Shown: positions 1 through 64,000 of the stretch, one piece after another
Layout of the letters: the number at the start of each line of letters is the position of its first letter
How positions within the stretch are numbered: the first letter of the stretch is position 1
Assembly (NCBI GenBank): GCA_964016885.1
Contig: OZ024746.1
Location: 20,088,001 to 20,152,000 of the forward strand
Direction: 5' to 3'
DNA length: 64,000 bases
Source of the DNA: Eledone cirrhosa
Taxonomy: Eukaryota
Position numbers and translations under genes: made by a program
Notes under the pieces: model-generated
Seen by the model: the letters and a program-made list of their open reading frames with translations, nothing else
Databases searched by the model: none
What the model was told of the DNA's origin: nothing

Positions 1-640
1 CAGTAATGCACAGACACTGGACGAGTGCGTGCAGAACGGTTTCGTCGCTCTGCGCGCGTCTCGGGCAGGTCCGTCTGACAGCACTTCCGTGCCTGTAGGC
101 TACTATTACTAATAATTGTTTCTACTTTAATGGTTTCTTATATAGGCACAAGGCCAGCAATATTTGGGGAGGGTAAAGTCGATTAAATAGACCACAGTGC
201 TGGACTGGTACTTTTATTTTATCGACCCCGTAAGGATGAAAAGCAAAGTTAACCTCGGCGGGATTTGAACTCAGACGATAAAGGGCCCTAACTCTATGCT
301 GCAAAGCATGGCGTCCGACGCTCTACTGATACTGCCAAATACTGATTTTTGATTTAGACACAAGGCCAACAATTTGGGGGAGAGGAATATCGATTACATT
401 GACCCCCGTACGTTAAGGAGACGAGATGGGGGGGGGGGCACGTTTAACTAACGGCGACCACACCTGTTCACCGTCAAAGAAAATCTGGAGATGTAGCCTC
501 AGCATGTGTCTACGCACCATCAGCCACGGCGTGCCCAATCCTCCAATTAGCGGGTGTTGACAGCAGATCAATCGTCTGGTGCCACTTTGACAAGCTACGC
601 AAGAAGAAGCACTCTAGTGCAGTCAGACGTGGACCAGGAC
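1..640 (-). mobile_element. L1/Tx1-type LINE ORF2 fragments (1-100 and 420-640), interrupted by SINEs
   Basis: 1-100 reads YRHGSAVRRTCPRRAQSDETVLHALVQC (zf-RVT-like). 420-640 is a frameshifted homolog of the ICCQHPSNGGLGMPWL..RRHALRLRHLQ region of the copies at 3.8-5.1 kb and 29-31 kb. Confidence 0.8.
111..338 (-). mobile_element. tRNA-derived SINE, family A
   Basis: Box A (TGGCAGTATC..TAG) and box B (GAGTTCAAATCC) on the minus strand, shared body CTTTTCATCCTTACGGGGTCGATAAAATAAA, tail GTAGAAACAATTATT; more than 10 copies in the window. Confidence 0.85.
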
Positions 641-643
641 AAT

Positions 644-814
644 TGGTGCTGGTTCTTGTGGTGGCGGTGGTGGTGGTGCTGTTGCTGGCGGTGGTGGTGG
701 TGGTGCTGGTGGTGGTGGTGGTGGTGCTGGTGCTGGTACTGGTGGTGGTGGTGGTGGTGGTGGTGGTGCTGCTTGTGGTGGTGGTGGTGGTGCTTGTGGT
801 GGTGGTGGTGGTGG

Positions 815-845
<31 letters not shown>

Positions 846-946
846 GGTGGTACTGGTGGTGGTGCTGGTGGTGGTGGTTCTGGTGGTGGTGGTGCTGGTG
901 CTGGTGCTGGTGGTGGTACTGGTGGTGGTGCTGGTGGTGGTGGTTC

Positions 947-977
<31 letters not shown>

Positions 978-1219
978 GGTGCTGGTTCTGGTGGTGGTGG
1001 TTTTGGTGGTGGTGCTGGTGCTGGTGCTGGTGGTGGTACTGGTGGTGGTGCTGGTGGTGGTGGTTCTGGTGGTGGTGGTGGTGGTGGTGCTGGTGCTGGT
1101 TCTGGTGGTGGTGCTGGTGGTGGTGGTGCTGGTGCTGGTGGTGGTGGTTCTGGTGGTGGTGGTACTGGTGGTGGTTCTGGTGGTGGTGGTACTGGTGGTG
1201 GTTCTGGTGGTGCTGGTTC

Positions 1220-1277
<58 letters not shown>

Positions 1278-1305
1278 GGTGGTAGTGGTGGTGGTGGTGG
1301 CGATG
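644..1305. repeat. Complex (GGT)n microsatellite with GCT/TCT/ACT interruptions, followed by (TAG)n at about 1355-1410
   Basis: Direct reading; source of the poly-T/P/H/V/W ORFs. Confidence 0.95.
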
Positions 1306-1361
1306 GTGCAATGCCGGGAAACCACCTTTGTATTCTTATGTGACTTCTCACGCTGTAGTAA

Positions 1362-1411
<50 letters not shown>

Positions 1412-1859
1412 ATTGCTGTTGGTGGTGTTGTTGTCTTCTGCAGTGGACATTGAATTAAAATGTTGCCGTTCCATTCTTTGGACAGCCGGCTTTTTTTTTC
1501 TGCGAATATTTCATTATCCACCATGTTTTTCCAAAATAAAATGTGGGTGGCAGTGGTGGAGGGGAGTATTTGCAAATTAATTGCAGATGAATGAGGGTGT
1601 GGGGGTTAGGGGTGTTAAACAAAGAAGACACTTCAGAAATTTGTATGAAAATAATGGACATATAGTAAATATAGAACTTGTTTTTTGTTGTTGTTTTTTT
1701 AGAAGATGGAATATATATATTAGGTGGAGCTATTAAGTTACACATGGCCTGGGCCAATAATGGCCGAAACCTATCAAAGTTATCAAAGTTAAAGTCATAT
1801 AACTTTAATTATGTTAACTATATTTCACAAACAGAAGTTATACAATGATGGAAATATGA

Positions 1860-2570
1860 AAAAGAAAGATAAAAATAAAATTAAGTAATGAAAGAGAGGG
1901 AAGAGGTAAAGAAGGGCAGATCTGGCTGTAGAGGAAAGTAGAGGAAAGTAGAGGAAAGTAGAGGAAAGTAGAGGAAAGAAGTATAAATGCCACAAACGAG
2001 AAGAAAAGGAGAGAAAAAGCTAGGACTCTTGGGCCACAGAAGAAAGGGGGCGGAGAGGAGAGGGTAATGGGCTCTATGCCTAGGGCTCTATGCCTAGGGC
2101 TCTATGCCTAGCGTTCTATGCCTAGGGCTCTATGCCTAGGGCTCTATGCCTAGGGCTCTATGCCTAGGGCTCTATGCCTAGGGCTCTATGCCTAGCGTTC
2201 TATGCCTAGGGCTCTATGCCTAGGGCTCTATGCCTAGCGTTCTATGCCTAGGGCTCTATGCCTAGGGCTCTATGCCTAGGGCTCTATGCCTAGGGCTCTA
2301 TGCCTAGCGTTCTATGCCTAGGGCTCTATGCCTAGGGCTCTATGCCTAGGGCTCTATGCCTAGGGCTCTATGCCTAGCGTTCTATGCCTAGGGCTCTATG
2401 CCTAGGGCTCTATGCCTAGGGCTCTATGCCTAGGGTTCTATGCCTAGGGCGGAGTGGTGTTTCAGCTGAATTCCGCGGTCAAAACTGCAAAAGCATTCTC
2501 TGCAGATAATGACCAGTGACACCGCTGCAACAGCCACCCCACCTGGCGGAGCTCCTTCCTCCGACATGAA
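1860..2570 (-). mobile_element. CRE-type LINE 3' end with expanded tandem repeats in its 3' UTR
   Basis: 2460-2570 matches the C-terminal WLLQRVSLVILRGN.FAIL motif and the CTGAAACACCACTC UTR start of the copy at 37330-37670; a pyrimidine-rich UTR follows. Confidence 0.7.
2069..2446. repeat. 14-bp minisatellite (GGGCTCTATGCCTA) x27
   Basis: 378 bp = 27 units; variant GCGTTC at units 4, 10, 13, 18 and 23. Confidence 0.95.
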
Positions 2571-2749
2571 GGAAACACCCAAATAAGATAAGATATTATT
2601 TTAAAAGTACATAAAAACATTTAGTATTTCCACCCACATACATGCCATTGCCCTTCTTCCAGCGTTGGGAAATGTGTGCACCTGAATAATTATATTTTTC
2701 CCTCAAACTACCAAAAGCACATCTATTGGTATATGCGCTACCATTTATG

Positions 2750-3510
2750 TACAAATAAATGTTTATTTTCAATATAGAGATAATAAAAAAAGAAGGGGAA
2801 ACAAAAGGAAAGGAAGAATAGGGAAAAAAGAGAGAAAGAAAGAAGAAAAAGAACGGGAAGTGGAAGGGATGGCTCTGATGTCGCAGGACAGAAGGGTGGG
2901 TGAAGGGGGAGGGTGATTGACTTTGGGCCTAGGGCAAGGAGGCAGAAGCGCTGCCCCCCGCTGACAAGACAGCAAAAGCATTCCCTTGGACGATGGCCAG
3001 TGACACCCGTTGCAACAGTCATCCAACCTCGCGGGGCTCCCTCATCAGACGGGCCGCCGACCAGCCGATCTTGCGGAAGTACGGGGTCCAAGTAAGCCTA
3101 AGGTCTCGACGACGACCAGTGCGAAGAGGAAACGACCGGACAAACTCAGGTATTTGTTTATTTTACGTTCTTCTGCGAGGCGGGCTGCGATACCGGGGTT
3201 TGTGGCCGAAACGACTAAGCAGGTGGCGTCCCAGATGAGGGATCTACCTCCTTTGAATGGGAAGATGGTGATTCTGTCGGGGCGCTTGCCATCTCCGCGG
3301 TCTAGGCCTGCTGGCTCCAGTTGAGATGGAAAGCCGGCTGCGTCCAGGCTTCTTAATATGTCGTTGAGAGCGGCGTGTCGGAGGAACCGGCCTGCACTCT
3401 GGCAGCAAGACAGAGGGTGCAGGCCGAAGTTATCAACAAACGCCAGCAGCGGATTTATGTGGCTCATATACGCGGAGGCCAAGGCGTTGGGCTTCTCCGA
3501 TGCAAGTGCA
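2750..3510 (-). mobile_element. CRE-type non-LTR retrotransposon 3' fragment (restriction-like endonuclease)
   Basis: RHAALNDIL...EPAGLDRGDGKRPDRITIFPFKGGRSLIWDATC...AEERKINKY...VETLG, a PD-(D/E)xK RLE typical of CRE elements; frameshifted; pyrimidine-rich 3' UTR. Confidence 0.85.
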
Positions 3511-3519
3511 CCAATCTAT

Positions 3520-5500
3520 CTCTATATGTTATGTAGAGATAGATGGGAGAGGTATATAGATATAGAGGCGGGGAGGGATTTTGGTGCTAATTGATATAGA
3601 GAGGGGTATTGGAAGAGAGTTATGTGTAGTAGATATAAAGAGGGTGAGAGTTTGGTGTTAATTGATATAGAGAAGTGTATTGGAAGACACTTCCATATAG
3701 AAAATATATAGAGGGAGAGTTTGATGTTACTTGATATGGAGAGGGGTATTAGAAGAGAGTTCCGTGTAGTAGATATAGAGAGGGGGGGGAGTTGGGTATT
3801 ACTTGATATAGAGAGGGGGTTGGAAGAGAGTTGCGTGTAGTAGATATAAATTTCTATTTATTCGCCACCAGGGCATCAAAGTTTGGGACAAATACAAAGG
3901 GGGGAGTTTACATAAATTTAAAAAGACGTGTAAAAAACATATAACAAATTAAATTTAACAATCGATGTCCCCCAATAGGGAGGGGGTGTTGACGTGGGTC
4001 GCGCGCACCCCCGAAAAAATGTGCAACCCTCCTCTTCAGGAGCACAAAGAGCGGGTGCTCCCTTCCTCTCCTCTCTCACCTACAGGCTAATATAGAGAGA
4101 AGGCCCATTCACTCGGGCCATTCTCGCCACTTTCACCCACCTTTCATAAAACTTGTTGGGGTAGAGCACCTCTCTCTCCATTCTGATCCTTCTTCTAAAG
4201 TGGTACTTGAAAAAAAGGACCAGTTGTTGGCCGGAGAGAAAGGTGTCTGACCTCAGCCCTTTCAACCTCGTCCACCACACAACCTCTTTCGCCATAGCTA
4301 TCACACAGAGGAAAACCGCCTCTCCCACCCGGGCGCCCGTGTCTGTAGAGCTTGTCCCGAACGGGTAGAGCTCCTCGGTAGCATTGCCAAGCCAGGGACT
4401 TTGAGAAATTTTCCATCGGTCCCGGGCCAAACGTCCTACCGAACAGACTTGCTAGCTCGTCATTCTCCATGCCCAGAGCCTCTCCGAGAGCGTCGTCGCA
4501 CTTACTGCGCACTAACCTTCTATAGAATGTTGAGGTTGAGTCTCCACTGATTGCGGGATCCGCTTGCCAGGGGGCCGTGAGCGCCTGGGCACATTCAATG
4601 TGCCAGTCGCCCACTTTTCTCGGTCTTTGCTTGACCCAGGATTGCAGCTCGGTGAGTGAGACGAGTCTCGGAAAGGCTCGCCTCACAAACAGGGCCCACA
4701 CCGGCTGACCGGTGAGGAATACCTGGAGGTGCCGTAGCCTTAATGCGTGTCTACGCATCGTCAGCCACGGCATCCCCAGCCCTCCGTTCGAAGGGTGTTG
4801 ACAGCAGATGGATCTTCTCACCAAAGAAGTCCGCTTCTTCCAAAGGAATCGGAAGAGCGCGCGCTCCATTTTGGCGAGTGTTTTCTCTGGGCAAGGCACG
4901 ACAGTCAAGCGGTAGTAGATGACGGACGCTATATAAGCGTTCGCCACCTCCGCTCGACCTTTCAGGGACAGTTTGCACTCGGCCCACTTCTGGGCGAGTG
5001 CAAACACCCTGCCCGTTACCTCATCCCAGTTATTCTGCACTTGGAGGTCCGGTCCGAACCAGACCCCGAGCAGCTTCACCGGTCCCTCCGTCCTGCGTCC
5101 GACGATGCCGTCGGAGGGCATCGGTTTGTCCCTCCATTACGTGTAGTAGATATAGAGAGGGGGGCGGTATTACTTGATATAGCGAGGGGGATTAGAAGAG
5201 AGTTACGTGTAGTAGATATAGAGAGGGGGAGAGTTTGGTATTACTTGATATAGAGAGGGTGATTGGAAGAGAATCCCGTATACTAGATATAGAGAGGGGG
5301 AAAGTTTGGTATTACTTGATATAGCTAGGGGGATTAGAAGAGAGTTACGTGTAGTAGATATAGAGAGGGGGAGAGTTTGGTATTACTTGATATAGAAAGG
5401 GTGATTGGAAGAGAATCCCGTATACTAGATATAGAGAGGGGGGAAAGTTTGGTATTACTTGATATAGCTAGGGGGATTAGAAGAGAGTTACGTGTAGTAG
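3520..5500. repeat. Purine-rich minisatellite (GATATAGAGAGGGG...TATTACTT / GAAGAGAGTTACGTGTAGTA units) at 3520-3848 and 5137-5500, split by a Tx1 insertion
   Basis: Same units on both sides of the LINE. Confidence 0.85.
3849..5136 (-). mobile_element. 5'-truncated L1/Tx1-type LINE with an internal deletion of the zinc-finger region
   Basis: ORF 4195-5121 (VKLLGVWFG, LSLKGRAEVAN, GGLGMP) is colinear with 29.7-30.9 kb. AATAAA at the 3' end; TSD TT(G/A)CGTGTAGTAGATATA at 3831-3848 and 5137-5154. Confidence 0.9.
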
Positions 5501-5899
5501 TGTGTGTTTTGTAGTTTCTCCCCAAAATATGGCATATCGAAGTTTTCTGACCATTTTTCAGTACAAAGAACTAAACTAATCACTACAACTAAATTGACCA
5601 CATTTGCCCACCCCACCCACCACCTGCATTCAAAAATGCTTCCGCCGCTCCTGGATCATCATGTCGTGTGTTCGATTCCTGGACTGAGTTGTGTGTTGTG
5701 TTCTTCAGTAAAACATGTTACCCAGCTGAAAATGAGTACCACCAGCAATAGCTGCACGAGAGAATATACATGTAACTGAATAAGATCATAAGTAATGAGG
5801 ATAAGTTGCCTGCGTGGATAGCACATGGTGGAAAGATTTTGGTGTGAAAAACCCATCAAAGGGAAATGCTGCTGACAATTTTCATCCAACATCCCGCTT

Positions 5900-6400
5900 T
5901 GTTTTTATGTAGAAGCTTTGTTCTACCGATGATCTTTGTGGCCGAGTGGTGTACATCACAAGAATAGGAAACAAGATTACCTGCTGGAGGAAAAAAAAAC
6001 AGCAGGAGGACACCTAGAAATCATGACCTAGGCGGGCACGTTTTTTTTTTAGAACGTTCGGAGCAATGAAGGGCTAAAATACTTGCTTGTTGGGAATTCT
6101 TCCTTTGAAGATCTTCCTGCTGTCCACACGCCTCGTTGCGAGTTTCCGCATACTAGTGGTGACATCATCCAAGTAGAATAACCATCGACACCTCAAACCT
6201 TTACAGCATCGAACGCCAAAACGTGCAGGAAACGCAGGTGACGCAGGAGACGCAAGAAAATGCAATATTAACAAATCGAGCCCACGATGCAAAACGGTTC
6301 CAATATTTGGCCACAGAATATATGTTGCAATCTGATAGTGACGGTCGACCTTGTCGAAGGGTTTAGCCTGAGATAAGTTGAGGCCAGATGTGTTACCTAT
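5900..6400 (-). pseudogene. Highly degraded L1/Tx1 RT remnant
   Basis: LNLSQAKPFDKVDRHY matches LINLDQSKAFDRVDHRY; an LDDVT motif lies downstream; many indels. Confidence 0.55.
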
Positions 6401-6658
6401 GTGTGGCCAAATCTGTTACCTATGTGTTCTGCAGAGTTATCACATAAGGTGGAGGTTGTAAGAGATAGATCTGTTCAAGATCACACACATTTTTGTATCC
6501 ACGAATACACTTATAATGACATGTGTCTCTGACAATGTGTTTAGCAGATTTATGATACATACTTGTTAAATATTTGTTTCCCTGGTTCGAGTCCTACCGT
6601 AGAATGCCATAATTCCTTTTCTCACACAACTGCAAATATTTCTGGCTTTATCGATGTA

Positions 6659-6782
6659 AATAATTGTTTCTACTTTAGGCACAAGGCCAGCAATTACCCA
6701 GTGCATTACTGGTACTTTATTTTATCGACCCCGTAAGGATGAAAGGCAAAGTCAACCTCGGCGGGATTTGAACTCAGACGTA
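6659..6782 (-). mobile_element. SINE family A, 5'-truncated
   Basis: Body and tail match the other copies. Confidence 0.85.
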
Positions 6783-6843
6783 AATAATGAACCTTTGCTT
6801 AATAATTTTCTTCTAAGCTGTTTGTAATCCTCACTAATTTCTA

Positions 6844-7061
6844 TACAAAGGTCGGCTGAAAAGTTCATAGGCTGAAAAGATCATAGGTTGACCAAGATAC
6901 TCTCATGAAGTGACGAAATGAGGTTTATTTTTCAACATAGTCCTTGGAAAGAAACAATGCATTTTTTAATAAGAAGAGTTTCAAATAATGCATGCAAGAT
7001 TTCCCAGCTCTAGTATCACTACTTCATAGTCAGTCTATGAACCTTTCAGCCTACCTTCATA
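6844..7061. mobile_element. Mariner-type MITE, about 215 bp
   Basis: Imperfect TIRs TACAAAGGTCGGCTGAAAAGTTCATAGGCTGA / TCAGTCTATGAACCTTTCAGCCTACCTTCATA with TA ends; full paralog at 37741-37951, partial copies at 7837-7960 and 17575-17628. Confidence 0.8.
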
Positions 7062-7388
7062 TGTGTGTACGTGTCTACTGCCTGATGTGTAATGGCTGCA
7101 GTTTTTGTCTCATTGTTATTGCTCTGGTCCTTGCATTCGTCATGGATCATTGCTCCTAGCAACCTTTCCAACGAAAAAAAAACAATATTTTGCCTATGTC
7201 TATAATGAAACGGTGAGCGTACATTTCAACTGTACACCTCATATTATCAGGGCCACCGAAAATATCGTGATATTTATTGAAGCAATAAATTAGTTTGCTT
7301 CTACCGTCAGCTAGACGGAAAAAAGTTCATTCATATAATTGCAAAGAGACGGCGCTTGTTTTGTGTAAAAACAAGCTGTTCTTTTGTC

Positions 7389-7443
<55 letters not shown>

Positions 7444-7687
7444 TTGAGAGAGAGGGGAGTATGTTTGCTGTCGCTGGCATATTAGTTTCTTTGGTGATAA
7501 AAGTCAAAGTCATATTAGAAAAGGTCGTGCGTTCATCTATTTCGAACTATTATCATCAGCTAGAGAGTATCCTGAACGGTTACATCAGACGTTTCTAGAA
7601 GCCAGAGTTTATCATTTGATTATTCTTCAATTACAAGCCCATACCTACACACAGACACTCACACACAGACACTCGTACACACTCGCA

Positions 7688-7776
<89 letters not shown>

Positions 7777-7959
7777 GCGCGCGTTCGCATATATTTGGAC
7801 ACACGCAAATGTTTAAACATACGAGCGTGCACACATACGAAAGGTCAGCTGAAACATATATAGGCTGACTATGAAGGAGTGATGTTAGAGCTGTGAAATC
7901 TTGAATGCATTAATTTCAATTCTTCTTCTTAATAAATGCGTTGTTTCTTTCCAGACACT

Positions 7960-8075
7960 GGGTGACAGCTATCGGGATTTCTACAGTTACAATGTACCAG
8001 TGCTTGTCGATTTCTTAGATGCTACACTCGACCTAAATTTTAACCTGTTTGAACCTTATCACAAAATTCACCAGA
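7960..8075 (+). pseudogene. Penelope-like RT fragment
   Basis: VDFLDATLDLNFNLFEPYHK resembles the FLD..L.L....Y.PY.K segment of PLE reverse transcriptases. Confidence 0.55.
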
Positions 8076-8320
8076 TGATAAAATGACCAGATGAGATGAA
8101 CGACAGAGAATACATGAGCTAAGAACAAAAATGGACATTACATGAATTATAAGCAGTGTTGAAGAGAGACTTGCTGCACTCATATAGAACAAGTAGAAGA
8201 AGCCAATATATATATATTCTCAAGAGATGTCAACATGAATGGACCTGTTATTTTTATCTAAAGACATCTTTTCCAATTCCAACCCGCCCATTCCTTCAAT
8301 CTATCTTATTTCTCATTCTT

Positions 8321-8356
8321 TCGTCTGATGAAGGACTAGCGACCGAAACGTTAAGA
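8321..8356 (+). ncRNA. Minimal type I hammerhead ribozyme motif (PLE pseudo-LTR)
   Basis: tcgt-CTGATGA-a-ggac tagc gacc-GAAA-cg-TT-aaga; one mismatch each in stems I and II. Confidence 0.7.
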
Positions 8357-8555
8357 CCCTCTTATTTCTGTTATTTCAAGCGTTAACCTAATATATTCCT
8401 TCCATATACTGTACCGATTGTGTTGTTATTTCTGTTTACTTTTTACATACATATATATATATTCTCTTTTACGTGTTTCAACCATCCGGCTGAGGCCATG
8501 CTGGGGCACCGCATATATATATATATATATATATGCGCAAAAAATAAACGGAAAG

Positions 8556-8591
8556 TATTAACGTTTCGGACACTAGTCCTTCATCAGAAGA
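8556..8591 (-). ncRNA. Minimal type I hammerhead ribozyme motif, inverted sister copy
   Basis: tctt-CTGATGA-a-GGAC tagt GTCC-GAAA-cg-TT-aata. Confidence 0.72.
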
Positions 8592-8705
8592 TAGAATGAG
8601 AAAAAAAGATAAAATAGAAAGATAGAGAGTAAGAAGGGGGGGGGGGGGGCGAAAAAAGACCATTTTTTAAAGAAAAGCACGTGTTTATTCAGTCAGCCAT
8701 TTTGA

Positions 8706-8778
<73 letters not shown>

Positions 8779-9105
8779 ATGTGTGTGTAAGAATATATAG
8801 GGACGTATTACTATTCAATTCATGATAGATTGTGTGAGTGTTTATTGTATGAGGGCTCAAACTCTTATCTATCATTGGCCAGCTTGTACCAATCATTCGC
8901 ACAGAGGGTAATGTTATTGGACCTTGCCCTTATTGCATAAAAGAGTTCTATTCATTTTAACAGACTTTTATTATTTACTGAAATCTTTTACAATATCTGT
9001 AACGATATCTTTGTTGATTTAAAACCTTTCGCAATCTAACTATCTATTTATTCGTTATAAATATATATATATATATTTTCACACACACACACATGCGCAC
9101 ATGTG

Positions 9106-9230
<125 letters not shown>

Positions 9231-9244
9231 ATACATGTATAGAT

Positions 9245-9618
9245 CATCATCATCAGGTCGAGCTTGCTCGGCTTTCTACGACACGCTTCCTCCATCCATC
9301 TCTGTCTCTCATAGCGTTTGCCAGTTCTTCCGCAGTGCATCCAGTATCGTCCTCAAGTTGCTTGACGTTATGTCTTCTTGGGACGACCAGCGTTTCTTGC
9401 TCTATGAGATGGACTCCATAAGAACACGTTGAAACTGGAGAAAAAGCTAGACGGGGCATACACACGTATGCTCCGCGCTGCTTTAAACGTGTCTTGGAGG
9501 GAACATCCAACAAATAAGGATCTCTATGGCAATATACCACCTATCAGCAGGTCAATACGTGGACAGAGACTCAGATTTGCTGACCACTGTTGGCGCAGCA
9601 AAGAAGAAATAGCAGGTG
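9245..9618 (-). mobile_element. RTE-clade LINE 3' end with a 5' inversion
   Basis: Minus 9245-9390 encodes VKQLEDDTG..MRDRDGWRKRV plus a (TGA)n tail. Plus 9390-9620 encodes KLDGAYTRMLRAALNVSW..RLRFADHCWR. TSD ATGTATAGAT at 9235-9244 and 9619-9628. Confidence 0.85.
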
Positions 9619-9647
9619 ATGTATAGATAGTAATGTGTATCTATCTA

Positions 9648-9729
<82 letters not shown>

Positions 9730-9975
9730 TTAAGCAAAACAAGACCACAAATTTCACAAGGAAAACATTATTAAAAGATTGTCAACATATTTTAGTTTGA
9801 TGTAAGGAATATAGAGAATAATAATAATAATATTAATAATAATAATGTCCGTTTACAATTGTTTCGCTACTCCATATAATATTTCTGGATCAGATGACTA
9901 TATATCATTATTGATCTGGTTCAGTTGAAAATAATTAACATATTTAAAAACTGGAGAAGCTGATGTTTAAGTCCT

Positions 9976-10830
9976 ACATCACATCACTAAAGGACTTAAA
10001 CATCAGCTTCTCCACGCACTGGGATATTGTCGGCAGGGCTGCACCGTACAACTTCAAGAGGAAATGCGATCTTTGCCTCATGGAGCTCTACCACATCATA
10101 ACTGCACCCCACGAGCTCATCAACAGCAGAGCTGAAACAGCGATAAGTGGTACACATCGCTTAAAAATATCCTTCTTCAGATGGGTTAAGGATGAGGAGT
10201 GAAACCGTGCACCGGATCTCCCTACAGCAAGTCTTAACACCCCGGCGGGCAGGCGCTGCAAAATAACACCCAGGAAACTATCCTTACATACCAGACCCAG
10301 CCTCAAACGACTCAGACAAACAGATGCAGCAAAAAAAAAAACCCCTCAAAATAAGCGTTGATTATATGCGTATCGACAATGGTAAGGTTGTAACCTCATC
10401 TCGTAGCGGATAAAAAAAATTTGTCCGGGAAAGACTGCCCTAACACCGGCCAAAGTTACCTCCCTTGACCTGCTGCAAAATCAAAACAAGCTATTTTTGC
10501 GAGAAATGAACCTTGACGTGGATTTAACCCCAATAACTCTTTCCGAGCAATGTAAGGAACACTTTTGATTATTTAAGCCCTTGAGAAGCCCAACTGGGCG
10601 AAACGTACGTAGGTGCTGTTTTAAATAAACATGTTTTAACGGTCTATTCTCCGATTTCTTACTTTCCCACGTGCTTACGCTCTGCTAATTCTCTAGCCCA
10701 CTAAATATTAACACTTCGAATATTTAATACTGCCTGCACTAGCATCGAGCACCTTTGGCATACGCTACTTGGCAAATAACTATATGTATCACCTATCCTC
10801 CCCTTTTTTTTCTCTCTCTCTCGATACGTA
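9976..10830 (+). mobile_element. Penelope-like element 3' fragment (GIY-YIG C-terminus plus pLTR)
   Basis: WDIVGRAAPYNFKRKCDLCLMELYHII..LINSRAE...HR is homologous to 21.1-21.4 kb; hammerhead downstream. Confidence 0.8.
10576..10617 (+). ncRNA. Type I hammerhead ribozyme motif, U3-A8 core variant
   Basis: agccc-TTGAGAA-GCCC aact GGGC-GAAA-cgtacg-TA-ggtgct; palindromic stem III ACGTACGT. Confidence 0.7.
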
Positions 10831-10837
10831 AATACTG

Positions 10838-10868
<31 letters not shown>

Positions 10869-11107
10869 GTTAAAAATGTACATCCACATATGTATACTGA
10901 AATAATAGTATGCATATGAATACACACACGTGTACATATGTAGATGTACCGAGTTTTCACTGGTCACTTTACTGTGAGTGTCCAGCTATTCTGTATGTAA
11001 ACACACATACAAACCGGTTTTTAGAGTCATACTGGTTATTGTTTAAGCGTCAGTCATACAAAAGTGAGTTACAAACGAAACGAAATTTAATTTCGTTTCG
11101 TTATTTG

Positions 11108-11164
<57 letters not shown>

Positions 11165-11524
11165 AGTAAGGATATTACATAACATTAGATATCGGATGGT
11201 TTCATTGGAGAAACACATTTTTTATTGTTATACCTCACTTCTGATCAACATATTTCATCAGACCTTTAAATGTTTATAGATGGCTGATCGTTAGATTGCG
11301 TGAAATTACAAGAAGGTTCACGTATTATCTGTGAGTTGGAGGTAGAAAGGGACAAAGCAACCGGTTACTCTTCTGTTTATCTGTTTTATGTTGTTAAATT
11401 GTTGTCATGAAGTCATTGTATTTAATGGAATTGTTTGGATAGCTTAGACAGGAGTTTAGAGTCTGACACAGTCTCCTCCTTTTCACTTAGTTTCAATTTT
11501 CATATCTTTCTTCTCTTTCTTTGA

Positions 11525-11526
11525 TT

Positions 11527-11566
<40 letters not shown>

Positions 11567-12060
11567 GCTACTACTTCTGCTGCTGCTGCTGCTGTTACTA
11601 CTACTACTTCTACAAAAATCATCTATTTCTTTGCAGTGACATGATAAAACCTTTCCATCTGACACGATCCATCATTAACTGCTTCAGTTCTTCAACAGAT
11701 AATTCTGTATCTTCCTCAATGGTTCACTTTAATGTCCTGAGAGGTCTTCCATGTTTGTCTTTCACATTAGTGATCTCCCTTAGTAAATGTTTTGTAGCAG
11801 ATTTGTTGCCTCTTATAACATGACCTGCAAGTTGGAGATGCCTGACACGGGTGTTATGGCTAATTAATGGCTAATTAATGGGCGGCAGGTTGCTATAGAT
11901 AATTTTGTTTGTAACATGGTTAAGAAGATTGATGGTTTTATCCTTCTTAGCACTGTGGTAATAAGTATTGTCCACTACCATGATCACAATAAGATTGATT
12001 CCACTGTAGCTTTGAATAATCTAACTTTTGATTTTGTAGTTATGTTAGATTTTCATATAT
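11525..12060 (-). mobile_element. Degraded RTE LINE 3' fragment with an (AGT/AGC)n tail
   Basis: IKVRLFKATVESILL...RHLQLAGHVIR...HGRP...IEEDTEL...MMDRVRW. Confidence 0.7.
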
Positions 12061-12389
12061 TATCTAATTTATAAAACTTATATTTGAATACAAATATTAT
12101 ATAATCTAATTGAAATTTGATGAATAAAGTTTTCCCCTGTTATCTTTCGCTGGCTGTATGGTTATTTGCCGATAGTCAACAGAATTGAAAAGATCCCAAT
12201 CTGTAAAATAGATACCGTCCAATACAGAGATACATTCATTTACTATATACGCTTTTTTGAAAACTTGTACTCCTCTGTATATACCAGAGATACATTGTTA
12301 CAACCATCGTCCTGGTATGTTCTCTGTTTCCAGTTGAAGCCGTTCCACATTTATCAAATGTACTCATGAAAACAAAGAAAACAGTTTAA

Positions 12390-12620
12390 CCCTTTAGCAT
12401 TTAAACCGGCCGTATCCGGCCAGAATTCTTTCACCTCTTTCGGTTCATATCAGCCATAACCAGCTACTTACACTGATGTTAAGGTATTGTTCTCAAAATA
12501 AATAATATCAAAATCTCATAGATTCTATATATATATAGATATATGTGAGATATTATATAAGATGAAGCCATTACCATGAAGATACAATAGTATATATAGA
12601 GTAATATAAATGCTAAAGGG
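12390..12620. mobile_element. piggyBac-type MITE
   Basis: TTAA-CCCTTTAGCATTTA ... TAAATGCTAAAGGG, a 14-bp perfect TIR; the right-hand TTAA is not preserved. Confidence 0.7.
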
Positions 12621-12642
12621 AACATCTCTTATCTATATGTAG

Positions 12643-12800
12643 TGGGCGGTGAATTGACAGGGTCGTTATAACATCAGATAGAATGCTTTGCGGTATTCAT
12701 TGTGGGTCTCTACTCTCTGTGTTCAAATCCCGTCGAGGTCAATTTTGCCTTTTCATCTATTCGAGGTCGATAAAAAGTACCGGTCTAGTCCACTGCGAGA
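12643..12800 (+). mobile_element. Diverged tRNA-SINE (family A related)
   Basis: Box B GTTCAAATCC followed by CGTCGAGGTCAATTTTGCCTTTTCATC. Confidence 0.7.
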
Positions 12801-12879
12801 GTACACTAAGAGTAGGTCACCGGCTGGCAAAGTAGCCAACTAAAATATGGGCCTGGATATCTTACAGGTGTTTTCATAC

Positions 12880-14272
12880 TAGATGGCGGTGATGATGATG
12901 ATGAGGGTGGCGACGGTGTGATGGTAGTGGTGTGGCGTGGTGGTGGTGGTAATGGTGGTGATGGTGGCGGTGGTGTGTGAGGTGGTGATGGCAATGGTGA
13001 TGACGATGGTGGTGGTTTGTAGCGGTGGTGGTGTAGTGGTGCTGACGGTGGTGGTGGTGAGGGTAATGGTGATGACGGTGGTGGTGTAGTGGTGATGACA
13101 GTGGTGGTGGTGGTGGTGATGGTAATGGTGATGACGGTGGTGGTGGTTGTGTAGTGGTGATGACGGTGGTGGTGGTGATGGTAATGGTGATGAAGGTGGT
13201 GGTGTAGTGGTGATGGTAGTGGTGGTGGTGGTGGTGGTGTAGTGGTGATGACAGTGGTGGTGGTGATGGTAATGCTGATGACGGTGGTGGTGTAGTGGTG
13301 ATGGTAATCATGGTGGTGGTGGTCCTCGTGACAGTGGTGGTGGTGGTGGTGATGGTAATGGTGATCACGGTGGTGGTGATGGTAATGGTGATCACGGTGG
13401 TGGTGGTGTAGTGGTGATGACAGTGGTGGTGGTGTAGTGGTGGTGGTGTAGTGGTGATGACAGTGGTGGTGGTGGTGTAGTGGTGGTGTAGTGGTGGTGG
13501 TGGTGTAGTGGTGATGACAGTGGAGGTGGTGGTGTAGTGGTGATGACAGTGGTGGTGGTGGTGTAGTGGTGATCACGGTGGTGGTGGTGTAGTGGTGATG
13601 ACAGTGGTCGTGGTGGTGTAGTGGTGGTGACAGTGGAGGTGGTGGTGTAGTGGTGATGACAGTGGTGGTGGTGGTGTAGTGGTGATGACAGTGGTGGTGG
13701 TGGTGTAGTGGTGATGACAGTGGTGGTGTAGTGGTGATGACAGTGGTGGTGGTGGTGGTGTAGTGGTGATGACAGTGCAGGTGGTGGTGTAGTGGTGATG
13801 ACAGTGGTGGTGGTGGTGTAGTGGTGATGACAGTGGAGGTGGTGGTGTAGTGGTGATGACAGTGGAGGTGGTGGTGGTGTGGTGGTGGTGGTGTAGTGGT
13901 GATGACAGTGGTGGTGGTGGTGTAGTGGTGATGACAGTGGTGGTGGTGGTGTAGTGGTGATGACAGTGGTGGTGTAGTGGTGATGACAGTGGTGGTGGTG
14001 GTGGTGGTGTAGTGGTGATGACAGTGGTGGTGGTGGTGTAGTGGTGATGACAGTGGAGGTGGTGGTGTAGTGGTGATGACAGTGGAGGTGGTGGTGTAGT
14101 GGTGATGACAGTGGTGGTGGTGGTGTAGTGGTGATGACAGTGGTGGTGGTGGTGGTGTAGTGGTGATGACAGTGGAGGTGGTGGTGTAGTGGTGATGACA
14201 GTGGTGGTGGTGGTGTAGTGGTGATGACAGTGGAGGTGGTGGTGTAGTGGTGATGACAGTGGAGGTGGTGGT
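12880..14272. repeat. GGT-based minisatellite (GTAGTGGTGATGACAGTGGTGGTG-like unit)
   Basis: Direct reading; source of the His/Thr/Pro ORF 12806-14335. Confidence 0.95.
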
Positions 14273-14559
14273 TGTGTAAAGTGGTATCAATGACAGAAGA
14301 ATGAATTGTACGAAGAATATAATCTTAAGATACATGAAAAAATGTATTGGTGGGGGCGGGGTGGGGTGTTAGGTTGGAGGAGGGGATAGGGTGGGGTGTT
14401 TGGGTTAGGGTGGGGGTGTTAGGTTTGGAGGGGGGGGGGTGTTTGGGTTAGGACGGGGGTGTTAGGTTGGAGAAGGGGGCGGTGCTGTTAAAGGAACCAG
14501 TTGCCAAAAGGCCTCAATATGCAAATGTGAGGACGTGGGGGCTGGGGGGAGGGAGGTTA

Positions 14560-14674
14560 TATGTTATGTGTGTATGTGTGTGTACGTGCGCATGTCTGTG
14601 TGTGCCTGTGTCTGTCTGTCTGTCTCTCTCTCTGTTTGTGTGTGTGTCTCTGTATGTGTCTCTCTGTGTGTCTC

Positions 14675-14705
<31 letters not shown>

Positions 14706-14726
14706 GGTTGTGTGTGTGTCTTTGTA

Positions 14727-14769
<43 letters not shown>

Positions 14770-16400
14770 CTGTATGTGTTTGTGTGTGAGTAGTACGTGT
14801 GTGTGTGTGTATGTGTGTGAGTAGTGTGTGCGTGTATGTGTGTGCGTGAGTAGTGTGTGTGTGTGCATGAGTAGTGTGTGCGTGTATGTGTGTGTGTGTG
14901 TGCATGTGTATGTGTGTGAGTAGTGTTTGTGTGTATGTGTGTGTGTGAGTAGTGTGTGTGTGTGCATGTGTATGTGTGTGAGTAGTGTGTGTGTGTGCAT
15001 GTGTATGTGTGTGATTAGTGTGTGTGTGTAGTGTGTATGTGTGTGTGTGTGAGTAGTGTGTGTGTGTGCATGTGTATGTGTGTGTGTGTGTGAGTAGTGT
15101 GTGTGAGTAGTGTGTGCGTGTATGTGTGTGTGTGAGTAGTGTGTGTGTGTGTGTGCATGTGTATGTGTGTGTGTGTGTGTCTGTGTGACTGTGTTTATGT
15201 CTACCTCACTCTCTGGTGGGAAATTGCCCACTAATTTTCCACCGACGTCTCCCCAATTCTGTGTTGCCATGATACCCATACCCTACCCCTACTCACACCC
15301 ATACCACACACCTCCTCTATCTTAATTATATATGTTCGCCTTTTCTTTTTGTTTTTAGATTATTTCAAGATTTTGTTTGTTCCTTTTTATTTTTTAATTT
15401 ACACTGGTTTCGTTTCACCTATTTATGTTTCGTTCCATTTGTTTTGTATGTATTTTTAACCAACATTGCAGAAGGTATTTTAACACTTTTGTCTGTCTTG
15501 TTTTTTTTTGTTTTTTTGTTGTTGTTGTTATTGTTATTGTCGTTGTTGTTGTCACTGTTGTTGTTGTTGTTGCTGCTGTTGCTGATGTTGTTGTTGTTGC
15601 TGCTGCTGTTGCTGATGTTGATGTTGCTGTTGTCGTTGCCATTGTTGTTGTTGTTGTTGTTGTCATTGTTGTCATTGATTGTGTTTGTGTATATGTGTGT
15701 ATTTTTGTGTGTGTGTATGTCTTGTTTGTGTGCATGTGTGTGTGTGTGTGTGTTTGCGTGTGTGTGTGTGTGTGTGTGTGTGTTTATGTGTGCTGGTGTA
15801 TGTGTGTGTGTGTGTCTGTGTCCATGTGTGTTTATGTGTGTGTTTGCGTGTGTGTGTGTGTGTCTGTCTGTTTATGTGTGTGCAGGTGTATGTGTGTCTC
15901 TGTGTCCATGTGTGTTTATGTGTGTGTTTGCATGTGTGTGTGTGTGCGCGTGTGTGTGTGTCTGTTTATGGGTGTGCAGGTGTATGTGTGTCTCTGTGTC
16001 CATGTGTGTTTATGTGTGTGTTTGCATGTGTGTGTGTGTGTGTGTCTGTCTGTTTATGTGTGTGCAGGTGTATGTGTGTCTCTGTGTCCATGTGTGTTTA
16101 TGTGTGTGTTTGCATGTGTGTGTGTGCGCGTGTGTGTGTGTCTGTTTATGGGTGTGCAGGTGTATGTGTGTCTCTGTGTCCATGTGTGTTTATGTGTGTG
16201 TTTGCATGTGCGCGTGTGTGTGTGTCTGTTTATGGGTGTGCAGGTGTATGTGTGTCTCTGTGTCCATGTGTGTTTATGTGTGTGTTTGCATGTGTGTGTG
16301 TGCGCGTGTGTGTGTGTCTGTTTATGGGTGTGCAGGTGTATGTGTGTCTCTGTGTCCATGTGTGTTTATGTGTGTGCAGGTCTGTGTGTCCATGTGTGTA
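14560..16400. repeat. Compound (GT)n-derived minisatellites and (GTT)n tracts, with a unique spacer at 15190-15500
   Basis: Direct reading. Confidence 0.9.
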
Positions 16401-16503
16401 TATATGTAGTATATGTAACAACGAATGTCATGTGTGAAACCGTGTAATTATCTAGACTGTGTTAACAGGAACACCAGAATATTCCAGCAAAGGAACGCAC
16501 ACA

Positions 16504-16544
<41 letters not shown>

Positions 16545-16941
16545 ATACATACATGCGTATATACATACATGCATTGTATATATATACATATATCAACGCC
16601 TACACAACCTTCCTAGGAATGAGTGGTGAGAGAAGAAGAAGAAGAAGAAGAAGAAGAAGAAGAAGAAGAAGAAAGTTATTTGTTAGTTAAGTCAAATACA
16701 AATGTCAACTTCGGTTCATGAAATAGATCTACACATGAAATGTTGTTGTTGTTGTTGTTGTTGTTGTTGATGGTGTTGTCATTGTTGTCGTCGTTAGGAT
16801 TGTTGTCCTTGTTGACATCATTTTTGTTGTTGTTGCTGCTGCTACTGCTGCTGTTTCCCTCCCATTTGATTTGTCATTACACGAGGACGATGAAGTGGGC
16901 GAGTTACCACCGGACATAATGAAATGTCCGGTGGTATATTA

Positions 16942-17130
16942 TCTTCTTCTTCTTCTTCTTCTTCTTCTTCTTCTTCTTTCCTTCTTCTTCTTCTTGTGGG
17001 GCCAGAATCCTCAAACACTCCTTCGAGCTGGTCCTGCCTCCTGTTAAAGTATCTATCTCTAATTGATCCAGTTGGTTTTTGCCTGCAAAATGAAAAATCT
17101 GTCCAGCGATTCTTTCCTGAGACATTCTGT
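16942..17130 (-). mobile_element. RTE (Expander/Rex3-like) 3' fragment with a (GAA)n tail
   Basis: RMSQERIAGQI motif, shared with 23845-24010 and 61347-61700. Confidence 0.7.
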
Positions 17131-17949
17131 AAAAACGACAATTATTGTTATGAGAGTGGACACCGTCTGTTTGACTCAAGATTCAGTAAAAACTTATGAC
17201 CCAAATAACTTATATAATACTCGTCATATATAAATATGCAACAATTATTTCTGCAAAGTAAACTGTCAATTAGCCCAACGTTCTCCTTGTTGAACATATT
17301 CTACAGCAAGTTTATATCAATAATATATTTTCAAAAAGCTTGAACGTCACGATACCATAGAAAAAAAAAGTTTATAGATGTGTACATATGCGTAAATAAG
17401 TATTTTATTTTTCAGAATAGAAATTAAGGAATTCCAGTAATCGATTGACTTGGAAGTAACAAACAGACACAAGTGGGTTGTTTATTTCAGAGTTAACAAT
17501 ACATAATGTTACACGTGTAAGTCAAACAGGTTGATGGTGTACAGTTGGGCGTGAACTGTAGTACATTCTTGAAAAGATTAAAGGCTGGGAAGTTGATAGG
17601 CTGACCAAAATACTCTCATTGAATGATGAGGGGGGGGGGCATCTTTGTAAGGAATGTAAGCCATAAAGTTTAATTCAATTGTGAAATATATAAATCTGAT
17701 GTACAGAATGCCGATAAAAATATTACATTTCGTTATAAACATTTATCATAAATGGTCATAGTTGACTGTTTACTTATATTCTCTAACTTCGTCTTTAGAG
17801 AACAGAGCTCTAACATGGCTGACAATGCTCATGATTTCAATTGCTATCATATGTGGTCACGTATCTCACAAAATCAGTCACCCAAGTAGCAATTGAACAC
17901 ATTTATAAGAGCAAGTATTTGTTGTTCATATTTATAAGTATATATGGAC

Positions 17950-18180
17950 TCGTAACTCGCAAGTGAGTCGTAGGGGCACCGTATTGACATACTGGTGTTT
18001 CTAGGGCTTTTTTATTAGAAACCTGGCGGGAACTATCCCTTTTCAGTGAATACAACAGATTTCTTCAAGAGAAGGATAGAAAGTGAGAGAACAGAAGTGA
18101 GAAAAAGATATAGAAGAAGAATCGACCCCGAATTGATGAAAGGCAAAGTTGACCGTGGCGGGATTTGAACTGAGAGAGTT
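17950..18180 (-). mobile_element. Long-tailed tRNA-SINE subfamily
   Basis: Family A-like head with a different tail shared with 46205-46543 and 61880-62135. A direct repeat TATCTCACAAAATCAGTCACCCAAG lies at 17862 and 18191. Confidence 0.7.
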
Positions 18181-18279
18181 GTAGTAACTTATATCTCACA
18201 AAATCAGTCACCCAAGCAGCCAATATGAACCCATTTAGACCCCCCAGACCACACCCCTCCATACTCACTGCTATCAGAT

Positions 18280-18385
18280 AGAGTTGGCTACCCGAGGGTG
18301 TGCGAGCCCTGCGAGGTGGAGTGGGTGTTCCAACACGTCTCCATCACCATCCTCCAGGGCAATGTCTTCTTTATCCTATTGGCCG
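18280..18385 (+). mobile_element. CRE-type LINE C-terminal fragment
   Basis: [26 protein letters not shown]. Confidence 0.7.
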
Positions 18386-18391
18386 AGACAA

Positions 18392-18579
<188 letters not shown>

Positions 18580-18665
18580 TTAACAATGATAATAATAACG
18601 AAGGCAAGTTATTTTACATATTCATTTCATTGTTTTACGATCGTTTCAGAGGTAGACGACACTGC

Positions 18666-18780
<115 letters not shown>

Positions 18781-18795
18781 GAAAATAGAGAAATT

Positions 18796-18993
18796 AATTG
18801 TTTCTACTTTTGGCACAAGGCCAGCAATTATCCCAGTGTATTACTGGTACTTTATTTTATCGACCCCGTAAGGATGAAAGGCAAAGTTAACCTCGGCGGG
18901 ATTTGAACTCAGTCCGTAAAGGGACGTAACTGTGCTGCAAAGCATGGCGTCCGACCCTCTACCGATACTGCCAATCCCACCGTCCAATCCACC
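18796..18993 (-). mobile_element. SINE family A, full length
   Basis: A and B boxes; 19-bp TSD TGAAAATAGAGAAATTAAT at 18780-18798 and 18994-19012. Confidence 0.9.
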
Positions 18994-19104
18994 TGAAAAT
19001 AGAGAAATTAATGTGAGCAAGAAGCCAACAATAATTCATAATATATAAGTGACTATTACGTCAAGATGGAAAATATTTAACGTAAGATATGGGAAAATAA
19101 TTCA

Positions 19105-19937
19105 ACACATCTTCAAATCTATCGACCGGACGTCAGACCCCGACGATATCGTTAATTATCCGGTTGAGTTATTAAATTCCCTTGAGCCCCCAGGGCTCTC
19201 ACCTCACATTCTTAAGCTTAGGGTTGGCTGTCCCATTATGCTAATAAGGAACTTGCGTCCACCAAAGCAGTGCAACGGTACTCGCATGGTCGTCAAGTCA
19301 ATGACGCCCCACTTGATTGAGGCCACCATTGTAACGGAGTGTGGGAGAGGGGAGAATGTTTTCATTCCAAGGATGAACCTTTTCCCCTCGGCGTCAGATA
19401 TCCAGTTCGATTTCCGGCGATCCCAATTTCCGGTGAGACCATGTTTTGCCATGTCCATTAACAAGTCACAATGGCAAACATTGTCGGTGGCGGGAATCCA
19501 TTTGGGGGAGCCATGCTTCTCCCATGGCCAACTTTATGTTGCCTGTTCCCGCGTAGGGAGCAGGAATGGAGTTTTTGCTTACACTCCTCAAGGGATGACA
19601 CGCAATATCGTCTACAAAGAGGTGATATAGATGTTGGTGCAGGTGTTGGGGCTATGCCGTCTGGAAAACTGGTAGGGTCACCCATAGCGGACAGATCTGA
19701 CACCCAGCGGCATCAGGGCCACCATCTTGCAACTTTGGTCTACTAAATTCGCTATTGGAAGATTATTAACCCATCATTGATTGTCCAAAATGCTAATTGG
19801 TTCGTAACTATTAATAACCGGTTCAACTGCTTTATGCACTTAATTGATAAGCTTATGCGCTTTCAAGCTACGTTTACCTGTTTGTAACTTTTTATAGCAA
19901 ATGAACAAACCCGAGCAACGCCGGGATAAACTGCTAG
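19105..19937 (+). mobile_element. Helitron 3' end (PIF1-family helicase C-terminus, hairpin, CTAG)
   Basis: NYPVELLNSL..PH.LKLRVGCPIMLIRNL..CNGTR..FIPR..QFPVRPCFAMSINKSQ.QTL..FSHGQLYVACSRV..TRNIVYKEV; hairpin CCCG..CGGG at 19910-19925; CTAG at 19934-19937 followed by T. Confidence 0.92.
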
Positions 19938-19963
19938 TATATATCTATATCTCTCTCTCTCTC

Positions 19964-19991
<28 letters not shown>

Positions 19992-20012
<21 letters not shown>

Positions 20013-20109
20013 CTCCAGTTGCATTTTCGATTTCATCTTTTTTTCTTTATACTTTCACTCGTGTAGGACACCTCGGTTATTTTTCATTTTGTAAATGAAA
20101 CCTCACTTT

Positions 20110-20110
<1 letters not shown>
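19992..20110. repeat. Short interspersed repeat in (TA)n, paralog at 25851-25951
   Basis: ACTCCAGTTGCATTTTCGATTTCATC...GTAGGACA shared by both sites. Confidence 0.75.
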
Positions 20111-20192
<82 letters not shown>

Positions 20193-20298
20193 CGTTTCTG
20201 AATTTGTTTAGCAAGATTCTTTATCTGAAATCGTGTGTTGAAACCGATATTGGCAACATGACCCTCCCAAAGTATAACAATATATATATATTGTAAAA

Positions 20299-20606
20299 GG
20301 GGGGTAAAATTCCCGAGATTCATGGACGAGCTCTCTCCAGCGGTCTCTGTCCCTCATTATCGCTGCCATGTCCTGCATCTCCAACAGACCAGTGTCTGTC
20401 CTTAGGGCATCAACATACGCTAACCTTGGTCTTCCTCTTCTAGTGTGTCCATGTAGGGGCTCCCAAAGGAGTACTGAGTGCAATTAATCAGTATACACTG
20501 AGGATGAAAAACTCAGAGCTGTATGGGAGCATCCCAAAAGTCAGCTCAAAAGTGACACAGAGGAGACTGAGGTTGGCTGGACATGCTCACCGACATCCAG
20601 AGTTGA
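20299..20606 (-). mobile_element. RTE 3' end with a 5' inversion, in (TA)n
   Basis: Minus 20299-20484 encodes [26 protein letters not shown]. Plus 20497-20606 encodes [27 protein letters not shown]. The two parts are contiguous in the 41021-41260 copy. Confidence 0.88.
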
Positions 20607-20624
20607 TATATATATATATATATA

Positions 20625-22130
20625 TAACCCGGTCTATAACAAATCTATTAAAACCAATCTACCCTCAAAATTCTTTCGATTAGTTAGAAAACACTTTCCA
20701 ACATCACATAAATATAATAAAATCTTAAACCCTAACACTCTCGACTTTCATATTCAACCGCCCCTAATATTGAACAACATATAAAAAAGCTTAACGCAAA
20801 ACGGTTGTATAAACGCCTTCCAACACATAACAATACACGTAAAACATTAGCTATAACATCACAAAACAACAAACAACATCCTGTCCTACATAAGCAACCT
20901 CATCAACCCATCCATGGCAATACAACAACGCAAAATTATAATTGCAACTGTGTCCAACCAGGAATGTGTCCGTTGAACAATCAGTGTCTTGAACGCAACA
21001 TCGTATACAAATGTACTATCGAATCGGATAGACAGAAGTGGTACTATGTGGGATCTACAGCCACCTCCTTCAAATCACGCCTTTATAGACATCGTTATTC
21101 GATAAAACATGAAAACCAGCGTTATGTAACAACACTCGCAGACAAGGCTTGGCAGCTGCGTGAAAATAACCAACAATTTCACCTAAAATGGGATATAATA
21201 GCGGCTGCCCCCCCCCCCCCCCCCCCCCATATTCCCATGGACAGGAATTTTGTAAATTATGTAATGTAGAATTATTTTGTATTATGAAATCCAAAAACAT
21301 TTTATTAAATAACAGAATAGAGCGATCGTTATACTGTAACCATCGCTTAAAATCTACATTTTCATATTATAAATACTACCAGGATTGAACGCCTGTTTCT
21401 ATCCCCGTTTGATTGTCAAAATAGATATGAACATTCTTTATTAGTCTTAATTCTATCAACTCTTCTATTATTTACCTTTTAATACAAACTGCTATAGATA
21501 AAATGAGATTTCTGATTTCTTGATTCAATTCCCTAATGCATATACCAGCTGGCTACTAGCATTGATGTTATTTAGTAGCAATCGAAATCTCCCCCTTCCC
21601 CAATTGACACTTTATAATTAATACTACTGCACCAAATGACCAGCCCTGTCCACTGTCCAGTTGGTCAAGTAGAGATTAAAATTGGCACTCCCAAAATTCT
21701 TATTTAGATTTACTCATGGTATTCTCATTAAAAACCCATTATATACTTGTTTAGCAGTAAATTAATTTACCATCTGTCATATACTATCCCCTCTGTTTCT
21801 TCCTCTATTACTAATATAAATACTTCAATTTTTCTGATTTTATCCAGTTTATCCAAAATCTCTGAAGAAGTGGCAACTGATTATACATTTGCTATCGAAT
21901 ACTTGCTAACATTATATGATTACGCAAGCAGCGGTACATAGGTATTCGGTCTGTTACAGAAACATATGTCAATACCTAATAAATTCCTTTTTTAACAAAA
22001 GCACTTTCATTTTATATTCATCCTTTCTATATTTCTCCGGAATATAATTTATACTCGTTGAGCAAACCAGCACGTACGCTGTTCATCTCTAACGTAACGA
22101 TATATTATCACTACATTATTGATAACCTAA
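20625..22130 (+). mobile_element. 5'-truncated Penelope-like element (thumb region, Cys linker, GIY-YIG endonuclease, pLTR)
   Basis: YNPVYNKSIKTN..KHFP..; CNC-x5-C-x5-C linker; IVY..YVGST..FKSR..H; CKLC..E..LLN.R.E..CNH; frameshifted. Confidence 0.9.
21858..21974 (+). ncRNA. Type I hammerhead motif with a long branched stem II
   Basis: CTGAAGA 21862-21868; stem II base GTGGCA/TGTTAC, inner TCGAATACT/GGTATTCGG; GAAA 21959-21962; palindromic ACATATGT; C17 at 21970; stem I degenerate. Confidence 0.65.
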
Positions 22131-22224
<94 letters not shown>

Positions 22225-22500
22225 AGGATGAATATAAAATGAAAGTGCTTTTGTTAAAAAAGGAATTTATTAGGTATTGTTCATCTCTAACGTAACGATA
22301 TATTATCACTACATTATTGATAACCTGAAATTTTATATATATATATATATATATACTTAGGGTAAACATTGATGCAATTCAATTCAAGCATTAAACGTAC
22401 TTATTCCACATAGGAGTGACGGAGTAAATATCGAATAAGTAAAAGCGAAGTAGTTTCAGATGTTCAAGTCCTTTAATAATAATGGAGTGATATATACTTC

Positions 22501-22688
22501 TGGATTGGCAGTATCGGTAGAGGGTCGGACGCCATGCTTTGACGCATAGAGTTACGGTCCTTGCCATTCTGAGTTCAAATCCCGCCGAGGTTTACTTTGC
22601 CTTTTATCCTTACTGGGTCGATAAAATAAAGTACCTGTAATGCACTGGGTAATTGCTGGCCTTGTGCCAAAAGTAGAAACAATTATTA
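22501..22688 (+). mobile_element. SINE family A
   Basis: A and B boxes, body and (ATT)n tail; flanked by a 39-bp inverted repeat. Confidence 0.9.
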
Positions 22689-23844
22689 TTAAAGGACTTG
22701 AACATCTGAAACTACTTCGCTGGAATTTGGTAGAATATATATATATATGCATGTATATATATATGTATATACATGCGCACACGCACACGCACACACACAC
22801 ACACACACATATATATACGTATATATATGCATACTTGCATATAGGCCTGTTTATATTTGTATGTATGTTTCTGTATGTGAGTGTGGGATTATTTTTATCA
22901 AACCTAGTTACAGCAAATCTTTATACTAAATTAGGCTTGACGAATTCTAAACTCAAGTTTTATTCTTTACTATTCTCAATTAAAATTAATTGATAATATC
23001 TTATAATAACTGAAGCATGATGGTCTCTGAAAAAGTACTGACATCGAGGTATCTCCCCGTATGATATTACTGTTTCTATCTTGTCTTTTGGCTTGATAAG
23101 ACAAATTGTTATAAATACATTTAGTGTAGGAGCTCACACGTTTTATATAAAGAATTTTAAATGTTTCATTATCTGAGACTCTCTATGTAATTAGTAGATA
23201 AAAATTCTCTCAAGGCGTGTTCAAAATCTTAAAACTACAAGGATACGAAATAACTCCAAAATGTTTGCAAAATATATATCAAATTGCTGTTTGTGGGAAT
23301 ATTGTCTTTAAGGTAAATGGTGAGAGCAACGGATGTGTTTTATTTAACCTCGTCAGTGAAGTATACTCTAATCAGTTGGTAAGACCAAGAGAGATCAATA
23401 TACAGATATATGTCACCCCACATCGGTAAGAAGTTCCAGACTTAAGTTGAAAAGCAACCAACGTCAAATGTTATGTTTTTATTCGTTATTTTTTAGGGTT
23501 TTAAACCTGTGATAATCAGGCGTCCGTCTTGTGTTCTCAGTTGCTTAAGGCTAATGAAACATGCATAAACACCAGTCCAATGAGGCTCCGGGGTTCAGAT
23601 AGGCTTTAACCTAACTAAATTTCAAGTCGGAAACACTAAATCAGAATTTGTTGCTGTATCAAAAGATTATTCTGAAGAAGAAAAAGTAGTTTTTATATTT
23701 GGAATATACGAATAATCAAACCAATCCATGGGTAGTATTATATATAGTTTTATGACAATGCCAAGTTACACAAGAAAGTAATATCTGCAGAGAGCTTTTT
23801 TGTCACTGCCGAAAATGTAAATATCTTTTTATACAATCGAGATT

Positions 23845-24010
23845 TTGTACCCTTGGGTCTCCTGAGAGTTGGTTTTGCCCATAAAATCTGTCCAGTAATT
23901 CTTTCTTGAGACATCCTAACCACATGCCCATAGTATCGGAGCTGTGATCTCTCAATTCGGAGAAGTAGCAGCTCTACCTGGAGTGACTTTCTGATCTTCC
24001 AGCTACATCT
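23845..24010 (-). mobile_element. RTE 3' fragment
   Basis: IRKSLQVELLLLRIERSQLRYYGHVVRMSQERITGQILWAKP..RRPKG. Confidence 0.8.
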
Positions 24011-24494
24011 TTTTATACAGGTGCATTACAATCGAGATTTTGTTGGTATTGTTTTACGGTTTGTAGATACCATTTTCTCTTTTGTTGATTTGGTAATTAT
24101 TACACATTTCAAGGTAGTGAAGTTATATTCTTCGAGGCCAGATGTAGTGAATCTATTGTATGACTAGTTCTTGTATATACCAATTATGTATATATTACAG
24201 AGAAGATTATTTATATATATATATATTTATATACTGGAGTCTTTTTAACTGGAGTCTTTTTAAAATATATATATATATATATATAAATTAGAATTGGTGC
24301 TCTAAAATAGCTATATATATATATGAATGTATATTTATTAAAATAACAGATTAAAGTTTAAGCAAAGAATCGCTGCTTTCACCCTTAACGGGATCTTCTG
24401 AAACTAACAAAGTCAATCTGTAAACGCAGAACTGGATATTTCAAAAAACGTTGCAACCGGAAGACAGGAAGACGATACTTTGGTTCGTGGTAAC

Positions 24495-24762
24495 GTTCGC
24501 TGGCATAGGACGGGAAAAAACGAATAATACGTCATTAATAGGAGCGGTGAAAAACAATTACGCGCAAAGACAAAACCACGTTTATGGTATAAAAGAGGTC
24601 GTAGACTAATGTTCTCTTAGGTGGTGCATAGAGACGTTCTCTGGCAATGAACGAAAAAACGAAGATAATAAGTCATATGTGGACCGTGGAGAACAATAGC
24701 ACGCAAAGACAAAACCACGTAAATGGTATAGCAGAAATCGTAGACTAAAATTCTAACTAGGA
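24495..24762. repeat. Diverged tandem duplication, about 125-bp unit x2
   Basis: CGCAAAGACAAAACCACGT..ATGGTATA..TCGTAGACTAA occurs twice. Confidence 0.8.
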
Positions 24763-25025
24763 GACCAAATGAATCTCCGCTACAGAGTTAAGAGCAAAGT
24801 AAATAAATACAATACAGAAGTAATAGAAACAAATAAATACATACACGCAAACAGATACGTACATACACAAGCATACGCAAAACCTTACCATGGGTATACA
24901 AAACCACGCACATAAATAAATATTTAATAAATATTTGCTATACGGTTCTTATATATTTGATATATATTTTCCTTATCGAGCCCTCTTTGGATTTTAGTCA
25001 TCAATTTTATTATTATTACTATATG

Positions 25026-25383
25026 AATGTATATATAGTGTATTTTGCAATACACTATATATACATTCATATATATATAGCTATTTCAGAGCATCAATTC
25101 TAATTTTCAATTTCTGCTTGACCGGCAACTGCTCTGTATAATCAGTTCCTGATTATTTACTAGAATTCTATAAGAACCAAACATCCATGATTTCAGCAAA
25201 CAGGGGGAGTAGTTGGCTTTGATAAGCATCAATAAATGCGAAACAAGGCCTTGTCAGCTTTATCTCCCCTGTTTGCTGAAAATTAAAGTAAGCGAGTCTG
25301 TCACTACTCTAAAACAATAGCATAAGGTCTTCGAAATGCTTTTAATTAAGCATACAGTGTATTGCAAAATACACTATATATAC

Positions 25384-25386
<3 letters not shown>
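25026..25386 (+). mobile_element. Non-coding hammerhead-bearing mini-element with 31-bp palindromic terminal inverted repeats
   Basis: 25026-25056 is the reverse complement of 25356-25386; hammerhead inside. Confidence 0.6.
25191..25281 (+). ncRNA. Extended type I hammerhead ribozyme, U3-A8 core variant
   Basis: TTTCAGCAAACAGGGGGAG-tagtt-GGCT-TTGATAA-GCAT caataa ATGC-GAAA-CAAGGCCTTG-TC-AGCT-ttat-CTCCCCTGTTTGCTGAAA; all three stems pair; predicted cut after C25255. Confidence 0.85.
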
Positions 25387-25462
<76 letters not shown>

Positions 25463-25749
25463 GGTTTACATATATATATATGTGTGTGTTTTGCAACGGG
25501 TTTATTTTACACTTAATTCTGTTTAGTTGACTGTATATTTGGTCTCGATTTATACACGCTGTCGAAATACTCGATAAATACTCCGTCGCAACCGCCGCGA
25601 AGGGCTGCTTTCGGTTATTTGTCGGAGATTTCTTCATAGGAACCTTTATTCTTATAGCTTGGTCTAATTGATTTTTTATATGGTTAATTATGCTAATCTG
25701 GAGAGGAAACGGTATATATTTTATCTGGTGATTCTATAGACATGTTTTA

Positions 25750-25843
<94 letters not shown>

Positions 25844-25945
25844 TAAAAAGACTCCAGTTGCATTTTCGATTTCATCTTTTTTTCTTATACTTTCACCCGA
25901 GTAGGACATCTCGTTTTTTTTTTTTTCATTTTGTAAAAAAACCTA

Positions 25946-26542
<597 letters not shown>

Positions 26543-26964
26543 AAAATAAATATCATAAGATGAGAGGAGAACCGTAGCAAGAACACAAATGTTATCTGAT
26601 TTGAAACAAAAGGAAACCCCAGTCAGCTAAATAAACATATCAATGATGGCCTACTACGACTAGAACAGGCTGTTCCTCTTACAAACAATCAAAAAATAAT
26701 AAAAAACATTTTAAAATATACACATTCACCTTCGCCTGATTGTGTGTATGCGTGTTTTCATACATTCAGAGGTTTTGTTTATGTATATCCTTATAATATA
26801 TGTATTTGATTCAAACAATCTGTTAAATACAAATATAATATAAATAATTGTTCTTATCTATCACCATCATGAAACTAAGTGTTGCCAGGAATTTCTTTAT
26901 TTCATATAAATAAACAGGTGGACGCTATAATCAAAAGCTTGATAATAATTGAAAAAAAAAATGT

Positions 26965-27130
26965 CTATCTCGAGCCCGGAGGCTTATCAGGCAGGTTCTT
27001 ATCCTGGTTTCCCTGGGGTGAAGAGATTGAGAGTACATGACTCTCCACCTGAACAGGATGCCAGTACATTGCAAACTTAAACCCCCCAATTATAGAAGCT
27101 GGTATTCATTTTCAACAGAGTATTCTGGAA
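26965..27130 (-). mobile_element. SINE 3' portion related to 45597-45860
   Basis: The reverse complement shares the ATG(G/T)ACTG..TCCTGT(C/T)CAGG..GTACTCT..AGCCTCCGG tail. Confidence 0.6.
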
Positions 27131-27244
27131 CTTTATGCTTATTTTGACTCCCATTGAAATTCTACTTATATCCAGGTGTAACAGTTAAGAATGTAGAATG
27201 TAGAGTTTGATGACGCAATAGGTTATTGACAATATTATTATTAT

Positions 27245-27419
27245 TTGGCAGTATCGGTAGACGGTCAGATGCCATGCTTTCCAGCATAGTTACGTCCCTT
27301 TACGGTCTGAGTTCAAATCCCGTCGAGGTTAACTTTGCCTTTCATCCTTACGGGGTCAATAAAATAAAGTACAAGTAATGTACTGGGTAATTGCTGGCCT
27401 TGTGCCAAAAGTAGAAACA

Positions 27420-27470
<51 letters not shown>
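27245..27470 (+). mobile_element. SINE family A with an (ATT)n tail
   Basis: A and B boxes; a matching empty site is duplicated at 27762-27906. Confidence 0.9.
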
Positions 27471-28157
27471 GGTGGATTTTTAAATATTTCATTTCTGACA
27501 GATTTATATGTAATACAATATTCCTGTAGAAATTTGAAATCTTATTTTCACTTATCTCAGTATATCTTGTTTCTTGTTTCTTAACTGTAAGAAGTACTAG
27601 ATACTTCTCCCAGTCTGTCAAAGCTTACTAGTTCTATACGGACGTTTAAAGTGATTAAATAACTAAATAAATAAATAAATAGTACATAGGGCAATCCAAT
27701 TTAAGAGTCCCCAACTATCACCAATTGGAATGCCTACATATATATTTATCCAGATGCAATGTCTACCTATATCCAAGTGTAACAGTTAAGAATGTAGAAT
27801 GTAGATTATTGACAATATTATTATTATTGTTATTATTGGTGGATTTTTTAATATTTCATTTCTGACAGATATATATGTAATACAATATTCCTGTAGAAAT
27901 TTGAAACGCTTCGAAAAAGAGATGTTTGATCGTTTTTATCAAGAAGACTAAGATATCAAAATGATGATACTGCAAGAAGACAATTGACATGTAACAGACG
28001 ATATCTTTGCTGCAGTACTAATGTTATCAACACTATTTATTCTAAAATTATTTATATTATATTATTTGTAAACGTTCGTGAGAAAAGCATGATGAAACAG
28101 AAAGTAATATTTTATTTATGTATGTATGTAGTATGTATGTATTATGTATGTATGTAT

Positions 28158-28347
28158 TGGCAGGTGGATTGGCAGTATCGGTAGAGGGTCGGACGTCATG
28201 CTTTCCAGCATAGTTACGTCCCTTTACGATCTGAGTTCAAATCCAGCCGAGGTTAACTTTGCCTTTCATCCTTACGGGGTCGATAAAATAAAGTACCAGT
28301 AATGCACTGGGTAATTTCTGGCCTTGTGCTAATAGTAGAAACAATTA
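28158..28347 (+). mobile_element. SINE family A
   Basis: Full head, body and tail within (TATG)n. Confidence 0.9.
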
Positions 28348-28600
28348 TGTATGTATGTATTATGTATGTATGTATGTATTGTGCATGTAACTATGCTGGA
28401 AAGCATGGCGTCTGACCCTCTACTGATACTGCCAAATAATAATAATATTGTCAACAGCCTATTGCGTCATCAAACTCGACATTCTACATTCTTAACTGTT
28501 ACATCAGGATATAAGTATAATTTCAATGTGTTTATAAGTGTGTGTATGTGTGTATGAATGTATGTATGTGTATATATGCATTAATGTATGTATATATGTA

Positions 28601-28652
<52 letters not shown>

Positions 28653-28724
28653 ATGTATGTATACATATATACATGTATATATGTAAATGTATATGTGTGT
28701 GTGTATCTGTGTATGTATATATGT

Positions 28725-28896
28725 TGGGAGCCCCTACATGGACACACTAGAAAAGGAGGAAGACCAAGGTTAACATATGTTGATGCCCTAAGGACAGACA
28801 CTGGTCTGTTGGAGATGCAGGATATGGCAGCGATAATGAGGGACAGAGACCGCTGGAGAGAACTCGTCCATGGATCTCGGGAATTTTACCCGCCTT
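28725..28896 (+). mobile_element. RTE 3' end (same family as 20299 and 41021)
   Basis: [34 protein letters not shown]. Confidence 0.88.
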
Positions 28897-28910
28897 AGAT
28901 AGATATATAC

Positions 28911-28971
<61 letters not shown>

Positions 28972-28974
28972 TAC

Positions 28975-29026
<52 letters not shown>

Positions 29027-29170
29027 TTATATATATGTGTGTGTGTATGTGTATGTATGTGTGTGTGAGAGAGAGAGAGGGGGAGAAAGAGAGAGAGGGA
29101 GAGAGTACTAAGATATTGTTTCCTCCCAAAACAAAAATCTTCCCCTGTTCAGTCAACTATCTCTGTTCAC

Positions 29171-31152
29171 CTCATGCAATACATCATAGAGAGGGTGGGT
29201 AGTAAACCCGGCTTCGGTGGGGCTCTGATCAACTTGGATCAGTCTAAGGCATTCGATAGGGTCGACCATCGATACTTGGAAGCGGTTCTCAAGGCACCCG
29301 GTTTCGGTCCCGTGTTCAGAGGATGAATCGAGGCGATACACACCAGCATCTGCTCGAGGGTCAAAGTGAACGGCTACCTATCCGAGCCGTTCGCAATCAC
29401 GCATTCCATTTGACAGGGGTGCCCTCTCTCTTCCATTCTGTATGTATTGACCCTGGAGCCACTACTGCGGAAATTGGAGCTGTTGCAGGGCATCCCTCTA
29501 GAACCGGGACTGCACAAAGCGGCGTCGGCTTATGCCGACGACGTGACGGTAATGGTGTCGAGCACCTCGGAAATCGGGGTGATCGGCAACTTACTGAAAG
29601 AATACGAAACGCTGACGGGAGCAAAACTAAACCCGGACAAGTCTGTCGGTTTGCAACTCGGTACGTGGAGCGGCAAACCGATGACGTCCGACAGCGTCGT
29701 TGGACGCTGGACGGACGGACCGGTGAAATTGCTCGGGGTCTGGTTCGGTCCAGACCTCCAGGTGGAGAAAAACTGGAACGAGGTCACGGCCAAGGTGTTT
29801 GCACTCACCCAGAAGTGAGCAGAGTGCAAACTTTCCTTGAAAGGTCGAGCGGAGGTGGCGAACACTTTCATAGCGTCCGTCATCTACTACCGCTTGACTG
29901 TCGTGCCTTGTCCCCGTGAACACCTCGCCAAGATGGAACGCATGTTCTTCCAGTTTCTGTGGAAGAAGCAGGCTCCGCTGGTGAGGAGATCCGTCTGCTG
30001 TCAGCAGCCCTCCAACGGAGGGCTGGGAATGCCGTGGCTGATTATGCGCAAGCATGCGCTGAGGCTGCGGCATCTCCAGGTATTCCTCACCGACCCCCAA
30101 CCGGTGTGAGCACCGTTTGTGAGACAGGCTTTCCTACAGCTCGTCTCGCTGACGGAGCTGCAGTCCTGGGTCAAGAAAAGACCGAAAACGATGGGCCCCT
30201 GGCACATTGAATGCGCTCAGGAGCTCACAGTCTTCTGGCAAGCGGGCGCAGCAATCAGTGGAGACTCCACTTCAACATTCTATAGAGGGATTGTACGTTA
30301 CAAGGGCGACGACGTGCTCAGAGAGACTCTGGGCGTCGAAGACGATGAGCTCACCAGTCTGTTTGGTAGGACTTTCCACCCGGGACCTATGGACAACTTC
30401 CAGAGGTCCCTGGTCTGGCAGTGCTACCGAGGAGCTCTACCGGTTCGTGACAAGATCTACAGGCACGAACGCCCCGGCAGGGATCCTTCCAAGAGGACGT
30501 GTCCAAGATGCGCGCAGGACATTGAAACAATCCTGCACGCAATTGAACACTTCCCGGGTGTAACCGACCTGTGGAACTATTCAGAACAACTGCTTTCGCG
30601 TATGGGACAAATCCGGTTGACTGCCTAGTCCATAGTAAGGATCAAACCACCAGCCTCTTTCAAAATCGAAAGAGAGGCGGTTTTCCTTTGTACGGTGGCT
30701 ATGGTGAAAGAAGTTATATGGTGGACGAGGTTGAGAGGACTGAGGAGAGATGCCTTTCTCTCCGGACAACAATTGATTCCCTTCTTTAAGTATCACTTTA
30801 GAAGGAGAATCAGGGTGGAGAGAGAGGCACTGCACCCCAGTAAATTTACTGAAAGATGGGTGAATGAAGCGAAAATGCCCCGAGTGATTGGGCCTTCTCT
30901 GCTTATAAGCCTGTAGGTTGAAGAAGAGAGCAAAAGGAAGAAAGGAGCACTTGCACAACACGCTCCTGGAGTTGAGGGTTGTTCTATCGACGGGGTATTA
31001 AACAACCCATTTGTGGCGCCTCCCCCCTATTGGGGATTTCGATTGTTGTAATTGTTTGTTTTTATATTTTTTACACGACTGTATGTAAAATCCCCGGCAT
31101 GTCTTTGTATTGTCCTCTTTTCTTGTGCGCCCTTGTGGCTAATAAAGAAATA
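29171..31152 (+). mobile_element. 5'-truncated L1/Tx1-type LINE (RT plus zf-RVT pseudogene at 29171-30916)
   Basis: LDQSKAFDRVDH, QGCPLS, YADD, LLGVWFG, GGLGMP and CPRC..E..LH motifs with several in-frame stops; AATAAA at 31141; 13-bp TSD TATCTCTGTTCAC at 29158-29170 and 31153-31165. Confidence 0.95.
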
Positions 31153-31269
31153 TATCTCTGTTCACGTCATTCTTTATTAACGAAATAGGATTAACTTAGT
31201 AGTTTCGTGTTACTTCATTCAATTCATGAAACTTTTTTTTTTTTTTTTTATGGAGACATAGGAGGTAGA

Positions 31270-33470
31270 TTTTTATTGTGCTGTATCAGATGAAAGAATG
31301 GTATTTAACAAATGTATTGGTACGCGATGGGACGCCCCACAGCCCCGGCGGACAGAATGGAGAAGGCTTTTCCTCGGAGGACGGCAAGGGAGACGCGCTG
31401 GAAAAGCCACTCCAACTCGCGGGGCTCACACCTGCGGCTGGCCAGCTCAGCGCCTATGGTGGTGAGTAAGAAGGGCAGGGCATGGAGCCAGGCACCACTG
31501 TGGGGTTTCGAGGCCGCACGAAAACAAGCAAGGCGGTGCTAGTCGAGCTGGCGCGTGAGCCTGTCTGAGGTCAGGCTGCACTGGATGGCATCCTAAGTGC
31601 GTTGAGGGGACTTGACGTCAACAGGGAGGAGAAGGAGGAGGGACGTCTACTGGGCTAAGTCCCAGCCGGTCCCACGTCTCACAGGCGGCCTCAAGTTCTC
31701 TGAACACAGAGGGTTCTGTTGTGTTTTGAAGAACTCTGCTGACGAGGACGCGGCACGAGGTTACCGACGAAAGATACGCCGGCAAAGCTAGTGAGATCGG
31801 GGACCGGAGGCCTAGGCCGCCATACCTGACCGGTAAAGTGGCCTGTTGCTACCCTACGTCGTCAAACTTGACGTTGCATATCCCCTCAGCTGCTGCTCGG
31901 ATACAAGTATCGAGGTCAGCGAGGAGAGATGTCTGGGTGTAGCCCGGAGCGCTGCGAAGTGTATAGAGGAGCTTCGGCATGGCGAAGCAGTTCCTCAGCA
32001 GAAAGAGAGCTGGGTGGCCGTCAATCAAGCCCAGTCGGCTCGTGAGAGTCTGGAGCTGTTGAAGCCTGAACCTGATGGTGGAGCGGATGGCCGGCGGGTG
32101 GATCTGTGACCCGAGGATGAGGACATCCTCTTTGGGGTCACCTGAACCTGGCGGAGAATGGACCACACGTCCAAGACGGAGGCTGCAAAGCTTGCAGCAT
32201 CGAGGCTGACGTTCACCACCTCCGACTTGGCCGAGTTGACCTTTAGGCCGATTCCCGCCAGGGCAGGAATCACCGATTGAAGGTCTTGGCAGACCGTTCG
32301 TACGGGCCCGCCCAACGTAGCATCATCCATATACCAAACGTTGAGAGGGGCCGTGATACTCCGGGCGATGTGATCAATACCAAGGGCGAACAAGAGGAGT
32401 CCCAAAGGGTCGCCCTGTTGGACCCCAGTAGCCGAGGGTATGACCGTATCAGCAGCTAGGAGCATGCTCGGGGCTCCATATGACAGGTAGGCCAGCAGGT
32501 AGGCAGATCGGTCTCGGCTGAGGCAGGCCTCGAGTAGATGATCCCGGCGTAAAGAGTTAAAGGCATTCCTCGTGTCAAGCTTGACAGTGAGGGGCCTGGA
32601 GTCCCTGGATGCCGGTACCGATAGGCAGCTGCTGAAGAACTGCCTGATTGCATGAGCGGCTCCCTCACAGCCACCGGACACGCCGGCACCCAGTTGCACC
32701 GGACTAAACTCCTCACCCAGTTCGTGTGTGACGGACTTGCCGATCATCTTGGCAGCCAGCCTCCGGAAGACATTGCCCACAGCAATGGGGCGTATGCCAC
32801 CCTCTTTCTTCCTGAGAGCGGTGAGGCTGGTCGAAAAAAAGAGACCTCGGGCGTAAGCGCCAGAGCTGGGGAGGCCGAGGGCGAGTGGGGCGAAATAGAA
32901 CAGCCGCTCCCAGTCACTGACTCGATTGGAGTCCAGGGCGCTCTCAATCGAGGAAGCGAGGGCATCGGCTACCGGCACCCGTGCCGCTCTCGGGATCCTG
33001 AGTGGGATCTTCCAGAACCGCCTGAGCCGAGCGATGTTGACCAGCGAGGCTCGGGCGTCAGGAAAGCTCGCTGTTACATCTGGTGGTGTGCCAGACAGCC
33101 GTGGCTGGGAAGACGTGGAGAAGAGGCAGCTCCTGCACCTCCACGCTGCGAGGGCATTGGAAGCTCGACGAGTCAAGCCAACGCAGGTGAGGTGGTGGAA
33201 GCAGCCGCACCTCAAACAGTTCCGGCCCCTCTTCCATTTGTTAGTGATGCCGCAAGTGCTGCAGGTGTCGATTTGGAGGGGTGGGGGATAGGGCGTGGGG
33301 CCGGGGACTGGGGCACCGAGCATGGAGGGGGATACACAGGAAGGTAGAATAGCAGTAAATGAATGAGTAAATGGATGGATGTACGCACAAAAAAGGGTGA
33401 GGAGAAAACAAGGGGTTGTTCCCAGCGGAAAGACCCAGAGTTCATCACGCACACATGCGAGCAACTGAGC
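31270..33470 (-). mobile_element. Near end-to-end CRE-type LINE: PHD finger plus RT, with internal deletions and no endonuclease
   Basis: C4HC3 finger at about 33126-33263. RT motifs IRPIAVG, QLGAG..GCE, KLD..NAFN, GVQQGDPLG, YMDD; LP.R.GGLG and SGAWLHALP, joined directly to the C-terminal WLFQRVSLAVLRG; AATAAA at the 3' end. Confidence 0.9.
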
Positions 33471-34606
33471 AGTTTGTCATAGGACCTTGTGGCTGGAGGT
33501 GAGTTACTGATGCTGGGGTTGGCTTCCTCTTGTTAATGGTAGTTAACAAGAGGAGTTGTTGTTGTTAATGACACTGTTGTCGTCGTTGCCTTCCTCTTGT
33601 TAATGGTGAAGATATAGAGCGAAATACAAAATCCACCAACAGGCAATTATATAAAAAAAAGTATCTAGAAATAAAAGTCAACATTTCTGTCTGGGATATA
33701 AAGATTTGTTTTACATTTTCGCAAACAACGTAACGATATTCTCAATGGACGCGCTTACAATATTTTAATATAACTGAACTGTCGTGTCATTTAATTTGAA
33801 AGTGGAGCAAAGTAAAAGGAGAATAGTGAATTTGGAGTGTCAATTGCTTGTGATTTTTTTTTTTTTTCAATACCGGACTTACAGTTTTCCAGGATTTATA
33901 CTCATTTTTTTTTTTCCTTCAAAAGGATGGAGGCGTTTTATCTCCTCATGAAACTGACATTACTTAATGATGATCGTCATCTATGGCTTATTCATATGTA
34001 TTATTTCATAATTCTATAGAACTTTTAGAATGTTTGTGCAGTGTTCTGTGTCCAGCCAGGTTTGTACAACAGGTAAGAAAAATGATGATTCGGTGACGGT
34101 TTCTTCTGATAGGAGCCTCTTCCACGTCGGAAGATCGAAGTGTGTTTTCTTGTCTTCTTCAATACTTTCATAAACGGCTTCGGATATTTAAAACTTATGT
34201 TTCAATTGGTGCTTCCATTTCCACACGGTTCTATTGTCTTATTTACAAAAATACATTTCTATATATTTCTTTATTTATTTCTCTTCTTTTAGTATAATAT
34301 AGCGAGTTGTCACCAGTGATGTTTGAAGTTCCTTTTGTAGCAGCATATTATTTCTGTAGAAAATTTTAAGTGTGCATTTCAGATTTTTAAAAAAATTTTA
34401 GAATTGCCCAAATCTTTGAGACAAGTGCTATGACCTTATGTTTGATATTCTCTGAGTTTGAGAAGCCTTTGTAATAGGTAGCCTTTTAGCTATCATTTAC
34501 TACGTAAACACATAGTATTTCACACAAAATGTAATCTTACTGCACAGAATTAGATTTAGAGCTATACAAGTGGTGGTCAACTGTACATTAAAATAATTAC
34601 TGATGC

Positions 34607-34722
34607 ATTTTGCTTCTGAGGTGTATGCAACAGGTGTATGCAACATTTTGCTTCTGAGGTGTATGCAACAGGTGTATGCAACATTTTGCTTCTGAGGTGT
34701 ATGCAACAGGTGTATGCAACAT
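34607..34722. repeat. 38-bp tandem repeat x3 (ATTTTGCTTCTGAGGTGTATGCAACAGGTGTATGCAAC)
   Basis: Direct reading. Confidence 0.9.
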
Positions 34723-34979
34723 GCAACATGTTTGGCACTATTGACTGTCACTATAATGCTAAAGCCTCATTGCAGGACATTTTGTAGCCTGCGGAGAGAG
34801 AATTAACACAGTTTTCTCTTTTGAAACGATTGCATAAAACATTCGTTTCATTTCATCCACTGACTACGGTTGACACCGATTTTACCAAATAGACAGAAAT
34901 TGAACCATTAATATGGATATGTCTTTGAAGTATATGACACCAACATACGTGTATTTATATATACCAACATGTACGAGAC

Positions 34980-35170
34980 CGAGCGATAAGGATGTTGGAC
35001 TTGCGATCAAAATGTCATGGGTTCGATTCCTAGACTGGGTTGTGTGTTATGTTCTTGAGCAAAACATTTCATTTCACGTTACTCCAGTATAGTCAGCTGA
35101 AAAATGAACATCAGCAATAGCTAAGAGTTTAATCTTATGATGGACTGGCGTCCTGTCCACGGGAGGATAC
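34980..35170 (+). mobile_element. CORE-type tRNA-SINE (family B)
   Basis: Box B GGTTCGATTCC; CTTGAGCAAAACATTT. Confidence 0.75.
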
Positions 35171-35748
35171 TTTAGACCTGTATATATAACTCAAATAAAC
35201 TCTATACTATTTTTTCTGAAGTTATACAGGACTTACTGTAAAATATCTACCAACTATAAACAAAATCTTTGAGTTCCGAAAAGATTCGACAACAGAATCT
35301 TCTAGCTGTTTTACACCTTCCTTTGATTTCAATACAAAACCGTTGCTTGACTCCGGATTCTATAGAACTGTTAATTAAATATCTACACGGCTATTTTGCT
35401 TCTAAATAATTATTTATCCAGTGAAAGTTAATGAAAATTTTTCAAAAACAAAGAAACCAAAGGCATCAAAGAAATTGTACATAAATAAATGGCAAATAAC
35501 CTTAATTATGCCATTCATAACTAGATTGGAAGTGTAAATTTGAATTGCAGAAGAGGGGGGGGGGGTGCATATAAATATACCACGATTTTAAATCACAAAC
35601 AACCTTCGATAAAATACATAAGAATAGATAACCCGAAAAAGTGGCAAAAGTGTCTCAAGAAGAGAAAAGACAGATGAAATGAGCGCCGATTAAAACAAAT
35701 GGTAGAAGCATATAAAAATGAGACTTACAACTTGTACTTGAACAAACG

Positions 35749-35945
35749 CAGACCTGTCAACTCTCCCCGTCTGACGGGGAGTTCTCCCACCCACTTTGGG
35801 GTGGGTGAGAGATGTCTTCTCTTGTGAAAATGGGTATAGCTTTCCTTATGTAAAATCTCCCCATTTTGTCTCATCTCTCCCCGTTTTAGGGCCCTTGTTT
35901 TCTCATGGTACTCCCCGTTTAGGTTTTTAGAGGTTGGCAGGTCTG
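35749..35945. mobile_element. MITE with 13-bp TIRs (possibly hAT-type)
   Basis: CAGACCTGTCAAC ... GTTGGCAGGTCTG; internal CTCCCCGT subrepeats; no clean TSD. Confidence 0.7.
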
Positions 35946-36448
35946 CAATTGATTTTCATGGGACGACTTAAGCTGAACACATGAAACTAAAGAAAAAAAT
36001 TATATATGGGAGTTGTCTCATTGATGTATCTACAGTGTGAGTATGATGAGCAACATCTCTACTTGGATACATTATTCAAAATTCATTAGTTTCTTTGTGT
36101 GAAGAAAAAATTGCATCTCCATTTTTATCGTATTTTTTTAGGCAAGGTCTTGGAATATTTTCTGGACCCATTACTTTAGTTAATCAATCTGCCACTAATG
36201 AAATTTCATTCGTTTTAATTATTTTACGTTTTTTATATATATTTTTTTATTTTAAATACAAAATAACAATTACGTATTTCCTTTAATACTGTATCCTCCC
36301 TGGGCTTTCATTTTAATTCTAACAATCATGAATGAATATAAAATTATCTGCTACGTTTGCTGGCGCATTTTTATGTCTTCACTTCCCCTAAATTGAGAAC
36401 CTGTTTACTTTCCAGGTTTGTATAGGCCATTATTAACCATTATATAGG

Positions 36449-36633
36449 TTGGTGGATTGGCAGTATCGGTAGAGTGTCAGACTCCATGCTTTGCAGCATA
36501 GAGTCTTTATGTTCTGGGTTCCAATCCCGCCGAAGTTAACTTTGCCTTTCATCCTTACGGGATCGATAAAATAAAGCACCAGTAACGCACTGGGGGTAAT
36601 TGCTGGCCTTGTGCCAAAAGTAGAAACAATTAT
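36449..36633 (+). mobile_element. SINE family A
   Basis: Head, body and tail match. Confidence 0.88.
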
Positions 36634-37329
36634 TAACAATATATCTATTTACATCTAGGTCTCAAATTGGGGAATTGAAAATTAGATGACAATGGTAGTG
36701 TAAATAAGGGGATTTAAACTGCGGACCCTATCAATTTGGCCAGCTGCGGCTCTTGAAACAAATTAGAAATTATAAACTTAACCAATAAGTAGATATTAGT
36801 TTATATAAATAAAGTAAAACTATATGGTCATATCTTAGTGGGTGTATAACAATGAATCTTTCTGACTTAAAGCTGAGAAAAATAGTAATTTGAAAAGAAA
36901 TACATCATCTACAAATAATCTGTGCGTGTATGAATGTGTGTGTATATGTATATATATGTGTGTGTGTGTGTGTGTTAGTCTACTTAAACACTTGTTTGTT
37001 TTCTTTGTTTTGTTTACGCCTCGCCCCCATCTAACTGTCAAACTTCAGTCTCCGACCCACCGTCTTCACCTTGTCTTTGTTTATTCTTTACTTACAATGC
37101 TCACTAGTGTTAAAATATTGTCCACGGCACTGCATCTCTATTAGACATTTCCAGATGTGTCCGCTGTTCTATTTAACGTTACCACCCACTTTTGCACAAC
37201 ACTATCACTAATCACAGAAGCAAGTATTAGAAAACGTCTTTCAGTTTGCGCACACTCAAGGTACACAACGAAGTATTTCTGGTGGTAGGGCAAAAACCAT
37301 GTATAATTACTGTAATGCAAAAGAGAGGA

Positions 37330-37670
37330 AGATAGTCGAGACTTCTGGTGTCCTTGGTCTTAGTCTCCGTACTGCTGATGTCCTCCGTAAAATCGGAAAG
37401 ACGGCGGCTCGCTTGAGGAAGGAGCCCTGTGAGGTGGGGTGGCTGTTGCAGCGGGTATCTCTGGTCATTCTCCGCGGTAATGATTTTGCCATTTTGTCCA
37501 CGGAATGCGACTGAAACACCACTCAGACTGGGGTGTAGTGTTGGTCCCCTCCCCTCTCCCTTTCTTTCGTTGCTTGATACGTTTTTTTTTTCTTTTTCTT
37601 CTTTTCATTTCCTTTTTTTCCCCTTTAATAATGTTTTGTTTCTGTATAAACAGCTTTCTAAAATAAAGTA
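37330..37670 (+). mobile_element. CRE-type LINE 3' end
   Basis: VETSGVLG..IGK.AA...EPCEVGWLLQRVSLVILRGN; pyrimidine-rich UTR; AATAAA. Confidence 0.85.
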
Positions 37671-37740
37671 GTTGTAACAAGTATTCTATATTTTCTTTGA
37701 TAAAAAAAATTACTTCAACTCAATAAAACTATAATGAACA

Positions 37741-37951
37741 TACGAGGGCCAGCTGAAAAGTTCATAGTCAGACCAAGATTCTCTCATGAAATGACCAAAT
37801 GAGGTTTATTTTTCAATATAGTCCCTGGAAAGAAACAATGCAGTAATTAATAAGAAGAGTTGAAATTAAGGTATGCAGGATTTCACAGATTTCACAGATC
37901 TATCATTACTCCTTTATAGTCAGCCTGTGAACTTTTCAGCCTAACCTCGTA
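37741..37951. mobile_element. Mariner-type MITE
   Basis: TIRs TACGAGGGCCAGCTGAAAAGTTCA / TGAACTTTTCAGCCTAACCTCGTA. Confidence 0.85.
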
Positions 37952-38466
37952 GCTACTTACTGACTGTGAAGGAAGTTAATACACATTTAGCGATGGACTA
38001 GATACATATCTATATAAATAGAAAATAGAAAATTATAAATAAATAGTGAAAATAAGAATCATAGTTATTGCAAACATATGGCTATTCTCTTAACAGCGAT
38101 AAACCAAATTTATATTTGAAAATCTTCTTCCTGTGAAAATAGCAATCCTAAAAAAGATATTCAAAGAAAAATAAGTTCCCTTGATATCTGGAACAAGTTT
38201 TAGTTATTGAAAAATTTAATTTCCTGTTAGCAGTTGAAAGATTGCTAATACCGCAAATGGTTATTTTTTTAATTTGGCAACTCGTATCTACTGAGTGGCA
38301 TCCTTAGCGGCATGTTTCTAGCTACTGAGTCTGGAGTACATCTGGAGGCTGGAGTGTATCTGCTTGGGTCGATTATTGCTCTAATGAACTGTCTCTTCCA
38401 GCCTACCCCCTTCCATATTATGCTCGTGATCATTTATTTTCAGCCAATTTCACTACGTTGAAAAAT

Positions 38467-38656
38467 AATTGTTTCTACGTTAGGCACAAGGCCAGCAAAT
38501 ACCCAGTGTATTACTGGTACTTTATTTTATCGACCCCGTAAGGATGAAAGGCAAAGTTAACCTCGGCGGGATTTGAACTCAGAATGGCAAGGGCCGTAAC
38601 TCTATACGTCAAAGCATGGCGTCCGACCCTCTACCGATACTGCCAATCCACCGCCC
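38467..38656 (-). mobile_element. SINE family A, full length
   Basis: TSD TTGAAAAATAAT at 38458-38469 and 38657-38668. Confidence 0.9.
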
Positions 38657-39039
38657 TTGAAAAATAATGACAGTGATATCCGTCCCACCATAGTTGGTAA
38701 GGTTTTTCGGCGAACCGAGGTGAAGATATTTTGCAAAGTCAGATGTGGGGGACCTTAGCGAGGAATTACGCCATGGAAGCATGGCAGTTGCTCATGTAGG
38801 CAGGCATTTATTTCATTAAGTATGTACTCTCACCGTCACTGCACCACCTGATAAAGCTGAACATGTTAAATACCTTTAATAGAGGCGGGTGTGCTCATAT
38901 TCTAGAGATGTGCATGTGGAGGGCCGCTTTGATACCCCACATCTTTTTTACGGGGTACTCATTAGGAGCACCGTTGTCTCATTGATGTATCGTGACCATA
39001 ATAAACAACATCTTCCCTTGAATACATTATTCAAAATGG

Positions 39040-39470
39040 CGCCTTTTTAACAATTTCATCCTATCCACCATAATTGTCCAGCAAGGTGACCCACTCGGTC
39101 CGATTCTCTTTACGTTGACCAACGATGACATTGCCAACTCAGTCTGTTCGCCGTTTGCAGTTCAATATCTGGTATCTGAAAGACGCGAGGCTGCGTGGAT
39201 TTGTTGACTCCATCTTTGAACACCTTCAAAACATCATCCGAGTTCTATCGCTCTTCGAACTCGAGATTAACTTGTCCCCACCAAAGAGGATAAATATGAG
39301 TTACGGTTTCTAACTGAGGCAGAACATACTCCGTTGGACGATGTCTATATTCTTTGCTCCCCAATTCTCTCGAAAGCCATATGAGAGTGCCTGAAGGTCA
39401 ACTGTGTTGATCTGTCGAGGATAAAGGACAGATTGTGCTTCATCGATTTACATCCCACGCTCTTCTTCCA
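39040..39470 (+). pseudogene. Degraded CRE-type RT fragment
   Basis: VQQGDPLGPILFTL..DDIA..FNIWYLKDA, colinear with 32.0-32.45 kb. Confidence 0.75.
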
Positions 39471-40178
39471 TTCAATACGTTAGTGAAGATGACAAAGCAC
39501 TTTGTTATAGAAAAAGTATGCAGAAAATGTTTAAACTGCAATAAATACAAAGTATAGTCATATGAAATTTATTCAAAATAAAAATATATATTTAGCAACC
39601 GAAATGTCAACAGCTCTATTTTGGAATCCAGTATCGCCTTGTTGTGAGTCAACAAAGAGGTCGCTATGTTGTCATTCGACATAGGAGTCAAATTTTCGTA
39701 ACCTAGATACATTGAAGATAGACTTTTAAAAAAGACGCATGTTCATGACTGAACTGCGTTTTTATCGTAGATCTTCTAGATCAAAATTGACCAGGGACAA
39801 AATAACATATAAAAAATCACTACTTTAGGAAGTTTCTACGAATAATTATACAAAATAGTTGTTGAATTAAAGCAGCTATAAAATAGATATGGATGCCGCA
39901 TACAAACAGACATCAAGTTAACAAGCTAGGCTCAACTCACTCGACCTGAAATATCTGCTTCCAATCTACCTCGAATATGACACTACAGGGGCACTTATTA
40001 TTCGGTCCTCCATAGATAACAGGAGGAACACACACACACCACACACCACACACACACACGCACACATTTATATGTGTGTGTGTGTGTGTGTATGTATGTA
40101 TATATATATATGTGTGTGTGCGTGTGTATACACATATTATTTATGTATGTCGTATAAATAAATATATATATATATATA

Positions 40179-40309
40179 GGAACCAGTAAGACCCCGACAG
40201 CTGAGCTCAAGCCGTTTCGACGGCGGCTAATTCTGGACTACCTCAAGTATTGAGTACTTTGGTACTTGGTGCGTTATGGTCCACCTGGTTCCTTACCACA
40301 TTTCCTTCG

Positions 40310-40311
<2 letters not shown>
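40179..40311 (+). mobile_element. Hairpin-family element, right arm deleted
   Basis: Left arm and tail match 55231-55423; embedded in (TA)n. Confidence 0.8.
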
Positions 40312-40350
<39 letters not shown>

Positions 40351-40434
40351 AAAGTTATATTTAAATTGTTGGGATGCAACAAGCAAATATTTTTATAACT
40401 GATATAAAGCACTCAACAAATAATTGGAGTAAAA

Positions 40435-40791
40435 ACGATATTAACAAATGGAAACTATATTTATAAAACCATATTTATTTCATTATACATATTTCAAGGA
40501 CACCAAGTTAAATTATGGTGTGCTTTCATCAGATAAAATATAATATAGAGCAGTTTTGTAAATAAATATTGACATACCCTTAAAGAATGAAACCATTACA
40601 GTTGGAAGCTCCCGGATAGTTCCAACTGTAATGGTTACATTCTTTAAGGGTATGTCAATATTTATTTATAAAACTGCTCTATATTATATTTTATCTGATG
40701 AAAGCACACCATAATTTAACTTGGTGTCCTTGAAATATGTATAATGAAATAAATATGGTTTTATAAATATAGTTTCCATTTGTTAATATCG

Positions 40792-40792
<1 letters not shown>
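40435..40792. repeat. 173-bp inverted repeat (12-nt spacer, 2 mismatches) with a hammerhead-like motif in each arm
   Basis: Arms 40435-40607 and 40620-40792; CTGATGA 40695-40701 and GAAA 40732-40735, mirrored at 40492-40532. Confidence 0.92.
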
Positions 40793-40836
<44 letters not shown>

Positions 40837-41020
40837 GTGTGTGTGTGTGCGTGTCTGATGGTATCTATGATGCTTCCATAGGCGGTATGCCGGTTGATCG
40901 TGTCTCGAGCTCTCTGCCGGCGAAACAATTGTAACACACAATAAATTGAGTTCAGATGCATCACTGATTTTTCGTTTTATATTATATTATATATATATAT
41001 ATATATATACATATATATAT

Positions 41021-41260
41021 AGGGCGGGTAAAATTCCCGAGATCCATGGACGAGTTCTCTCCAGCGGTCTCTGTCCCTCATTATCGCTGCTATGTCCTGC
41101 GTCTCCAACAGACCAGTGTCTGTCCTTAGGGCATCAACATACGTTAACCTTGGTCTTCCTCTTCTAGTGTGTCCATGTAGGGGCTCCCAAAGGAGCACTG
41201 AGTGCAATGTCAACTCTGGATGTCGGTGAGCATGTCCAGCTAACCTCAGTCTCCTCTGTG
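41021..41260 (-). mobile_element. RTE 3' end in (TA)n
   Basis: [32 protein letters not shown], uninverted. Confidence 0.88.
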
Positions 41261-41328
41261 GAAACCCAATGGAAACCCAAGACTGACAGTCATCTCAGCC
41301 TATATATATATATATATATATATATACA

Positions 41329-41366
<38 letters not shown>

Positions 41367-41403
41367 TGTATATATATATATACTGTATATATATATATAT
41401 ACA

Positions 41404-41459
<56 letters not shown>

Positions 41460-41553
41460 TGTATATATATATATACTGTATATATATATATATTTATATA
41501 TATATATATGCTGTATATATATATATTTATATATATATATTTATATATATATA

Positions 41554-41610
<57 letters not shown>

Positions 41611-41655
41611 TATATGTATGTATATATATATACACACACATTATTTTGTATGTCG

Positions 41656-41766
<111 letters not shown>

Positions 41767-42798
41767 AATTGCAGCTCCTACACTGTCTCCACATATGTAT
41801 CTTGCTGTTGTGAAAAGGGCATAACCTTAACGTGACATTTATCAATCAAAGTGGTGTCCCTGAAACATAAATTCTGAAACATATAATAATTTCTCCCGAA
41901 ACATCAAGAATTAGGTTACAGCTAATCAGACCTTAGATGCTTAACCGACATGCTATTTTTTCCTAAATCCACTTTCTTGCTAAAAAGGAATTATCTGCCC
42001 CTGACAAAACATCCCATGAATGTTATTTCATTTTTCAATGACGTATTCTCATGACCTAAAAACATCAAGGTAAAAATCAACTATTGCGTGCCCTATACAT
42101 GTATACAGGTGCATGTATGTATGTATGTATGTATGTATGTATGTATGTATGTATGTATGTATGTATGTATGATATGTCAGGTCACCAGTTGGTGCTACTG
42201 GTAACATGTATCCAAGTACAACCTGTCTCATGGTCGTGTCGTTGGCGACTAAACTGGCAACCCCACGAAGGTTTCTTGGTGAGGAGGGTGACTTTGGACA
42301 TCCTGCAGGACTAAAAACAAAACCTGTTAAAGGGCAAAGGAGCTCGTAAGAGTCAATGGCCATCCAAAATCACCGGGAGAGATGACCCCTTAGCCTTTCT
42401 CAAGGCAGAATTCTAGGAGAAGGAAAACTCTGATATAACACCTGCAACCCTGATGGTATCCAATGATGTTGACTTGTTCTTCTTTTTGGTAAATATCATC
42501 TTGGTTAAGAGAGTAGGACTGGCTTTGTGCAGTGCCTTTGCTCACTATAAAAGCTTCACGGCACAGGCATTGCTTTATATCTGGAGATCTCTCTGCACTT
42601 GTCGTCACATGGTACCATGGGCCCAGCACTATGTGTCAATATTTGTCACAAGTGTAGTGTTTGTACCAGAGTTTTCAAGTCGCTGTCTGGACTAAAGAGT
42701 CACACTCGTTCAGCGCATCGGTAGGGGTTCTCCTACATGGATATAAAGTAGTGGCCGTACTCGAAAACGAGTTGGCAGCCACCATGTATGTATGTATG

Positions 42799-45364
42799 TT
42801 CTTCTGGTTTCATAATTTCACAAAGTTTTACCAATAGAGAGAGAGTCGGGTTCTAACATAGACACAAGACTCTCTCATTGGAATTTACACAACATCAACT
42901 AGGTAGATATGTATGACTGTCTGCATGCATGTATGTGTAGATATGGATGTTATTGTATGTGTGGATGGGAATGTTTTAAGTTGTATGTGTGTATGTGTAT
43001 ATGCTTTGTATCTGTACATGTGTATGTGCAGTTATTAGATGCAACATTTTTGGAATGTTTTACATATTTTTACTGTTCCATTAATGGATTGTACTTGTAA
43101 TTTCCTAACAAGTTGTGTTCTTTCTGTTCCCGTGAAGCCCATCTTCTCAAGATTTGTATTGAGGCAGTTACTAACATATCCCAGTGCCCCAATAATCACA
43201 GACATAAATCTGAAGGTGTAATCAGGGTGGAGTATCTGCAGATTTCTCATCAGTTCTGCATAAATATTCTCCTTTTCGCTAATTTTTAATATTATATTGG
43301 CATCTGCTGGACAGCTAACTTCCACTACTGTGCATGCCTTCTTTTCCCTGTCCCATATCATAATATCTGGTCTGTTATGCCTGCATTTTATTGGGGTTTT
43401 TACTAGAACATTCCACCAGTAGTGTTTCATATTATGTACATGGATGTCTTCCACATTGCTGTAGCTTTTAATGTGTTTATTATCGGGGCTATCTTTTCTA
43501 CAGATTGCATTGTACAGTGGTTTTGCCACTACATCATGTCTCATAGGTAGATAGTACAGCGATGACATCTTTGGACAGCTGCTGATGACATGGGTGACAT
43601 CTTCGATGTTAATTCTGCAGAGTCGGCACTTGTTATTACATCTAGGTATTTTGCCTGCATCCCTAACTCTTTTGTGAATCAGGTATTTCGTGTTAATTTC
43701 CTGTTCTTGGATTGCAAAAGCGTATCCTTCAAAGTGGGAGCCAATATAGCGGTTATTGGTCGAAGATAGACTACTTTCCTCATCTATATTACTCTCACTC
43801 TGGAGCTTCCTGGCAACATATCCATGCATGATTTTTTGCTGAATAGCATGCAGTTTTTCATCCATGGATTCACTGCGATACTGCTGAGCGACTTCCCTGG
43901 GTGTGAGTTTTTGATTATCACACAGGGAATATCTCTCGAGGAGTTCCTTCCCAACTCTCATGATCTTATCTGTTTCATGCAGATAGACTTGCTCGAGCTC
44001 CTACGCTTCGAGGTTCGTAGATGTTGTCGGAGGGATATGATGCGACATTCAAATGCTGTCTGGACTGATGTTAGGCCTCCGCCTCCCTGCTTTCGTTTCA
44101 AGTAAAGGTGGTCTGTTGATGTGAAAGTTTCCGTTGTTGTTTAGTATTTTTTGAGTCCTAACATCAAATGCTCGGATTTCGTCTATTGTCCAATTGAGTA
44201 TTCCAAACGTTGGTGTTAGGACAGGCATAGCAAACACATTGTGAGTCACTGTTTTGTTTTGCGCAGAGAGTTCCGATGACCAGATCTTTTTTAATCGAGT
44301 GTAGTATTCCCTGGTTACGCGTTCCTTATTACAGATACCATTATAGGATATGTTCTCATCTATTCTCAGGTATCTGTAGCAGTCCTCATCAGATATCGGT
44401 AAAACAGTTCGGCCATTGATGACAATGTTGCTAGATTGGGTTGTTGTTTTTCCCCGCTTTACAGTCATATATGAGCATTTATCTTGGCCAAACTCCATTC
44501 CTATATCCTTTGAGAATGTTGTAACCAAGTCAAGATTTTTCTTCATCCCATCCATGTCCTTGGCATAGAGTTTCAGATCATTCACAAAGAAATTATAGGT
44601 TAGGTTCGTATTTCTGTCCTCCTGTGAGCCAATGATGTATCCTTCACATTTCTTGAGCAGAAAGGACAAGGGGTTTAATGACAGGATGAATAATATCACA
44701 GAGAGACTGTCTCCCTGAAATATACCCCTGCGATATTTTATTTTTTCAGTGAAAATAGAGTTCTCCTTCTCTGTCTCCTTAGAATAGAAGCCCAAGAAGA
44801 AGACAGCGTCTCTGGCTCTGATAATAATGTCTGGGACTTTAGCAAGTTGGAGGGCCTCTATCATCCAAGAGTGGGGAACAGAATCGAAAGCTTTCCTGTA
44901 GTCCAGCCAGACTGTAGCCATATTCCTCCTAAGTTGTCGCACCTCCGACATCGCAGTTTTGTTGATTAGGAGTTGTTCAGCACATCCCCAAACCCCTTTC
45001 TTTCCAGCTGCTTGTTACGTCCCTTTACGATCTGAGTTCAAATCCCGCCGAGGTTGACTTTGCCTTTCATCCTTACGGGGTCGATAAAATAAAGTACCAG
45101 TAATGCACTGGGTAATTGCTGGCCTTCTGCCTAACGTAGAAACAATTATTTTCACAGTGATCTTGGAGGAATAGGTTCAGGCAGGCTGTATACATTCTTA
45201 TACATCAGGTTCTGGCATGCAATGGGTCGGTAGCCTTTTGCCAAGTGGGTGTCTTTGTTCTTGGGGGCCAGTAATGTTTGTGCTAATGTCAACCATTCTG
45301 GTATTAGTGTATCTCCCTTAAGAACTTGTTGGTAGAGGTCAGTAAGATACTTCCGTAAGATACC
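42799..45364 (-). mobile_element. 5'-truncated R4/Dong-type non-LTR retrotransposon (RT, CCHC, RLE), frameshifted
   Basis: YRPIAC, WLDYRKAFDSVPHSW, GIFQGDSLS, FVNDLKLY, CRLC..EDVTHVISSC, RHD, NRPDIMIWD..VEVSCP..KENIY; (CATA)n on both sides. Confidence 0.92.
45015..45150 (+). mobile_element. SINE family A nested in the R4-type element
   Basis: 5'-truncated copy interrupting the DHCE...QAAGKKG segment. Confidence 0.9.
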
Positions 45365-45596
45365 TATGTATGAATGTATGTATGTATGTATGTATGTATG
45401 TATGTATGTATGTATGTATGTATGTATGTATGTATGTATGTATGTGGTGTGTGTATGTGTGTGCTTGTATCTGTCTATGCATGTGCGTGTGTGTTTGTGT
45501 GTGTGTGTTAGGATAAAGAAAAATTTATAATTGGACTTGTTTTCGTGTTCCTGCCTAAATGTGTTTCTATGTATATCCCCCTTGGTATGTAAATAG

Positions 45597-45860
45597 TGGA
45601 GGGCGTGGCTTAGTGGTAAATGTGTTAGACTTATGATCATAATGTCGTGGGTTTAATTCGTGGACTGGGTTGTGTGTTGTGTTCTTGATCAAAATACTTC
45701 ATTTCATGTTGCTCCAGTATACTGAGCTGAAAATGAGTACCAGCAATAGCTGGGGGCTTAACCCAGTGATGGACTGATCTCCTGTCCAGGGAGGGAGGGG
45801 GGGGCATCTCGTACTCTCGTACTCTTAGTCTGGTGAGCCTCCGGACTCCAGACAGACTTT
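45597..45860 (+). mobile_element. CORE-type tRNA-SINE (family B)
   Basis: Box A TGGCTTAGTGG, CORE-like domain, GATGGACTG..CCTGTCCAGGG tail. Confidence 0.8.
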
Positions 45861-46204
45861 ATACTTTTATGTAAATAGATAAAAGATCCACAGATTTATA
45901 TTCAATATACTTAACACTTTGAAATTATATATTAAACTATATTAAACTATATTAAACTATATTACCTATACCAAAGCAAATGATGACTTTTCAAAAGGGA
46001 ATGATGCAAGCGATTCAATCAACTTCAGTATGGCGGGTCATATTTAGACTTTGGGGTGCCCGGGGTAGTTCTGGTTTGGGTGTGTGAGGACTGTTCATAG
46101 AAGGAGCCCTATTTCATAAGGGATGACCAAGGCATTCACCCCCTGCACTACAGATCCTGTCAGTATGTAGTTGTATATTACTTATGGTATGGTATGACAT
46201 GGTT

Positions 46205-46543
46205 CTGTAACCCCCGAGCGAGTCGTAGTGGCGCCATATTAACACACGGCGTTTCTAGGGCTTTTTTTTTTTAAACCTGGCGGAGCCCATCTTTTCTCCA
46301 GGTCTGAATACAGCAGATTTCTTCCAGAGAAGGATAGAAAGTGAGACTGAGAGGAAGTAAGAAAGAGATATAGAGAAAGAATCGACCTCAGTACTAGACT
46401 GGTACTTTTTTTTTATCAACCTCAAATGGATGAAAGGCAAAGTTGACCTCGACGGCGATTTGTACTCAGAGAGCAGAGAGCTACAATGAATACCGCAAAG
46501 CATTCTATCCGACGTTCTAACGACTCTGCCAATTCGACGCCCT
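46205..46543 (-). mobile_element. Long-tailed tRNA-SINE
   Basis: Shares head and tail with 17950-18180 and 61880-62135. Confidence 0.75.
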
Positions 46544-47191
46544 ATATCTTATTACTTATATCAAACAAAAAAATATTCTGCAGAGGAAGGAGATAGTAAT
46601 GTGAATTGCCTTCAATGGAGAATATAAATTGCGTCGCAATATCGGCTTTCCAGGGATTTGCTTTGGTTCTATTACATAGGCTACTGTCTCGTTCTCTTTC
46701 TTTTGAAATACTATTCAGTATTTGGTGACTTAAACGTAGTGGAATTAACTGAGAATATAAAGTGTCATTCTGAACAATTTCAATCCTGCCTGTGTTGTTA
46801 AGATGTTAAGAAGTTCACTCCACAATCATATTATGATAAGAAGCGAACTGAGTCTTAAAAGCCATCCCCATTATACTGACTGCTGATGACCACAGGTGTC
46901 TTTTCATTGCTCACCTAAGGCACATTCTATTTTCATTTCAATCTTTGTGCATTAGTTTCAGTTATTCGAGACCTTTTTTCAGTGTGTGTGTGTGTGTTGT
47001 GTCTCAACGTTTGTGTGTTTGTGTATGTGTTTTTGTATGGGTGTGTGCGTGTCTCAACGTTTGGGTGTTTGTGTATGTGTGTGAGAGTGTGTGTGTGCAT
47101 CTCAGTGTTTATGTGTGTATATGTTGTACGTCTTTCAACGTTTATGTGTGTGTGTGTGTGCGTGATTCAACGTTTGTGTGCGTCTGTGTCT

Positions 47192-47248
<57 letters not shown>

Positions 47249-47253
47249 TGGGT

Positions 47254-47308
<55 letters not shown>

Positions 47309-47864
47309 GAAAGGTGACTTTTACAGGACTAGTTCATGTTGATTTGAGACGAAAACGAGCGAAGGTATATGCGAAGCAAACTTCTTAGCCTCACAGGCTT
47401 GTCTGCACCAATATGTAGGATGGATTGGCAGAACCGGTAGAGGGTCGAACAAGATACTGTGGGTTGTTAGGTTACGTCCCTTTACGTTCTGAGTTCAAAT
47501 CCCGCTTTTTTTTTCCTGGTGTACCAGTCGATAAAGCAAGTACTGGAATCGATATAACCAACGAGATCTGGAAGATATCCCAGCATGGTCACAGTCCAAT
47601 TATTAAAGCTAATAAAAGAATATGGTTGTATTTGATGATGTTTTGTTAAGGATTTTGAAAGTTGCATCTAGCCATTTGAATAGATTGTTGACCTATTGAG
47701 CAAGAAATTCAGCAAAGACACAAATATGGGTGTCTTTTATTGAAATTATTTTCGATAAACATGAGTCTTATCTAATAGGTGTATTATTCTTCTGCGTTGT
47801 ATTACATAATCCGGAATAAACTTCTAAGTTTGTAAAAGGATTTGGTTAACTTATAGGTACTAAG

Positions 47865-48218
47865 TACAGGTACATCTCACCCTACGTGGTTAATTGGTTC
47901 CAGACGTCAAGACTTAAGTTGAAAAACAACCAATGTATAAACCACTAACACTATAAACCACTATAAACCCCTATAAACCACTAACACTATAAACTACTAT
48001 AAACCCCTATAAACCACTAACACTATAAACTACTATAAACCTCTATAAACCACTAATACATTATAATACACTACATTATTTTATGCTGTATATTTTAACA
48101 TTTATTTAAATGTGTTTTTATGTTTTTATTGTTTTTTGATGTTTTTTTATGGTTTGAAATATTTGGCAGACCGACGTAAAGTTGAGTCAATCGACATAAC
48201 ACGAGAAAAATTACCGTA
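47865..48218. mobile_element. Degenerate pogo/Tigger-like MITE with an internal (CTATAAACCAC)n repeat; partial paralog at 23401-23500
   Basis: TACAG start and shared GTTCCAGAC..GACTTAAGTTGAAAA..CAACCAA; right TIR weak. Confidence 0.45.
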
Positions 48219-48229
48219 ACTTGGAAAAT

Positions 48230-48417
48230 AATTGTTTCTACTTTTGGCACAATGCCAGCAATTATCTCAGTGCATTACTGGTACTTTATTTTATCGACCC
48301 CGTAAGGATGAAAGGCAAAGTTAACCTCGGCGGGTTTTGAACTCAATCCATAAAGAGACGTAACTGTGCTGCAACGCATGGCGTCCGACCCTCCACCGAT
48401 ACTGCCAATCCACTGCC
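48230..48417 (-). mobile_element. SINE family A, full length
   Basis: TSD TGGAAAATAAT at 48222-48232 and 48418-48428. Confidence 0.9.
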
Positions 48418-49199
48418 TGGAAAATAATGAAATTCGAAATGAAGCCGAGGTATACATGTATAGTGAATATATTCCAAAACCACAATTAGTTCTCTTAGGT
48501 GCATGATTTTTTTTTTATTATGAAGAAACTTAAGCATTCTTTGGAAACACTCAACGAATAAAAGCATTAATATGATAACCAGAAGTATGAGGTCAATGTT
48601 TTCTGACAAATAATTCATGCTGTGATGATTTCAAAAACACTCGAAGTCTCTTATTTTCTTTGAAATGTGATACCAATTATTTCTATAGAAATTTTTAATT
48701 ATTTCAGAATTTTACTCATGTAACTCAAGAAATGTTTTTCGTGGAGGAATGCAAATATTTTAATATTTGATATAATCAGTTCTAAGAAAATTAGTTTTAA
48801 TATAATGTAGAAGAATACCCCCAAAATGTCAAGATATCTGTATTTATTTACGTTTGTCAGAATTTCATAAAACTACTGAAAAGCAATGATAAGAATAGAT
48901 GTTAAAATATTCATAAGTTATCTGAATAATTTAACGAGGAATAATGCAACTAGTAACACCGTTGTTTTTGTGGTTGTTCTTGAGGTTATTGTTCTTCTTC
49001 CTGTGTCAAGTGGTGTTAAAGCCACCAGCCTTGATCAAAATTCGACCAAACTCTCGAGGAAATATTGCATGGAACCAGCCGGCTTTTTGTTTCACCTATT
49101 CCAGATGCACTTCTTTTGTGGTGTATTTCCAAATCAGTGGACAATTTTCTTTATAGTTCTTATAAATAAGAAGCACTCTACGCCCATCAAAATCATACC

Positions 49200-49950
49200 T
49201 ACGTAGTTCCTTACACAGCATCATCAGTAAGACTAATAAATCAGTAGCCCACAAACAAGAGCAATATTATCTGCTAAACAATCAACCCATCTCTAAAAGG
49301 TAATTCAACTTCCGACAAAGCCATAATTCAGCAGATTCTTTGACTACCCTCTCCCAGACATCGAACAATTAGCTTGAGGTAGTCCAGACTATATGTAACA
49401 TAGCCTTATACATCAAAGAAGCTTTTGACAGAGTTAGGCATAACGGATTCTATGCCAAGTTCTAACCGAAGAGAATTCACGGGAGAATCTTAAGTTAGAT
49501 TCAAAGCTATCTTATGGTAAACCCATTAAGGTAGTACTTTCAATTCAACAATCTGATCCATCGCCCAACAATGTTGAGCCAGTTTTGTTTTCAGTCTTCA
49601 CAGAGGAGCTGGTCAACGCTTGAAAACGTAAGCTATGCCGCTACATTGACAATTTCCCTTGTTTACATCGATAAGGTAAACGTGAGAACAGGAGAAAGCA
49701 ATGTAACAACAACAAGCTTAAAAAAGAAACCTTGATCAGATGAAAGTCTGAGCAGACGATTTGAGGGAAACATTTGAGCCATAAAATGTAGAGGTTCTTT
49801 AAACTTTGAATTACATTTTCAGAGTTTCATTCTGAGAGTAATCATAGCTAGCTGGTGTAGAAAGGACATATCTACACTGTAATAGAAATGTACAAAGGCT
49901 TGATGCACTAAGAGAAGGTGCAGATGATCAAGGAGAGAAAAGCCATCGTT
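49200..49950 (+). pseudogene. Very degraded LINE RT remnant (CR1/L2/Jockey-like)
   Basis: IKEAFDRVRH motif at about 49410-49443 plus scattered RT-like segments. Confidence 0.5.
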
Positions 49951-50143
49951 TACAAAGTCCACATCTGAAACAATCTTAAAATAACGTTAACAAGTTAAGG
50001 TTGATGAGATGCTAATTAACAACTAATTAAGGCATGGAATTCGCAGTAACTAACGTTTAAACAATAGTTTGAATTCTCTATATAAAAATTTAACTCTACA
50101 TTTAATATTGAGTACTGCATTTTTTCTACGGTAATCAAAACAC

Positions 50144-50178
<35 letters not shown>

Positions 50179-50264
50179 GGAAAATTTGAACAGGAACAAA
50201 ACAGAGAGGCAGTACAACGAATGTTTATTAATTTCACGCTCTGGAGAGTGGGGTGGTGGCGGGG

Positions 50265-50298
50265 AACGACGTTTCGGGCACAAGCCCTTCTTCAGGTG
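50265..50298 (-). ncRNA. Minimal type I hammerhead motif in a pLTR-like repeat (50170-50420; downstream part recurs at 58890-58975)
   Basis: cac-CTGAAGA-a-GGGC ttgt GCCC-GAAA-cg-TC-gtt. Confidence 0.72.
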
Positions 50299-50559
50299 AA
50301 AAGTGTGTGGGAAGAGAGTTCAAAGGGTGTGTAGGGGAGTGGTGGAGAGACATATAGCGAAAAGGGGGTGGGAGGAAACGGTGCGAATGAAATTAAAAAT
50401 AAAAGCATGATCAAAATAAAATAAAATTATATATATATGTGTGTGTGTGTGTGTGTACATGCGTGCGTTTGCGTGCGTACGTATGTCTATGGTACGTACA
50501 CACGGCAGCATGTATTTGCATGCACTTATATATATATGTATGTGTATATATATATGGGG

Positions 50560-64000: not shown

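What the first reader, a model, noticed from the sequence alone, without database searches (positions are those of the whole stretch)
21970..22326. Inverted pLTR copy that begins at the predicted ribozyme cleavage site
Seen: 22221-22279 is the exact reverse complement of 21970-22028. It is fused through a 2-nt TG microhomology to a direct copy of 22080-22128 at 22278-22326. The predicted hammerhead cut (C21970|A21971) falls inside that 2-nt window. Inference: a genomic fossil of RT running off the self-cleaved RNA 5' end and template-switching, which would be in-genome evidence that this hammerhead was active in vivo.
Basis: partly seen in the sequence, partly recalled or inferred. Interest (0 to 1): 0.75.

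Follow-up and report, generated by a model that had tools for sequence, protein, structure and literature searches.

The report
Twin-primed Penelope stub, capped RNA template
This 114-base piece is a separate short insertion of a young Penelope-type jumping gene, likely made by copying the element's RNA from both ends of one DNA cut, and its stop at the predicted ribozyme cut is probably chance, because across the genome sister copies stop about five times more often at the likely capped start of the RNA.

Summary
Both matches are exact (59/59, 49/49). 22221-22334 is a separate insertion of a young Hydra-type Penelope-like element: its 3' end differs from its neighbour's. It has the family's usual layout; 530 copies start an inverted arm at 22028 beside (TA)n. 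The hammerhead is real by homology, but its core is CUGAAGA at 21862, with an 88-nt stem II that a sister family shares, and a weak stem I. The proposed breakpoint test gives weak support only: 0 of 90 unbiased inverted arms end at 21969-72; genome-wide, 10 arms end at A21971 against 4-7 expected (p 0.004-0.17). The real run-off peak is A21846, 31 nt below a TATA box: about 56 arms, 17 of 36 checked preceded by G where the genome has C, the mark expected of a copied mRNA cap. The sister family repeats this. The template is therefore likely a capped, sense, mostly uncut RNA primed from both DNA strands. The chance that this copy records self-cleavage is about 25%. The scan noted twin-primed Penelope stubs, this long-armed hammerhead and capped-start stubs before on other DNA.

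The parts
20626..22133 (+). Neighbouring 5'-truncated copy of the element (3' third of the ORF, frameshifted, plus 3' UTR/pLTR); ends AAAAC, a minority terminal variant
   Evidence: (tblastn 87-96% to the intact 772-aa ORF of L031)
21815..21821 (+). TATA box (TATAAAT), 31 nt above the run-off peak; present in old and young subfamilies and in the sister family (58582)
21844..21850 (+). Initiator-like CC-A-GTTT; A21846 is the predicted transcription start and the main cDNA run-off site, often with a non-genomic G in front
   Evidence: the Inr consensus YYANWYY is recalled, not from a call
21862..21970 (+). Predicted type I hammerhead: core CUGAAGA 21862-68, unpaired A, 88-nt stem II 21870-21957, unpaired A, GAA 21959-61, palindromic 8-nt stem III 21962-69, C17 = 21970; stem I only about 3 bp with a bulge
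   Evidence: cleavage untested
22028..22032 (+). Internal priming site B: fixed outer end of inverted arms; AUAU in this copy (ACAU in L031) can pair with the (TA)n target
   Evidence: (530 exact matches, control 0); loose ends at 22032 followed by (TA)n in 11 contigs of run X1
22134..22220 (.). (TA)n tract, left flank and likely target of the stub
22221..22279 (-). Inverted arm of the stub (element 22028 back to 21970-72), inferred cDNA primed at site B
22278..22279 (+). TG microhomology joining the two arms
22278..22334 (+). Direct arm of the stub (element 22080 to the pLTR end, GAAATTTT variant), inferred cDNA primed at site A; (TA)n follows
57475..58882 (+). Copy of a sister family (54% aa identity over 79 aa) with homologous TATA (58582), start peak (58613), hammerhead (58616-58726) and site B (58769); used as replicate

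Best explanation
22221-22334 is an independent 114-bp insertion of a young Penelope-like retrotransposon with Hydra-clade motifs, likely made by twin priming on the element's RNA, and its inner end at the predicted hammerhead cut is probably a chance truncation. Inferred steps: the endonuclease cuts both strands of a (TA)n tract. One 3' end primes at the pLTR end (site A, about 22136), the other 108 nt upstream (site B, 22028). The two cDNAs stop early, here at 22080 and 21970-72, and are joined through the 2-nt TG overlap. The template is likely a capped, sense, Pol II RNA that starts at A21846 and is usually not cut by its hammerhead. Shown: the layout, the fixed outer ends, the scattered inner ends, the peak at 21846 and its G bias.
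For: Separate origin: terminal variant GAAATTTT versus the neighbour's AAAAC. Common layout: 530 copies with an arm starting at 22028 beside (TA)n; in 90 of them, 49 of 66 resolved arms have a direct partner arm within 60 nt. In 22 of those 49, and in this stub, the inverted arm holds sequence absent from the direct arm, so it was not copied from it. Inner ends: 0 of 90 at 21969-72, 5 of 90 at 21845-48 (p 0.0015). Same-design 5-nt searches: 150 hits at the start site (70 breaks among 96 classified, 36 at 21846); 58 at the cut (about 25 breaks); 44 and 29 in controls (about 14 and 10 breaks). G precedes A21846 in 17 of 36 arms against 19% background (p 1e-4) and A21971 in 0 of 10. Sister family: 21 of the first 100 listed hits break exactly 31 nt below its TATA, 11 of 21 with G (one search read by eye; p 0.012). 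Papers: a purified Penelope protein cuts and extends both strands, starts RT at two sites and does not need hammerhead cleavage (PMC11167929, parts 1-2 of 4 read). An extra G marks the cap at full-length L1 5' junctions, and twin priming makes L1 inversions (PMC11702581, passages).
Against: A21971 is still the highest single position in 21948-21986 (10 arms; next 6-7), p 0.004-0.05 with neighbouring background and 0.09-0.17 with local background. Two events have both arms ending within 3 nt of the cut (L225/L226, L241/L489), and L239 ends exactly at 21971. The sister family has 25 of 64 hits at +1/+2 of its cut, though most are at +2 and fit (TA)n or palindrome microhomology. No target-site duplication can be read in (TA)n. 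That both arms copy one RNA molecule is weakly supported: 9 rare variants shared, 41 in one arm only, and some shared ones are alignment artefacts. Several Gs at 21846 can also be read from the partner arm, and fold-back pairs are not independent. No RNA data.
Confidence: 0.7

Rival explanations
1. Same twin-primed insertion, but the site-B cDNA ran off the 5'-OH end of an RNA cut by the hammerhead at C21970|A21971; a minority of templates would be self-cleaved in vivo.
For: The hammerhead core, palindromic stem III and stem II base co-vary between two families: G-C versus A-U, ACAUAUGU versus ACACGUGU, CUGAAGA versus CUGAUGA. The layout matches published Hydra-clade hammerheads. 10 arms end at 21971 against 4-7 expected; 21969-75 holds 29-33 breaks against about 22. 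Two double-arm events lie at the cut.
Against: Stem I is about 3 bp with a bulge; the hammerhead-constrained monomer fold is 8.4 kcal/mol above the minimum, and the centroid pairs the post-cut strand with 21940-46 instead. 6 of the 10 junctions are ambiguous by microhomology with (TA)n or A/T runs. 0 of 90 unbiased arms end there. In the sister family, with a 5-bp stem I, exact +1 ends are 5 against about 8 expected (by eye). In Anolis no reads ended at the cut (PMC11167929). The best junction reading here (first matching base 21970) needs no cut.
Confidence: 0.23
2. Self-priming or fold-back on an antisense RNA, or on the first cDNA, made the inverted arm (model of PMC3846280).
For: 5 of 49 paired copies have both arms ending within 3 nt, often at short palindromes.
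Against: The two arms of this stub do not overlap. 22 of 49 inverted arms hold sequence missing from the direct arm. Arms stop at a sense-strand TATA/Inr start with a cap-like G, which an antisense template does not predict.
Confidence: 0.04
3. A local DNA-level rearrangement (replication template switch or repair) duplicated pieces of the neighbouring copy.
For: The stub lies 87 bp from a copy to which both arms are 100% identical.
Against: The stub ends in the majority terminal variant that the neighbour lacks. Its outer ends are the family's two fixed ends. At least 13 similar stubs lie at unrelated loci (L042-L055).
Confidence: 0.03

Closest known systems
Hydra clade of C-terminal EN+ Penelope-like elements (Craig et al. 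2021, PMC8557442; section 11, passages and supplement rows read)
   Same: RWK, DKT, CxCx5C, CxxC and CxH motifs; (TA)n target; partial tandems; inverted 5'-truncated copy with a one-sided tail; hammerhead with an unpaired base on each side of stem II
   Different: Unit 3.12 kb; tail about 108 nt rather than the 30-40 bp given for PLE tails; stem II 88 nt against 10-25 nt in the Hydra rows seen; stem I weak; sequence differs from Hydra-1_Obim
Inverted-pLTR Penelope insertions (Adineta Pen2a, PMC3846280, passages and Discussion read; D. virilis, PMC2377424, passages)
   Same: Head-to-head arms, tail on one side, TATA/Inr-like motifs in the pLTR
   Different: That paper favours self-priming on an antisense template and leaves a sense template open; here non-overlapping arms and a cap-like G point to a sense capped template
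Anolis Poseidon in vitro (Frangieh et al. 2024, PMC11167929, parts 1-2 of 4 read)
   Same: Two RT start sites that define the tail; both strands cut and extended; hammerhead not needed
   Different: Other clade; its start sites are not homologous to the target, whereas here both sites carry 2-4 nt of AT microhomology; it gives no account of inverted copies in the parts read
L1 twin priming and cap-derived extra G (PMC11702581, passages; Ostertag and Kazazian 2001 seen only as its reference)
   Same: Inverted 5' segment, microhomology junction, extra G at full-length 5' ends
   Different: In L1 the second primer lands near the end of the first cDNA at variable sites; here it is fixed at 22028 and the arms may overlap by more than a kilobase

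Membership tests
Hydra-clade PLE | Single ORF with RT and C-terminal GIY-YIG endonuclease | tested here: met
   772-aa ORF in L031 with YRDD (350) and YVGST (664); read from motifs, Pfam gave no relevant hit
Hydra-clade PLE | RWK and DKT motifs | tested here: met
   RWK at 37, DKT at 119 (definition)
Hydra-clade PLE | CxCX5C linker; CxxC and CxH in the endonuclease | tested here: met
   630, 729, 757
Hydra-clade PLE | Absence of the CCHH motif | not tested
   No alignment to CCHH-bearing elements was made
Hydra-clade PLE | Insertion into (TA)n; partial tandems with pLTR | tested here: met
   3,118-3,121-nt tandem spacing
Hydra-clade PLE | Placement in the clade by RT phylogeny | not tested
   No tree built
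Type I hammerhead ribozyme (PLE variant) | CUGANGA, GAA and NUH core in order | tested here: met
   21862-68, 21959-61, GUC 21968-70; CTGAAGAA in 438 of 450 motif hits shown, from redundant loci; sister CUGAUGA
Type I hammerhead ribozyme (PLE variant) | Stem II closing the core | tested here: met
   6-7 bp base with one double change between families, present in the unconstrained minimum fold of both; 88 nt long, A.A at its foot; z only -0.5 and -1.3, and our centroid differs
Type I hammerhead ribozyme (PLE variant) | Short palindromic stem III allowing a dimer | tested here: met
   8-nt perfect palindromes in both families
Type I hammerhead ribozyme (PLE variant) | Stem I of 4 bp or more next to the core | tested here: not met
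   About 3 bp with a bulged C in this subfamily, plus a distal 6-bp helix; 5 bp in the sister; Rfam gave no hammerhead hit here at E<=1
Type I hammerhead ribozyme (PLE variant) | Self-cleavage after H17 | not testable with these tools
   Breakpoint census is indirect and borderline
Twin-primed insertion | Inverted arm primed separately on RNA | tested here: met
   Arms do not overlap here and in 12 of 49 pairs; fixed outer end; indirect
Twin-primed insertion | One target-site duplication around both arms | tested here: inconclusive
   Both flanks are (TA)n
Twin-primed insertion | Both arms from one RNA molecule | tested here: inconclusive
   9 shared against 41 one-arm rare variants

The most novel reading that the evidence does not exclude
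The inner junctions of these insertions read out the in vivo 5' ends of the element's RNA: a major capped start at A21846 and a minor uncapped end at A21971 made by a long-armed hammerhead. This stub would then be a fossil of self-cleavage, and the genome would record a cleaved-to-capped run-off ratio of roughly 1:10.
Probability: 0.27. Interest if true: 0.65.

Novelty: new member of a known kind. Interest (0 to 1): 0.4.

Why it matters
The stub itself is ordinary Penelope debris. The census around it bears on two open points. Which RNA is the template: PMC3846280 favoured antisense self-priming and left an unspliced sense RNA open, whereas a TATA-spaced run-off peak with a cap-like G in two families argues for a capped sense RNA primed from both DNA ends. 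Whether the hammerhead matters: most templates are read straight through it. The result gives single-base predictions (A21846, A21971, 22028) for 5' RACE and in vitro tests. Searches listed no paper that applies twin priming or a cap signature to Penelope elements; I judged this from listings plus the six papers opened, and most subscription papers are not covered.

Tried and rejected
My first reading, that no hammerhead exists because no CUGANGA follows the helix at 21940-46, was wrong; the sister family showed the core at 21862. Rfam: no hammerhead hit at the locus. Pfam: no RT or GIY-YIG hit for this ORF. One search was off by one base and only counted 2,993 mostly intact sister copies; one search repeated it. 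One search was swamped by an indel subfamily (809 hits). RNA: no RNA holder listed; contigs of two runs of unknown kind cannot show starts or ends. Idea that the stub is an amplified mini-element: no second identical junction. Rows dropped before break counts: substitutions, small indels, internal deletions, local duplications and chance matches outside the family; nine copies of one Helitron-like junction were counted once. Treating local duplications and deletions strictly or loosely gives 29 or 33 breaks in 21969-75; one search used 33 and includes the window's own junction. Background rates (2.8, 3.4 and 3.1 per nt) rest partly on rows read by eye and on assumed capture of about 0.8. Two searches for a cap-G reference: the first found nothing. 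Supplements of the bioRxiv preprint (passages only) were not seen.

Full report
Observation. Both matches are exact and share TG at 22278-79. The inverted arm can therefore end at 21970, 21971 or 21972. The direct arm continues to 22334 and ends GAAATTTT; the neighbouring copy (20626-22133) ends AAAAC. These are two terminal variants of the family, so the 114-bp stub is a separate insertion in the same (TA)n field. Exact identity says little, because the 40 best of 1,447 candidate copies are 99-100% identical.

The element. Tandem copies give a 3.12-kb unit with a 772-aa ORF. It carries RWK, DKT, CxCx5C, CxxC and CxH and inserts into (TA)n, the features given for the Hydra clade of Penelope-like elements (PMC8557442 section 11). 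No tree was built and Pfam gave no relevant hit.

Layout. 530 copies have an arm that starts at 22028 directly beside (TA)n (reversed-pattern control 0). I fetched 90 of the first 100 listed. In 24 the arm ran past the fetched DNA. Of the other 66, 49 had a direct partner arm within 60 nt, 16 had none and 1 had a partner in the same orientation. In 22 of the 49, as in this stub, the inverted arm holds sequence that the direct arm lacks, which rules out copying of the first cDNA. Two fixed outer ends with scattered inner ends fit two primers, one from each cut strand. A purified Penelope protein cuts and extends both strands and starts RT at two sites (PMC11167929). This mechanism is inferred. 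Evidence for a single RNA molecule is weak: 9 shared and 41 one-arm rare variants.

Is there a hammerhead? Rfam found none, and no CUGANGA follows the helix at 21940-46. A sister family in the same window settles it. It keeps CUGANGA with a different N, an 8-nt palindrome after GAA with two changes that keep it palindromic, and a stem II whose first pair changes from G-C to A-U. The stem II base forms in the unconstrained minimum fold of both families, although the z-scores are weak and our centroid differs. Published Hydra hammerheads show the same unpaired base on each side of stem II, but with 10-25-nt arms, not 88. So C21970|A21971 is the right site by homology. In our family stem I is about 3 bp with a bulge, and the constrained fold costs 8.4 kcal/mol (5.5 in the sister).

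The proposed test. Of 90 unbiased inverted arms none ends at 21969-72. Whole-genome pattern searches then collected arms of either kind. First matching bases after removing substitutions, indels, local duplications and chance hits: 21969, 6; 21970, 3 (one is this stub); 21971, 10; 21972, 4-6; 21973, 3-4; 21974, 3; 21975, 0-1. Neighbouring windows give about 2.8, 3.4 and 3.1 breaks per nt (partly read by eye). Chance matches pile up on the A after a C, so 4-7 are expected at 21971; p is 0.004-0.05 on the neighbouring rate and 0.09-0.17 on the local rate. Six of the ten are ambiguous by microhomology; L239, L241/L489 and L225/L226 are cleaner. In the sister family 64 hits span its cut against 32 in a control window; 5 fall at +1 and 20 at +2, most of the latter explicable by (TA)n or palindromes. 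A small cleavage signal is possible but not shown. About 10 junctions in a 3-nt window arise by chance genome-wide.

Where RT does run off. A search of the same design at 21845-49 gave 150 hits. Of 96 distinct arms classified, 70 are breaks and 36 of these start at A21846, about 56 genome-wide; upstream and downstream controls gave about 10 of 29 and 14 of 44. A21846 sits in an initiator-like CC-A-GTTT (consensus recalled), 31 nt below TATAAAT. The genome has C before it, but 17 of 36 arms have G (background 19%, p 1e-4); outside full fold-back pairs 9 of 20 (p 0.007). Some of these Gs can also be read from the partner arm. None of the 10 arms at 21971 has G. An extra G from the cap is the known mark of full-length L1 copies (PMC11702581). 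The sister family repeats the pattern: of 147 hits, the first 100 read by eye give a mode of 21 at 58613, again 31 nt below its TATA, with G in 11 of 21; the 30 scripted loci show a broader cluster, 26 of 29 breaks within 10 nt of the core.

Mechanism. Likely a capped sense RNA starts at A21846 and is mostly left uncut by its hammerhead. The endonuclease cuts (TA)n on both strands, and RT primes at about 22136 on one end and 22028 on the other. The cDNAs stop early or run off the cap and are joined by microhomology. In this stub they stopped at 22080, a recurrent stop, and at 21970-72. I put 0.7 on this with a chance inner end, 0.23 on the same process with a ribozyme-cut template, and less than 0.1 on fold-back or local DNA rearrangement.

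Relation to known work. Inverted pLTRs with a one-sided tail are standard for Penelope-like elements. PMC3846280 favoured antisense self-priming and left a sense template open. PMC4209133 (parts 1-2 of 4 read) found low activity for such hammerheads in vitro. Searches listed no paper applying twin priming or a cap mark to these elements. Earlier notes of this scan describe twin-primed Penelope stubs, a long-armed Hydra hammerhead in this genome, capped-start stubs in another genome and, in one other genome, a peak at the ribozyme cut. I reached my reading before seeing them, and they are unchecked leads, not support.

Verdict. Observation confirmed; interpretation partly supported; new member of a known kind; interest 0.4, carried by the start-site and cap evidence rather than by the claimed cleavage fossil.

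Noticed in passing
window 21942 to beyond the pLTR end (L031): Possible 212-nt spliceosomal intron in the 5' leader (GTATTC donor at 21942, CTATACAG acceptor 31 nt above the ATG). It would contain the 3' half of the hammerhead and both priming sites, so only unspliced RNA could be a template.
   Followed up: partly
element 22080 (L056-L058, L060, L096, L106, L133): Direct arms stop repeatedly at 22080, the 3' strand of a small predicted tail hairpin: 3 of 12 tail-ending partners. The stub's direct arm stops there too.
   Followed up: partly
L197, L201-L203, L488 and four more listed: A Helitron-like 3' end (hairpin plus CTAG) is joined to the element between A21972 and T21973 at nine loci, with different element subfamilies downstream: recurrent targeting or co-amplification.
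   Followed up: no
window 19049-19940: Pif1 helicase fragment (PF21530) followed by a hairpin and CTAG: Helitron remnant (label from recalled features).
   Followed up: no
L032/L081, L066, L192; window 22507-22701, 18832-18977: An abundant short repeat (SINE-like, recalled label) is inserted at about element position 21911 at three independent loci, and just above the core in two sister copies.
   Followed up: no
window 56753 (-), 8325 (+), 8587 (-), 7559 (-), 50295 (-): Other hammerhead-like cores with short stem II, from other repeat families.
   Followed up: no
rows near contig ends (C7, C8, C9, C13, C19 starts; C5, C6 ends): A variant with a 2-nt shorter stem III palindrome and G at 21971 recurs within about 50 kb of contig ends, probably a subtelomeric duplication.
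   Followed up: no
sister family, window 58613-58616: The predicted start lies 3 nt above the hammerhead core, so a transcript starting there has only 3 bp of stem I, while a read-through pLTR has 5 or more: a possible way to silence the 5' ribozyme.
   Followed up: partly
window 32025-33476 (-), 44049-45014 (-): Two unrelated RVT_1 reverse-transcriptase fragments.
   Followed up: no
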